A DNA stretch of 64,000 nucleotides from positions 1,472,001-1,536,000 of the forward strand of contig OZ245033.1 of assembly GCA_965224025.1 (NCBI GenBank). Reading direction: 5' to 3'. The translations under genes were made by a program, and so were the position numbers. The notes under the pieces were generated by a model, which saw nothing but the letters and a program-made list of their open reading frames with translations, ran no database searches and was not told the DNA's origin. The stretch comes from Candidatus Multivorans sp. Lineage in GTDB: Bacteria > Acidobacteriota > Thermoanaerobaculia > Multivoradales > Multivoraceae. Positions 1-64,000 of this stretch are shown in pieces; within the stretch, counting starts at the first letter, position 1; the number at the start of each line of letters is the position of its first letter.

Positions 1-644
1 CCCCGGTACGGCAGCGCCAGCACCAGGGGCTTGCCGACCCAGACGTTCAGATGGCCGCTGAAGACGCCCTCGTCCAGAGCGTCGCCGCGGCTCCGCTCGA
101 TCTCGACGCCGTACAGCTTCAGCCGGCGGTCGAGCAGCACGGTGCCGACCCGGAAGCCGAGCCGGAACTCGGCGCCGATCTCGAAGCGGACGTCCTCACC
201 CTCCATGGCCTCGAAGCGGCCCTGGCCGAGCAGCCGGTAGCTCGTGAAAGCCAGCCAGTTGGCCAACTCGTCTGTGAGTTGCGCGGGCAGTTCGGATCGC
301 GGGTCGCCGCGGCCTCGGCGCGACGCTTCGAGAATGAAGATCTCGAACTCGATCTGACGGCGGGGGTGGTCGAAGTCGCGCAGCAGAGCCAGCAGGTGTT
401 CGAGGACGCTGCTCGCGTCCCTCAGCACGAGGGTGTTCGTCGCACGTTGCAGTTCGATCGTGCCGTGAGGCGACATCTCGCTCTGCATCCACTCCAGGGC
501 GTCGTCGGCGCGCTGATGCTGGAGCGTGAACGCATGGCGGATCTGCGTCTCGGCCTCCTGTTGCGCGGCGACGGAGACCGGGAGCAGCATCAGGGCGGCC
601 ACGGCCCAGGCGATTCGGGCGCCCGCGGAAGACGCCGCCGTCAT
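1..644 (-). CDS. Exported protein with a secretin N-terminal (NolW-like) domain; runs off the window start
   Basis: Manual translation from ATG 644 (overlaps upstream TGA): signal-like MTAASSAGARIAWAVAALMLLPVSVAAQQ, then FTLQHQRADDALEWMQSEMSPHGTIELQRATNTLVLRD...LLRDFDHPRRQIEFEIFILEAS; open to position 1. Confidence 0.6.
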   Translation of the reverse strand, partial: MTAASSAGARIAWAVAALMLLPVSVAAQQEAETQIRHAFTLQHQRADDALEWMQSEMSPHGTIELQRATNTLVLRDASSVLEHLLALLRDFDHPRRQIEFEIFILEASRRGRGDPRSELPAQLTDELANWLAFTSYRLLGQGRFEAMEGEDVRFEIGAEFRLGFRVGTVLLDRRLKLYGVEIERSRGDALDEGVFSGHLNVWVGKPLVLALPYR

Positions 645-1195
645 GGCGCGATCTCCGTGACCACGAGGACCACATCGAGGTTGGAGGCGAGGCCGTCGCC
701 GGGGAGTTGGAACACACGCATCGGCTCGTCGCCGAGCGGCTCCACGAGCGGGGCCATGGCGATATGGGCCGGGAGACTCAGTTCGGACCCCAGGACATCG
801 CCGGCCGGCGGCGCGGTCTCCGGCCATAGCAGGAGACTCAGGCCGAGCGCCGCGGCCGCGGCGCCCGCGGCCAGCACCGACGCGAGGGGCATCCGGCGGC
901 GGGCGGTACGCGCCGCGTTGAGCCGCCTTTCCGTGGCGCGTCCGTCGAGTTCGAGCCGGACCCGCTTGCGGAGTTCGTCGACATCGTGGGCCATGTCGGT
1001 CCGGTCACGAGCGCCGTTGAAGTCGCCGCTGAAGATGAGCAGCGGATCGACCTGGAGCGAGACTACGCGGCAGTTCCCGCAATCCTCCCGGTGGCGGAGG
1101 GCGTCTTCCCAGGCGCGGTCCACGCCCGCGGCGCTCCGTTCGGCGTGCTCGCGCTCGCGTACGAGCGCGGCCCAATCCGGGCAGGCGGTGGTCAT
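641..1195 (-). CDS. Putative anti-sigma factor (zinc-binding HxxxCxxC plus one TM helix)
   Basis: HREDCGNC motif; TM segment VLAAGAAAAALGLSLLLW; 4-bp overlap with the ECF sigma gene. Confidence 0.7.
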   Translation of the reverse strand: MTTACPDWAALVREREHAERSAAGVDRAWEDALRHREDCGNCRVVSLQVDPLLIFSGDFNGARDRTDMAHDVDELRKRVRLELDGRATERRLNAARTARRRMPLASVLAAGAAAAALGLSLLLWPETAPPAGDVLGSELSLPAHIAMAPLVEPLGDEPMRVFQLPGDGLASNLDVVLVVTEIAP

Positions 1196-1878
1196 GAGCG
1201 TTCCTCGATCCCGGCGTGCTGGACCCGGGCGTGTTGGGCGTATTCGGGGTACCGCTTGAGCAGTTCCTTGCGGAGTTGCCGGCGGCTGTTGAACAGATGG
1301 TTGCGGACGGTAGAGGGGCGGATGCCGAGGATGCGAGCGATCTCCTTGCCCTTCAGCCCCTCCATCTCGCGTAGAACGAAGACCGCGCGCTGCTTGTCGC
1401 TCAGCGTCGACGCCAACTCCAGGAACACGGACTTGATCTCTCGTTCGGACAGCTTCTCGAGCTGGCGGGCGAAGGCTTCGCCGCTCTGGTGCTCGTGCTG
1501 CAACTGGAAACCCTGCAGCGAGCGGATGCGGGACGAGCGGGAGCGCAGGTGGTCGATCGCGAGGTTGGAGACGATGCGGTAGATCCAGGTGTTCGGGCTG
1601 TAGCGTTGGTCGAAGCGTCGGCGTGAGTCCCAGATCCGCAGGAAGGCGATCTGCACGATGTCGCGCGCGTCCTCCCGGTCGCCCACCATGCTGGTCGCCA
1701 GGTGCAGCAACTGGGCGCCCTTGCGCCGCATCAACTCGTCGAGCGCGAGTTCGTCGTCACTGCGCATGCCCTCCAGCAGTTCGACATCGGACGCCTCGGA
1801 CCACGCCACCTTGCGCTGACGGCGCGAGTAGGCGATCGTCAGACCGCTCCGTGGAGGATCTTCGCGTGGCGGTTCCAT
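1192..1878 (-). CDS. ECF RNA polymerase sigma factor
   Basis: DARDIVQIAFLRIW, WIYRIVSNLAIDHLR, region 4 RAVFVLREMEGL..EIARILGIRPSTVRNHLF; start uncertain. Confidence 0.92.
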   Translation of the reverse strand: MEPPREDPPRSGLTIAYSRRQRKVAWSEASDVELLEGMRSDDELALDELMRRKGAQLLHLATSMVGDREDARDIVQIAFLRIWDSRRRFDQRYSPNTWIYRIVSNLAIDHLRSRSSRIRSLQGFQLQHEHQSGEAFARQLEKLSEREIKSVFLELASTLSDKQRAVFVLREMEGLKGKEIARILGIRPSTVRNHLFNSRRQLRKELLKRYPEYAQHARVQHAGIEERS

Positions 1879-2070
1879 GCGGATAGCTTGCGCGGATCTC
1901 ATGCCTCGCTGTTGATACGGAGGCCCGGGGCAAAGCGTCCAAAGACCGCGCTCGGAGGAACCTGGAACGCTCTCCGCCCGACCGCGACGACGACTGGAGG
2001 CAGCGGAATTATACTCCCGGACCGGTGCGGTCCCGATCAGACGCCTCGTCTCCGACCGCTCTTCCAAGGC

Positions 2071-3351
2071 ATGTGGTTCCTCTACCAGCTCGCGATGGCG
2101 GCAGGGCTGGGCGTGGCGGCGCCGGTGCTGCTGGCCCGGCGAGGCCCTCACTATCTGGAGACCCTGCCGGCCCGGCTTGGCCGGCTGCCGGAGGCCCGAG
2201 GGGTGCGGCCGCTGTGGCTCCACGCCGCTTCCGTCGGCGAGACCGCGGTCGCGGCGACCCTGGCCCCGGCCCTGCCTGCTGACCTCGATCTGCTGGTCAC
2301 GACCGTGACGCCCACAGGTCAGGCAGCAGCGAAGAAACTGTTCATGCCGCTGGCCACGGGCGGCCGCAGTGTCGTCGTCACCTACCTGCCGTTCGACCTG
2401 GGTCCGCTGGTGTCCCGGTTCCTGGACCGGTACTCACCGCGGGCCCTGGTGCTGCTGGAGAGCGAACTCTGGCCGCTCGTGCTGCGGAGTTGCGGCCGGC
2501 GCGGGATCCCGGTGGCGGTACTCAACGCCCGCGTCAGCGACCGCAGCTTCGTCCGCATGATGCGCGGCGGGCGTCTCTGCCGGCGGACGCTGCTGGATCC
2601 GGTCAGCCGCTTCGGCGCCCGGAGTTCTCAGGACGAGGATCGGCTGCGGCGCCTGGGCGCTTCGGGGCAGGCGGTATCGCTGACCGGCAACCTGAAGTTC
2701 GACGCTCCCGAGCCGGCCCCGGTCGCCGGCCTGGAGCAGACCCTGCGCCGGCTCGCCGCCGGCCGGCCGATCCTGGTCGCCGGCTCGACCATGGCCGGGG
2801 AGGAAGGAATCGTCCTGGATGCCTTCGAGCGGCTCGGGCGCGAGGCGGTGCTGGTTCTGGCGCCCCGCCATCCCGAGCGTTTCGACGAAGTCTGGCGCGA
2901 GGTCGAGCAGCGATCCCTGCCGGCGCTGCGCCGGAGCAGGATGCAGTCGGCAGGAATGGGTGAGCCGCCGGCCGCGCCGGTTCGAGTCGTGCTGCTCGAC
3001 TCTCTGGGAGAACTCGCCTCCATCTATCGGCTGGCGTCCGCGGCCTTCATCGGCGGCTCGCTGGTGCCGACCGGCGGACACAACCCGATCGAGGCCGCGC
3101 GCTTCGGCGTGCCGGTGATCGTCGGCCCATCGATGGAGAACTTCCGGCGCATGGCCGGCGACTTCGAGGCCGCGGGCGCCCTGGCCGTGGTTCGGAACGG
3201 CGAAGCCCTCGCGTCGGCCTGGCGCCGCCTGCTGGACCGGCCGGGCGAGGCGGCGGAGCAGGGCCGGCGGGGGCTTGAGATCGTCGACCGGAACCGCGGC
3301 GCGGTCGAACGGTCGGTCGAACTGCTCGGCGGGCTGGTGGACCTGGGATGA
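2071..3351 (+). CDS. waaA: 3-deoxy-D-manno-octulosonic acid transferase
   Basis: LWLHAASVGE, YLPFD, ESELWP, NARVSDRS, TGNLKFD, APRHPERF, GGSLVPTGGHNPIEAA. Confidence 0.95.
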   Translation: MWFLYQLAMAAGLGVAAPVLLARRGPHYLETLPARLGRLPEARGVRPLWLHAASVGETAVAATLAPALPADLDLLVTTVTPTGQAAAKKLFMPLATGGRSVVVTYLPFDLGPLVSRFLDRYSPRALVLLESELWPLVLRSCGRRGIPVAVLNARVSDRSFVRMMRGGRLCRRTLLDPVSRFGARSSQDEDRLRRLGASGQAVSLTGNLKFDAPEPAPVAGLEQTLRRLAAGRPILVAGSTMAGEEGIVLDAFERLGREAVLVLAPRHPERFDEVWREVEQRSLPALRRSRMQSAGMGEPPAAPVRVVLLDSLGELASIYRLASAAFIGGSLVPTGGHNPIEAARFGVPVIVGPSMENFRRMAGDFEAAGALAVVRNGEALASAWRRLLDRPGEAAEQGRRGLEIVDRNRGAVERSVELLGGLVDLG

Positions 3352-4351
3352 AGGTGGTCCGCGGTCCCTGGCAGCGCTTCTACGGCTGGGCGCACGGCCG
3401 GCGCCGGCGCTACCGGGCGGCGCGCGCGGAAAGCCTGGGTCGGCCCACGGTGAGCGTCGGCAACCTGCACTGGGGCGGCAGCGGCAAGACTCCGACGGTG
3501 GTCGCCGCCGCGCGGAGTCTGAACGACGCGGGCCCCTCCGGCCCCGATCTTCGCGTGGCCGTGCTTTCGCGCGGTTACCGCCGGCGGGGCAGCGCGCCGC
3601 TCGTCGTCAGTCTTGGCGAAGGCCCCCTGGTCACCGTCGAGAAGGCGGGCGACGAGCCGCTGATGATCGCCGAGCAGGCGCCGGGCGTAGCCGTCGTCGT
3701 CGGCGCCGACCGCCGGCAGCCGCCGCTCTGGCGCTCAGCCGCGATCCGGCCATCGATGTCTTCGTCCTCGACGACGGCTTCTCCCATGTCCGGGTGCGCC
3801 GCGATGTCGAGATCCTGACCTTCCCGGCTTCAGACCCGTTCGCTGGGGGTCTGCTCCTGCCGGGTGGCCGTCTGCGTGAACCGCTGGACTCCGTACGTCT
3901 CGCCGATGCCGCCGTGCTCACCGATCTCTCCTCCGGTTCCGCGCCGCCGAACGACTTCGAGCCGACCCTGCGCCGGCACGACTTCAAGGGCCCGGTGTTC
4001 ACTTCGACGCTCCGGGCCGAAGTCGTAGGCGGTCGGCTACCCAGCCGCCCCCTGCTGGTCACCGGCGTCGCCCGCCCGGAGCGCGTCGCCCGCACCGCGG
4101 CCGCCGCGGGCCTCGAACACGTGGACCACCTTCGCTTCCCCGACCACCACGCTTACCCTCCGCGGTCGATCCGAGCGATCGAAGCCGCCTGCGCCCGCCA
4201 CAGGTGCGACGGTGTTGTCACGACCTCCAAGGACGCGGTCAAGTTGAGTGGCCGGTTGCCCGAAGGCGCCGCGCCGGTGGTGGAACTCAAGGTAGAAGCG
4301 TTACTTGACCAGGAGTTCTTGCCTTGGCTGGTGAATCGCCTAAAGGGCTGA
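3348..4351 (+). CDS. lpxK: Tetraacyldisaccharide 4'-kinase, frameshifted near 3715
   Basis: SVGNLHWGGSGKTP, LSRGY and GDEP in the 3348 frame; LDDGFSH, LLPGGRLREP, FPDHH and TTSKDAVK in the 3275 frame; one extra G at CGG-CAG joins them. Confidence 0.9.
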
Positions 4352-4436
4352 GCCCCGGGCGGGGCGAACAGTCGTCATACGATGTCGGTAACGGCTGCTT
4401 GAGGTGCGAGCAGCCTCGGGATCGGAGATCATCGCG

Positions 4437-4724
4437 ATGGGTGCCCAACTGAACTTGCGGATTGACGCCGAGCTCATGAGGAATCTCCAAGTCGAGGCAA
4501 AGCGTCTGCATCGGTCCGCCTCTCATCTTGCCGGCGAGGCCATCGAGGTCATGCTGCGCAACTGCGCCGAGAAGCGCGCGGCCATGCGAGCGGCGCTCGA
4601 GGAAGCTGAAGCGGGAGAGTTCGTGTCCGAGAAGGCGATGAAGGACTGGGTGTCGTCTTGGGGAACCGATGCGGAGGACCCGCCTCCTGAGCCCGATGTG
4701 TTTCGCGGCTCGCGTGATCGGTGA
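4437..4724 (+). CDS. CopG/ribbon-helix-helix antitoxin
   Basis: LNLRID..., C-terminal EAEAGEFVSEKAMKDWVSSWGT..EDPPP; overlaps the toxin start. Confidence 0.8.
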   Translation: MGAQLNLRIDAELMRNLQVEAKRLHRSASHLAGEAIEVMLRNCAEKRAAMRAALEEAEAGEFVSEKAMKDWVSSWGTDAEDPPPEPDVFRGSRDR

Positions 4725-5029
4725 GACTTGTCTTCCTGCCGTTGACCCGCGCCGACTTGGCGTGGATGCGGAACTACTACGCCCGGATCTTTCCCGACGG
4801 CGCGAGGCAGGCGACAGACAGGTACTTTGGAGCATGTGAGGCGCTCCGCGGCCGTCCGCACGTAGGGCGCCCTGTCGAACGTATGCCGGGGGTACGGGAA
4901 CTCCTGGTTTCACGTACGCCGTTCTCGTTCCTCTATCGCGTCGTGGATGATCGAATCGAAGTGCTGCGCGTCTGGGACCAGCGCGGCGACCGTGCGAAAC
5001 TCCGTTCGACGGAACCTCCCGGGAGGTAG
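4721..5029 (+). CDS. RelE/ParE-family toxin
   Basis: LVFLPLTRADL, PHVGRP, VRELLVSRTPFSFLYRV, IEVLRVWDQR. Confidence 0.88.
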   Translation: MRLVFLPLTRADLAWMRNYYARIFPDGARQATDRYFGACEALRGRPHVGRPVERMPGVRELLVSRTPFSFLYRVVDDRIEVLRVWDQRGDRAKLRSTEPPGR

Positions 5030-5045
5030 GCTGGGCCGCGATCCG

Positions 5046-5993
5046 ATGCACACCGATCCGGACGCGGCCGTTCGAGCCGCCGCTTTCGCCGAGCTTGAAC
5101 GCCTGGTCTTGACGCATGGCCCCAGGTTGCCCTGGAGGTTGATCGACAGCGGTTTCCTGTTCGGTGGTGAGAAGGTCCATTTTGCCGGCCGTGCTGTCGG
5201 CATCTTCAAGCCGAGACGGATGAGTGCAGCGCTCAGTATCAGGACGGTGGCGCCCAGGGCCGGCCGAAGGACCTGGTACCGCGATCAGGCCGGCCAACCG
5301 GACTACCAGACTGGACTGCTTGCATACGACCTCGCCCGTGGCGGAAGGCGGGACTACACGAATCAGGCACTTGACGAGGCCCGACGGCGACACGCGCCGT
5401 TGGTCTATCTCGTCGGCGTTGGGGATGCCATCTACGAACCGATCTGGCTGGTTTGGGTGGAGGAACTTGACTACTCCGCCGGTCGTGTTCTGCTGGCTGC
5501 CGCTGACTTTCTCGAACCGACGATGAGTTCGATTGAGGCGGCGCAGGCAGGAAGCCAGGCTTCCGCCAACGAGCTTCGGGAGCGGTCCTACTCGCTCGTC
5601 GTGTCGAAGCGTAGGAATCACCAAGCTTGGTTCAGTAGTCGTACCAAGTCGGCGTACGGCCATCGTTGCGCGTTCAGCGGCCTTCCGTTGCCACGACTAT
5701 TGGTAGGCGCCCACATTCTCCCGGACGCTGAGGGTGGACCGGCGGCGGTAACCAACGGCATCTGCATGTCGACTCTCCACCACACTGCGTTCGATACGAA
5801 CCTGATCGGAGTCGACACGAGTTGTCGCGTTCACGTTGCGAGATCGGTCAGGGATGGGCGAGACGGTCCGTTGCTCAAGAGTTTGAAGGGGCTCGACGGC
5901 GCGCCGCTGCGTTTACCTGATCGAGCACAAGACCATCCCGATCGAGACTTCCTCGATTGGCGTTTCCAGCGCTTTCTCGAAGCCGCGGATTGA
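5046..5993 (+). CDS. HNH endonuclease, putative restriction endonuclease
   Basis: AYGHRCAFSGL..LLVGAHILPD..VTNGICMSTLHHTAFD..LIGV, C-terminal PDRDFLDWRF. Confidence 0.85.
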   Translation: MHTDPDAAVRAAAFAELERLVLTHGPRLPWRLIDSGFLFGGEKVHFAGRAVGIFKPRRMSAALSIRTVAPRAGRRTWYRDQAGQPDYQTGLLAYDLARGGRRDYTNQALDEARRRHAPLVYLVGVGDAIYEPIWLVWVEELDYSAGRVLLAAADFLEPTMSSIEAAQAGSQASANELRERSYSLVVSKRRNHQAWFSSRTKSAYGHRCAFSGLPLPRLLVGAHILPDAEGGPAAVTNGICMSTLHHTAFDTNLIGVDTSCRVHVARSVRDGRDGPLLKSLKGLDGAPLRLPDRAQDHPDRDFLDWRFQRFLEAAD

Positions 5994-6183
5994 TCGGCGC
6001 CGATGAACGCACCACGGCTCTAGATTCCTTGAACGGGCGTCACCTTTGCAGTTGAGGCAAGTTTCAGCCAGAGCCATGCATCGATACGTCGCCTGCAGGG
6101 GACAGCGGATGCCGCAAGGACATGCTCGTCGGTCTGAGGCGAAGCCTCGCTAGACGGGTTCAGCGGAGTTACACAGCCCAGCA

Positions 6184-7593
6184 TCAAGCAAACGACCGGC
6201 CCCCGATCACGGCCCAGATGATCCACAGGATCGCGATCGGGCAGACGAACCGGAGCAGCACACCGCGCCAGATCGGGTACCACCGGCTGACCTCGCCGTG
6301 GCCCCGGGCGAGTTCCTCGCGCGACTCGCGGCTGCTCAGGAACCAGCCGATGAAGAGCGCCATCATCAGGCCGCCCAGTGGCAGGATCCAGTTCGACACG
6401 GTGTAGTCCATCGTGCCGAAGAAGCCCTCCGTGCGTTCGCCGAACGGGGCGAAGGAGGAGAGGGCGCCGCTGGCGCCGAGCGAGAGGGCGGAGGGGATGC
6501 CGAAGGCGAAGATGGCGCCGCCGGTGACGAGGCAGGCCTTGCGGCGGCTGAAACCGCGACGGTCGATCAGGTAGGAGGCGACCGTCTCGAGCAGGGAGAT
6601 GGTCGAGGTCAGGGCGGCAAAGGCGACGAGCAGGTAGAACATCGGCGCCAGGACCACGCCCAGGGGCATCTCGTAGAACATGCGCGGCAGGGTGGTGAAC
6701 AGGATAGTGGCGCTCTTGCCGAAGGTGGTCGCCCGCTCGGCTGCGCCGACGCTGAAGATGATCGAAAACATGACGATGCACGCCATGATCGCGATCAGGG
6801 TGTCGAGCAGGCTGATCGCGGCGGCGCTCTTGGGGATCGACTGCTTCGATGTCATGTAGGAGCCGTAGGTGAGCATCGCGCCCATGCCGACCGAGAGGGT
6901 GAAGAACGCGTGCCCCACCGCTTCGAGCAGCCCGTCGGCGGTGATCGGGCCGACGTGGAAGAGGAAGCTGATCGCCTCGCCGAAGCCGGGGCTCCAGAAC
7001 GAGTTGGCGACCAGCAGGATCAGGATGGCGCCGAGCACCGGCATCAGGAGCTTGGTGACGCGCTCGATGCCCTCGCGAACGCCCAGGGTCACGACGCCGA
7101 CGGTGACCGCCATGAACAGGGCGTGGAAGCCGATCTGGAGCGGCCCGTTGGCCAGGAAGCCGCCGAAAGCCTCTCCCAGCGCCTGCCCCTCCATGTCGAA
7201 GCCGCGAACCGACCAGCTCAGGCACTGGCCGAAGTAGTAGACGGTCCAGCCGGCGATCAGGGCGTAGTAGGAGAGCAGGATGAAGCTGCCGGTGACGCCG
7301 AGGGCCCCGACCGCGCCCCAGGCTCGGCCGCCCAACGTGTTCTTCGCGGCCTTGATGAAGGCGCCGACCGGACTCTGACGCGTACGGCGGCCAATCACGA
7401 GCTCGGCCATCATGATCGGCAGGCCGATCAGGGCGATCGCGACCAGGTAGACGAGGACGAAGGAACCGCCGCCGTTCTCGTAGGTGATGTACGGGAACTT
7501 CCAGATGTTGCCGAGCCCGATCGCGGAGCCGACGGCGGCGAAGATGAAACCGAGTTGACCGAACCTGCCGCGTCCGCTGGAGCCGTTTGCCAC
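6184..7593 (-). CDS. Sodium-dependent transporter (NSS/SNF family)
   Basis: AAVGSAIGLGNIWKFPY..GGGSF, AFFTLSVGMG..TYGSY; GTG start with a purine-rich RBS. Confidence 0.95.
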   Translation of the reverse strand: MANGSSGRGRFGQLGFIFAAVGSAIGLGNIWKFPYITYENGGGSFVLVYLVAIALIGLPIMMAELVIGRRTRQSPVGAFIKAAKNTLGGRAWGAVGALGVTGSFILLSYYALIAGWTVYYFGQCLSWSVRGFDMEGQALGEAFGGFLANGPLQIGFHALFMAVTVGVVTLGVREGIERVTKLLMPVLGAILILLVANSFWSPGFGEAISFLFHVGPITADGLLEAVGHAFFTLSVGMGAMLTYGSYMTSKQSIPKSAAAISLLDTLIAIMACIVMFSIIFSVGAAERATTFGKSATILFTTLPRMFYEMPLGVVLAPMFYLLVAFAALTSTISLLETVASYLIDRRGFSRRKACLVTGGAIFAFGIPSALSLGASGALSSFAPFGERTEGFFGTMDYTVSNWILPLGGLMMALFIGWFLSSRESREELARGHGEVSRWYPIWRGVLLRFVCPIAILWIIWAVIGGRSFA

Positions 7594-7664
7594 GCTAGTC
7601 CCCTCCCCTTCGCGCTGTCGCCTGGTGGCGGCGGTCACCATGAGCGCTCCGCCTGCCGCCGAGG

Positions 7665-7769
7665 CTATGAGCCTGCGCCGAAGAACGTAGCGGAGCGAGG
7701 GCTGAGGCGCAAGCTCATAGGGAGGTGGGGGCTGGGGCCAAACACGGAGCTGCGACGGGTTTGGCGGCG
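7665..7769 (-). repeat. Palindromic repeat family 1, copy A (head plus hairpin tail)
   Basis: Reverse complement aligns with 11433-11538; stem ctatgagc...gctcatag. Confidence 0.85.
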
Positions 7770-7786
7770 GCGTAGCGGAGTCGGCG

Positions 7787-10700
7787 CTACGGCCGGGCCG
7801 AAACGGCAAGACCGGAAGCCGTCGCCCCTCGGAAGGGTGACTCCGGCCCCACGACCCGCGTCAGCCACTGCTCGCGGTAGGCGTCGATTTCGGACGTCCG
7901 GGGATAGCTCTCGCCGGGCGCGAATGGGTAGCCGGACATCGCCTGGAAGGGCAGGGGCAGGTTGCTGTCCGCCTTCCAGGTGTTGCGGTCGGCGTCCTTG
8001 TCCCAGCCGAAGCTCTCAAGGAAGACTGTGCGGGTGTAGCCGGGCTTCGGCGGCTCGAGGCCGCGGGCATCGAAGAGCAGCCGGATTTCGTCGCCCGGAC
8101 CGATCACGACCAGCCGGTCGTCGACGGCGGTCAGGAGTTCGCTTACGTCGCCGAAGCGCGTGTACCGGCCGGGGAAGGGCAGCCACGGGGACTCGGTGCT
8201 CGTGCGCTGGTAGTCGAACAGGTGCGGACCGTTGGGGGCGGGCCTGGTCAGCGTCGAGAACCCGCGGTAGGCCAGATCCGCCGTGGCCGCGTCGAGGCGG
8301 GCCTGTACGACGACGACGGAACCGTTGACCCCGCCGATGTCCGCGCTCCAGGCGACCCGGTCCCAGTGCAGCCAGCGGGTGGTGACGATCCGCAGCCTGG
8401 TGGCGCCCGCGGGCAGCGGCGGCGTGTCCACCACCATCGTCTTCGTCTTGCCGGGAGGGAAGCCCATCGGGTCGAGCAGCGTCCGCCAGCCCTTCGCGGT
8501 TTCGACCTCGAGCCGGGTAATGACCATCTGCAGATCGCCGTACTCCACCGCCTGGGCGATCGCGAGATTCAGGCTGGCGTCGGCGGGAAACACCCAGCCG
8601 TCCAGCCACAGCCGGATGGGCCTCCCTGGTGCTTCACCCAGGTCGAAGGTGAAGGCCCAGGGCTCGGCGGCGTGGCCCTGGTAGCGCGAGCGTTCGTAGC
8701 CGTCCGCGTAGACGTCGTCCCGGGCGCGGACCCGCTCGGTCACGTCGCGGCCGCGGCCGTCCGATGCGTGGACGATCGGACGGATTCCGGTGCTGGCCAC
8801 CACTTCGTCGGGCGGCCGGCCGATGTGCCCCCGGCCGGGCACGATCCTGAGGTTGCTGGCGACCGCCACGTCGTCGCGGTGATCGACCACCCAGAGGCGC
8901 GCGCGGTCGATGTAGGCGGCTTCCCACAGTTCCTCCGTGATCCGCAGGTCGTAGAAGCCGTCGCGTGGGGCGGCGCCGTCGACCCGGACCAGTTCGTCGG
9001 GGTCGTAGCCGTTCCAGACGCGGTCCGCGAGCGGCATACCCAGCGGTGCGCCCCACAGCAGGTCGGTGACGAAGGTGATCTTCTCGCCGTCCCAGGTGTA
9101 GAGGAAGGGGCAACTGCCCTTGAGCACCTGTTCCTCGACGATGGTCATGTTCTGGCTCGGGTCCAAACGGTTCTGCGGTACGCCGTTGGCCCACACGACA
9201 CGGATCAGATCGGCCTGCCGGCGGTTGCCGAGGCCGATGTGGGTGATTGGGCGCTCGACTTCAAAGTACTGGTACGCCCGGCCGGACTTGACCTCGATCG
9301 TCGTGCCGCGGCCGAAGACGTTGTTCTTCTGGTTGGCCACGTCGAGGCCGACCAGGCGAACGCGCAGCCAATTGTTCTCGGAGCCGTCCAGGTTCTCGAT
9401 CCGGTAGAGGCCGGTGGCGCCGGCCGCGACCAGGTCCTGGTCGCCGTCGTCGTCCAGGTCCTCGGCGCGGATAGCCGTGAACTGAGGGTTGCGTGGCAAA
9501 CCCATGACCCGGGCGAGGCGGAAGTCGAGCGCCTCCGGGCCGGAGTCCGAGGTCTGGGTGAGCACCCGCAGTTCGCCCCCCGCGACCAGGGCAAGATCGA
9601 GCCGCCCATCGTTGTCGGCGTCGAGTAGGGCGAGGTCAGTGGCGCCCTCCGGCAGTGCGACCGAACCGGGGGCCAGGGGGAAGGGAGCGACCGCCCCGTC
9701 TTCGTCGCGCTTCAGGATGAGCGTCGAATCGCCGGCGAGCAGGAACTCGGGACCCCCGTCGTGGTCGAGGTCGGCGGTTCGTACGACGCGCACGGGCGCT
9801 TCCGTGGTCAGGGCGCTCGCTGCCGGCTCGTCGGCGCCGACCAGGCTGATCAGCCTCCCGAGCAGACCGCGGCTGGGAGCGGGCGGGGTTCTCTCCGCGA
9901 ACTGGCCCTGGCGGAGATTGGCCAACCACAGGACACCTTCGTCGTGGGCGAGCAGCAGGTCGGTGTCGCCGTCGCGGTCGGCGTCGGTGGCCTGGAGGTG
10001 GTGGTAGGAGCGCGCCTCGACTTCGGGCAGCGCCTGCCGTCCCAGGGCCTCGAGCGGCCCTTCGAAGACCTCTTCGCCCGACACGTTCCGCAGCAGATCG
10101 GGCACGCCGTCGGCCTTGGCCACGGCGAGATCGAGGTCGCCGTCGCTGTCGAAATCGATCAGGTCGGCCGCGGTCACTGCCAGCGAACTCGCCAGGAACC
10201 GGTCGCTTGCGTCCCCGAACTGCGGCGTGTCGTCGACCTGCCAGACGGCCAGGTGATCGCCGATCGAGATCAGGTCGAGTTGCCGGTCGTTGTCGGCGTC
10301 GCCGACCAGGAGGATCTGGGCGTCGGTTTCGGGGGCGGCGCCCGGTGTGGCGTATCCGGTTGCCGCTTGCCGCAGAACCAGCCGGTTGGCTGAACTGTCC
10401 GCGCCGCCGCTTGACGCTGCGCGCGCGATGTCGGGCCGGTCGTCGCCGTCGAAGTCGGCGACTTCGAGTGCTCGGCCCGATGTCGGCGCGTTGTCGATCC
10501 GAGTAGCCCGGAAGCGGGCGGGATTCGCGGGGCCGAAGTCCTCGTTCGGTTCCTCGTCTTCGAAGTGTTCGACGGGAATACCTGGGATGTTCGTGTGGAT
10601 CTCGGCGAGGCTGCTGCGCCAGCCTGGAGTGTCGACCAGCACGTTCTTGACTCGTGGAGCGAGCCGTTGGGCAAGGTCGAGGTCGTTCGCCTCCAGCGCG

Positions 10701-11374
10701 TCGAGGACATCCCCGAGCACCCGTTCGGCGATTGGCCTGGCCTGCCAGATCAGTTCCCGCACACGCAGGTAGTCGTCGCTCGCTCGGCCGCGGTCGGTAT
10801 CCGCGAGCGCCTCCGCGGCGCTCAGGAGCAGGACGACCAGGTTGTCTGGCCGCAGGCGCCTCAACCGGTCCATCGCGTTCCGCCGGTCGGCTTCGGCTCC
10901 GCTCGTGATTTCTGCTTGGCGGAAGAGCGCGTACTGCGCCTCCGGGTCGTCGGGCGCGAGCCGCGCGGCGCGGCGGTAATCCGCGAGGGCATCCTCGTTG
11001 CTCCCAGCGGTCCACCACTGCAGGATGTCGGCGCGAATCAGCAGCAGATCAGTCCGGTTGCCGCCCAGGTCGAGGGCGTGATTGATCGCGGCCAGCGCCT
11101 CCTCGTGCTGGTCCTGCCGGAGCAAGGCTACGCTCAGGTTGGCGTGGCCGAGCGGTTCGTCGGGCGCTAGCTCGGTCAGTTCCAGGAAGGTGGCTTCGGC
11201 AGCGGTCGGCCGCTCGTTTTCGAGTTGGGCATAGCCGAGGTTTCGCAGGCGCACCATCTCCTCGGACGGTTGGGGCTCCTCGGACGGTTGGGGCTCCTCG
11301 GACGGTTGGGGGCACGCGGCGCCTGTGGAGGCTAGTGCGGCGAGGACGAGAGGGGCTGGAAGTTTGCGGAGCAT
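7787..11374 (-). CDS. TPR plus FG-GAP/VCBS plus ASPIC/UnbV (CRTAC1-like) protein, probable lipoprotein
   Basis: Signal ending GAAC; TPR helices; repeated DFDGDDRPD/DFDSDGDLD/DLDDDGDQD loops; NWLRVRLVG..HIGLG..IRVVWANG; LKGSCPFLYTWDG. Confidence 0.88.
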   Translation of the reverse strand: MLRKLPAPLVLAALASTGAACPQPSEEPQPSEEPQPSEEMVRLRNLGYAQLENERPTAAEATFLELTELAPDEPLGHANLSVALLRQDQHEEALAAINHALDLGGNRTDLLLIRADILQWWTAGSNEDALADYRRAARLAPDDPEAQYALFRQAEITSGAEADRRNAMDRLRRLRPDNLVVLLLSAAEALADTDRGRASDDYLRVRELIWQARPIAERVLGDVLDALEANDLDLAQRLAPRVKNVLVDTPGWRSSLAEIHTNIPGIPVEHFEDEEPNEDFGPANPARFRATRIDNAPTSGRALEVADFDGDDRPDIARAASSGGADSSANRLVLRQAATGYATPGAAPETDAQILLVGDADNDRQLDLISIGDHLAVWQVDDTPQFGDASDRFLASSLAVTAADLIDFDSDGDLDLAVAKADGVPDLLRNVSGEEVFEGPLEALGRQALPEVEARSYHHLQATDADRDGDTDLLLAHDEGVLWLANLRQGQFAERTPPAPSRGLLGRLISLVGADEPAASALTTEAPVRVVRTADLDHDGGPEFLLAGDSTLILKRDEDGAVAPFPLAPGSVALPEGATDLALLDADNDGRLDLALVAGGELRVLTQTSDSGPEALDFRLARVMGLPRNPQFTAIRAEDLDDDGDQDLVAAGATGLYRIENLDGSENNWLRVRLVGLDVANQKNNVFGRGTTIEVKSGRAYQYFEVERPITHIGLGNRRQADLIRVVWANGVPQNRLDPSQNMTIVEEQVLKGSCPFLYTWDGEKITFVTDLLWGAPLGMPLADRVWNGYDPDELVRVDGAAPRDGFYDLRITEELWEAAYIDRARLWVVDHRDDVAVASNLRIVPGRGHIGRPPDEVVASTGIRPIVHASDGRGRDVTERVRARDDVYADGYERSRYQGHAAEPWAFTFDLGEAPGRPIRLWLDGWVFPADASLNLAIAQAVEYGDLQMVITRLEVETAKGWRTLLDPMGFPPGKTKTMVVDTPPLPAGATRLRIVTTRWLHWDRVAWSADIGGVNGSVVVVQARLDAATADLAYRGFSTLTRPAPNGPHLFDYQRTSTESPWLPFPGRYTRFGDVSELLTAVDDRLVVIGPGDEIRLLFDARGLEPPKPGYTRTVFLESFGWDKDADRNTWKADSNLPLPFQAMSGYPFAPGESYPRTSEIDAYREQWLTRVVGPESPFRGATASGLAVSARP
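11258..11311. repeat. 18-bp tandem repeat x3 encoding PQPSEE
   Basis: ctcctcggacggttgggg, three perfect copies. Confidence 0.95.
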
Positions 11375-11432
11375 GGCTCGTAGTGACATGTGCGGCGGGC
11401 GGCGGCCCAATCCTATGTCTCGACAGGACTAG

Positions 11433-11538
11433 CGCCGCCAAACCTGTCGCAGGCTCCATGTTTGGCCCCAGCCCCCACCTCACCAGAAGCTCGCGCCGCG
11501 AGCCTCGCTTTGCTGCGTTCCGCGGCGCGAGCTTCTAG
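11433..11538 (+). repeat. Palindromic repeat family 1, copy B
   Basis: cgccgccaaacctgtcgcagg..tgtttggccccagcccccacctc, then stem agaagctcgcgccgcg/cgcggcgcgagcttct. Confidence 0.85.
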
Positions 11539-11551
11539 AGTAGTCGCCACC

Positions 11552-14233
11552 GTGACCGCCAAGCGTCTCTTCCTGATCGACGGGTACTCCACGATCTTCC
11601 GCGCCTTCTACGCGATCCGGGGATTGTCGACGTCGTCCGGCGAGCCGACCAACGCGATCTACGGCTTCATCAACATGCTGCGCAAGCTGCTGCGGGAGGA
11701 AGAACCGCCGCTCCTCGGCATTGCGCTGGACGTGGGGCGCGCCACGGTGCGCACGGAGGCCTACGCCGAGTACAAGGCGAACCGGGCGCCGATGCCGGAG
11801 GACCTGAAGGCGCAGATGCCGGCGATCCGCCGGGCGATCGAGGCCTTCCGCATCCCGATCCTCGAACTCGAGCGCTACGAGGCGGACGACGTCCTCGGCA
11901 CTCTGGGCAACAGGGCGGAGGAAGCTGGCTACGACGTCACCATCGTCAGCGCCGACAAGGACCTGTTCCAACTCGTCAGCGACAGGGTGTCGCTGTTTCA
12001 CACGGGACGCGAGAAGACCTACGACCCCGCCCTGGTGGAGCAGGACTTCGGGGTGCCGCCCGGGCAGGTGGTCGAGGTCCTGGCGCTGGTCGGCGACAAG
12101 GTGGACAACGTGCCCGGCGTGCCGGGGATCGGCGCCAAGGGCGCGCAGACCCTGGTCAAGGAGTACGGGACGGTCGAGGCCCTGCTCGAAGCCGCGCCCG
12201 AACTCAAGCGCAAGGCGTACCGCGAAGGCTTGGCACGGCACGCGGACAAGGCCCTGTTGTCGAAGGAGCTGGTGACGATCCACACGGATCTCGATGTCCC
12301 CTTCGATCCCGAGGCACTCAAGATGGAGACCCCGGACTACGAGGCGCTGGCGGAACTGTGCCGCGAGTTCGAGTTCTGGAGCCTGCTCAAGGAGCTTGAG
12401 GGCGAGAGCGGCGGACCGGAGATCGAGCCGGCCGTCATCCTGGAGACCGTCGAGGCGTTCGGGGAGGCGGTACAGGGCCTGGGATCGCGGATCGCGGCCG
12501 GCGTCGTCTTCCGGCGCGGCGGCGAACCGGTCGGGTTGTCGTTTGCTCCGGTCGGGGACACGGCTGACGGGGACGGTGAGGGGACCGCGGGGATCGGCAG
12601 GGCCCACTATGCGGACTTCGGGCTCGCGGGGATGCGGGAGGCCGTGGCGGCCAGGCTGCGGGAATGGCTCGCCGACCCGGGCCTCGAGTTGATCGGGCAT
12701 GATCTGAAGGAGGTCGTCCGCCTCTGTCCACATGGGGACGGCCGGCCGGCGGTTGGCGCGCGCCTGGTCGACACGATGCTGATGGCCTACCTGGTCCACT
12801 CCGCCGTGCGCAGCTTCGGACTGGCGACCGTTGCCCTCGACCGCCTGTTCTACAAGGCGACGACGCCGGCGGACGCAGGTTTGGGTGAGGAGACGGCGGC
12901 CCTGGGCGAGGACACCGGGCTCGGTGTCTACGCGGCGGAGCAGGCGGTGCTTCCCGCCCTGATCCTCGAGGCGCTCGCCCCGCAGTGGCAGGAAACGCCG
13001 GGCGCGCGCGACGTCTACGACTCCATCGAGGCGCCCCTGATGCCGGTGCTGGCGGCGATGGAGGAGGAGGGCATCGAACTCGACTCCGGTGTGCTGTCCG
13101 AGATGTCGCGGCGCCTCGAACTGGACGCCGGCGACCTGGCGGAGGAGATCTTCGACATCGCCGGCGAACGGTTCAACATCCAGTCGCCGCCGCAGCTCGG
13201 CGTCGTCCTGTTCGAGAAGCTGGGCTATCCGGTGCTCGGCCGCACGCGCAAGACGAAGAAGTACTCGACCGGCGCCGAGGTCCTGGAGCAGCTCGCGCAG
13301 CGCGGCTTCGACCTGCCGGCCAGGGTGCTGCACTACCGGGAGCTGACCAAGCTCAAATCGACCTACGTCGACGCGCTGCCGCATCTGGTCGCGGCGGACG
13401 GCCGCCTGCACACCCGCTACCACCAGGCGGTGGCGGCGACCGGCCGGCTGTCCTCGCACGACCCGAACCTGCAGAACATCCCGATCCGTACCGAGATCGG
13501 GCGGAAGGTTCGCCGCGCCTTTCGCGCCCGGGACGGCTACCTGCTCCTGGTCGCCGACTACAGCCAGATCGAGCTGCGCGTGCTCGCGCATATCTCGGGC
13601 GACGAGACGCTGGTGGACATCTTCCAGCACGGCGGCGACATTCACCGCTCGACCGCTGCCACGGTGTTCGGCGTGGCGCCGGAACTGGTCACCGACGAGC
13701 AGCGGCGGGCCTCGAAGACGATCAACTTCGGGATCATCTACGGCATGAGCGCCTTCGGACTCGCGCGCGCCCTCGGCATCGCGCGCGGCGAGGCCCAGAA
13801 CTTCATCAACGCCTACTTCGAGCGGTTTCCCGGGGTTCGCACCTACACCGAGGAGACGTTGGCGAAGGCGGAGGAAGAGATGCGCGTCGAGACCCTCTAC
13901 GGCCGCGTGCGCTACCTGCCGGACATCAAGAGCCGCAACCGCGCGGTGCGCGAGAACACCCGCCGGATGGCCGTCAACGCTCGCATCCAGGGCACCGCCG
14001 CGGATCTCCTGAAGCTGGCCATGATCGCCGTCGATCGCCGGCTGCGGGCGGAACTCGAAGCCTCGCGGCTGCTCCTGACCGTCCACGACGAACTCGTGCT
14101 CGAAGCGCCCGCCGGCGCGATCTCCGAACTCACGGCTCTCGTCAGGGAAGGGATGGAAGGCGTCGCCGACCTGGCTGTGCCCCTGGTCGTCGATGTCGGC
14201 ACGGGTCCGGATTGGTACGAAGCGAAGGCCTGA
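11552..14233 (+). CDS. polA: DNA polymerase I
   Basis: LFLIDG..RAFYA, YEADDV, TGRLSSHDPNLQNIP, ADYSQIELR, KTINFGIIYG, IQGTAAD, VHDELV. Confidence 0.98.
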   Translation: MTAKRLFLIDGYSTIFRAFYAIRGLSTSSGEPTNAIYGFINMLRKLLREEEPPLLGIALDVGRATVRTEAYAEYKANRAPMPEDLKAQMPAIRRAIEAFRIPILELERYEADDVLGTLGNRAEEAGYDVTIVSADKDLFQLVSDRVSLFHTGREKTYDPALVEQDFGVPPGQVVEVLALVGDKVDNVPGVPGIGAKGAQTLVKEYGTVEALLEAAPELKRKAYREGLARHADKALLSKELVTIHTDLDVPFDPEALKMETPDYEALAELCREFEFWSLLKELEGESGGPEIEPAVILETVEAFGEAVQGLGSRIAAGVVFRRGGEPVGLSFAPVGDTADGDGEGTAGIGRAHYADFGLAGMREAVAARLREWLADPGLELIGHDLKEVVRLCPHGDGRPAVGARLVDTMLMAYLVHSAVRSFGLATVALDRLFYKATTPADAGLGEETAALGEDTGLGVYAAEQAVLPALILEALAPQWQETPGARDVYDSIEAPLMPVLAAMEEEGIELDSGVLSEMSRRLELDAGDLAEEIFDIAGERFNIQSPPQLGVVLFEKLGYPVLGRTRKTKKYSTGAEVLEQLAQRGFDLPARVLHYRELTKLKSTYVDALPHLVAADGRLHTRYHQAVAATGRLSSHDPNLQNIPIRTEIGRKVRRAFRARDGYLLLVADYSQIELRVLAHISGDETLVDIFQHGGDIHRSTAATVFGVAPELVTDEQRRASKTINFGIIYGMSAFGLARALGIARGEAQNFINAYFERFPGVRTYTEETLAKAEEEMRVETLYGRVRYLPDIKSRNRAVRENTRRMAVNARIQGTAADLLKLAMIAVDRRLRAELEASRLLLTVHDELVLEAPAGAISELTALVREGMEGVADLAVPLVVDVGTGPDWYEAKA

Positions 14234-14258
14234 CCCACTGGGTGCGCCGCGCGGGTCC

Positions 14259-14667
14259 TCATTGCGCACAGAGGTCGGGTTGGCGCAGGAGCCACCGCCG
14301 GCACCTGGCGCCCTGGTTCTCCGGGTAGACCTTGCCCCTCGGCGCCCTCAGGAGCCGGGTGTCCTTGAAGTCCTCGCGCAGGTCGTGGTCGCGCGAGTAC
14401 AGCAGTCTTGCTCCGCTGAGCCGCGCCAAGGCCACAACGTGCTCGTCGTTCGAACTGCACGATCCATGGGCCTTCAGCGTCGCCGCCTCCCGATCCACCT
14501 CGTCGTCCGCAACGTTCCGGGCGCGGCCCCGCAACAGGGCTTGCCGCAGCCAGGACTTGAACAGGTCGTTGCTCGACAGTTCCCTGCGCAGCAGGCCGCC
14601 GACAGCCAGGCGACCCCTGCCGGAATCGATCCAGCGCCGGAACTCCCGCGCTCCGGGCGGAGCATCG
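14259..14667 (-). pseudogene. 5'-truncated PIN-like protein
   Basis: GRLAVGGLLRREL..SNDEHVVALARLSGARLLYSRDHDLREDFKD..GKVY; no start of its own, joined out of frame to the ATPase remnant. Confidence 0.6.
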
Positions 14668-15666
14668 CCCGTAGCCGACATCGGTCAGATTCCGCCACGG
14701 TCCCTTGAGACGAGAACTGCCGGACTTGCGGACCTGGAGCTGGAACGGCTCGCTGCTGGTTCTGCCGAGGCGCCGAACCCGCATCTCGTCGAAGAGGCCC
14801 GAGGCCCGACCGAAGTTCTCAAGCGCTCTGTGCAGTGCGGTTCACGTTCGCTGGCTCCGATACGAGGCGTCCGCCAGGTACATGGGAACGGCTTCGCCTT
14901 CGGGGTCGTGCGTCAACCGTGACGGATCGTAGGTGCGCCGCGGCTTGGAGCGGACGGGTGCGCTTGCGTATGGCCGATCGTGGACGCGGGAAGCAGAATC
15001 CGCTCCAGCGAGGACTCGCAGAACCTCGCGGTCTTCGGCGGACGGAGCATCCGGTCCGCGCAGACTGGTCCAGAGAGGGCTGGGCGCGCTGCCGCCGTCT
15101 CGCATCTCGGCGAATGGATTTTCGGAGAAGTGAATGAGTTGAAAGAGGCCCCAGGGAAATAGGGTGTGCGTCTCATCGAAGGGACGGCCGAGGAGCGAGC
15201 TCGGCAGGCCGCAGCGCCAGGTTCCGTTCGGCGTGCCGACGGTGCCCTCGGCGCCTCCGAGGTCGACTTCGATGGACGCGTCTCCGTGGCGGACGCGTTT
15301 CCTCGTGAGAGTGGGTTGGTTGCGGTCCCGAGAGAACGTGAAGTCGAAGGAACGGTCGGCCCGCGCGTCGGAAGGCCGTTCTCGTGTCGCTGGTGGCGTG
15401 CCCGTGAAGCCGGCCTCGAACATCGTCGCCCGGCCGCCCCTGGCGCCCCGGTGATGCGCGATCTCGTCGAAGCTGCCGAGGTCGTACGGATCTTCCTTGA
15501 AGTCGGGCAGTTCGTGCCGGTAGCCGAGGTCCCAGAGCGCCCGGATCAGTGCCAGGAAGGACGTCTTGCCCGTGCTGTTCTCGCCGACGAGCAGAGTCAG
15601 CGGGCCGAGCCGAGCCTTCTGCTCGTCCCGGAAGCAGCGGAAGTTCCGGAGTCTGATCTCGTTCAT
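14668..15666 (-). pseudogene. ABC/AAA_15-21-type ATPase, in-frame TGA at 14842-14844 and C-terminus deleted
   Basis: IRLRNFRCF..LTLLVGENSTGKTS; the frame continues after the TGA to NLTDVGYG, then breaks before signature end and Walker B. Confidence 0.8.
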
Positions 15667-15700
15667 CGAGGCTCGCACGATCACAGGGCCGTCGCGGCCG

Positions 15701-16762
15701 CTAGACCGCGCTCGTAACCGCCGGAATCACCTGCTCGCCGTAGGCCGCGAGCGTGCCCTCCTTGTCGTCGTGCATCAGGTAGACGGCGAAGTGGTCGACG
15801 CCCAGAGACTTGAGCTCCCGCAGCTTCTCGATGTGGGCCTCCGCGGGGCCGAGGACGCACAGCCGGTCGACGATGCCGTCGGGCACGAACTCGGTGTCGG
15901 GGTTGCCGCTGCGGCCGTGGTGGGAGTAGTCGTACCCTTGCCGCTGGCGGATGTACTCGGCGAGCACCCGCGGCACCCTAGAGTCGTCTTCGCCGTAGCG
16001 CATCACCAAGTCGTGGATGTGGTTGCCGACCATGCCGCCGAACCAACGCAACTGGTCGCGCTGGTGCGCCAGATCCTCGCCCACGTAGGCCGGAGCGACC
16101 ACGCACACCGTGATCGCGTCCGGGTCGCGGCCCTCGTCCTCGGCCGCGTCCCGAACGGCCTGCAGCGTCCACTCCAGGATCTTCGGGTCGGCGAGTTGCA
16201 GCACGAAGCCGTCGGCGTGACGCCCGACTACATCGAGCGCCTTCGGACCGTAGGCCGCGACCCAGATCGGCAGTTCCGAGCCGGCGTCGCTCCGCCACGG
16301 GATGCTGACCGACGTGCCATTGCATTCCGCCTCCCGGCCCGCGAACAGCGCCCGCATCACGTCCATCGCGTCGACCATCGCGGACAGGGGCGCCGGCTTG
16401 CGGCCGATGTAGCGCAGCGCCGAATCGCCCCGGCCCATGGCGCAGGTCGTGCGCCCGGGGTACATCGAGTCGAGCGTGGCGAACAGCGATGCCAGCACCG
16501 TGGGATCGCGGGTGCCGGGGTTCGTCACCATCGGCCCGGCGGTCATGCGCTCGGTGCTCGCCAGGATCTGCGAGAAGATGACGAACGGCTCCGGCCACAG
16601 CACATGGGAGTCGAAGAGCCAGCAGTGGTCGAACCCGCGCGCCTCCGCGACGGTCGCGAGCTCGACGACGCGCGAGATCGGCGGGTCGGGCTGGAGGACC
16701 ACGCCGAAGGACATTCGATTCGCGTCCGCTGCAGCCCCCTTGGCCTCGTTCGACTCGTTCAT
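15701..16762 (-). CDS. LLM-class (probably F420-dependent) oxidoreductase, TIGR03842-like
   Basis: FGVVLQPDPP, FDSHVLWPEP, GPMVTNPGTRD, GRGDSA, AAYGPKAL, WFGGMVGNH, YDYSHHG. Confidence 0.88.
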   Translation of the reverse strand: MNESNEAKGAAADANRMSFGVVLQPDPPISRVVELATVAEARGFDHCWLFDSHVLWPEPFVIFSQILASTERMTAGPMVTNPGTRDPTVLASLFATLDSMYPGRTTCAMGRGDSALRYIGRKPAPLSAMVDAMDVMRALFAGREAECNGTSVSIPWRSDAGSELPIWVAAYGPKALDVVGRHADGFVLQLADPKILEWTLQAVRDAAEDEGRDPDAITVCVVAPAYVGEDLAHQRDQLRWFGGMVGNHIHDLVMRYGEDDSRVPRVLAEYIRQRQGYDYSHHGRSGNPDTEFVPDGIVDRLCVLGPAEAHIEKLRELKSLGVDHFAVYLMHDDKEGTLAAYGEQVIPAVTSAV

Positions 16763-16850
16763 CGTCCAAGGCTAGCAGCGACTGCCCAGCGACCGCGGAC
16801 CGCAAGGACGGCCGGGCGGGAGATCCTGGTGTGGGTCGGTTGCCGCGAAC

Positions 16851-16929
16851 GAGACATCGTTGACATCAACTGGCGCGCTCCGTACGGTTCGCCTGCTTCG
16901 ATGGCCTGCGGTGGAGGAACCCGCTCGCC
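16851..16929 (+). pseudogene. Remnant of a vapBC copy (promoter fragment plus vapC 3' end)
   Basis: 16851-16869 matches 18195-18213 at 18/19; 16888-16929 matches 18901-18942 at 35/42 and reads FACFDGLRWRNPLA. Confidence 0.75.
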
Positions 16930-16969
16930 TCCGAAGGCCGGACGATTGACCGGGCGAAGTGAGGACGCG

Positions 16970-18085
16970 ATGAGAATCGGCATTCCGACGGAGATCAAGC
17001 TGGACGAGCACCGGGTGGCGATCACGCCGTCCGGCGTGGCGGCGCTCACGGCGCGGGGCCACGAGGTGGCGATTCAGGCGGGCGCCGGCGTCGGCAGCGC
17101 GATCCCGGACCGCGCCTTCGAGGCCGCCGGCGCTCTGGTAGTCGAGAGCGCGGACGCTGTATGGGAGCGCTCCGAGATGATCCTGAAGGTCAAGGAGCCG
17201 CTCGAACCGGAGTTCGAGCGCATGCGGCGGGGGCAGATCCTCTTCACCTATCTGCACCTGGCGGCGTCGAAGGAGTTAACCGCGCAGTTGCTCGAACGGC
17301 GGGTGGTGGGCATCGGCTACGAGACGGTACAGCTCGCCGACGGCGCGCTGCCGCTCCTGGCGCCGATGTCGGAGGTCGCCGGCCGCCTCTCGATTCAGGC
17401 CGGCGCCGCGTCGCTCGAGCGGCTGGCGGGCGGCAAAGGCCTCCTGCTGCCCGGCGTCTCCGGCGTGCGCCGCGGACGGGTCACGATCATCGGCGCGGGT
17501 GTCGTGGGGCTGAATGCCTGTGTGGTCGGCGTCGGCTTCGGCGCCGACGTCACGATCCTCGACATCGATCCCCGGCGGCTGAGCTATGTGCGCGACGTGG
17601 TCCAGGGCCACGTGACGACGCTGATGTCGAACGACGCGAACATCGAGGGCGCGGTGGCTTCGGCCGATCTCGTAGTGTGCTCCGTGCTGATCCCCGGTGC
17701 CCGCACGCCGCGTCTGGTCACCCGCGCCCACCTCGCGCGGATGGAGCGGGGGTCGGCGTTGGTGGACGTGGCGGTCGACCAGGGCGGTTGCGCCGAGACA
17801 AGCCGGCCGACCACCCACCGCGATCCGCGCTACGTTGAAGAAGGGGTGATCCACTACTGCGTCTCGAACATGCCCGGCGCCGTCCCCCACACCTCGACCT
17901 ACGCGCTGACCAACGCGACGATGACCTACGCCCTGGAGATCGCCGACCGCGGCTGGCGAGGGGCGGCGAAACGCGACCCGGCCCTCGCCGGCGGCGTCAA
18001 CGTCGTCGACGGGCAGGTGACGCACCAGGCGGTTGCCGCCGCCCACGGCCTCGACTGGATGCAACTCGCGGACGTGAGCGGCTGA
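16970..18085 (+). CDS. ald: Alanine dehydrogenase
   Basis: [64 protein letters not shown]. Confidence 0.97.
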
Positions 18086-18203
18086 CAAGGGGCCGGCAGC
18101 GACCGGCCGGTCGCTCTCGGTGTCAAGCGCACTGGCAGCCCGTGGTGGAAGTCCGTGTAGCACCAAGGATGTTCGGCGGCAATCAGGGCGCGCAGAGACA
18201 TCA

Positions 18204-18232
18204 TTGACATCAAACGAGACGGTCTCTATGAT
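18204..18232 (+). promoter_or_regulatory. Sigma70 promoter of vapBC with operator-like repeats; probably leaderless
   Basis: TTGACA-17 bp-TATGAT; ATG 7 nt after the -10; ACATCA x2 and inverted TGATGC x2 overlap the promoter. Confidence 0.8.
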
Positions 18233-18238
18233 GCTGTG

Positions 18239-18520
18239 ATGCGGACGACGCTGACGATCGACGAAGACATCGCGGCCCGGATCGAAGAACGCCGCCGGCG
18301 GGATGGGCGGTCGCTCAAACAGATCGTCAACACGCTATTGCGCGAGGGGCTTCGCGGTGAGGGACGGCCACGGTCGAAGCCGTACCGCACGAGGCCGCAC
18401 GAACTCTGCCTCCGCCCCGGTTTCGACGGCGCGCGGCTCAACCAGCTCGTCGACGAGTTGGAGACCGATGAGCGTTTGGCGAGCGAGGCCCGGCTACGTT
18501 CGCGCCGTCCGCGTCGATGA
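18239..18520 (+). CDS. vapB: VapB/CopG-type antitoxin
   Basis: MRTTLTIDEDIA..SLKQIVNTLLREGL; overlaps the PIN toxin gene. Confidence 0.85.
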   Translation: MRTTLTIDEDIAARIEERRRRDGRSLKQIVNTLLREGLRGEGRPRSKPYRTRPHELCLRPGFDGARLNQLVDELETDERLASEARLRSRRPRR

Positions 18521-18972
18521 TCGTGCCGGACGTCAACCTGCTGGTGTACTCCGTGGATGCGGCGAGTCCGTTCCACGTAGGGGCGCGTCGTTGGTGGGAT
18601 GGAGTGCTCTCCTCCGATTCGGAGGTCGGGCTGTGCTATCCGAGCATTCTCGGGTTCCTGCGAATGACGACGAATCGGCGCGTGTTCGAGTCGCCCCTGG
18701 CCATCGTGGATGGGCTGAACCGGGTTCAGACTTGGCTGGATCAGCCGAACACGGTGTTGCTGGCGCCGACGGACCGTCACTGGCCGGTCCTCTTCGGGCT
18801 CCTGGAGGCGGCGAATGTCGGCGCGAACCTGACGACCGACGCTCATATCGCCGCGTACGCGATCGAACATGCCGGCACTGTCTACTCGAACGACGGCGAC
18901 TTCGCCCGTTTCGACGGCCTGCGATTGAGGAACCCGTTGGCCGCCGACGGCTCGGCTGCCGGGCGGGCGTAG
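18517..18972 (+). CDS. vapC: VapC PIN-domain toxin
   Basis: MIVPDVNLLVY, NLTTDAHIAAYAIEH, YSNDGDFARFDGL..NPL. Confidence 0.93.
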   Translation: MIVPDVNLLVYSVDAASPFHVGARRWWDGVLSSDSEVGLCYPSILGFLRMTTNRRVFESPLAIVDGLNRVQTWLDQPNTVLLAPTDRHWPVLFGLLEAANVGANLTTDAHIAAYAIEHAGTVYSNDGDFARFDGLRLRNPLAADGSAAGRA

Positions 18973-19021
18973 CGAAGGGCGAAGTGCGGGCCGGCATTCC
19001 GACTGAGATCCCAACTTCGCG

Positions 19022-20997
19022 CTACCGCCGCGGCCGCAGCACCATTCGCCGGTCACCCTCGCGCCGCGTCAGCCGCTGGCGGTCCAGGTGCTCCAGCAAC
19101 GGGATCGCCCATTTCCGGGTGAGGCCGAAGCGGTCCTTGAACTCGGTGACCGTGAACGTGTCCCAGCCGGTGGCGAGCAGGTCGCCCTGGAACTGCTCCA
19201 GGGCGCTGGCGGCCAGGATCAGGCCGTTCGGCAGCCGGGTCAGCCTGCCGCGCTCGACGAGGTAGCGGAGCACGCCGTCGAAGACCTGGGGTTTGGCGCC
19301 GATGCTGCGGCAGAGCTCCTCGGGGGACCCCGGGGTGAGTCCCTGCTTCTCGAATCCCTCGACGATGCTTTGCGCGAGCTTCGACTCGACGTCGGTCAGT
19401 TCGGCGGCGCGGCCGGGCAGGGTGACGAGTTCGCCTTCGACGGCTACCGCCTTGTCCGAACCGCCCTGACCGGCCCAGTTGAGGTAGGCGGGGGCGAGGT
19501 CGGCGGCATGCGTGCCGAGCAGCCGCCGCACCAGTTCGGCCTTGGGCATGCCGCGGGACAGGCGGTCGGCGGCGAAGTGCGCCTCGACCAGTCGGCGGGC
19601 GCTGCGGGAGACGTTGCGGACGGTGGCCGCGGAGACGAACCGTTCGGGTCCCGCCTCAAGCAGCAGGCCGTCCTGGGCGGCGCCGGTCAGCACGCTCGCG
19701 GCGTCGCCGCGGACGACCCCCAGGCGCACGCGAGTTCGGTGGCTGCAAGGCCCGCCTCCCGGCCGTCCGCCGCCCACTGCACGGCGGCCTCGCTGGCGCC
19801 CGCGGTCAGGGCGTCGATCGTCGTTCCGAGAGCCTTGCCGCGGCGGTGGCGCCAGGCCGGGTCCAGCACCTCGCCGCCGCCGAGTGTGGTTTGGGGCGAC
19901 GGCCGCCGGATCACGAAGCGGTCGCCGCGAACTGCCACCAGCGGTTCCTCCAGGCGGATCTCCGCCACCGCCTCCCCGCCCGGTTCCAGGCGTTCCACCC
20001 GTGCGCCCGATGACGGGCGCACGGACTGGTTCACGGGTGACGCGGATCGCGCCACCCGGGTTCCGGGCGCCAGCGGCCGGAGCTTGCCGACCCGCTGCGC
20101 GGCCATGACGTGCAGGCGGACGGAGCAGCTCCCCTCGATCGCCTCGGGCGCCGACGCCAGGAGGCGGCAGCGTACGAGCAGCGAAGTCGAGGCGCGGTAG
20201 ACGCCGGGTGTTGTCAGCTCGTGGCCTCGGGCGACGTCTTCCAGGCCGACGCCGACCAGTTGCAACGAGGTGCGTTCGCCGGCCTCCGCCCGTTCGCGGC
20301 CCTCGCCATGGACTTCGATGCCGCGCACCCGGGCGCGGCCGCCGCCGGGCAGGATGTCCAACTCGTCGCCGGTCGTGACGGTTCCCCTGGCCAGCGTGCC
20401 GGTGACCAGTACGCCGAGCCCCTTCAGGTGGAAGGCGCGGTCGATCGGCAGGCGGGCGGGTAGCCCGCTGTGGCGGTCGATCGGCGCCGCCTCGCCGGCG
20501 AGCCGGACCAGGGTCTCGCGAAGCTGGTCCAGCCCGGCGCCGGTCTCGGACGAGACGGGCAGGATGGGCGCTTCGGCGAACGGAGTGTCGGCGAGCGTTT
20601 CCTCGAGTTCCAACTGCGCCAGCTCCAGCAGATCGGGAGGCACCAGGTCCGTCTTCGAGAGCACCGCGACACCGGCCGGAATCCGGAGCAGCGAGCAGAT
20701 CGCGAGGTGTTCCAGGGTCTGGGGCATGACGCCTTCGTCGGCCGCCACGACCAGGACCATCATCTGGATTCCACCCAGTCCCGCGAGTGCGTTACGCACG
20801 AACCGTTCGTGTCCGGGCACGTCGACGAAGCCGATCTGCCAGCCGTTCTCGATCATCGACGCGAAGCCGAGATCGATGGTGATGCCGCGCCGTTTCTCTT
20901 CCTCCCAACGGTCGCAGTCGACCCCGGTCAGGGCCTGGACGAGGCGGGTCTTGCCGTGGTCGACGTGGCCGGCGGTGCCGACGACGAACCGCTTCAC
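19022..20997 (-). CDS. selB: Selenocysteine-specific elongation factor, frameshifted near 19729, with an in-frame repeat insertion
   Basis: GTAGHVDHGKT, EEKRRGITIDLGF, DVPGHERFVRN, RLPIDRAF; C-terminal winged helix FKDRFGLTRKWAIPLLEHLD lies in a second frame. Confidence 0.93.
19995..20063 (+). repeat. Palindromic repeat family 1, copy E, inside selB
   Basis: ccacccgtgcgcccgatgacgggcgcacggactggttcacgggtgacgcggatcgcgccacccgggttc closely matches 40250-40318 and 41583-41651. Confidence 0.9.
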
Positions 20998-21007
20998 GGC
21001 GTCGGCT

Positions 21008-22375
<1,368 letters not shown>

Positions 22376-22385
22376 GGTGCGTTGT

Positions 22386-24635
22386 TCAGGCTGGAGTCGT
22401 ACGGCTGTGCTGCGGCAGCTCAATCGCGAAGGTCGTGCCGCGTGGTTGGTTGTCTTCGACCCGAATCGAGCCGTTGTGATCGCTGACGATGCGCTGGACG
22501 ATAGCGAGCCCGAGCCCCGAGCCGCGTCCCTTGGTCGAGAAGTAGGGCAGGAACAGCTTCTCGCGCGCCGCCTTCGGAACGCCGCTGCCGGTGTCGCTGA
22601 CGGAGAGGTCGAAGACACCGTTGCTGCGGCCGGCGCGGACCGTGACCTGTCCGGGCGGGGTGGTGGCGGCGATGGCGTTGTCGAGCAGGTTGACGAGGGC
22701 GGAGCGCATCTGGTCGGCGTCCACTTTGGCGTGCAGGCCGTCAGCCCCGGCCTCGATGTGGGCCTCGACTTCGACGCCCGGTTTCAGTTCGCGGTAGAGA
22801 TCGACCGTCTCGCCGATCAGGCGTTCGACATCGACGTCGCGGGGCTGGGGCCGGCGCATGCGGGCGTAGCGCGCGAACTCGTCGACCAGGTTCAGCATGT
22901 TGCCGACCTCGCGCACGATGATGGAAGATCCTTCCTCGATCGCGGCCTCCAGGCTCTTGTCGTTCTTCTTCGCCTTGCGCAGCATGCGTTCCGCGGCGAG
23001 CCTGATCGGCGTCAACGGGTTCTTGATTTCGTGGGCGATGCGCCGCGCCGCCTCGGTCCAGGTGGCGGCCTTCTGGGCGTCGAGCAGGGCGGTCAGATCC
23101 TCGATGACGATGACGTGGCCGAGCAGCTCGAAGCCGCCTCTGCCGCTCGGAGCGCGCAGCGGACTGGTCTTCACTTCCAGCGTCTTCCAGTCGTCCTTGC
23201 CGCCCAGGCTGACCTCCCGACGTGCCGGCGCTCGGGGGCGGCGCGGACTGGCGGCGTCCGGCAGGTCGGCGAAGACGGCTTGGATTCCGCGGTCGGGTAG
23301 CAGCTCGCCCAGCGCTTCCGGGGGCGCGCCGGCGAGTGCGATGTCCGCTGGCAGACCCAACATATCGAGAGCGGCGCGGTTGCAGGTCAGGATCCTCCCG
23401 TCGCGGTCGAGCGACAAGACGCCGGCGGGACCGCTCTCGAGCACCGCCTCGATCCGCGCGCGCTCAGCGTCCAGACGTCGATTCGTGGCGATCAGATCGC
23501 GGTTCGAGTCCTGGAGCGCGTCCGTCATCCGGTTGAACGAGTCGACGAGCACCTGGACCTCATCGTCGGCGGCCGCCTCGACCCGGTGTGCCAGGTCGCC
23601 GCCGGCGATGCGGCGGGTACCGTCCGCCAGCGCCTCGATCGGTCCGGTCACCCGGCCGGCGAGATAGAGGCCGACCCAGCAGGAAACGAGCAGGATGCAC
23701 AGGGTGACGGTCAGGAACAGCAGCCAGTACGCGGCTCGTATCTCGTCGCGCTGGGCGTGCAGTTGCCGGCGCGACTGGTAGGCGCCGATCAGGGTCTCCG
23801 TGTTGCCGGCGAGTTCGGCGTCGAGCAGGCGGCCGGCGACCGCCACGATAGCTTCTGCGCCGCCGCCCGTTGCCGCCGCCGCCGCGAGGATCAAGCGCTC
23901 TTCCTTGCCGGAAACCTCGCCTATGGCGCGCGCGGCGCCGGTGCGAATCGCTTCCAGCAGCATGCCGCGCGTCGGTTCGGGCACTTCGGACAGAGTCTGG
24001 GAGTTGACCCTCGCGTAGAGGAAGGTCGTGTCCCGGTACACGGCCAGGTAGTCCAGGTCGGCCGCAGGCAGCATCTCCCCCAGGGCCCGCAGGAGGCTGC
24101 CCCGTCCGCGGGGGTCGTCGAGGTCGAGATCGGCCGTGTCGCGGAGAAAGCGCTCGGCGTCGCGCAGCAACTGGTCCTGGTGGGTGGAGGTGAGGGCCTG
24201 GGAGACCTGGTTCGCCGGTTCCAGCAGGTCGTCGATATCGGTGCGGAACATGCGGTCGATCGAGCCCTGCAGGAGTTCGGTCGCGTAGGCGAACAGGACC
24301 AGTCCCGGAATCAGCGACAGGCCGATGTAGGTCAGGATCAGCTTGGTGCGGAACTTGGCGCCCAGACGCTGCCGCCGCCGCTCGATCCACAGCTTGGTCA
24401 GGTTGCGGACGAGAACGAACGCGACGATCAGGATCAGCACCACGTTCAGGTTGCGCAGCGCGAACAGGAGGATGCTGTTGTTGAGCACCGTGGGATCGAT
24501 CTCGCGGCCGCGCTGGAGCGCGTAGTAGCCGGCAGTCGGCACCGCGAGGGCCAGCACCAGCAGCCAGACCAGGAAGCGGTTGCTCTTGATCAGTTCGCGC
24601 AGCGAGCGCGGCGGGGTGGTTTGCGTCGCGGTCAC
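22386..24635 (-). CDS. ntrY: HAMP-PAS sensor histidine kinase, NtrY-like
   Basis: GAKFRTKL, HAMP, PAS, ARRIAHEIKNPLTPI, FLPYFSTK..GSGLGL. Confidence 0.9.
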   Translation of the reverse strand: MTATQTTPPRSLRELIKSNRFLVWLLVLALAVPTAGYYALQRGREIDPTVLNNSILLFALRNLNVVLILIVAFVLVRNLTKLWIERRRQRLGAKFRTKLILTYIGLSLIPGLVLFAYATELLQGSIDRMFRTDIDDLLEPANQVSQALTSTHQDQLLRDAERFLRDTADLDLDDPRGRGSLLRALGEMLPAADLDYLAVYRDTTFLYARVNSQTLSEVPEPTRGMLLEAIRTGAARAIGEVSGKEERLILAAAAATGGGAEAIVAVAGRLLDAELAGNTETLIGAYQSRRQLHAQRDEIRAAYWLLFLTVTLCILLVSCWVGLYLAGRVTGPIEALADGTRRIAGGDLAHRVEAAADDEVQVLVDSFNRMTDALQDSNRDLIATNRRLDAERARIEAVLESGPAGVLSLDRDGRILTCNRAALDMLGLPADIALAGAPPEALGELLPDRGIQAVFADLPDAASPRRPRAPARREVSLGGKDDWKTLEVKTSPLRAPSGRGGFELLGHVIVIEDLTALLDAQKAATWTEAARRIAHEIKNPLTPIRLAAERMLRKAKKNDKSLEAAIEEGSSIIVREVGNMLNLVDEFARYARMRRPQPRDVDVERLIGETVDLYRELKPGVEVEAHIEAGADGLHAKVDADQMRSALVNLLDNAIAATTPPGQVTVRAGRSNGVFDLSVSDTGSGVPKAAREKLFLPYFSTKGRGSGLGLAIVQRIVSDHNGSIRVEDNQPRGTTFAIELPQHSRTTPA

Positions 24636-24636
24636 G

Positions 24637-25251
24637 TCACTCGGCGCGCGGGCCCCGGACCTCTCGCCGGAACGGAGGGAAGGGCCTGGTCTGAGCCCAG
24701 GCGGTATGGACCCGGTCCGGTATCAAGCCGAGACGGGTTCGCGACCGCAGTTCCGCGCGGACTCTGAGGACGAACCGTCCCGATTCATCGCCCTCGATCT
24801 CGATCGATGGCAGCTTCTCGAAGACCGTCATTGCCCGCTCCAGGTCGGCGGCCGAGGTCACGACACGGCTCGCGTAGAGCTCGCCGTCGCGCTTGAAGTT
24901 GACCAGGTACTCCCGCGTGAGCGCGTTGTACATCGCCACCACCTGCAGCCGGGTCGCGCCGACCCGCTTGTCGAACCAGCGGCGGCGCAGTCTCTGGACC
25001 TCGATGTCGTACGTGAAGCCGGTTGGCAAACCGCTCTCGATCTTCTCCCAGGTTCGTTCGTCCAGGGCGCGGTCGAGGCGGAAGCTGACCAGCAACGCGG
25101 CGCCTTCGCGAACGACGGACAGAGCGGCGATGCCGGCTTTGCGGGTTCGGGCGGAACCCTCTCGTGGGGGCTGGGCCGCGAGTACGTCGGCGCCCAGGAC
25201 GCTCGACAGGCTGAGCGCGCAGATCAGCCGCCCCGCCCACGGGACTCTCAT
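24637..25251 (-). CDS. DUF4390-like exported protein
   Basis: Signal peptide; IESGLPTGFTY..WFD..YNALTREY; usual position upstream of ntrY. Confidence 0.7.
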   Translation of the reverse strand: MRVPWAGRLICALSLSSVLGADVLAAQPPREGSARTRKAGIAALSVVREGAALLVSFRLDRALDERTWEKIESGLPTGFTYDIEVQRLRRRWFDKRVGATRLQVVAMYNALTREYLVNFKRDGELYASRVVTSAADLERAMTVFEKLPSIEIEGDESGRFVLRVRAELRSRTRLGLIPDRVHTAWAQTRPFPPFRREVRGPRAE

Positions 25252-25297
25252 GCGGGCGACACTACCAGCCCGCCGGTCCGGGCGGTGGACTGCGGCG

Positions 25298-26302
25298 CTA
25301 CTGCGGTGGACCGGCCAGGAGCGGCGCCCAGGCCGAAGGCTGCTTCGGATCGAGGGGGAGGTCCACTTGCGGCGGAAGTTCTTCGCCGACCATCCAGGTC
25401 CAGCACTGCGGACTCCTGACCAGCTCCTTGAGCAGATCGTAGTGGAGTTGGTGGCCGCCGCGCAGGATCTCGAAGTGACCCCAGATCGGCGCGCCGAGCA
25501 GAGTGAAGTCGCCGACCGCGTCGAGCGCCTTGTGACGGACCGGTTCGTCGGCGAAGCGGAGGTCGGTGTTCACCGCCCCTTTCTCGTCGAACACGATGCA
25601 GTTGTCGACCGATCCGCCGAGACCCAATCCGGCACGCTGCATCTGCTCGACATCCATCTGGCGGCAGAACGTTCGCGCCGGCGCCAGGTCGCGCTCGAAG
25701 CTGCGTTGGTCGACTTCCAGTTGCAGCCGCTGCCGCCCCACGGCACAGCCCGGGAAATCGATCGTGTAGTCGAGGCGCAGACCCGGATAGGGGGAAGCGC
25801 GCAGCCACTTGTCGCCGCGCTTGAACTCGAGCACCGAGGTCATTGCCACGATCCGCCGGTCGGCGTTCTGCCGGCGGATCCCGGCCGCCTGCAGCAGCAG
25901 CACGTAGGGCATCGCCGAACCGTCCAGAATAGGCACTTCGGGGCCGTCCAGTTCCACGACCAGATTGTCGATGCCGAGGGCGTAGACGGCGGCGAGCAGA
26001 TGCTCCACCGTCGAGACGGTGATGTCGTCGCGGCCGAGCGTCGTGGCCAGCTCGAGGGAACTGACGCCCTTGATGTCGGCACGGACCTCGACGTTGCCGG
26101 CATCGGTGCGGCGGAACCGGATGCCGCTGCCCGCCGGCGCCTGTAGGATCCGCAGATTCGTTTCCTTGCCGGTGTGGATGCCCACGCCCGAGATGGCGGT
26201 GGACCGGCGGATCGTCTGCTGCCGGAAGAGACGGTCGCGGGCGCTGTCGGATCGGGAGGGATGGCTTCGGTCCCGGTTCGCTCCATTGACGCGTCTGCCC
26301 AT
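25298..26302 (-). CDS. lpxC: UDP-3-O-acyl-N-acetylglucosamine deacetylase
   Basis: QQTI..GVGIHTG, TVEHLLAA, EVPILDGSA, ARTF, RFADEPVRHKALD; start uncertain. Confidence 0.95.
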   Translation of the reverse strand: MGRRVNGANRDRSHPSRSDSARDRLFRQQTIRRSTAISGVGIHTGKETNLRILQAPAGSGIRFRRTDAGNVEVRADIKGVSSLELATTLGRDDITVSTVEHLLAAVYALGIDNLVVELDGPEVPILDGSAMPYVLLLQAAGIRRQNADRRIVAMTSVLEFKRGDKWLRASPYPGLRLDYTIDFPGCAVGRQRLQLEVDQRSFERDLAPARTFCRQMDVEQMQRAGLGLGGSVDNCIVFDEKGAVNTDLRFADEPVRHKALDAVGDFTLLGAPIWGHFEILRGGHQLHYDLLKELVRSPQCWTWMVGEELPPQVDLPLDPKQPSAWAPLLAGPPQ

Positions 26303-26316
26303 CGACGGGTTGACCG

Positions 26317-26332
26317 AGCACGGATCGTGCCA
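26317..26332 (-). promoter_or_regulatory. Candidate sigma54 promoter upstream of lpxC
   Basis: TGGCACGATCCGTGCT (GG-N10-GC); dyad TGTGGC-N6-GCCACA at 26443-26460. Confidence 0.5.
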
Positions 26333-26608
26333 GCCGCTGCCGCGCCGGGGCCGTCCTTTCGAGTTGCCTGTCTCCTCAAGGAGTTCCTTGGCCTTTCTAC
26401 ATGGACCTGTTCCCCTTCCGGTTGAGTCCTTGCGATTCGACCTGTGGCTTATTGGCCACACATCTGTGGCGCCTCGACCGCACGGGGCGCCGCCCGCCGC
26501 AGGGGTAGACTCCGGCAAGCCTTGAGCGGCACGACACTTTGATCCTGAAGGGTCCCTGAAGAAGTTGCGGGCGCCTGCGCGGCTCAGGATGCCGGGGGAC
26601 GGACACCT

Positions 26609-27129
26609 ATGGCCAAGCGCACCAACCGACAGTCCCCGGCCGGCGGTCTGCCCCTGGCGGTGAATCGAAAGGCGAGGCGGCAGTACCGGGTGCTGGAGCG
26701 CTTCGAGGCGGGTATCGAACTTCTGGGCACTGAGGTCAAGTCGATTCGCGGCGGCAAGATCCAGTTGCGGGAGAGCTACGTCGCCTTCCGTGACCACGAG
26801 GCCTGGCTGCTGGACGCCCACATATCGGCCTACAGCCACGGCAACCGGGAGAACCACGAACTGGAGCGGCCGCGCCGGTTGCTTCTGAACCGGCGCGAGA
26901 TCGACCGTCTGTTCGGGCGCACCCGCGACCGGGGCTTGACGGTCGTGCCGCTCTCCGTTTATCTGAAGGGGAACCGGATCAAGGTCGAACTGGGCCTGGC
27001 CGAGGGCAGGAAGTTGTACGACAAACGCCAGCAGGAGCGCGAGAGGACCCTCGATCGGGAGGCCGGCGAGGTGTTCCGGGGCCGCCGGCGGATGCACACG
27101 GGCCCTTCGGAGCACGGGGAGCCCGGCCC

Positions 27130-27133
<4 letters not shown>
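26609..27133 (+). CDS. smpB: SsrA-binding protein
   Basis: [38 protein letters not shown]. Confidence 0.97.
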
Positions 27134-29976
<2,843 letters not shown>

Positions 29977-30007
29977 AGAGAGTCGGGAAGAGGGCCGGAG
30001 GGGAAGC

Positions 30008-31501
30008 GTGGTGACGTCGAGCCCATCGTCGGACCTGGCCGGTCGCCGGCAGCGCCTGCAGCTCGAGACGCTGTACGACCTGGTGGTGGCGCTCTACTCG
30101 CACGAGTCCGAGCAGGGTCTGCTCGACGATCTCCTGCAGAGAGTGTGCACGGTGGTCGATCCGGCGGCCGCCGCGGCGGTCACCCGAGACCGCTTCGGCG
30201 TCGCCCGTGCCGCCGCGACGGTCGGTTTCGGCAGCCGTCCGCCGTCCGCCGAGACGCTTCTTGCAGGCCCCCTGTGGCACGACCTGCTGGCCCAGGATGA
30301 GACCGTGGCGCGAACCGGCGGCAAGCTGGCGGACCGCGAGTTCCGTTCCCTCGTGGCGGCGCCGCTCAAGTCGCGCGACTCCCTGCTCGGCTTTGTGGCG
30401 GTGCTCGACAAGGAGGCGCGCGGCGCCAGCGAACCAGGGTTCAGCGACGGAGACCGGCGCTTCCTCAGGTCCGTCGCCGCGTTGGCCGGTGTCGCCGTGG
30501 ATGGTCTGCGCCAGGTGGAGCGTCTGGTCGTTTCGCGTGAGCGTTTGGCGGAAGAGAACAAGCTGCTGAAGGAACGCCTGGACGACCTCGCGGAGGTCGG
30601 GGGCCAGCGGATCGTGGCCTACGCGCCGGCCATGCGGCGCATCCTGGAGGTCATCGACCGGGTTGCGCCGCGCAGCGTCAGCGTCCTGCTGCATGGCGAG
30701 AGCGGCACCGGCAAGGAACTCATGGCGGCGCTCCTGCACCGGCGGTCGGAACGCCCGGGACCGCTGGTGGCGGTCAACTGCGCCGCCCTCCCTGAGAGCC
30801 TGCTGGAGAGCGAGCTGTTCGGCATCGAGGGCGGCGTGGCGACCGGCGTGCGAGCTCGCCTGGGCCGCTTCGAACTGGCAGACGGAGGCACCCTCTTTCT
30901 CGACGAAGTGGCCGATCTCGATGTCGCTTCGCAGGTCAAGCTGCTGCGTGCGCTCCAGGAGCGTGAAATCGTCCGTGTCGGCGGTCACCAGGCGATCCCG
31001 GTCGACACGCGTGTGGTTGCCGCGACCCACCAACCGCTCGAGCAGCTCGTGGCCGAGGGTCGCTTCCGGGAGGATCTGTACTACCGCCTGAAGGGGATCA
31101 GCGTCGAGTTGCCGCCGCTGCGGGAGCGACGTCGGGACATCCCGCATCTGGTGCGGTACTTCGCCGAGCGGTTCTGCGACCGGGAGGCGGTTGAGCTGCC
31201 CCAGTTCGACCGCGGGGCCCTGAACCTGCTCCTGGCGCATGACTATCCGGGCAATGTCCGGGAGCTTCGGAACATCGTCGAGGGCGCCGCTTCCCTGGCC
31301 GACGGCACGGTCGACACGTCGCTGATTCAGTCGCTGATCGGAGGCACTGCCGCGGGCCAGCCGGGCCCGGAGCCGCTCGATCTGGAGACCGTCAAGCGCC
31401 GCCATGTGCGGAGGGTGATCACCTTGACCGGAGGCAACAAGAGCGCCGCGGCGAAACTGCTGGGCGTGCACCGCCGCACTCTGTCCCGCGGTCGCTACTG
31501 A
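30008..31501 (+). CDS. GAF-domain sigma54 activator (bEBP) with Fis HTH
   Basis: N-terminal GAF, coiled coil, GESGTGKE, ESELFGIEGGVATGV, FLDEV, FREDLYYRL, PGNVREL. Confidence 0.92.
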   Translation: MVTSSPSSDLAGRRQRLQLETLYDLVVALYSHESEQGLLDDLLQRVCTVVDPAAAAAVTRDRFGVARAAATVGFGSRPPSAETLLAGPLWHDLLAQDETVARTGGKLADREFRSLVAAPLKSRDSLLGFVAVLDKEARGASEPGFSDGDRRFLRSVAALAGVAVDGLRQVERLVVSRERLAEENKLLKERLDDLAEVGGQRIVAYAPAMRRILEVIDRVAPRSVSVLLHGESGTGKELMAALLHRRSERPGPLVAVNCAALPESLLESELFGIEGGVATGVRARLGRFELADGGTLFLDEVADLDVASQVKLLRALQEREIVRVGGHQAIPVDTRVVAATHQPLEQLVAEGRFREDLYYRLKGISVELPPLRERRRDIPHLVRYFAERFCDREAVELPQFDRGALNLLLAHDYPGNVRELRNIVEGAASLADGTVDTSLIQSLIGGTAAGQPGPEPLDLETVKRRHVRRVITLTGGNKSAAAKLLGVHRRTLSRGRY

Positions 31502-31528
31502 TCCGTTGGCCTCTGGTTGAGCCCCGAA

Positions 31529-31563
31529 GGGTCATTATGTCCCTCTATGGGGCATAATGACCC
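31529..31563. promoter_or_regulatory. Inverted repeat; candidate activator site or terminator
   Basis: gggtcattatg-N13-cataatgaccc; related half-site gggacaaaatg at 31631. Confidence 0.5.
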
Positions 31564-31735
31564 GCACATGCTCCTGGTGTGCATTCGTGGCCGGTCCCGG
31601 CTGACTTCAACGTCGATCGATTATCCCGTCGGGACAAAATGCCGCGCTTCCCGATTCGCGATCGGCTTGACCCGATCTTCCGCAAAGGCTTGTCAGGCCT
31701 GGAATCCCGGCCCTCTGCCAGACGTCGGCCTCCGT

Positions 31736-31751
31736 TGGCAGCGGACTTGCT
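31736..31751 (+). promoter_or_regulatory. Sigma54 (-24/-12) promoter
   Basis: TGGCAGCGGACTTGCT fits TGGCA-N6-TTGC; 30 nt upstream of an ATG with a GGGAGG RBS. Confidence 0.7.
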
Positions 31752-31781
31752 CTTAGGGAAGGGCACCGAAGGGAGGTCGGC

Positions 31782-32003
31782 ATGATGGTAGGGTCGCAGT
31801 TCAGTTTTTTGGACCGTGAGGGCGCTGCCGCGCCGGCGTCGGGGTCGAGGGTTCTGTCAAGTTTCTTGTACTGGGCCTTCAGTTCGATTCCGGCCGGTGT
31901 GTTCTGGTCTTCTGCGGTCGTGGCGAGTTTCGTATGGTTCCTGTTGAACGATCAATTCCATCCCGCGGTGATCTACTGTCTGAAGCTGTTTCTGACCGCC
32001 TAG
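31782..32003 (+). CDS. Small (73 aa) hydrophobic membrane protein
   Basis: Strong RBS; aromatic and hydrophobic C-terminal half FLYWAFSSIPAGVFWSSAVVASFVWFLLNDQFHPAVIYCLKLFLTA. Confidence 0.65.
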   Translation: MMVGSQFSFLDREGAAAPASGSRVLSSFLYWAFSSIPAGVFWSSAVVASFVWFLLNDQFHPAVIYCLKLFLTA

Positions 32004-32150
32004 CAGCGTGCGCGGCCGGAAGATCGGCGCACCCCATGTTCTGTGGCGCACGCTTGTATGGAACAAGCCCTTTCCTGTGCGTCAGCGCGGCGCGGACGCC
32101 GCGACTTGACTCCTAGGGTGGCTGCTTCGGCGCCCGTTGCTTCTTCCTCC

Positions 32151-32594
32151 ATGTCTGAGTTCGGGGTACTCGAAGAGACCCACCTGACGTTCAGGCTCGC
32201 GCCTGAAATGGAACTCCAGGCGCGGGCCAGCGCCTGCGCGGTGGCGAAGTCCATACGGATGAGCACCGACAAGGTCGAGGAAGTGGGCATGGCTGTGGTC
32301 GAGGCGTGCATCAACGCGATCGAACACAGCGGGGCCGCCGACGGCCAGTTGCATCTCGCGTTGGCGGTGTTGGGGCCGGCGGAGGCGGACGATCCGCGTG
32401 TGCTGCGGATCACGATCCAGGACGACGGAATTGGATTCGATCCCTCCAAGGTGGTACAACCGAGAATTGAGGACAACCTCACGTCGATGCGAAAGCGCGG
32501 ATGGGGCTTGAAGATCATCGAGGGCTTGATGGACGAGGTGAACGTGCTCTCGGGTGAGGGCGGCACATCAGTCGTCATGTCGAAGGCGCGCTGA
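32151..32594 (+). CDS. RsbW-like anti-sigma factor / serine kinase
   Basis: AVVEACINAIEHS, IQDDGIGFD, RGWGLKIIEGLMDEV. Confidence 0.92.
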   Translation: MSEFGVLEETHLTFRLAPEMELQARASACAVAKSIRMSTDKVEEVGMAVVEACINAIEHSGAADGQLHLALAVLGPAEADDPRVLRITIQDDGIGFDPSKVVQPRIEDNLTSMRKRGWGLKIIEGLMDEVNVLSGEGGTSVVMSKAR

Positions 32595-32623
32595 CGCATG
32601 CGCGGGAGAGTTGGGTTGGGTCC

Positions 32624-32983
32624 ATGACCGAGGGTCTCAAGTTGGACGTGGAACGCCGCCAGGATCTGGCGGTGATCTACACGGACGGCTACATCAACAA
32701 CCAGGGGGGCGAGGAGATCGCCGAGGCCGCCTATGCTTTGCTGGACGACGGCTACAGGTCGCTGCTGCTCAACCTCCAGGGCACGAAGATCGTCAACTCG
32801 ATCGGGATCTCGATCCTGATCGAGATCATCGAGAAGATGATTGAGGTGAAGGGGCGTCTGTCGTTCTGCAATCTCACGCCGACGATCGAGAAGACGTTCC
32901 ACATCATGGGCCTGGCGCAGTACTCGACGATCTACCCGGACGAGCAGGCGGCAGTCACTGAACTCCAGTCGGGTCCGTCCTGA
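32624..32983 (+). CDS. RsbV-like STAS anti-anti-sigma factor
   Basis: LLLNLQGTKIVNSIGISILI (phospho-Ser), F.IMGL. Confidence 0.92.
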   Translation: MTEGLKLDVERRQDLAVIYTDGYINNQGGEEIAEAAYALLDDGYRSLLLNLQGTKIVNSIGISILIEIIEKMIEVKGRLSFCNLTPTIEKTFHIMGLAQYSTIYPDEQAAVTELQSGPS

Positions 32984-33009
32984 CTCACCGGACTGCCGAG
33001 CAACCCGCG

Positions 33010-34629
33010 GTGAGGCCGGCAGCGAGTCGCTCCGGGGGTGTCGGTGATCTGTGGCGGTTGGCGGCGGCAGCGAACGTCGCCGACTGGGAGAGCGGCGCGG
33101 TTCAGACACGGTTGGTGAGGCACTGGTGCCAGGCCCACGGATTGGGCGGCGCCCAGATCTGCCGGCGGGACGGTGGGCCGGTCGCGTCCTGGGGCGTGCT
33201 CGGCAAACGGGAGAGCAGTCTCGAGCACGACCTGGTGCTCTATTGCGCCGGGAACGACGAGGCGGTCGGCAGCGAGGACAGCCCCGGAATGGACAGCGGC
33301 AGGACGCCGGCGGGAAGCGAACTCGCGGGCATCCTGGCTCTGGGCCTGCGTTTGCGCGAGTTGGCGGACGAGCTGAAGGACCGCAAGTTCCACGACAACT
33401 ACAACGTGGTCACGCTGCAGGCAGTGTACGACGTGGGGTTGGCGATCGCTTCGACCCTGAACCTGGAGGAACTGACCGAGGAGATCCTGCTCCGCGCCGT
33501 GTCCTTGCTGGACGCCCGGGGCGGCGCCTTCTACCTGCAGGACGCGGAGGGCCGGCTGGCTCTGGCCGGGACGATCGGCGGCGGCGCCCGGGATGTCCTC
33601 GATGTGCCGCCGGTCGCCGGCTCGGACGGCGCCGTCCTGGAAGAAGCGGCGGCCGGCGTGATTCCGGCCGCCGAGCACTCACTCGCCGTGCCGATCGAGG
33701 GCGACGGCGGCAGCGGCAACGTCGGCCTGCTTGTGGTCGCCGACAAGGAGAGCCGAACCGGGATCGGGCCGTTCGCGGCCTCCGACCGCCGGGCGCTGTC
33801 CCTGTTCGCGAACCAGGCCGCCATCGCATTGACCAACGCGAACCTCCATCGCCAAGCCCTCGAGAAGGAGCGGCTGGAACGGGAGGTGGAACTTGCGGCC
33901 GAGATTCAGCGCAACATCCTGCCGTCCGCCATGCCGAGTGTCGGGTGCTTCGAGACGGTGGGCTGGAGCCGGCCCTCCCGCCAGGTCGGCGGCGACTACT
34001 ACGGTTCGCTTCAGCTCAGGGGTTCGCGCCGGGGGATGGTGGTCGCCGATGTCACCGGCAAGGGTATGCCGGCAGCCCTCCTGGTCTCCACCCTGGATTC
34101 AGCGCTCCGTCTGCTGGTCGAGGATTCCCGTCCCGGCGGCGAAGGCGTCCCCGTGGAGACGTCGGCCGAGCTGTTCGAGCGCCTGAACAAGCACATCGTC
34201 GAGTCGAGCGCCAGCAACCGCTTCATCACCCTGATCCTGGTGGAGGTGGATCCGCACAAGCGCTCCGTTCGCTACGTCAACGCCGGACACAACCCGGGGC
34301 TGCTGGTGCGCCGGAGCGGAGACGTGACGCCGCTTGTCGCCAGCGGATTGCCTCTGGGGCTGTTTCCCAGCGCGACGTACCGGGTCGACGACGTGGAGAT
34401 GGAACCGGGCGACCTGGTCTGTCTCTACAGCGACGGCATCACGGAGTGCGAGTCGGTGGCGGAAGAAGAGTACGGGCAGGAGCGGTTGGAAACGTTTCTG
34501 CGGGAGAGGCGTGACAGGCCGCTGGCCGAGATCGTCCGTGCCATCGACGACGAGGTCAGCCGTTTCGGGGCCGGGCTGCCGCAGGGCGACGACCAGACCG
34601 TCGTGCTGATCCGCTGTCGTGCCGCCTGA
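33010..34629 (+). CDS. RsbU-like GAF plus SpoIIE/PP2C phosphatase
   Basis: AAEIQRNILP, VGGDYY, VADVTGKGMPAAL, YVNAGHNP, YSDGITE, QGDDQT; start uncertain. Confidence 0.92.
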   Translation: MRPAASRSGGVGDLWRLAAAANVADWESGAVQTRLVRHWCQAHGLGGAQICRRDGGPVASWGVLGKRESSLEHDLVLYCAGNDEAVGSEDSPGMDSGRTPAGSELAGILALGLRLRELADELKDRKFHDNYNVVTLQAVYDVGLAIASTLNLEELTEEILLRAVSLLDARGGAFYLQDAEGRLALAGTIGGGARDVLDVPPVAGSDGAVLEEAAAGVIPAAEHSLAVPIEGDGGSGNVGLLVVADKESRTGIGPFAASDRRALSLFANQAAIALTNANLHRQALEKERLEREVELAAEIQRNILPSAMPSVGCFETVGWSRPSRQVGGDYYGSLQLRGSRRGMVVADVTGKGMPAALLVSTLDSALRLLVEDSRPGGEGVPVETSAELFERLNKHIVESSASNRFITLILVEVDPHKRSVRYVNAGHNPGLLVRRSGDVTPLVASGLPLGLFPSATYRVDDVEMEPGDLVCLYSDGITECESVAEEEYGQERLETFLRERRDRPLAEIVRAIDDEVSRFGAGLPQGDDQTVVLIRCRAA

Positions 34630-34853
34630 TCCGCGGTCAGCGCCGCGGAAGTCCCCAGGCGGGGGTGAGGCCGTCCGGCCTCGTTGCGGCTGCCCCGGCG
34701 CCGCCGCTTCGCTTTGCTCTGGGCAGAGCCGTGTCCAGCAACTCGTCTCGGCGATCGACGATCCGGCACGGGATTTGCCTATCATAGGGAGTCGTGTACT
34801 CGTTGAGCAGCTCGCCGCGGAACGGAGGGGCGCGTCACTTGCACCCCTGGAGA

Positions 34854-35585
34854 ATGCGGGTTCTTGGCGCCGCCGCCTGTTTGTGCGCGCCTCTCGGGGT
34901 CGCGGCGCAGCCGAACGTCGAAGTCGACTACTTCGCCTCGCAGCGGAGGGTGATGGTCGACGAGCAGATTCGGGGCCGGGGTATCGAGGAGCCGCGGTTG
35001 TTGAACGCGCTGGAGACGGTGCCCCGCCATGAGTTCGTGCCTGAGGGTTTGCGGGACGAGGCGTACCGCGACGAACCGCTGCAAATCGGTTCCGGCCAGA
35101 CCGTGTCGCAGCCCTACCTGGTGGCGCTGATGGCCGACCTCCTGGAGCTCGACGGCGACGAGAAGCTGCTGGAGATCGGCACCGGTTCGGGGTACACGAC
35201 TGCGGTTCTGGCGCATCTCGCGCGTCGCGTGTACACGATCGAGATCATCGACGACCTGGCGGAGAGGGCGCGGACCGTGCTCGACGAACTGGGCTACGGC
35301 AACGTCGAGGTGCGCGTGGATGACGGTTACCGGGGCTGGCCGGAGGAGGCGCCGTTCGACGGCATTCTGGTCTCCGCGGCGCCGTCCGAGGTGCCGCCGC
35401 CCCTGCTCGAGCAGCTCAAGGTGAACGGCGTCCTGGTGGCGCCGGTGGGTCGAACCCTCCAGGATCTGGTTGTGATCCGGAAGACCGCCGACGGCCTGGT
35501 GCGCCGCCAGGTCGACGTCGTGCGCTTCGTGCCCATGGTCGGGCGCGCGCAGGAAGACCCGGAGGGAGAGAACCCGAACTTCTGA
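34854..35585 (+). CDS. pcm: Protein-L-isoaspartate O-methyltransferase with a signal-peptide-like N-terminus
   Basis: VPRHEFVP, GQTVSQPY, LEIGTGSGY, GWPEEAPFDGI, VRFVPM. Confidence 0.95.
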   Translation: MRVLGAAACLCAPLGVAAQPNVEVDYFASQRRVMVDEQIRGRGIEEPRLLNALETVPRHEFVPEGLRDEAYRDEPLQIGSGQTVSQPYLVALMADLLELDGDEKLLEIGTGSGYTTAVLAHLARRVYTIEIIDDLAERARTVLDELGYGNVEVRVDDGYRGWPEEAPFDGILVSAAPSEVPPPLLEQLKVNGVLVAPVGRTLQDLVVIRKTADGLVRRQVDVVRFVPMVGRAQEDPEGENPNF

Positions 35586-35589
35586 GTGG

Positions 35590-35665
35590 TGGTGGAGCAG
35601 AAGGGACTTGAACCCTCGACCCCCACGTTGCGAACGTGGTGCTCTCCCAACTGAGCTACTGCCCC
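35590..35665 (-). tRNA. tRNA-Ala(CGC)
   Basis: GGGGCAGTAGCTCAGTTGGGAGAGC..CCACG-TTCGCAA-CGTGG..GTTCAAGTCC..TGCTCCACCA, 76 nt, G3-U70. Confidence 0.97.
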
Positions 35666-35800
35666 ACAGGCTTGCCCCCGAGGCCCGGGGGCGCCGGATT
35701 GTAGCAGCGCCGCAGTGTATGATCGGCGAGCGTGGCGGCGATGCCGTGTTCGTCGTCGTCGGATAGCCGTAACTGACTGACTACCAAGAAGAAAGCGGAC

Positions 35801-36187
35801 ATGAGTAACGCGAAGAAGAATGAGGCGGACGGCGACAGCAATGTGACTTCGATGGATCTGGCCCGCGAGGCGGTCGCCGAAGGCGTGGAGAAGGCGCGCT
35901 CGGCGGTCACTCACCGCGTCGATGCGGCGCGCGAGCGGGTGCGCGACTCGAAGCTCTCGGATCGGGTCAAGAAGGCGTCGGATCGGGCCGGCGAGGCGGC
36001 CCGCGAGGGCTACGGCGCCGCCAAGGAGAAACTGGGCCACGGCTACGAACGGGCGCGCAAGGATCTGGATCAACTGGTCGGCGACGTGAACGTGTACGTC
36101 CGCGACAACCCCGGCCGTTCCGTGCTGATCGCTGCGGGCGTGGGCTTCGTCCTTGGGTTCCTCCTGCGTCGTGACCGCCGCGCCTGA
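35801..36187 (+). CDS. ElaB/YqjD/DUF883-like protein
   Basis: C-terminal YVRDNPGRSVLIAAGVGFVLGFLLRR. Confidence 0.85.
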   Translation: MSNAKKNEADGDSNVTSMDLAREAVAEGVEKARSAVTHRVDAARERVRDSKLSDRVKKASDRAGEAAREGYGAAKEKLGHGYERARKDLDQLVGDVNVYVRDNPGRSVLIAAGVGFVLGFLLRRDRRA

Positions 36188-36401
36188 ACAGCCCGCGATC
36201 GAGGATCGGATCGTCGGTAGTCTGACGCCCGGTCTTGACTGGGTGTCCGTGGTCCGGACCTATCCGCTGGCCTCGGTTGCGGTGGCCGCGTCGATCGGTT
36301 TCCTGATCGGGCGCGCTCGCGGGCGGCAGATCATGGGCATCCTCGGTGACCTCGCCGGCGAGCGGGTCGACGAGAGCGTGCGAAGTTTCCTCGTTCGGTA
36401 A
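36171..36401 (+). CDS. Small membrane protein with a DUF883-like tail
   Basis: VRTYPLASVAVAASIGFLIGR; overlaps the upstream gene. Confidence 0.6.
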   Translation: MTAAPEQPAIEDRIVGSLTPGLDWVSVVRTYPLASVAVAASIGFLIGRARGRQIMGILGDLAGERVDESVRSFLVR

Positions 36402-36441
36402 CAACTCCTTCGGCCCCAGGTTGTCCGGGGTCGCTCCAGCG

Positions 36442-37254
36442 GTGCGCCGCCTGCTCCATCTCTCCGATATCCACTTCGGGCCGCCTCACTATGAGCCGGC
36501 GGCAGCCGGGGTGGAAGCGCTGGTCAGGGAGCGCCGGCCCGACTTGGTCGTCGTATCGGGAGACCTGACCCAGCGCGCCAGGGCGCGTCAGTTCCGGCAG
36601 GCGCGCCGGTTCCTCGAGGGCCTGAGACGTCCCTTTCTGGCCGTGCCGGGCAATCACGACGTGCCCATGTACCGGTTCTGGGAGCGGCTGTTCGACCGCT
36701 ACGGCGCCTACCGCCGGCACTTCAGCACCGACCTGGAGCCGGTCTTCTCGGACGAAGAGCTGGAGGTCGTCGGTTTCAACACGGCGTTCAACCTGACCAT
36801 CGGCAACGGCCGTTTCACGGGTAGGCAGTTGGCGGGCGTGCGCGAACGGTTCAGAGGGCCGGCGCACTCAGTCCACGGTTCTCCGGTGCGGATCGCGGTC
36901 GCCCACCATCCGCTGGCGGCCCTGCCCGAACTCATGGGCTGGCGCACGGCGCGCCGCAGCGACGAGGCGCTGGCCGCGTTCGCCGCGGCCGGTGTCGACC
37001 TGGTCCTGTCCGGCCACGTCCACGTGGCAGCGGTCGGGCAGGCGCTGAGCTGCGCGCGCCGGCTGTGGCTGGTGCACAGCGGGACGTCCACCTCCGGGCG
37101 CGGCCGGGGAGCGGAGCGGGGCAGGAACAGTTGCAACTGGATCACCCTGGAGACGCGGCCGGAGGGCCGCACGGCCCGGGTCGAGCAACTGGTCTGGTGG
37201 GAGGATCGCGGCCGCTTCGAAGTCGAAACGGTCCACGACTGCGCGCTGGCGTGA
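36442..37254 (+). CDS. Metallophosphoesterase (Icc/CpdA-like)
   Basis: HLSDIHFG, SGDLTQRA, PGNHD, AHHP, LSGHVH. Confidence 0.92.
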   Translation: MRRLLHLSDIHFGPPHYEPAAAGVEALVRERRPDLVVVSGDLTQRARARQFRQARRFLEGLRRPFLAVPGNHDVPMYRFWERLFDRYGAYRRHFSTDLEPVFSDEELEVVGFNTAFNLTIGNGRFTGRQLAGVRERFRGPAHSVHGSPVRIAVAHHPLAALPELMGWRTARRSDEALAAFAAAGVDLVLSGHVHVAAVGQALSCARRLWLVHSGTSTSGRGRGAERGRNSCNWITLETRPEGRTARVEQLVWWEDRGRFEVETVHDCALA

Positions 37255-37295
37255 CGACGATCGAGCGGCGTGACGACGATTGAACTTGCGCGACC

Positions 37296-38666
37296 ATGAT
37301 TGACTTGGAGGCGTTCGACCGGGTAACCGCCGAGGCGGAGACGCTGGACAACGGTCTGTCAGTCGTTCTGCTGCCCCAGGCGGACGCCGAATCGATCGTC
37401 ACGGTGGTGTGCTATCGCGCCGGCAGCCGGGACGAGGGTTCAGACGAGACCGGTCTCGCCCACTTCCTGGAGCACATGATGTTCAAGGGGTCGGCGCTCT
37501 ACCCGCCGGGCGCCATCGACCGCGTGACCCAGGGTCTCGGCGGCACGAACAACGCCTTCACGTCGCACGACGTCAGCGCGTACCACTGTCAGTTCGAACG
37601 CGACTCCTGGGGGGAGGCTCTCAAGATCGAGGCGGATCGGATGCGGAGTCTGAGGCTGCTGCCGGAAGAGGTTGAAAGCGAGCGCGAGGTCATCCTCGAA
37701 GAGATCCGGATGGTCGAGGACGATCCCTGGGACGTCCTGGAGCAGGCGGTGGCGCGGCGCGTCTTCGGCGGCCATCCCTACGGCCGCCCGGTGCTGGGTA
37801 CCAGGCGGAGCCTTCGCGGGCTGGACGCCGCGTCCCTCGGCTCCTTCCACCGCCGCCACTACCGGCCGGGCCGCGCCGTCCTGGTCGCGGCCGGAGGCCT
37901 GCCGCCGGACGCGATGGAGCGGATCGAGGCCGCGTTCTGCAACGGGCGTCCCGGCGGCGCGGGCGTCCTGCTCGCATCCGCTGGAGACGCCCCTGGGAAC
38001 GCGGGCATCCTGCCCGCATCCGCTGGAGACGTTCCCGGCAGCGCGGGCACCCTGCCTGCATCCGACTGCCGCGCCGCTCTCCACCCGCCGACCTTCGACG
38101 CCGCGCCCTCGCGCCGGATCGAACTGCACCGAGGCGAGACCGCGCGGCTCCTGGTCGCCCATCCTGCGCCCGCGGCCGGCGATCCGCTGTCCGTCCACGT
38201 TCGCCTCGCGTTGTGTGTCCTCGCCAGTGGACGCGCGAGCCGCATCCAGCGCGATCTGGTCGAACAGGACCCGTTGGCGCTCTGGGCCGCTTGCGGGTCC
38301 AGCGGTCACCGGCTCGGCGGCATGTCGACCCTGGCCGCGGAGGCGGCGGTTGGCGTCGAGCCCGCGCGGCTCGAGGCCGAGGTGTGCGCGCGGATCGACG
38401 CGCTTGCCGCGAGCCCGCCGTCCGTTGAGGAACTCGAGCGGGCGAAGCGGGTCCTGTTCGCCGACTGGGTCTTCATGCACGAGCGGATCGCGGAGCGGGC
38501 GGTCTCGGCCGCCCTCGAGCACGCCCTCTTCTTCCCCGGCTTCAGCCGCGACTCGTACGAGGTGCTCGCTCGCGCCACCGCCGCCGATGTCTCCAATGTC
38601 TGTGCGCTCTGGCTGTCCCCGGCGACCCGGATCGTCGGCTGGTCGCTGCCCGACGGCCCGCCGTGA
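37296..38666 (+). CDS. M16 zinc peptidase, catalytic subunit
   Basis: GLAHFLEHMMFKG (HxxEH), NAFTS, EREVILEE, HPYGRP. Confidence 0.93.
   Translation: MIDLEAFDRVTAEAETLDNGLSVVLLPQADAESIVTVVCYRAGSRDEGSDETGLAHFLEHMMFKGSALYPPGAIDRVTQGLGGTNNAFTSHDVSAYHCQFERDSWGEALKIEADRMRSLRLLPEEVESEREVILEEIRMVEDDPWDVLEQAVARRVFGGHPYGRPVLGTRRSLRGLDAASLGSFHRRHYRPGRAVLVAAGGLPPDAMERIEAAFCNGRPGGAGVLLASAGDAPGNAGILPASAGDVPGSAGTLPASDCRAALHPPTFDAAPSRRIELHRGETARLLVAHPAPAAGDPLSVHVRLALCVLASGRASRIQRDLVEQDPLALWAACGSSGHRLGGMSTLAAEAAVGVEPARLEAEVCARIDALAASPPSVEELERAKRVLFADWVFMHERIAERAVSAALEHALFFPGFSRDSYEVLARATAADVSNVCALWLSPATRIVGWSLPDGPP
37950..38064 (+). repeat. REP-like palindrome array (42-bp period, about 2.7 copies), in frame inside the M16 gene
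   Basis: Core gcgggcatcctgcccgc; encodes PGGAGVLLASAGDA/PGNAGILPASAGDV/PGSAGTLPAS. Confidence 0.85.
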
Positions 38667-38691
38667 CCGCCGACCGCCTCGTTGCCCCTTT

Positions 38692-38760
38692 CTGGGAACG
38701 CGGGCGTCTCGCCCGCATCGGGGCGCTCCGGCCCTGGGAACGCGGGCGTCTCGCCAGCAT
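38692..38760 (+). repeat. REP-like palindrome pair (42-bp period)
   Basis: ctgggaacgcgggcgtctcgcc(c/a)gcat at 38692 and 38734. Confidence 0.85.
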
Positions 38761-38805
38761 TCTGTGCAAGGCGCCGGTCCGATTGGATCGACGGCCGATC
38801 TGGCG

Positions 38806-40128
38806 GTGTCCGTGACGCCCGAGGTAGTCGACCGAGAGCCTTCGCGCCTCGACCTGTGGTCCGGCCGGTTGCGCCTTGCCGCGCTGCGCGTGCCGGGCGC
38901 CGGCGTCGTTGCGGCACGGGCTTGGCTGCGCGGCGGCGCCCGCCTCGAGCCGTTGCCCGGCCTGTCGTTGCTGTGCGGCCGCATGCTGGTCGAGGGCACC
39001 GCGCGCCGGACCTGGCGCGAGATCGCTGAACAGTCCGAGGCGCGCGGCGTCTCGCTGGGCGGCTTCGCGACCGCGGAGGTCCATGGCGTCACGGTCGATG
39101 CGCTGGCTGACGATGCCGGGCTGGCGCTCGAATGGCTGGCCGAACTCGTGCTCGAACCCGGTTTCGAGCGGGCCCGCTTCGAGCTGCTGCGCGACCAGAC
39201 CCTGGGCGAAGTCCGGAGCCTGGCCGATCGGCCCGAGGTGGTCACCGGCTGGGCCTTCCGCGATCAGCTCTACCATCCGCATCCGCTGGCGTCGCCCAGC
39301 CAGGGGACGAGCGAGTCGCTGGTCCGGTTGACGCGGGACGACTGCCAGGGCTTTCACCAAAATGCCCTGGCGCGCGGCGGCGTGATCGCGGTGGCCGGCG
39401 ACATCGACGAGAAGGCGGTGCTGGCGGACCTGGAACGCTTGTTCGAGAGCGCCGGCGCCGTCGAACCCGCGACGCCAGGGGATGCGCCGGCCCTTCGGCC
39501 GGCACCCGCCGGAGGCGGAATCCCGGGCGGTGAACCGCCGAAGCCGCGCGGTCGGGCTGAACGCCGTATCGAGGTCGCCACCGGTTCACGCGAGCAGGCG
39601 CACGTGAACGCCGGGCACTTCACGGTCGACCGGCGACATCCCGATCTGCCGGAACTGCGCGCGCTGGGCATCCTGCTCGGGTCCGACGGTCTGGCTGGCC
39701 TGATTCCCAACCGCATTCGCGAGCAGGAGGGCCTGGCCTATGCCACTCACGTCGATCTGCTCGCCGGCGCCGGCAGCGATCCGGGTGCGTTCTCGGTCTA
39801 CCTTGGCACCCACCCCGATCACGTTGAGCGCGGCCTCGAGTTGGTGCGCGAGTCGCTTGCCGAGGTGCTCGAGCGGCCACCCGATCCGGTTGCTCTCGAA
39901 ACGTGCAAGACCGGCATGTTCGGCCGCGAACCGTTCCGGAGGGAGACCGCCGGCCTGTGGGCCGGACAGCTCGTCGACGCGCTGCTCTTCGACCTGCCGA
40001 GCTACCGGCGTTCGTGGCGGCTCGAACGGATCGAACGGCTCAGCCCCGAGGGCGTCTTCGAGGCTGGGCAGCGGCACATCGACCCGGAACGGTTGCGGGT
40101 GACGGTGGGCTTTCCGGCCCGGCAGTAG
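38806..40128 (+). CDS. M16 peptidase non-catalytic partner subunit
   Basis: GLSLLCGRMLVEGT (no HxxEH), HPL..GT.ES, RIREQEGLAY; start uncertain. Confidence 0.85.
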   Translation: MSVTPEVVDREPSRLDLWSGRLRLAALRVPGAGVVAARAWLRGGARLEPLPGLSLLCGRMLVEGTARRTWREIAEQSEARGVSLGGFATAEVHGVTVDALADDAGLALEWLAELVLEPGFERARFELLRDQTLGEVRSLADRPEVVTGWAFRDQLYHPHPLASPSQGTSESLVRLTRDDCQGFHQNALARGGVIAVAGDIDEKAVLADLERLFESAGAVEPATPGDAPALRPAPAGGGIPGGEPPKPRGRAERRIEVATGSREQAHVNAGHFTVDRRHPDLPELRALGILLGSDGLAGLIPNRIREQEGLAYATHVDLLAGAGSDPGAFSVYLGTHPDHVERGLELVRESLAEVLERPPDPVALETCKTGMFGREPFRRETAGLWAGQLVDALLFDLPSYRRSWRLERIERLSPEGVFEAGQRHIDPERLRVTVGFPARQ

Positions 40129-40130
40129 AG

Positions 40131-40354
40131 CCGCCGAATCCCTCGCAGGTCCGGTGTTTGGCCCCGGCCCCACCTCACCAGGAGGCTTCGCAGCGGACTC
40201 GCTGCGCTGCCGCGCATGGAACTGGCCGCGGACTGCGTGCGCCGGCCTGCCATCCGTGCGCCCGATGACGGGCGCACGGAGTGGTTCGCGGGCGGCGCGG
40301 ATCGCGCCACCCGGGTTCTGGCCGGCATCCGCAGGCACGACCGCACGGCCGAAC
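40131..40354 (+). repeat. Palindromic repeat family 1, copy C (head plus long tail)
   Basis: Head matches copies A and B; tail matches 41524-41665 and 41769-41790; hairpins gcagcg-gact-cgctgc and ccgtgcgcccg-atga-cgggcgcacgg. Confidence 0.88.
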
Positions 40355-40420
40355 GATGATGCCGCCGACCATCTGAGGTCATGTCGCACGTTCGCGCTCT
40401 TTGCGCATAGGATCCTCGCC

Positions 40421-41464
40421 ATGGCCGAGCCCGCCCGCGCTGCGCGAACGCCGCCGCCCGAAGAGCGGCGCGATCCGGAACAGGCGCCGCTCGAAGCGGC
40501 CGACTTTCCCGGCTGCCGGGCGGTCCGGATAGCGCCCGGGGAGATCGAGGACCACGAGGGCCGCGTGGAGTACTGGGAGGCGCGCACCGGGACCGCGATG
40601 GTGGTCTGCGAGACCACCACGTTCCACGAACAGCCGGCGCAGCGGCTGGCGCGACTGGCCGAGCGGATAACGGCTTCGAGGGGATCGCCGATCGAGACGT
40701 TCGGAACGGCGGCCCTGGCGCGCTTCTACCTTGGCGGCGAGTTGCGGGTGTTCATGCAGGCGGACCAGATCCTCTACCTGCACCCGCCTTCCGCCGAAGA
40801 GCTGACGCCGAGGGTCGAAGTGGACGGCGAGGATCTGCCGGACGTCGTCCTGGAGGTCGACTACTCCACCGACGTCCGGGTGCGCAAGCTGCCGCTGTAC
40901 GAGGCGTGGGGTTTTCCCGAGGTCTGGGTCGATGTGCCGGACGCGCGCTCGCGGAGTCGCCCGAAGTCCCGGCGCTCGGGTTTGACGATCCACGTGCTCG
41001 AAGGCGGCCGTTTCCACCCGGCGAAGCGCAGCCGGGCGTTCCCGGGCTGGACGGCGGAAGAGATCCACAGGGCGTTGAACGAAGACGCGATGTCGGCATC
41101 GACGGCGGCCGCGCTGCATCGGGTCGGCGCCGCCATGGGCGCCGCCGAAGGCGCCGGCCCGGACGACGATCCCTGGTTGCGGCGTTACCGTGACGAGGGC
41201 CGTGGCGAGGGTCACGCCGACGGTCGCGCCGAGGGCCGCGCCGAGGGTCGCGCCGAGACACGGTACGAGTCGGTCATCGCCGTCCTCGCGGAACGCGGCA
41301 TCGCGACCACGCAGGCCTTGCCGGCGCGCATTGCGGAACTCGGGGAGATTCCGTTGACCGTGTTGGTGCGGGCCGCGCTCCGTTGCGCGAGCGAGAGGGA
41401 GTTCCTGGAGCTCTGCGCCGCAAAGCGGCGCCGCCCGCAGGCCCGTGACCTGGGCGGCCCTTGA
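40421..41464 (+). CDS. Uma2/DUF820-family PD-(D/E)xK endonuclease-like protein
   Basis: HEQP, MQADQILY, LPDVVLEVD, KLPLYEAWGFPEVWV, SRAFPG; EGRG/EGHA/EGRA repeats. Confidence 0.85.
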   Translation: MAEPARAARTPPPEERRDPEQAPLEAADFPGCRAVRIAPGEIEDHEGRVEYWEARTGTAMVVCETTTFHEQPAQRLARLAERITASRGSPIETFGTAALARFYLGGELRVFMQADQILYLHPPSAEELTPRVEVDGEDLPDVVLEVDYSTDVRVRKLPLYEAWGFPEVWVDVPDARSRSRPKSRRSGLTIHVLEGGRFHPAKRSRAFPGWTAEEIHRALNEDAMSASTAAALHRVGAAMGAAEGAGPDDDPWLRRYRDEGRGEGHADGRAEGRAEGRAETRYESVIAVLAERGIATTQALPARIAELGEIPLTVLVRAALRCASEREFLELCAAKRRRPQARDLGGP

Positions 41465-41506
41465 TGCCTCCCGTTCCCTGAGCTGCTGGCGATGCGGGTG
41501 AGCGCT

Positions 41507-41790
41507 CTCACCTTGGAGTACCCGCAGCGGACTCGCTGCGCCGCCGCGCATGGAACCGGCCGCCACTGGGTCCGCCGGCCTGCCATCCGTGCGCCCGACG
41601 ACGGGCGCGCGGAGTGGTTCGCGGGTGGCGCGGATCGCGCCACCCGGGTTCTGGCCGGCATCCGCCGAAGGCGGCCAGATCGACGCGCCGGCGGCGAGGT
41701 TGGGCCGCCGGACGGAGCGTTCAGTTGTCGGTCGTCGACTTCGGCGTGTCTTCCTGCCTGCGATCTGGAGGCACGACCGCGCGGCCGAAC
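41507..41790 (+). repeat. Palindromic repeat family 1, copy D (tail interrupted by about 103 bp)
   Basis: 41524-41665 is a direct repeat of 40190-40332; 41769-41790 matches 40333-40354. Confidence 0.88.
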
Positions 41791-41980
41791 TCTCCCCAGC
41801 CCTTCCAGGTCGAATCTCCGAGCCGGAAGTTGTCGAGTTCAAGAGTGGCGAGCGTGTGCCACGCGGTCCAGGCTCGGTTGGCGTGGGCTGCGGAAGCAAG
41901 AAGCAGAGCCGCAGCCGCGACTCTCGTCGAGAGATACGGCGGATCAGGAGCGCAACGCTGCGGCGAAGTCCGCGGCGGCC

Positions 41981-42684
41981 TCACTGCTCGATCTTCAAGA
42001 GTGCTTCGTTGCGCAGAGCGTTCTCCCGCATGCACTCATCCAGCAGTAACCGCTCTATGGCGGCCGCGACCTTCTCGTTGTCGGGATCACTCCTCCACTC
42101 GTGCCACTTCTTCAAACGGGCTTCAACCGGGCGGACGATCCCCGAGCGCGACCTTCCCGCAGCACCCGGCAGTAGCCGACAAGCTCGCCGTCGCCCGATC
42201 GGGCAATCAGGTCGTAGAACTGAGTCCTCATCTCTGCCGGACGACCAGTCTCCGGCAACGTTGAGATTCCCTCAAAACCAAACGCCTCAACAAGACCAGC
42301 GAGCCGGTCCCGATCAGCTTTCAAGACCGCGTAGTGTTCAGCGACCATGTCGTCGCTCGCTTCCGCGAGTAGGCCATAGAGCGCGAGACGCACCTCTAGA
42401 GGATCTGTGGTGTCAGGCAGAGAGTCGTCCCCGACTGACGCTGACGCGACGGACAACAAGACGACGGCTGCCACGATCATCAATCCCGTAGCTCCAGGTC
42501 CGTCTCCAGATGGCGGCGGAACGGCGGTGCCTTTTTGACGGTACCTGCGCAGCACTTCAAGTGTCGGCATCAGAGCGGCGCAAGCCAACATCACTTCTAG
42601 CCAACCACGCAGATACGCCACAACAGCGAGAATCGCCGGTGCCATGTTACCGACAAGGACATACAGACTCAGTCGTCGTCGCAC
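41981..42684 (-). CDS. Hypothetical membrane/exported protein (candidate immunity or accessory), frameshifted near 42150; may be two genes
   Basis: GTG overlaps the upstream stop; two hydrophobic segments, then signal-like MIVAAVVLLSVASA (ATG 42480); tail SGIVRPVEARLKKWHEW..KIEQ* is in another frame. Confidence 0.5.
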
Positions 42685-43296
42685 AGATAGACCCCCGCGC
42701 CGCCGGCCGCTCCCAGCGCTGCACCGAGCAGCTTGAAGGCAGCGCCACCGGCCATGTCGCTGACCCGCTGCCAGTGACTTCCGCATGTCGAGCAATGACC
42801 AGGATTGATCGCACACGCCAACGTGCCGCACGCCGGAGGCGCGTTCCTGCCCAAGTACATCATCCCTTCCCCTTCAAGATAGACGAAGGTCCCTGTAAGA
42901 AAGGCGGCTCCTGCCGCTGCGCAGAAGGCGTCCTCAATTGCCGCGCTGATCGCTGAGCGAAATGCCGTCGGTCGGCACATCTGGTCCGGCTCCCATGCCC
43001 AGATTTGCGTACCCGCTGTTGCTGCCGGGTGCGGTCGGGTTGCTCGCGCCGGGAGTACCGCCATCGCCGTCGCCAGCAGTCACGGTGATCTCGTTTCCGT
43101 TGGACGCGCAGTTGCCGTTGTCGTCGCAGGTTGTGTTTCCGGTCGGATCCGTGTTCTGTGCCTCAATTGGCACCGCGAACAGCAATCCCGCCAAAAACAG
43201 GACGCTCAGCAGTGCGCCACGAAACGGGGCGACGGCCGTGGTTGGAAGAACCCGCACACCCTGGAGCGGGAAGCGAAACCAACTGACTTTCCTCAT
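42669..43296 (-). CDS. Secreted Cys/Gly-rich protein, bacteriocin-like, apparent frameshift near 42985
   Basis: RBS GGAGG; signal ending VPIEA-Q; CDDNGNC; NEITVTAG; G/N/P linker; second frame gives hydrophobic Ala/Gly helices with 7 Cys. Confidence 0.55.
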
Positions 43297-43299
43297 TAA

Positions 43300-43327
43300 G
43301 GAGGACCTCCGGTTGTGGAGGACCTCC
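43300..43327 (-). promoter_or_regulatory. RBS-sequestering hairpin
   Basis: GGAGGTCCTCC-ACAACC-GGAGGTCCTCC-TTA-ATG on the minus strand. Confidence 0.55.
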
Positions 43328-43663
43328 GTTGTCTGGCCGCACACTCTAGCACACGCGTCAAGGCCGTCAACGACGCCGCGACCGCCCTCAAGAAAGCGCG
43401 TGCCAGACTCCTCGAACTCATCCTGCGGGAAACCAACCCCTCCAGCCGCCGCGGCGCCTGAAGGCCTACCATGGACAACAACACCAGCGCCGGCCTCGCA
43501 ATCGGCGGCAACTGCCCAACACACGGGCGTAACCTTAGGCGGCAGACTCCGCTAACGCTCCGTCTGCCGCTCCAGAAACCAGACCGGAACCGACCGGCTT
43601 TGCCTTCACTGGGCCGACCCGCTCAGGCTCACTTCAGGATTGGACAAGACTAAGGCTCTCGTG

Positions 43664-43793
43664 CCATGCGGGTCCTCCGGTGGCGAGTCCGCCGGCCACT
43701 CCGTGAGATGCGGCGTGGCTGCGGCGACCCGCGTCGCAGCAGCCGTCGGGCGGCCTCTCCGCGAATGCCGGGCGGTGGCCGGCGTTCGGCGGC
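43664..43793 (-). repeat. Degenerate copy F of repeat family 1
   Basis: Ordered blocks ccatgcg..gcgagtccgc..ctcc.gtgag..ttcggcggc match the reverse complement of 40130-40219. Confidence 0.45.
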
Positions 43794-43936
43794 AAGGGAG
43801 TCGCGGCGGCCCATCCGGGTTGTTCCCGGTTAGAGTCAGCCGCCGAAGGTGAGCCGATCTTCGGGGGCGCGGATTCGGCGCTCGCCGCGCTGTTTCCGAC
43901 TGGCGCTTGCTGGCGATTGGAACGAAGGTGGAGAGG

Positions 43937-45064
43937 GTGGAACGGACTGTCTTGTACAGGCGTCACGTCGAGTCGGGAGCCCGGTTCGGGCCCTTCGCCG
44001 GCTACGAGATGCCGATCCAGTATCAGGGGGTGCTCGCCGAGCATCGCGCGGTGCGTGAACGTGCCGGCATGTTCGACGTGTCCCACATGGGGGAGATTCG
44101 GGTGCGGGGTCCGCGCGCCCCGTCCCTGCTGCAGCGTCTGACCCCGAACGATGTCGCGGCGCTCAGGCCCGGGCGCGCGCAGTACAGCGCCTTCCTGACG
44201 GAACGGGGCACGTTCATCGACGATCTTCTCGTCTACCGCCTCGACCCGGAGGACTTCCTCCTGGTGGTGAACGCCGCCTCGCGGGCGCGAGACCTGGCAC
44301 TGCTCGAAGCGGCCGCGGCGTCGGAGGGGACGGGTGTCCGGATCGACGACCAGAGCGACGCGACGGCCCTGATCGCGGTGCAGGGGCCGCGGGCGGCGCA
44401 GATCGTGTCGGAGGTCGTGGGGGCGGAGGCGGCGGCGCTGCGCTACTACTCGTTCCTGCACCAGGACGAGGCCCTCCACCCTGACGAGATTCAGCGGATC
44501 GTCTCGCGGACCGGCTACACGGGCGAGGACGGCTTCGAGATCTACGCCTCGGTTGGCCGGGCCGACGATCTCTGGGTGGAGTTGCTGGAGCGGGGACGCG
44601 ACCGCGGTCTTGAGCCGGCGGGCCTCGGAGCCCGCGACACGTTGCGGCTCGAGGCCGGGATGATGCTCTGCGGCCAGGACATCGACGAGGAGACGACGCC
44701 GATCGAGGCCGGACTGTCCTGGATCGTCAAGTGGAAGAAGGGCGGTTTCGTTGGCCGTGACGCCCTTGCCCGCCAGCGGGAGAACGGCTGCCGTCACCGG
44801 CTCCTTGGTTTCGAGGTCGTTGGCCGCGGCATTGCCCGGCACGCCCATCGTCTGACCGTACGGGACGCCCCCGGATGCGAAGGCCCGGTGACCAGCGGCG
44901 CCTTCGCGCCCACGCTCGGCCGGGCGATCGGCATCGCCCGGGTCGACTGCGGCGAGAGCGGGGTCCCGGAACCTGGCTGCGCCGCCTCGGTCGAAGTTCG
45001 CGGCCGGGAGATCCCTTGCCGTATTGTCAAACTACCGTTCTATCGACGCCCGAAGGGCTTCTAG
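43937..45064 (+). CDS. gcvT: Glycine cleavage system T protein
   Basis: FAGYEMPIQY, FDVSHMG, SRTGYTGEDGFE, GLGARDTLRLEAG. Confidence 0.97.
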   Translation: MERTVLYRRHVESGARFGPFAGYEMPIQYQGVLAEHRAVRERAGMFDVSHMGEIRVRGPRAPSLLQRLTPNDVAALRPGRAQYSAFLTERGTFIDDLLVYRLDPEDFLLVVNAASRARDLALLEAAAASEGTGVRIDDQSDATALIAVQGPRAAQIVSEVVGAEAAALRYYSFLHQDEALHPDEIQRIVSRTGYTGEDGFEIYASVGRADDLWVELLERGRDRGLEPAGLGARDTLRLEAGMMLCGQDIDEETTPIEAGLSWIVKWKKGGFVGRDALARQRENGCRHRLLGFEVVGRGIARHAHRLTVRDAPGCEGPVTSGAFAPTLGRAIGIARVDCGESGVPEPGCAASVEVRGREIPCRIVKLPFYRRPKGF

Positions 45065-45082
45065 TGGAGGACAGACCTTCTG

Positions 45083-45460
45083 ATGATTCCCGACGACCGC
45101 CTTTACACGGAGCAGCACGAGTGGCTCAAGATCGAGGACGGTGAAGCCGTGCTCGGCATCACGGACTTCGCCCAGCAGGAACTCGGGGATGTCGTGTTCG
45201 TCGACATGCCGGCGCCGGGTCAGACCTTCGCGGCCGGCGTCGAGATCGGCGCCATCGAATCGGTCAAGGCCGTCGCCGAGATATTCACCCCGGTCGGGGG
45301 CGCCGTGGAGGCGGCGAACAGCCGGCTCGAGGACGCTCCCGAGCTGGTCAACGAGGATCCGTACGGCGAGGGCTGGCTGGTGCGGCTGCGGCTGGACGGC
45401 GAGGAGCCGGAAGACCTGATGACGGCTGCCGAGTACGAGGCTCTGCTGGCCGCGAGCTGA
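45083..45460 (+). CDS. gcvH: Glycine cleavage system H protein
   Basis: HEW, GITDFAQQELGDVVFV, IESVKA, NEDPYGEGW. Confidence 0.97.
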   Translation: MIPDDRLYTEQHEWLKIEDGEAVLGITDFAQQELGDVVFVDMPAPGQTFAAGVEIGAIESVKAVAEIFTPVGGAVEAANSRLEDAPELVNEDPYGEGWLVRLRLDGEEPEDLMTAAEYEALLAAS

Positions 45461-45488
45461 TCTGGCCGGAAGGAGGAAGCGAGGTCCG

Positions 45489-45950
45489 ATGCGAGGCCTG
45501 GAAACCGTCATCCTGTCGTCGAGTCTGGCGGCGTGGTCGGTCGGCATCCTGGCCCAGATCGGCGTTCTGAGGTGGAACCTGACCTTCGAGCTGGCGCTCT
45601 ATCCGCTCTACATACTGGCGGCGTTCACCGGCTGGTTCTTCGGCAACGTCTACGTTCACCGCCTGAAGCGGGAGCGGGACTCGGCCGGCCGCCGGCTGGA
45701 CGAGCTCGTGCTCCGGATCGCCCGCTCGCGGATGCTGTTCGTGCTCTACCTGTTCGGTCCGCCCGGCTGGCTCTACCTGGTGCGATCCATGGCGAGGCGA
45801 GAGCAACTCGAGGCGATGCCCCTGGTGCCGATCCTGACCTTCGGCGTCTACGCGGCCCTGTTCTCGGTGCCGGTGGTGTTGCGGGGCTTCGCCGCGCCGC
45901 GCCGCAAGTTCGAACTGGGCGGCGGCGGCGGCGACGACTCGCCGCCATAG
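45489..45950 (+). CDS. Hypothetical 4-TM membrane protein
   Basis: RBS aggagg; four hydrophobic segments. Confidence 0.75.
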   Translation: MRGLETVILSSSLAAWSVGILAQIGVLRWNLTFELALYPLYILAAFTGWFFGNVYVHRLKRERDSAGRRLDELVLRIARSRMLFVLYLFGPPGWLYLVRSMARREQLEAMPLVPILTFGVYAALFSVPVVLRGFAAPRRKFELGGGGGDDSPP

Positions 45951-45960
45951 ACTCGCGGCC

Positions 45961-46788
45961 ATGGTGTGTGCGGCAGCGATCCCGCCTGAAGCGCCGGGGG
46001 TCGCCACCCGGATTCAGGCGCTCGAGGACGACCTGGCGAGTCGCGGTCCGGTGCTGGTGGCGTTCTCGGGCGGCGTCGATTCGGGGCTGGTCGCGGCTCT
46101 GGCGCACCGGGCCCTGGGCGAGCGGACGGTGGCGGTGACGGCCGCGGCCGAGACGCTCGCCGGCGAGGAGCTGGACTACGCTCGGAGACTGGCGGCCGAG
46201 ATCGGAATCCGCCACGAGGTGACGGTCTACAGCGAACTCGACGACCCGGAATTCCGCGCCAACCCGCGGCACCGCTGCTACGTGTGTCAGGGGATGCGGA
46301 TGGACCGCATGCTGGAGTTGGCGGCGAAAGGCGGCTTCGCCACCGTCTGCGACGGCACGAACGCCTCCGATCCGGGGCCCGACCGGCCTGGACTCAGGGC
46401 GGTGGGCGAACGCGGCGTCTACAGCCCGCTGCTGGCGCACGGGGTTGCGAAGGCCGAAGCCCGCCGCCTTGCCCGCGCGCTCGGGCTCACGGTCTGGGAC
46501 CGGCCCGCCAACGCCTGCCTGTCGTCGCGGATACCGCACGGACAACTGGTGACCCTGCCCAAGCTTCGCCGCATCGAGGCCGCCGAGGCGGAGCTCCGAA
46601 GCCGGGGCTTCCGGGTGCTTCGGGTGCGCCACGACCGGGCCGCGGCGCGGGTCGAGGTGGGGGCCGCGGAGCTGCTCGAGGCGAAACGGCAGTGGCGCGA
46701 GATCGAGGCGCGGCTGCTTGAACTCGGTTTCGAGACGGCGGCGCTCGACCCGCGGGGCTACCGAACCGGCGGCGCGGACGCCGCCTGA
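45961..46788 (+). CDS. larE: LarE-like ATP-dependent sulfur transferase
   Basis: VAFSGGVDS, RCYVC, DGTNASD..RPG, ACLSSRIP, RVRH. Confidence 0.92.
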   Translation: MVCAAAIPPEAPGVATRIQALEDDLASRGPVLVAFSGGVDSGLVAALAHRALGERTVAVTAAAETLAGEELDYARRLAAEIGIRHEVTVYSELDDPEFRANPRHRCYVCQGMRMDRMLELAAKGGFATVCDGTNASDPGPDRPGLRAVGERGVYSPLLAHGVAKAEARRLARALGLTVWDRPANACLSSRIPHGQLVTLPKLRRIEAAEAELRSRGFRVLRVRHDRAAARVEVGAAELLEAKRQWREIEARLLELGFETAALDPRGYRTGGADAA

Positions 46789-46804
46789 CGCTGCCGGAGG
46801 CGCA

Positions 46805-47572
46805 ATGCGGCGCAAGGAACTTCTCGAACTGCTTCGGGGCGTGGCCTCCGGCAAGGTCTCGCCGGAGGACGCGCACGAGCGGGTGGCCCGCCTGCCGTAC
46901 CTCGACCTGGGCGCCGCCAAGCTCGACCTGTTTCGGGAACTCCGGAGCGGACTGCCCGAGATCGTCTTCGGCCAGGGCAAGAGCGAGGAGGAGCTGGTCC
47001 GGATCGTCGAGTCGATGGTGGAGCACTCGGGTCGGGCGCTGGTCACGCGGCTCGCGGCGCCGGCGGCCGAACGGCTGGATGCGGCGGTCGCGGGAGGTTG
47101 CTACGAGCCGCGGGCGAGGGTCTGGACCGCGGGCCGTTTCGGGCCGGCTTCGGGTCGGCGGATCGCGGTAGTCAGCGCGGGCACGTCGGACTTCCCGGTG
47201 GCGGAGGAGGCGGCGGTGTGCGCCGGCTGGTTGGGTCACGAGGTCGAGCGCATCCGGGATGTGGGAGTCGCCGGCCTTCAGCGTCTGCTCGGCGCGGTGG
47301 ACGAACTCCGCCGCGCGGACGTGGCCGTGGTCGTGGCCGGGATGGACGGCGCCCTGCCGACCGTGGTTGCCGGTCTCGTGGCCTGTCCGGTCGTCGCGGT
47401 GCCCACCAGCGTCGGCTACGGCGCCAGCTTCGAGGGAATCGCGCCGCTGCTCACCATGCTCACGGCCTGCGCGCCGGGGGTTGCGGTGGTCAACATCGAC
47501 AACGGGTTCGGCGCGGCCGCTCTGGCTCACCGCATTCTCGGGCAGCGGGACACCAGCATCGCGTCGCCGTAG
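46805..47572 (+). CDS. larB: LarB nickel-pincer cofactor biosynthesis protein
   Basis: GLPEIVFGQGK, AGTSD.PVAEEA, DVGVAG, AGMDGALP, VPTSVGYG, VNIDNGFGA. Confidence 0.95.
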   Translation: MRRKELLELLRGVASGKVSPEDAHERVARLPYLDLGAAKLDLFRELRSGLPEIVFGQGKSEEELVRIVESMVEHSGRALVTRLAAPAAERLDAAVAGGCYEPRARVWTAGRFGPASGRRIAVVSAGTSDFPVAEEAAVCAGWLGHEVERIRDVGVAGLQRLLGAVDELRRADVAVVVAGMDGALPTVVAGLVACPVVAVPTSVGYGASFEGIAPLLTMLTACAPGVAVVNIDNGFGAAALAHRILGQRDTSIASP

Positions 47573-48561
47573 GAATAGAAGCGGAACTCGCTTGCCATGG
47601 CCTGCCGGTAGGCGTCGAGGGTGCGGTTCCGGCCGGCGAACGCGCAGACCAGCATCAGAAGGGTCGAGCGCGGCAGGTGGAAGTTGGTGATCAGGCGGTC
47701 CGTGACCTGGAACTCGTAGCCGGGGCGAATGAAGAGTTCCGTGCGGCTGGTGCGGGCCTCGATCAGGCCGCAGCCGGAAGCTACGGTCTCCAGGGTGCGG
47801 ACAACCGTGGTGCCGACCGCGACCACCTTGCCGCCGCGGCGGCGCGTGTCGGCGACCGCCTCGGCGGTGGCGGCAGGGACGTCGAACAGCTCGGAGTCCA
47901 TGGTGTGTGTGTCCGGATCGTCGGCCTTGACCGGCCGGAAGGTGCCGGGGCCGACGTGGAGCGTGATCCTGGCGAGCCGGACGCCGCGGCGGTCGAGCGC
48001 CTCGAGGATGGCGGGCGTGAAATGGAGGCCCGCTGTCGGCGCGGCCACGGCCCCTTGTTGCGTCGCATAGACGGTCTGGTAGCGCTCGCGGTCCTCCGCG
48101 GACGCAGGGCGCTCGATGTAGGGGGGCAGGGGCACATCACCGATCGCCTTGAGCAGAGGCCGGATCGGTTCCTCGAAGCGGAGCCGGAAGCGGCCGCCGG
48201 CGCGTTCCTCGACCCGGGCTGCGGGCCCGCTGTCCAACGAGATGGTGGCGCCCCGGTCCATCCGCCGTCCCGGACGCAGCAGGCACCACCATTCGGCCGG
48301 CGCAGCGCGCTCGACCAGCAGGATCTCGACCCGGCCGCCGGTCGGCCGGCGGGCCCGGAGCCGGGCGGGAATGACCCGGGTGTCGTTGACCACGAGCAGG
48401 TCGCCCGGATCGAGCAGGTCCGGCAGGTCGCCGAAAGACCGTTCCATCGTGGCGGCGCCCACCACGAGCAGGCGGCTCTCACCGCGGGTTCCCGGGTGCT
48501 GGGCGATCGCTTCCGAGGACAGGTAGTAGTCGAAATCGGAGGTCTTCAGGCTGCCGGTCAC
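47527..48561 (-). CDS. queA: S-adenosylmethionine:tRNA ribosyltransferase-isomerase
   Basis: NDTRVIPARL, PLPPYI, YQTVYA, AAPTAGLHF, LHVGPGTF, TNFHLPRST, FYSYGDAM. Confidence 0.98.
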   Translation of the reverse strand: MTGSLKTSDFDYYLSSEAIAQHPGTRGESRLLVVGAATMERSFGDLPDLLDPGDLLVVNDTRVIPARLRARRPTGGRVEILLVERAAPAEWWCLLRPGRRMDRGATISLDSGPAARVEERAGGRFRLRFEEPIRPLLKAIGDVPLPPYIERPASAEDRERYQTVYATQQGAVAAPTAGLHFTPAILEALDRRGVRLARITLHVGPGTFRPVKADDPDTHTMDSELFDVPAATAEAVADTRRRGGKVVAVGTTVVRTLETVASGCGLIEARTSRTELFIRPGYEFQVTDRLITNFHLPRSTLLMLVCAFAGRNRTLDAYRQAMASEFRFYSYGDAMLVSRCPRMR

Positions 48562-49601
48562 GTCTGACCCAGCCAGGTGCGGATCGCCCAGGGAGAGCGC
48601 CGGCGAGCGCCGCGGTCGGCGCCGGTCCGAATACCCGCGAGCCGGTCGGTCAGACCGTCCGCCAGGAGGCTGGACCCGATCACGGCCGCGGCGACCATCA
48701 GGCCGGGGAACGCGGCGATCCACCAGGCCGTCGCCAGGTGGCCCTGGCCGTCGGCGATCATCGATCCCCAACTGGCCTGGGGCGGCTGCACGCCGAGTCC
48801 AAGGAAGGAGAGCGCCGCCTCGACCAGGATGCAGCCGCCCACCCGCAGGCTGGCGTCGATGAGGAGCGGCGTGGTCGCGTTCGGCAGGAGATGGCGTACC
48901 AGGACGCCGGCCGGCGAGCGCCCCGAGGCGGCCGCGGCGAGGGCGAACGGCTCCTGTTTCAGCCGCAGGATCTCGGCGCGCACCAGGCGGGCCAGACCCA
49001 TCCAGCCGGTGCCGCCGATCAGCACGACCAGGAGCCAGGTACCTGGCTGATAGAGCGCCGCCAGCAGCAGCACCAGGGCCAGGTGAGGGAAGCAGAGCAG
49101 TCCGTCCACGGTCCGCATCAATACCTGGTCGACGAAACGTCCACAGATAGCGGCCAGGGCGCCGATGGCCGTTCCGGCGGTCAACGCGAGCGCCGCGGCG
49201 AGCAGCCCGATCGTCAGGGAGACGTGGGCGCCGTGGAGCAACCGCGAAAGCAGGTCGCGACCGAGCGCGTCGGTGCCCAGCCAGGCCCGCCGCCGCTCGG
49301 TGATGCCGCGCTCGCCGAAGTTCGTCACCGCGCTGAGCGGAAGGCGTTTCACGCCCGATCGCCGCTCGAGGATCAGGTCGTCGCCATCGACGTGAGCGCT
49401 CTCAGCCAGCCGTGGGTCACCAGCGACCGTCCGAACGACAAGCAGTGACGACAGTGGGGGCCGCCGACTCGATTCGGCGGCGTCGAGCTGCTGCGCCGGA
49501 TCGTACGGGGCGAGCAGGGGCGCGGCGGCGGCGAGCAGGGCCAGACAGGCGAGGATCCAGGCGCCCGTGCGAGCTGACCGCGGCAGGGAGGAACGCCTCA
49601 T
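48558..49601 (-). CDS. Peptide/nickel ABC transporter permease (DppC-like)
   Basis: LGTDALGRD, RHLLPN, EAALSFLGLGVQPP..SWG. Confidence 0.92.
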   Translation of the reverse strand: MRRSSLPRSARTGAWILACLALLAAAAPLLAPYDPAQQLDAAESSRRPPLSSLLVVRTVAGDPRLAESAHVDGDDLILERRSGVKRLPLSAVTNFGERGITERRRAWLGTDALGRDLLSRLLHGAHVSLTIGLLAAALALTAGTAIGALAAICGRFVDQVLMRTVDGLLCFPHLALVLLLAALYQPGTWLLVVLIGGTGWMGLARLVRAEILRLKQEPFALAAAASGRSPAGVLVRHLLPNATTPLLIDASLRVGGCILVEAALSFLGLGVQPPQASWGSMIADGQGHLATAWWIAAFPGLMVAAAVIGSSLLADGLTDRLAGIRTGADRGARRRSPWAIRTWLGQT

Positions 49602-50563
49602 TCCGCCTTGACCCTCGGGTCGAGGCGCACCAGGAGCAGGTCCGCGGCAAGAGAGGCGGCGATGACCAGGATCGCGCCGTAGGCGGTGGCGGCGAGGACC
49701 ACGGGAACGTCGCGGGCCTGGATTGCCTGGAGTGTCGCTGAACCCAGGCCGGGCCAGGCGAACACCGCCTCGGCGACGATCGCGCCGGAAAGCAGGAGCG
49801 GCGCTGAGACAGCGGCCATCTGCAGCAGTCTGGGTGCGGCATGGGCAAGGCCGTGAACGAGCAGGATCCGGGTCTCGGGCAGGCCGCGTGCGCGCGCCGC
49901 GCGGCCGGCTTCGGTCGACTGGAACTCGATCAGCGAAGTCCGGGTGTAGCGCGCGATGTCGCCGGCCATGGACAGGCCGAGGACCAGGGCCGGAAGCCAC
50001 AGGTGGCCCAGAACGTCGAGTGCGGTCGCCAGCGGTCCGAACTCGAAGGCGGCGGCGGAGGTCATGCCGCCGGTGGGCGCCAGCCCCAGGCCGACTCCGA
50101 GCACCAGCACCGCCATCAGGCCGACCCAGAAGGTCGGCAATGCGTACACGAGCAGACTTCCCGCCCGGACGCCGAGGTCGAGCCAGGAATTCGGCCGGCC
50201 AGCCGCGATCAGGCCGAGGCCGATGCCGAGCAGGTACTGAGCGAGCAGGGCGGCGCCGGCGAGCAGCAGAGTGGGCGGAAGTGATTCGAACAGGAGTTCC
50301 GAGACCGGCCGTCCGGTCTGGTAGGACTGTCCCCAGTCCCAGGAACTGACGACCGCGCCCAGCCAGCGGACGTACTGCACTGGCAGAGGCTGGTCGAGCC
50401 CGTACAGGGCCCGCAGCCGTTCCGCCTGCTCGGGGGGGATTCGAGGATCCGTGGGCGCCAGCGGATCGCCGGGCGCCAGCGTGACCGCGGCGAAGGTCAG
50501 GGTGAGGACGATCAGGAAGAGGACGGCGGCGGCCGCCGTCCGCCGCAACAGGAAGCGGATCAC
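49598..50563 (-). CDS. Peptide/nickel ABC transporter permease (DppB-like)
   Basis: APGDP, GLDQPL..QY, ARARGL, E.VFAWPGLG. Confidence 0.92.
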   Translation of the reverse strand: MIRFLLRRTAAAAVLFLIVLTLTFAAVTLAPGDPLAPTDPRIPPEQAERLRALYGLDQPLPVQYVRWLGAVVSSWDWGQSYQTGRPVSELLFESLPPTLLLAGAALLAQYLLGIGLGLIAAGRPNSWLDLGVRAGSLLVYALPTFWVGLMAVLVLGVGLGLAPTGGMTSAAAFEFGPLATALDVLGHLWLPALVLGLSMAGDIARYTRTSLIEFQSTEAGRAARARGLPETRILLVHGLAHAAPRLLQMAAVSAPLLLSGAIVAEAVFAWPGLGSATLQAIQARDVPVVLAATAYGAILVIAASLAADLLLVRLDPRVKAE

Positions 50564-50564
50564 A

Positions 50565-52145
50565 TCAGCGCCAGGCCCATTCCTCGAGGTTGGCGAGCGG
50601 GCTGAGAGCGTTCGGCGTCACCGACTCGAGTCCGTCGTCGAATGCGGCCAGACTCATCGACTCCCAGAGCACGAGCATCGGTTGGTCGTCGTGCAGGATC
50701 CGCTGCAAGCGGTGGAGATCCTCCCTACCCTTCATGGGATCGAGCAGGGAGGCAAAGCTGTCTATCAGCCTGTCGACCTCGGGATTGTCATAGGCGGCGA
50801 AGTTGAAGCCGCCGATCGACTCGCTGTGAAAGGTGAAGCGGAAGTCGAGACTGGTGTCGATTGCGAACGCGGAGGCCGCGGCGTCGAAGTCCTGCGCGAA
50901 CAATCTGTCGTTGAGGGCGTTCGGGTCGAAGCGGCGCGGCTGAGCGTCGATTCCGACGGCGCGGAGGTCGGCCTGGATCATCTGCATCGCGTCCCAGCGT
51001 GCACCGGCGCCGGCATAGGTCGCCAACTCGAAGCGGAACGGCACGCCGCCGCGCTCGAGGATGCCGTCGCCGTCGGCGTCGATCCAGCCGGTGTCGGCCA
51101 GGGCCGCACGGGCGGCCGCGGGATCGTGGGGCCAGGGTTCGAGCTCCGGGTCGTGCGCCCAGACGCCGGAGATGATCGGACTGCTCCCGACCTGGGCGTA
51201 GCCATGCCAGATGGTGTCCACGATCGCCCGACGGTCGATCGCCAGCGCCAGGGCGCGCCGGGTCGTCGCATCCTTGAACCACGGTTTGCTCGTGTTCCAC
51301 GAGACGAACGTGAACTGGCGGTTGGGGTAGGCGATCAGGCGGAGGCCGGGCCGGCCGTCGATGCGGTTTGCGTCGCCGGCCGCGATCCCGGAGGCGACGT
51401 CGAGTTCGCCGGCCAGAAGCTGGTTGGTCAGCGCCGTGCTGTCGGGCACGGTACGCAGGATGATACGCTCCAACTGCGGTAGTCCGGCCTTGAAGTGATC
51501 GGGATTGCGCCCGAGGACGAGTTCGCGGCCCGGTGTTCGGCTCTCGAGCCGGAAGGGGCCGTTGGTGACCAGGTGCTCGAAGAACCAGCCCGGGTCGCTC
51601 CGCCATTCGGCGAACGGCCGCGCTTCCCAAGCGTGCTTGGGGAGGATCGTGCCAGTCGACACGTCGGCCAACGCCGTGGGTAGAGCGGCGTTGAAGTGAA
51701 AGCGGGCGGTGTGGGAGTCGATCACCTCGACATCGACGATCGACCCCTTGTACGAGGAGTAGTCCCAGGCGACGCCGGCATCGGTCTGGGCCAGCCAGGT
51801 GAAGCGGACATCCTCCGCGGTCACTGGCTGACCATCGCTCCACACCGCGTCCGCTCGCAGCCGTACGGTCAACCGCAGCCGGTCCTCCGAGAACTCCCAC
51901 GAATCAGCCAGCCCCGGCGCCCAGCTTGGGGGCCCTTCCCGGAAGTCCCCTTGCTCCTCCATCAGCGACAGGAACATCTGGCTGTTGACCGCGGCGTACG
52001 CCAGGGTCGGCGGGCCGATCAGCTCGTTCGGCGTCGGGTAGTCGAACCGCAGCCCGATAGTGACGCGCGTGGTGTCGCGGGGGGCGTCGGAACTGCAACC
52101 CCAGCCGAGTACGGCGACCATTCCGGCTGCCGCCAATACCCGCAT
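50565..52145 (-). CDS. Family 5 ABC substrate-binding lipoprotein
   Basis: Lipobox LGWGC; LADSWE, WSDGQPVTAEDVRFT, NGPF, RRALALAIDR. Confidence 0.92.
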   Translation of the reverse strand: MRVLAAAGMVAVLGWGCSSDAPRDTTRVTIGLRFDYPTPNELIGPPTLAYAAVNSQMFLSLMEEQGDFREGPPSWAPGLADSWEFSEDRLRLTVRLRADAVWSDGQPVTAEDVRFTWLAQTDAGVAWDYSSYKGSIVDVEVIDSHTARFHFNAALPTALADVSTGTILPKHAWEARPFAEWRSDPGWFFEHLVTNGPFRLESRTPGRELVLGRNPDHFKAGLPQLERIILRTVPDSTALTNQLLAGELDVASGIAAGDANRIDGRPGLRLIAYPNRQFTFVSWNTSKPWFKDATTRRALALAIDRRAIVDTIWHGYAQVGSSPIISGVWAHDPELEPWPHDPAAARAALADTGWIDADGDGILERGGVPFRFELATYAGAGARWDAMQMIQADLRAVGIDAQPRRFDPNALNDRLFAQDFDAAASAFAIDTSLDFRFTFHSESIGGFNFAAYDNPEVDRLIDSFASLLDPMKGREDLHRLQRILHDDQPMLVLWESMSLAAFDDGLESVTPNALSPLANLEEWAWR

Positions 52146-52269
52146 CAACGTTCGCGCCACGGGCACGGAATCATCCCTTCCGTCTGGTAGCTGCCGGTCG
52201 CCGGCCCCACGTTCGCCCCACAGGCACGGAATGATCGTACACCCGATCTCTCTTGTAGCGTTCGTAGGC

Positions 52270-53613
52270 ATGTTGGACTGGCTCGGCAGCGACACCAGGC
52301 AACGGCGACGCCGGATCTGGGCGGCGATCGTCGGCATCTTCGTGCTTGCCGACCTCAGCCTGTTCGGTTGGTTGATCTTCCGGTCGCTGTCGCAGCGGGA
52401 GCTGAGCCGGATCGTGGTGGAAGCGCGCGCGGAAGCCGAGGAACTGGCGGAGGGGATCGCCGGCCGCGTCGAGAACACGGGGCGCGACCTGTACACCGCC
52501 ATGGCCACCGAGTCCGCGACCCGCAGCTACATCAACAGGGTGTTGGTTCAGCGGGACATCGTTGAAACCGTGGAGATCCGCGACACGGATGGCCGTCTGG
52601 TGTTCCGCAACCGTCGCGAGGAGACCCAGACCGCGGGCGGGGAGCGACCGAATCTCGAGTCGCCCGGCCTGGTCGCGGACACGTTCACCCGGGAGGTGCC
52701 CTACGAGCAGGTCGAGGTGCCGGTGGGCAACATCGGCACTTTCGTGATCGGCATCTCGCGTGCCGAACTGCAACAGCGGTTGGCCGTCCTACGGCGGGAA
52801 CTGCTGCGGCAGGCGGCGATCATCGCCGCGCTGACCGTGGCTCTGTTCGTCGCCGGCTATGTGATCTACAGCCGGCTCTCGCGCCAAACCGCTCTCGCCG
52901 AGCGTCAGGCGCAGGAGGCGGAACAGATGGCCTATGTCGGCACGCTGGCTTCCGGTCTCGCCCACGAGATCCGCAGTCCCTTGAACTCCCTCAACCTGAA
53001 CATGCAGATGCTCCAGGAGGAGATGGCGACGGATGAACGCCGGGCTACCGTGGGGTCGTCCGACCGTCTGGTGGCGATCACGCGCTCCGAGGTCGGCCGT
53101 CTCGAGCGTCTGGTTTCCGATTTCCTCAGCTACGCGCGTCCGGCCGACCTGGATCTTGTGGACACGACAGCGGTCGAGTTGCTGCGTCACTGCACCGAGG
53201 TCGTCGCCGGCAAGTTGCGTTCGGAGCAGGTCGCTTCGGAGATTGACGATCGAACTGGCGGCGCCGTGTTCCAGGTCGATCGCGAGCAGGTGAATCAACT
53301 GCTCCTCAACCTGGTCGACAACGCGGTAGCGGCGATGAACGACTGCGACCATCCGCGTCTCCGTCTCGAGGCTGAGATCCGGGATGGGTCGGTCGTGCTG
53401 GCGGTCGGCGACAACGGTCTCGGCGTGGACGAGGCGGAACGCGAGCGCGTCTTCGATCTGTTCCATTCCGGACGCCGGGGCGGCACCGGTCTGGGGCTCG
53501 CCATCGTGCGCCGCATCGCCAACGCGCACGGCGGCGAGGCGAGGGTCCGGGACGACGACCGTCCCGGCGCCACCTTCGAGGTCGAGCTGCCGCTCGGGCC
53601 ACGCGCTCGTTGA
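52270..53613 (+). CDS. Orphan membrane sensor histidine kinase
   Basis: Two TMs, LAHEIRSPL, NLVDNA, DNGLG, GTGLGL. Confidence 0.92.
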   Translation: MLDWLGSDTRQRRRRIWAAIVGIFVLADLSLFGWLIFRSLSQRELSRIVVEARAEAEELAEGIAGRVENTGRDLYTAMATESATRSYINRVLVQRDIVETVEIRDTDGRLVFRNRREETQTAGGERPNLESPGLVADTFTREVPYEQVEVPVGNIGTFVIGISRAELQQRLAVLRRELLRQAAIIAALTVALFVAGYVIYSRLSRQTALAERQAQEAEQMAYVGTLASGLAHEIRSPLNSLNLNMQMLQEEMATDERRATVGSSDRLVAITRSEVGRLERLVSDFLSYARPADLDLVDTTAVELLRHCTEVVAGKLRSEQVASEIDDRTGGAVFQVDREQVNQLLLNLVDNAVAAMNDCDHPRLRLEAEIRDGSVVLAVGDNGLGVDEAERERVFDLFHSGRRGGTGLGLAIVRRIANAHGGEARVRDDDRPGATFEVELPLGPRAR

Positions 53614-53763
53614 CCAGGTAGCCGGGCGGCTGTTACTGTCGGCGGCCGAATGCTGCTCGGCGGCGTTCGGCGCAGGGGCGTAAGGTCGTTCCGCGCGGGG
53701 AGATGACAGCAGGGGCGAACGACGTTCGGCGCCCACGACATACGGCGCCGCGGAGAGACAACC

Positions 53764-54093
53764 ATGTACGCAGTGATAGAGACCGGCGGCAAGCAGGTCC
53801 GGGTCGCAGAGGGCGACGTCGTGGATCTTGAGCGTGTTGCCGGCGCCGAAGCCGGCTCGGAGGTCGTCTTCGACCGCGTGTTGATGATTGGCGGCGGCGA
53901 GGGCGAAGCCGAAGTCGGTGGCCCCGTCGTTGAGGGGGCGCGCGTACGGGCGCAGCTCGTGTCCGACCTGCGTGGACCCAAGATCGTCGTCTTCAAGTTC
54001 AAGCGCCGCAAGGGCTACCGCCGGCGGAACGGACACCGGCAGGACATGCAGCGCTTCCGGATCGAGGCGATCGAACGGGCGGCCGGGGCTTGA
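53764..54093 (+). CDS. rplU: 50S ribosomal protein L21
   Basis: MYAVIETGGKQ..KFKRRKGY..GHRQ. Confidence 0.98.
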   Translation: MYAVIETGGKQVRVAEGDVVDLERVAGAEAGSEVVFDRVLMIGGGEGEAEVGGPVVEGARVRAQLVSDLRGPKIVVFKFKRRKGYRRRNGHRQDMQRFRIEAIERAAGA

Positions 54094-54119
54094 GACCCCG
54101 AGACGGAGGTCCATAAGAG

Positions 54120-54377
54120 ATGGCGCACAAGAAGGGCCAGGGCTCGAGTCGGAACGGCCGCGATTCGAATCCCAAGAACCTGGGCGTGAAGCGTTACGCG
54201 GGCCAGAGCGTGACGGGCGGGACGATCATCGTTCGCCAGCGCGGCACCCGGTTCTTTCCCGGCGAGAACGTAGGTCGCGGCAACGACGACACGCTCTACG
54301 CGCGGGCGGACGGCGTGGTCGAGTTTCGCAAGCGCGGCCGGCGTGGCACGCTGGTCAACGTTCATCCAGCCGGCTAG
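54120..54377 (+). CDS. rpmA: 50S ribosomal protein L27
   Basis: [21 protein letters not shown]. Confidence 0.99.
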
Positions 54378-54457
54378 CAGCGTGCGCGGCGGGGAATCTG
54401 CGTACCCCATGTTCTGGGGCGCCCGCTCATAGGGCCTGACGCCGCCGGGAGCGGTTG

Positions 54458-55513
54458 ATGCACTTCATCGACGAGGCCGTCATCGATGTCCTCGCGGGTG
54501 CGGGCGGCAACGGTTGCATGGCGTTTCGGCGCGAGAAGTTCGTGCCTCGCGGAGGCCCCTCCGGCGGCGATGGCGGTCATGGCGGCAGCGTCGTCCTGTT
54601 GGGCGCCTCGGGACTCGGCACGTTGTACCGCCTCTCGTTTCCCGCCAACTACCACGCGGAGCGGGGCCGGCACGGCGAGGGCTCGAACAAGACCGGCAGG
54701 AGCGGCGGCGACCTGCTCATTCCGGTGCCGCTCGGCACCGAGGTCTACGACGCGGACAGCGGGGAGGCCCTGGGTGAGGTGCTGACCGAGGACGATCGGC
54801 TGATCGTCGCCCGCGGCGGCGCCGGCGGCCGCGGCAACGCGCGCTTCAAGAGCGCGCGGCAACGGGCGCCGAGGCGCACGGAGCCGGGGACGCCGGGTGA
54901 GCAGAGGCGGCTCCGCCTGGAACTGAAGTTGCTCGCCGATGTCGGGGTCGTCGGCCTGCCGAATGCAGGCAAGTCGACGTTGATCAGTGTTCTGACCGCC
55001 GCCAAGCCGAGGATCGCGGACTATCCGTTCACCACCCTTGTTCCCCAGCTCGGAGTGGTCGGCGCGCCGGCGCTGCCGGTGGAGGCGGCGCCCTTCGTGA
55101 TTGCCGATCTGCCGGGTCTGATCGCGGGCGCCGCCCAGGGCGCCGGACTCGGGACGCGCTTCCTCCGCCACGTCGAGCGATGCCGCGTGCTGCTCCACCT
55201 GGTCGATCTCGGGCCGCAGCCGGAGGAGGCCGGGAGTTCGATCGAGGAGGCCGCGGACACGATCAGCGCCGAACTGGGCGCCTTCAACGAGGATCTCCCG
55301 CGGCGGGCCCGGATTCTGTGCGGCTCGAAGCTGGACATCGCCGACGAGGACAGGCGCCGCGAGCTTCATGAGCTGGCCGCGAGACGGGGACTGCGGGCGT
55401 TCGAGATCTCGGCCGTGGCGGGTGTGGGTCTCGTACCGCTGGTCCGGGAACTTCGGGGCCTGCTCGACGCCCGGGAGGTCGCCGTGGACGTGGCCGCAGG
55501 CGCCCGGCCATGA
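54458..55513 (+). CDS. obgE: GTPase Obg
   Basis: FRREKFVPRGGP.GGDGG, GLPNAGKST, YPFTT, DLPG. Confidence 0.98.
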   Translation: MHFIDEAVIDVLAGAGGNGCMAFRREKFVPRGGPSGGDGGHGGSVVLLGASGLGTLYRLSFPANYHAERGRHGEGSNKTGRSGGDLLIPVPLGTEVYDADSGEALGEVLTEDDRLIVARGGAGGRGNARFKSARQRAPRRTEPGTPGEQRRLRLELKLLADVGVVGLPNAGKSTLISVLTAAKPRIADYPFTTLVPQLGVVGAPALPVEAAPFVIADLPGLIAGAAQGAGLGTRFLRHVERCRVLLHLVDLGPQPEEAGSSIEEAADTISAELGAFNEDLPRRARILCGSKLDIADEDRRRELHELAARRGLRAFEISAVAGVGLVPLVRELRGLLDAREVAVDVAAGARP

Positions 55514-56118
55514 GCGGAGCAGGGGCGCGGATCGGGCTCTTCGGCGGCAGCTTCGATCCGATCCACAACGGACACATTCTGCCGGTGCTCGCGGCTCGGA
55601 AATCGCTCGGACTCGATGTCGTCCACTACCTGCCGACTGCCTGCCCGCCGCACAAGCCGCGGGGGACGAGGGCGCCGGCTCTCTCGCGCAACACGATGGT
55701 GGAGTTGGCGCTGCTGCCCTACTCCGAACTCGTCGTGTCGGATGCCGAACTCGATCTCGGGCGATCCGTGTACACGATCGAGACGGTGGAGCGCTACGCG
55801 GCCGAGTTCCCGGATGCCAGTCTGCATCTGCTCCTGGGCGTCGACAGTTTCAACGAATTGCCCGGCTGGCGGCGCTTTGGCGACTTGATCGAGGCCGTGA
55901 AGCTGGTTGTCCTGGCGCGTCCGGGGGAGCGCGGTCTCGCGCCGGAGGTGCGCTCGTCGGTCGAGAGTGCGCGAGGCTACGCCCTCGTCCGGCACCGTTC
56001 GGTCGATGTCTCGTCGAGCGACATTCGGCGCCGGCTGGCGCAGGGTGCGGAAGTGAGCACGGATTTGATGCCGGACCCGGTGCTGCGCTACTGTCGCAAG
56101 TACGGGTTGTATCGTTGA
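55510..56118 (+). CDS. nadD: Nicotinate-nucleotide adenylyltransferase
   Basis: GGSFDPIHNGH, PPHK, YTIET, VSSSDIR. Confidence 0.95.
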   Translation: MSGAGARIGLFGGSFDPIHNGHILPVLAARKSLGLDVVHYLPTACPPHKPRGTRAPALSRNTMVELALLPYSELVVSDAELDLGRSVYTIETVERYAAEFPDASLHLLLGVDSFNELPGWRRFGDLIEAVKLVVLARPGERGLAPEVRSSVESARGYALVRHRSVDVSSSDIRRRLAQGAEVSTDLMPDPVLRYCRKYGLYR

Positions 56119-56531
56119 CGCAAGTACAGACGCTCCAGGCCCCGGCGGGCGCGACTACCCACGATCCGGAGGGGCCCACCGACTCCGAGGACCGTGTCCG
56201 CACGGCCGCCGCGGCGGCGCTTGATCGCAAGGCGCAGGATCTGCGGGTACTGGAACTCACCGAAGTCAGCGACTTCACCGACTACTTCGTCATCTGCAAC
56301 GGCGCCAACGCCCGCCAGGTGAGCAGCATCGCGGAAGCGGTGGAGCGCAGGCTACGCGCCGCCGGCGCCCGGCCGCTGCATCTCGAAGGCGCGGGCAGGG
56401 GCCAGTGGGTGCTGCTCGACTACGGTGACGTGGTCGTCCACGTGTTCGACGCCGAGCGGCGTGAACTCTACAGGCTGGAACGGCTGTGGTCCGACGCGCC
56501 GGACCGGACCGCGGAACTCGCACCCGACTGA
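56115..56531 (+). CDS. rsfS: Ribosome silencing factor
   Basis: KAQD, TDYFVIC, WVLLDYGDVVVHVF, YRLERLW. Confidence 0.95.
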   Translation: MTQVQTLQAPAGATTHDPEGPTDSEDRVRTAAAAALDRKAQDLRVLELTEVSDFTDYFVICNGANARQVSSIAEAVERRLRAAGARPLHLEGAGRGQWVLLDYGDVVVHVFDAERRELYRLERLWSDAPDRTAELAPD

Positions 56532-56543
56532 GCGCGACCTGCG

Positions 56544-56765
56544 ATGAGTGCGGTGCTGCAACTCCGGGTCAACGGCCAGGAGCGGGAACTGGCTTCGTCG
56601 GGATCCGGCGTCACCGTTCTCGATCTGCTTGCGAGCCTGGACCAGCACCCGAAGACGGTGGCGGTCGAGGTGAACCGCGAACTCGTGCCGCGCGCCCGCT
56701 TCGGCGAAACGGCGCTCCGCGACGGGGACCGGGTCGAGGTCGTTCGCTTCGTCCAGGGTGGCTAG
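56544..56765 (+). CDS. thiS: Sulfur carrier protein ThiS
   Basis: [23 protein letters not shown]-terminus. Confidence 0.9.
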
Positions 56766-56833
56766 CGACGCAGTGTTCTACGGGGGCTGGGTCGAGATCG
56801 TTCGCTTCGTCCAGGGTGGTTGGAGACGCAGTG
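56731..56833 (+). repeat. Imperfect 58-bp-period duplication of the thiS 3' end
   Basis: gggtcgag(g/a)tcgttcgcttcgtccagggtgg..gacgcagtg at 56731 and 56789. Confidence 0.9.
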
Positions 56834-56902
56834 ATTCGGTATAGTCCCGCGCTGCCGCCGGCACCGGGCGAAACCGGTTGACGCCGAGGCGGCATGGAGG
56901 CC

Positions 56903-56978
56903 GGGCCGCTAGCTCAATTGGCAGAGCAACAGACTCTTAATCTGTGGGTTCTAGGTTCGATTCCTAGGCGGCTCACCA
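56903..56978 (+). tRNA. tRNA-Lys(CTT)
   Basis: GGGCCGCTAGCTCAATTGGCAGAGC..ACAGA-CTCTTAA-TCTGT..GTTCGATTCC..GCGGCTCACCA. Confidence 0.97.
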
Positions 56979-57026
56979 CGCCCCACCCGTGGCGGCCGAA
57001 GCTTCCGCACTGCTACGGCGCGAAAC

Positions 57027-57108
57027 GCGAAAGTGGCGGAACTGGTAGACGCGCTAGACTTAGGATCTAGTCCCGAAAGGGTTGGGGGTTCGAGTCCCCC
57101 CTTTCGCA
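57027..57108 (+). tRNA. tRNA-Leu(TAG)
   Basis: GCGAAAG/CTTTCGC acceptor, CTAGA-CTTAGGA-TCTAG anticodon arm, variable arm; CCA not encoded. Confidence 0.95.
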
Positions 57109-57116
57109 CGCCCGAC

Positions 57117-57190
57117 GCGGAACCGGTCGAGCGCTAGACTCAGAATCTAGTCCCGCAAGGGTTTGGGGGTTCGAGTCCCCCCTTTCGCAC
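57117..57190 (+). pseudogene. Partial tandem copy of tRNA-Leu with anticodon CAG
   Basis: Matches 57036-57109; lacks the 5' acceptor strand; D arm degraded. Confidence 0.85.
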
Positions 57191-57246
57191 TTCTGGCCCC
57201 CTCGCTTACTCGCACTACCGGAATCGACTGAGTCTCCCGTTCGACC

Positions 57247-58596
57247 ATGGCTGTAGTGGTCACGAAAAGGGAGGTCGGCTTGTGCCGGCACGAGTTCGAC
57301 ATCGAGGTGCCGGCCGAGGAGGTCGATGCCGAGTTCCTGCGGGTGGCCAGGGACTACCGCCGCCGGGCCCGCCTCGACGGCTTCCGCAAGGGCAAGGCGC
57401 CGCTCGACCTGATCCGCCAACGGTTCGCCGAGGCGATCGGCGAGGACGTGTCGGAGCGGCTGGCGCCGAAGTACTGGAATCTGGCGCGCGAAGAAGAGGA
57501 CGTCCACGCCATGCTGCCGCCAAGCGTCGGGCCGGTCGAGGTGGTTCCCGGCCAGCCGCTGCGCTTCGCGGTGACGGTCGACGTCGAGCCCGAGGTCGAC
57601 ATCGGCGATGACCGGAGCTTCGAGTTGCCGCAGCCCGAGACGGCGCCCACCGAAGCGGAGGTCGACGAAGTGCTGGAGCAGGTCCGCCTGGAGCGTGCGA
57701 CCTGGGTGCCTGTCGACCGCTCCGCGGCGCGCGGCGACCGGGTGCGCGGGAAGGTCCATCGGGCCGCCATGCCCGGTTTCGATGCGGACGCGGCGGGCGC
57801 CGGCGAGGACGCGGACCGCAACGGGCCGGCGACCCACGACATCGACCTGGAGCTGGGCGACGAGCGGGTCTGGCCTGAACTCACCGACAACCTGACGGGG
57901 CTCTCGGCCGGTCAGACGGCAACGTTCGAGCGCGTCGAGCAGGAGGACAGCATCGAGCGGCAGCGCCGGTACGGCATCGAACTCCACGAGGTGCTCGAGC
58001 GGAAGCTGCCCGAGGTCGACGACGACTGGGCCAGCGGTCTGGCCGCGAGCATCGGGAGCGTCGACGATCTGCGGGAGAACCTCCGCGGGCAGGTGGAGGC
58101 GCGGAAGGTCGAGGCTGCCGGCCACCAGCGTTCGGACGCGCTGTTCGATCAGTTGCGCGAGCGCTATCCGGTCACCCTGCCGGAGGCGGTGGAGGAGCGC
58201 GAGGCGTTCCAGATGGCGCGGTCCTACGCGAACAACCTGGCTCGACGGGGTGTCGATCTCGAGCAGCAGCAGTTGCCCTGGGAGCAGATGATGGAGGAGA
58301 TCCGTCCGCAGGCGGGCAAACGGGCGCACGCCTCCTTCCTGCTCGACCGGATCGCCCGGGAGGACGGGATCGAACCGACCCGGGAAGACCTCGAGCGCGC
58401 GCTGGAGATCATGGCTCGCGCCCGCAACACGAACCGCGGCAAGCTGCGCCGCGAGCTGGAGCGGGATGGCGGCCTGGAGATGTTGAAGATCGAACTCAGA
58501 CGGGACAAGACGGTGCAGGCTCTTCTCGAGGCCAACGCGCCGGCTGATGGATCGGGCGGCGAAACGGAAGAATCCGCCGCCGAAGGAGAGGACTAG
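57247..58596 (+). CDS. tig: Trigger factor
   Basis: DGFRKGKAP; position upstream of clpP. Confidence 0.92.
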   Translation: MAVVVTKREVGLCRHEFDIEVPAEEVDAEFLRVARDYRRRARLDGFRKGKAPLDLIRQRFAEAIGEDVSERLAPKYWNLAREEEDVHAMLPPSVGPVEVVPGQPLRFAVTVDVEPEVDIGDDRSFELPQPETAPTEAEVDEVLEQVRLERATWVPVDRSAARGDRVRGKVHRAAMPGFDADAAGAGEDADRNGPATHDIDLELGDERVWPELTDNLTGLSAGQTATFERVEQEDSIERQRRYGIELHEVLERKLPEVDDDWASGLAASIGSVDDLRENLRGQVEARKVEAAGHQRSDALFDQLRERYPVTLPEAVEEREAFQMARSYANNLARRGVDLEQQQLPWEQMMEEIRPQAGKRAHASFLLDRIAREDGIEPTREDLERALEIMARARNTNRGKLRRELERDGGLEMLKIELRRDKTVQALLEANAPADGSGGETEESAAEGED

Positions 58597-58598
58597 CG

Positions 58599-58740
58599 AT
58601 GCTGTACCCATTGTGGCCGGGCAGCAGGACCGGACGGAAAGAGAGGGCTGAGGGGATGCTTGTACTCATGGTGGTTGGGCAGCAGGACCGGACGGAAAGA
58701 GAGGGCTGAGGGGATGCTTGTACCCATGGTGGTTGAGCAG
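58599..58740 (+). repeat. 57-58-bp tandem repeat of the clpP RBS and first codons
   Basis: ATG-containing units start at 58599, 58656 and 58714; cagcaggaccggacggaaagagagggctgagggg occurs twice. Confidence 0.92.
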
Positions 58741-59304
58741 ACCAACCGGGGAGAACGCGCCTACGACATCTACTCGCGGCTGCTCAAGGACAACATCGTG
58801 TTCCTCGGCCGGGCGATCGACGACGACGTGGCGAATCTTGTCATCGCGCAGATGCTGTTTCTCGAGTCCGAGAACCCGGAGAAGGACATCTCGCTCTACA
58901 TCAACTCGCCGGGCGGCTCGGTGACCGCGGGCTTCGCCATATACGACACGATGCAGCATGTGAAGCCGGACGTATCGACCCTGTGTGTCGGTCAGGCCGC
59001 GTCCTTCGCCGCGGTGCTGCTGGCGGGCGGCGCCAAGGAGAAGCGGCTCGTGCTGCCCAACGCGCGGGTGCTGATTCACCAACCTTGGGTGCAGAGCCTC
59101 GGGGGCCAGCAGACGGACATCGACATCCATGCCCAGGACCTGCTGAGGATGCGCGGCCGGATCGACGAACTGCTGGCTTTGCACACCGGCAAACCGACCG
59201 ATGAAGTCCACGCCGACACCGAGCGCGACAAGATTCTCACCGCCGAGATGGCGGTCGAGTACGGGCTCGCCGACCGCGTTGTCGAGCGTCGAGGAGCTGC
59301 CTGA
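58714..59304 (+). CDS. clpP: ATP-dependent Clp protease proteolytic subunit
   Basis: [40 protein letters not shown]. Confidence 0.98.
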
Positions 59305-59384
59305 CGGACCGACTGCGGCGGGGACTGCATACGAGAGTTGTCCCGGCCAGGCTCTCTGGGGAGAGGCCGCCATGAAGAAGTGCC

Positions 59385-59847
59385 CATAGTGCGAGCCGGG
59401 TGGCGAGATCACCCCGCATGGCGGAGGGATGCCGGCTCGTACGCTCTAAGCGTCAATGGTCCGTCACAGGCTCGACCGCCACCGGTTGCGCCTCCTACGG
59501 CTCCAGACCCGCCGACAACCCCTCCCGATCCAGACCCCGACCCGGACCCCGGCCCCGGCCCCGACCCCGAGCCGGACCCCGATCCGCCCACGGCTCCAGC
59601 GCTGTCCGGCAGAGTCAGCGTCACGACTCCGGCGGGATTGACCCGGCACTACCGTGTCCGCCCCGTCAGTGCGCTTGGAGACGGAGCGTGGTCTTCCCAT
59701 GTGGAGCTCACGTCCGAGTCGCCGCCGCCACTGTCGGCGCCAAGCATCCCCAACGTCAGCAACCTCCCGTCCCTGTTTCTCGGGGGAGGCAGGTTGCTGT
59801 CCACAGCTTCATTGGAAAGTAGGACGGCCGCGAGAACCAGCGGCTAA
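59385..59847 (+). pseudogene. Relic of a surface protein: Pro/Asp linker plus fibronectin type III fragment
   Basis: PDPDPDPDPGPGPDPEPDPDPP, then TRHYRVRPVSALGDGAWS; no signal peptide or credible start. Confidence 0.6.
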
Positions 59848-60014
59848 CCCAGGTAGCCCGTTGTTGATCCCTCCCGCCCGAGTCCCGATAGAGGGACCGG
59901 CGGCGGCGACCCCGGACCGGCGCCGCATGCTAGGATCCGTCGGTACTCTCGGCCTGCGGCACCCCCGCCGGCAGGCCGAATGGATAGTGAGAAACAAGCG
60001 GAAACGACGGACGA

Positions 60015-61250
<1,236 letters not shown>

Positions 61251-61252
61251 CG

Positions 61253-63727
61253 GTGGCTTCCGGATACGTTTCGACTTCGAGCGAGCGGCTGCCGTTGGTG
61301 CCGCTGCGGGACATGGTCGTCTTCCCGCAGATGATGGCCCCCTTCATCGTCGGGCGCCGCGGTTCGGTGCTGGCGCTGGAGCACACCCTCGGCACGGCCG
61401 GCAAGCTGATCTTCCTGGTCGCCCAGCGGGATCCCAAGGTGGACGATCCCGGTATCGACGACATCCATCCGATCGGAGTCGTCGCGCGGGTGGTTCAGAA
61501 CGTGAAGTTGCCGAACGGCAACGTGAAGGTCATGGTCGAAGGGCTGCGCCGGGCCGAATTGCGGACCCTGGAGGAAAAGGACGGCGCCTTCGAGGCCGAG
61601 GTCGAAGTCTACGAGATCCACTACCCGGCCGACGACAAGGTGCAGGTCTACATGAGCCGGCTGCTCAACAGCTTCGAGCAGTACGCAAAGATGTCCCACC
61701 ACCTGGCCTTCGAGAGCTTGATGCCGACGCTCAAGCTCGACGATCCCGACCGCTTCGCCGACGCCCTGGCGGCGCACCTGACCGTTTCCACGGCCGAGAA
61801 GCAGACCCTGCTGGAGACCTTGAATCCGTACGAACGCCTGCAGGCGGTTCACGATCTGCTCGATGTCGAGGTCGAGAAGATCAACATCGACAAGCGGATC
61901 AACGTGCAGGTCAAGAAGCAAATGGAGAAGGCGCAAAAGGAGTACTACCTCAACGAGAAGATCAAGGCGATCCACCACGAGTTGGGGCGCAAGGACGATC
62001 GCGCCGACGAGATCGCCGAGCTGAAGCAGAAGATCGAGAAGTCCGGCGCTCCGAAACTGGTGCGCGACAGGGCCGCGCAGGAGCTGCGCCGGCTGGAGGC
62101 CATGCCGCCGGTGTCGGCCGAGGCGACCGTGTCACGCAACTACGTCGACTGGCTCGTCTCGGTGCCGTGGAAGAAGCGGCGCCGCGAGCTGAAGGATCTG
62201 AAGAAGGCGGCCACGATCCTGGACCAGGGTCATCACGGGCTGGAGAAGGTCAAGGAGCGGGTGCTGGAGTTCCTCGCCGTCCGGCAACTGACGAGCAAGA
62301 CCCAGACATCGATCATCTGCTTCGTCGGTCCACCGGGCGTGGGCAAGTCGTCGCTGGCCAAGTCCATCGCCTCCGCCACGGGCCGCAAGTTCGTGCGCCT
62401 TTCCCTGGGCGGCGTGCGCGACGAGGCGGAAATCCGCGGGCACCGGCGTACGTACATCGGCGCCTTTCCCGGCCAGATCATCCAGATGATGAAGCGGGCG
62501 GGGACGGTCAATCCGGTGTTCCTGCTCGACGAGGTCGACAAGATGTCGATGGACTTCCGCGGCGATCCGTCGTCGGCGCTGCTGGAGGTGCTGGACCCGG
62601 AACAGAACGACACCTTCGTCGACCACTACATGGACGTGGAGTACGACCTCTCCAAAGTGATGTTCATCGCCACAGCGAACGTCGAGCACCCGATTCCTCC
62701 CGCGCTGCGGGACCGGATGGAGATCATCCATCTCGCCGGGTACACGCCGAACGAGAAGCTGGAGATCGCGCGCCAGTTCCTGGTGCCAAGGCAGTTGGAC
62801 AGCCACGGCCTGACCGACGATGCGATCCGGTTCGGCGACGACAGCCTCGGGTTCCTGATGGACTCCTACACCCGCGAGGCGGGAGTCCGGAACCTGGAGC
62901 GCGAGATTGCCGCCGTGTGCCGCAAGCTGGCCCGAAGGCTGGTCGAAGACGGTCGAGCCGAGAAGGTGAAGGCGAAATCGAAGAGAAGGGGCAAGAGCAA
63001 GGGCAAGGCCGCATCTTCGGCGTCCGCGATTGCCGTCGACCGGGAACTGGTTTCGGAACTCCTCGGCAAGCCCAAGTTCCGTCCTCGCAAGAAGCTCGAT
63101 CAGTCCGAAGTCGGCGTGGCTACTGGACTGGCCTGGACCCAGGCCGGGGGCGAGTTGCTGGAGAGCGAAGTCGGCCTGATGAAAGGCACCGGCAAGCTGA
63201 TCCTGACCGGCAAGCTCGGCGACGTGATGAAGGAGTCCGCGCGGGCCGCGATGTCCTATCTCCGCAGCCGCGCCGACGTGTTCGGCCTCGAGCCCGGCTT
63301 CCACGCCGACCAGGACCTCCACATCCACGTGCCCGAGGGCGCCATCCCCAAGGACGGTCCGTCGGCCGGCATCACGATGGCCTCCGCGTTGATCTCGGCT
63401 CTCCTCAGGGTACCGGTGCGGGGCGACGTGGCGATGACCGGGGAAATCACACTGCGCGGGAAAGTGCTGCCGGTTGGCGGCATCAAGGACAAGGTGCTGG
63501 CGGCGTACAGGGCCGGGATCTTCGAGCTCCTGCTTCCGAAGGAGAACGAGAAGGATCTCGAGGAAGTGCCGGAGGAGGTCCGGGAAGAGATGACGTTCCA
63601 TCTCGTCGAGTCGATGGACGATGTGCTGGAAACCGTCTTCGACGACGTCGTCCTCCGGGTGCCCGAAGTGCCGGCCGAATTCCAGAAGGCGGCGGACGAG
63701 GCCCCGCCGGCCAACGTCGCTCACTAG
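61253..63727 (+). CDS. lon: Lon protease
   Basis: [40 protein letters not shown]. Confidence 0.99.
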
Positions 63728-63776
63728 GAATCTGCGCCCCCGGGCAGACTCCTGAGAGACCGGGAGGAACGGGACC

Positions 63777-64000
63777 GTGAAGGTCCGCAGCGCGCGCTTC
63801 GTCATCTCGGCCGTGCGGTCGGCCGATCTGCCCAGAGACGGTCGCCCCCAGATCGTCTTCGCCGGGCGGTCGAATGTCGGCAAGTCGAGCCTGATCAACC
63901 GGATGCTCGGGCGCAAGGACCTTGCGCGCACGAGTTCCAGGCCGGGGCGTACCCGTACCGTCAACTTCTTCCTGATCGACGAGTCGTGGTACGCGGTGGA
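63777..64000 (+). CDS. engB: Ribosome biogenesis GTPase EngB/YihA, runs off the window end
   Basis: [42 protein letters not shown]. Confidence 0.95.

Follow-up and report, generated by a model that had tools for sequence, protein, structure and literature searches.

Palindromic repeats that lie in frame within genes are known mainly from Rickettsia and have been regarded as a peculiarity of reduced genomes with an intracellular lifestyle. Elements derived from the IS200/IS605 family carry subterminal hairpins without inverted repeats, have a fixed left-flank word and depend on a Y1 transposase; the family is not known to make target duplications, and its gain and loss are precise. Rickettsia palindromic elements (RPEs) are given as about 150 bp long (PMC10969869), with 44 insertions in R. 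conorii (PMC10969869, citing Ogata 2000), and IS200/IS605-derived miniatures are described as palindrome-associated transposable elements (PMC6006769). REPs are placed mostly downstream of coding regions, where they are plausibly transcribed (Di Nocera 2013, PMC3733652), and REPs within genes as well as in-frame fusions by Coxiella and enterobacterial MITEs have been recorded (PMC3733652, PMC5896051, PMC10969869). The 64-kb stretch of DNA analysed here (hereafter the window; G+C content 68%) contains what we consider, with a probability of about 85%, to be a case of this kind: a copy of a mobile, hairpin-rich repeat inserted in frame into selB and tolerated as a floppy loop. No description of this repeat was found among the papers listed in literature searches on Candidatus Multivorans or on Acidobacteria repeats, REP, RAYT and sponge symbionts.

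The selB gene occupies positions 19022..20997 on the minus strand, from a GTG start at 20997 to a stop codon at 19022-19024, and is spread over two overlapping minus-strand ORFs (19687-21177 and 19022-19777). The former was identified as SelB through the Pfam domains GTP_EFTU, GTP_EFTU_D2 and Beta-barrel_SelB, while the latter encodes the winged-helix domains of SelB (Pfam SelB-wing_3), so that EF-Tu-like GTPase domains I-III are followed by C-terminal winged-helix domains as in bacterial SelB. The match to Beta-barrel_SelB spans 105 residues for 74 profile positions. ORF 19687-21177 contains ...RPLAPGTRVARSASPVNQSVRPSSGARVERLEPGGEAVAEIRLEEP..., within which a repeat core of 69 nt (23 codons; 19996..20064, minus strand) is read in frame as GTRVARSASPVNQSVRPSSGARV and coincides with a gap of exactly 23 residues in the homolog P0002 and 107 other aligned SelB rows. 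The core comprises hairpin 1 (19999..20024), with a perfect 11-bp stem and a 4-nt loop, and hairpin 2 (20035..20057), with a stem of about 10 bp that has one mismatch in the selB copy and a 3-nt loop; GTTCC direct repeats are present at 19992-19996 and 20060-20064. Folded as RNA, the segment adopts two strong hairpins, with a folding energy of -55.7 kcal/mol over 91 nt and a z score of -3.4.

Two extended copies of the same element were found in intergenic regions of the window, both on the plus strand. One spans 40189..40332, with its core (40248-40318) enclosed by an outer stem, and lies about 60 nt past the stop codon of an M16 peptidase gene; the other spans 41523..41665 (core 41581-41651) and lies about 60 nt past the stop of ORF 40454-41464. 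They are 93.75% identical to each other over 144 nt (blastn), and the whole stretch of DNA similarity between selB and the intergenic copies (19989..20080, plus strand) aligns with 40244-40335 at 85.9% identity over 92 nt (blastn, E 6e-26), while nhmmer places the selB copy at 19988-20084 (E 2e-18). The hairpin-1 motif (11-bp arms, ATGA loop, at most 3 mismatches) occurs three times in the window (19999-20024, 40254-40279 and 41587-41612) and never in 100 dinucleotide shuffles; a second motif with GGGTTC at its end is likewise present exactly three times, at matching offsets, and absent from the shuffles. The initial annotation, which had proposed a hairpin-bearing repeat copy in selB that matches two intergenic repeats, is thereby confirmed. 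The peptide that it gave is identical to our translation of the ORF, and its coordinates (19995-20063) denote the same segment at the correct length of 69 nt, although by codons they are one base off.

The selB frame is interrupted elsewhere. A one-base deletion near 19729-19732 breaks it, and tblastn with the homologs P0001 and P0002 followed the gene in frame -2 down to approximately 19730 and in frame -1 from 19729 on; both halves are 89-93% identical to these proteins and show no other lesions. The frameshift site reads GCGTGCGCC and is one base short relative to the relatives. This lesion lies downstream of the insert and had not been mentioned in the initial annotation. The lesion may be either a sequencing error or a recent inactivation, because P0053 and P0056, which come from other assemblies, are frameshift-like SelB calls too. 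Due to the frameshift, the copy in the window may belong to a gene that is being lost. No selA, selD or selenoprotein gene was found among the 40 ORFs named in the window.

To place the insert among homologs, the first 436 residues of SelB were used as a search query, and the close relatives returned were named Acidobacteria, Holophagales or Thermoanaerobaculia. The window sequence and 118 matches longer than 500 residues were aligned (119 rows), and the segment from GKLRPL to LEPGG was measured. It comprises 14-15 residues in 108 rows, which lack the insert, 38 residues in the window, P0001 and P0024 (23 extra), 41 residues in P0025 (26 extra) and 66 residues in P0023 (51 extra). P0098 has 23 extra residues as well, whose relation to the insert is unclear; P0072, P0089, P0088 and P0111 have short, unrelated extras (+12, +8, +4 and +3, respectively), and P0056 is the frameshifted gene call. 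No core-like segment is present in the outgroup rows P0057 and P0072. P0001 is an intact SelB of 658 residues from another assembly, 93% identical to the window SelB, and carries the same insert. Its insert, TRVARSAPPVNQSVRPSSGARM, is obtained when the most frequent core sequence is reverse-complemented and translated by hand; independently, tblastn found 91% identity between residues 313-334 of P0001 and the translation of the intergenic copy at 40251-40316. In P0023, P0024 and P0025, the insert has diverged considerably from the core; an intergenic core copy in the genome of P0030 (locus L019) has not. An insertion in this one SelB only, as had been expected, is thus not what the alignment revealed: most homologs do lack the segment, but P0001, P0023, P0024 and P0025 share the site. 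A homologous segment in relatives had been named as an argument against an insertion; it occurs in a minority of alleles, and we read it as the same insertion rather than as ancestral SelB sequence.

A tree of 54 SelB rows, calculated with the insert columns taken out, places the five insert-bearing rows such that 5 changes are needed, and well-supported branches make at least 4 of these unavoidable. Two insert-bearing rows pair with sisters that lack the insert: P0025 with P0030 (support 99) and P0023 with P0029 (support 100). A single clade of all five insert-bearing rows was rejected by the AU test (p 8e-32, for a group named after the tree had been seen), whereas the window and P0001 as sisters were not rejected, the constrained tree being better by 9.26 log-likelihood units. 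An old insertion followed by repeated loss, repeated insertion at a preferred GCGTTC, and allele exchange by recombination are all possible explanations for this scattered distribution.

The element was then traced beyond the window. Species-representative genomes were scanned for hairpin 1 with five free positions, which returned at least 111 stretches, 80 of them with 2-kb flanks, and a profile for nhmmer was built from the two intergenic copies of the window. At least 104 matches were obtained, 3 in the window and 101 in the fetched loci, corresponding to at least 97 unique copies outside the window and up to at least 15 in one chromosome. Because the pattern demanded an intact hairpin 1, diverged copies were missed and these copy numbers are lower bounds. 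Among the matches listed, the element is present in 86 of the 111 loci, all of them from Acidobacteriota metagenome-assembled genomes (MAGs) labeled Candidatus Multivorans, Thermoanaerobaculia, Holophagales or "Acidobacteria bacterium" and, in one case, Vicinamibacteraceae; the other 25 loci listed lack the element, all belong to other phyla and represent chance hairpins. The core consists of hairpin 1, a short spacer, hairpin 2 and GGGTTC, amounting to about 68-69 nt. Its length from one fixed landmark to the other is 68 nt in 36 copies, 69 nt in 26 and 66-67 nt in 6 (among the matches listed), a difference that resides mostly in the loop of hairpin 2. It occurs alone, nested in a second repeat, beside two other recurrent flanks or within a conserved outer stem, and is arranged in head-to-tail tandems at four loci (L034, L092, L106 and L104). 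Three other interpretations of these sequences were rejected: a tRNA-like nature of the GGTTC motifs (ARAGORN finds 3 ordinary tRNAs, all elsewhere in the window), an integron attC site or cassette formed by the two direct copies on either side of ORF 40454-41464 (the repeat is dispersed singly across genomes, and the window contains no integrase) and a SECIS-like autoregulatory hairpin in the selB mRNA (the repeat occurs throughout the genome and has no connection with selenoprotein genes).

Among the matches listed, 97 of the 100 unique copies lie outside genes and 3 lie within them. These 3 sites were recognized by screening the 104 matches for a frame that is open through the core and for a coding signature on both sides (third-position G+C of at least 0.78). 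Besides selB, the screen was passed by a prolyl oligopeptidase (L014/L015; Pfam Peptidase_S9_N and Peptidase_S9) and by the glutamate synthase small subunit, gltD (L007). For the prolyl oligopeptidase, 9 clusters among 60 aligned rows carry the 23-residue insert NPGGALSRHTRTSPSARHRALGW, 1 has a diverged form and 50 are without it; for GltD, 3 of 36 rows have the insert and 33 do not. In all 3 genes, the net insert amounts to 69 nt, or 23 residues, in frame, and all 3 copies are read from the strand opposite to the orientation that the core has 3' of genes, in two different frames. With this family membership, the absence from most homologs and the same event in two further enzymes, we regard both the insertion and the repeat family as secure.

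The position of the insert within SelB was inspected in an AlphaFold2 model of P0001 calculated from an 85-row alignment (mean pLDDT 86.1, pTM 0.78). Foldseek superimposed this model on ribosome-bound Escherichia coli SelB (5lzb_z; TM 0.80/0.85) and also on 4zu9. Residues 313-333 are predicted with a pLDDT below 50 and are located between the strands 300-308 and 342-354 of domain III. The length of this loop appears to be under little constraint, since other lineages have small, unrelated insertions at the same place. The initial annotation had likened the element to RPEs, had suggested a genome-wide count of the core and of its copies in coding sequences and had proposed that it adds peptides to surface loops of conserved proteins. 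The likeness has held up, given the repeat family, the absence from most SelB rows, two more in-frame hosts and the loop in the model, and the count did uncover a dispersed family within this lineage. As for the peptides, 23 residues are indeed added to SelB and two other enzymes, but most copies are intergenic; and the modeled SelB agrees with a low-confidence loop between two beta strands, while "surface loop" is a model-based designation that applies to SelB only.

The nested copies point to a way in which the core could have moved. The second repeat is uninterrupted in four copies, reading GCCCGC-GTTCCCAG with GTTC once, and is interrupted by the core at that very point in fifteen copies (among the matches listed). 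To the left of the nested core stands GT(G/T)C (GTKC; of the 15 copies, 11 have G at the third position, 3 have T and 1 has a different base), and its right end, GGGTTC, is followed by CCAGG in the nested (Type B) rows. Comparison of nested and empty second repeats therefore suggests that the core adds 68 nt at GTTC and leaves a 4-nt direct repeat. Over all settings, the left flanks of the core read GTGC, GTTC, ATGC or GCGC. In selB, the GTTCC repeats are 68 nt apart, while the net insert relative to homologs is 69 nt; thus, simple insertion with target duplication needs one extra base, at the right junction. The insert begins with Gly in all five insert-bearing SelB rows, as the geometry of insertion at GTTC predicts. 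No terminal inverted repeats are visible by eye at the core ends (the left end agrees with the reverse complement of the right end at approximately 5 of 13 positions), and no transposase was found among the 40 ORFs named in the window. The plus and minus strands hold 18 and 18 copies, respectively, in first halves and 14 and 21 in second halves; with halves set without origin positions, these counts show no replichore or strand bias and say little about lagging-strand targeting.

In the sequence of events that we propose, the 69 nt of selB are a copy of an interspersed repeat that is specific to this lineage, does not itself code for protein, is rich in hairpins and behaves like a REP, BIME or MITE, and whose core is probably mobile, now or formerly. 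It would have entered, long ago, at a GTTC in the part of selB coding for a domain III loop that has a beta strand on either side. Since the net length is a multiple of three and the frame is free of stops, we infer, from frame and length alone, that the insert is translated; its product would be a loop of 23 residues rich in Gly, Ser, Pro and Arg, probably disordered and tolerated by SelB, for which it is presumably neutral. Back-translation, rather than the DNA of relatives, hints at a single old insertion of 68 nt followed by a one-base correction of the frame. Under one origin in selB, filled alleles would be expected to share the extra base by the right-hand GTTC, and empty alleles to read GCGTTCGGG. 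Movement of the core would require a trans-acting enzyme that recognizes the hairpins; a single-strand HUH/Y1 transposase of the RAYT or IS200/IS605 type is a possible, if somewhat doubtful, candidate.

Several other explanations were weighed against insertion of a mobile repeat. The five SelB rows on different branches share site, frame and orientation of the segment, as they would if it were ancestral to SelB and the intergenic repeats were dispersed selB fragments. This idea deserves hardly any credence and is already contradicted: the at least 97 copies elsewhere have a consensus of their own and nested or tandem forms with no further similarity to selB, the same core lies in two unrelated genes, the segment is missing in the outgroup and in most SelB rows, and both intergenic copies of the window run on, at each side, into sequence missing from selB. 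A chimeric assembly or sequencing artifact, which might be suspected in view of the one-base frameshift in the same gene and of the frameshift-like P0053 and P0056, is just as improbable, as the insert is in frame, with uninterrupted SelB sequence on both sides, and is shared by the intact, separately assembled P0001, with parallel inserts in 9 oligopeptidase clusters and 3 GltD clusters that are independent of each other. More thought has to be given to the idea that the insert was recruited for a function in host proteins or mRNAs and is kept by selection rather than tolerated. In the oligopeptidase, 181 of 184 insert positions are identical (98.4%, 8 comparisons) compared to 4794 of 5471 (87.6%) for the remainder of the protein, with a Fisher p of 2e-7 that is overstated because the rows are related; furthermore, the SelB insert persists in at least four separate places on the tree, and the copy in selB has kept a perfect hairpin 1. 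However, slow change can also result from constraints on the stems or from gene conversion by further copies of the repeat, and between the window and P0001 the insert (21 of 23 residues identical) is no better conserved than the rest of SelB (376 of 412). The P0023, P0024 and P0025 inserts show strong drift, the predicted structure gives the insert no fold, and the segment is dispensable to the extent that 108 of 119 SelB, 50 of 60 oligopeptidase and 33 of 36 GltD rows are without it. We consider recruitment unlikely.

A stronger alternative is that the element is foremost a functional structured RNA, acting as a 3'-UTR stabilizer or terminator through the outer stem and two hairpins, and that the gene copies are accidental. 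The consensus fold of 29 extended copies has four helices, which covary: 97.6% of pair cells are paired and nine pairs are changed on both sides, values reached by 0 of 500 shuffles. Seventeen of 20 extended copies in long loci are on the same strand as the upstream gene (2 are opposite and 1 is without a called gene), their core typically 16-51 nt past the upstream stop, and both intergenic copies of the window are in sense orientation just downstream of stop codons as well; over all intergenic copies among the matches listed, the upstream gene is on the same strand in 44 cases and on the opposite strand in 16. The likeness to REPs, which PMC3733652 regards as plausibly transcribed, agrees with such a role. 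Nevertheless, covariation in palindromes is equally expected of single-stranded DNA recognized by a transposase, and the invariance of hairpin 1 among the copies was fixed by the search pattern. A T run is absent after the structure in the copies inspected, and no Rfam family matches: the whole window yields 3 tRNAs only at the gathering threshold, and the region 40100-40450, at E up to 10, yields only chance-level matches of at most 12.5 bits. Moreover, all three gene copies are antisense to the orientation in question. We therefore rate a primary RNA function as a serious contender that falls short of even odds. It does not compete with mobility, to which an RNA role may add. Improbable, by comparison, is a more far-reaching version, in which the core would be an active, site-selective single-stranded DNA element that cleanly enters and leaves the same GTTC of selB and switches a 23-residue loop in SelB, prolyl oligopeptidase and GltD, with the oligopeptidase insert under a constraint of its own and the extended form being a new structured 3'-UTR RNA of Acidobacteriota.

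Insertion of a mobile hairpin-rich repeat, our preferred reading, brings the locus close to several described systems. As with RPEs (PMC10969869, PMC3733652), short palindromic repeats are found both between genes and in frame within unrelated conserved genes, here selB, prolyl oligopeptidase and gltD, and lengthen the protein by a peptide rather than destroying it. The two are set apart by description: the element-bearing loci listed are all from Acidobacteriota, whose genomes in this lineage have 4.4-5.4 Mb and 68% GC, compared to the reduced, AT-rich genomes of Rickettsia; the unit is less than half as long as the RPEs; and only the 3 of 100 listed copies are in genes, compared to nearly half for some RPE families. 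If the same process is at work with a different repeat in large, GC-rich genomes of uncultured Acidobacteriota, this suggests that such insertions arise generally where hairpin repeats multiply. For annotation, the family allows 23-residue segments to be recognized that would otherwise be mistaken for lineage-specific protein features. Furthermore, the natural pairs with and without insert in three enzymes of known structure offer a test of how proteins absorb random loops, and the repeat family is also a candidate for a new 3'-UTR structure.

With REPs, BIMEs and REPINs (PMC3733652, PMC2817692, PMC3116915), the element shares GC-rich, imperfect palindromes in high copy number that are mostly extragenic and downstream of ORFs, mosaic or clustered arrangements, compensatory stem changes and occasional intragenic copies. 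In contrast to a single palindrome of 20-40 bp, however, each unit of about 68 nt has two different hairpins; the commonest core contains neither GTAG nor CTAC as a terminal tag, and CGTC is confined to the reverse strand, where it marks the junction of loop and stem in hairpin 1; and the clusters seen are head-to-tail rather than inverted doublets. The hairpin near each end, the lack of terminal inverted repeats and a left word (GTKC) resembling the right end (GTTC) recall miniature elements of the IS200/IS605 type, whose precise gain and loss would, by analogy, suit the scattered distribution among SelB alleles; on the other hand, no tnpA was seen, the 4-nt direct repeat might just as well be a target duplication, which this family is not known to make, and no strand or replichore bias was evident in the counts made without origin positions. 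Intragenic MITEs such as Coxiella QMITE, ERIC and pneumococcal BOX are also small, non-autonomous repeats that sometimes form in-frame fusions (PMC5896051, PMC10969869), but MITEs have the terminal inverted repeats that the core lacks and mostly touch gene ends or hypothetical ORFs, whereas the copies described here lie in the middle of three well-conserved enzymes. By lineage, unit size, GTAG tag and inverted repeats, the element is thus outside the RPE, REP and MITE families, yet it works like them.

The second repeat, into which core copies are nested at some genomic loci, has the form ATGCGGGC..GCCCGC-GTTCCCAG with a 42-nt period and occurs in the window at 37951-38061 and at 38692-38760. 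The former stretch lies within an ORF for an M16 peptidase (37296-38666), where it is translated as three tandem 14-residue units, GxAGxLxASAGDxP, and the Pfam Peptidase_M16_C match in this ORF spans 211 residues as compared to 179 profile positions. The repeat in the M16 peptidase gene looks like a further in-frame repeat insertion within the same window as that in selB.

For the prolyl oligopeptidase gene with an in-frame core (L014/L015, OZ251997; protein clusters P0122-P0130), the 23 repeat-derived residues were found to be better conserved than the remaining protein, with 181/184 identities in the insert over 8 comparisons versus 4794/5471 in the rest. Constraint on the stems, gene conversion, and a function of the insert are all possible reasons for this higher conservation.

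The selB gene itself, on the minus strand, carries a 1-base deletion near 19729-19732, which splits it into two ORFs (19687-21177 and 19022-19777), both of which share 89-93% identity with intact relatives. The gene may have been inactivated recently by this deletion, or the missing base may be a sequencing error. The strand opposite to selB encodes, directly downstream of this gene, a VapC PIN-domain toxin and a VapB-like ORF (18236-18972).

Additional repeats were found elsewhere in the window. A third family comprises a 97-nt inverted pair (7654-7750 and 11453-11549, 75% complementary) on both sides of an unnamed ORF of 1207 residues (7787-11410), and a 39-nt piece of it (40157-40195) is found again just upstream of the first intergenic core copy. 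Furthermore, the 3' end of tRNA-Leu (57076-57109) has a second copy with 94% identity 81 nt downstream (57157-57190), and close to these, two tandem duplications of 54-58 nt (56722-56833 and 58603-58718) flank the trigger factor gene on either side.

The two extended core copies (40189-41665) are in direct orientation, 1333 nt apart, and enclose a single ORF (40454-41464), which has no NCBIfam name and whose sole match, to Uma2 (putative endonuclease), is weak and sub-threshold. Among the loci from the scan of species-representative genomes, three cores form a head-to-tail run (L034:2932-3173), and variant copies, two of them in tandem (L104:252-408), harbor an unrelated module in place of hairpin 2; the core repeat family appears to be modular.
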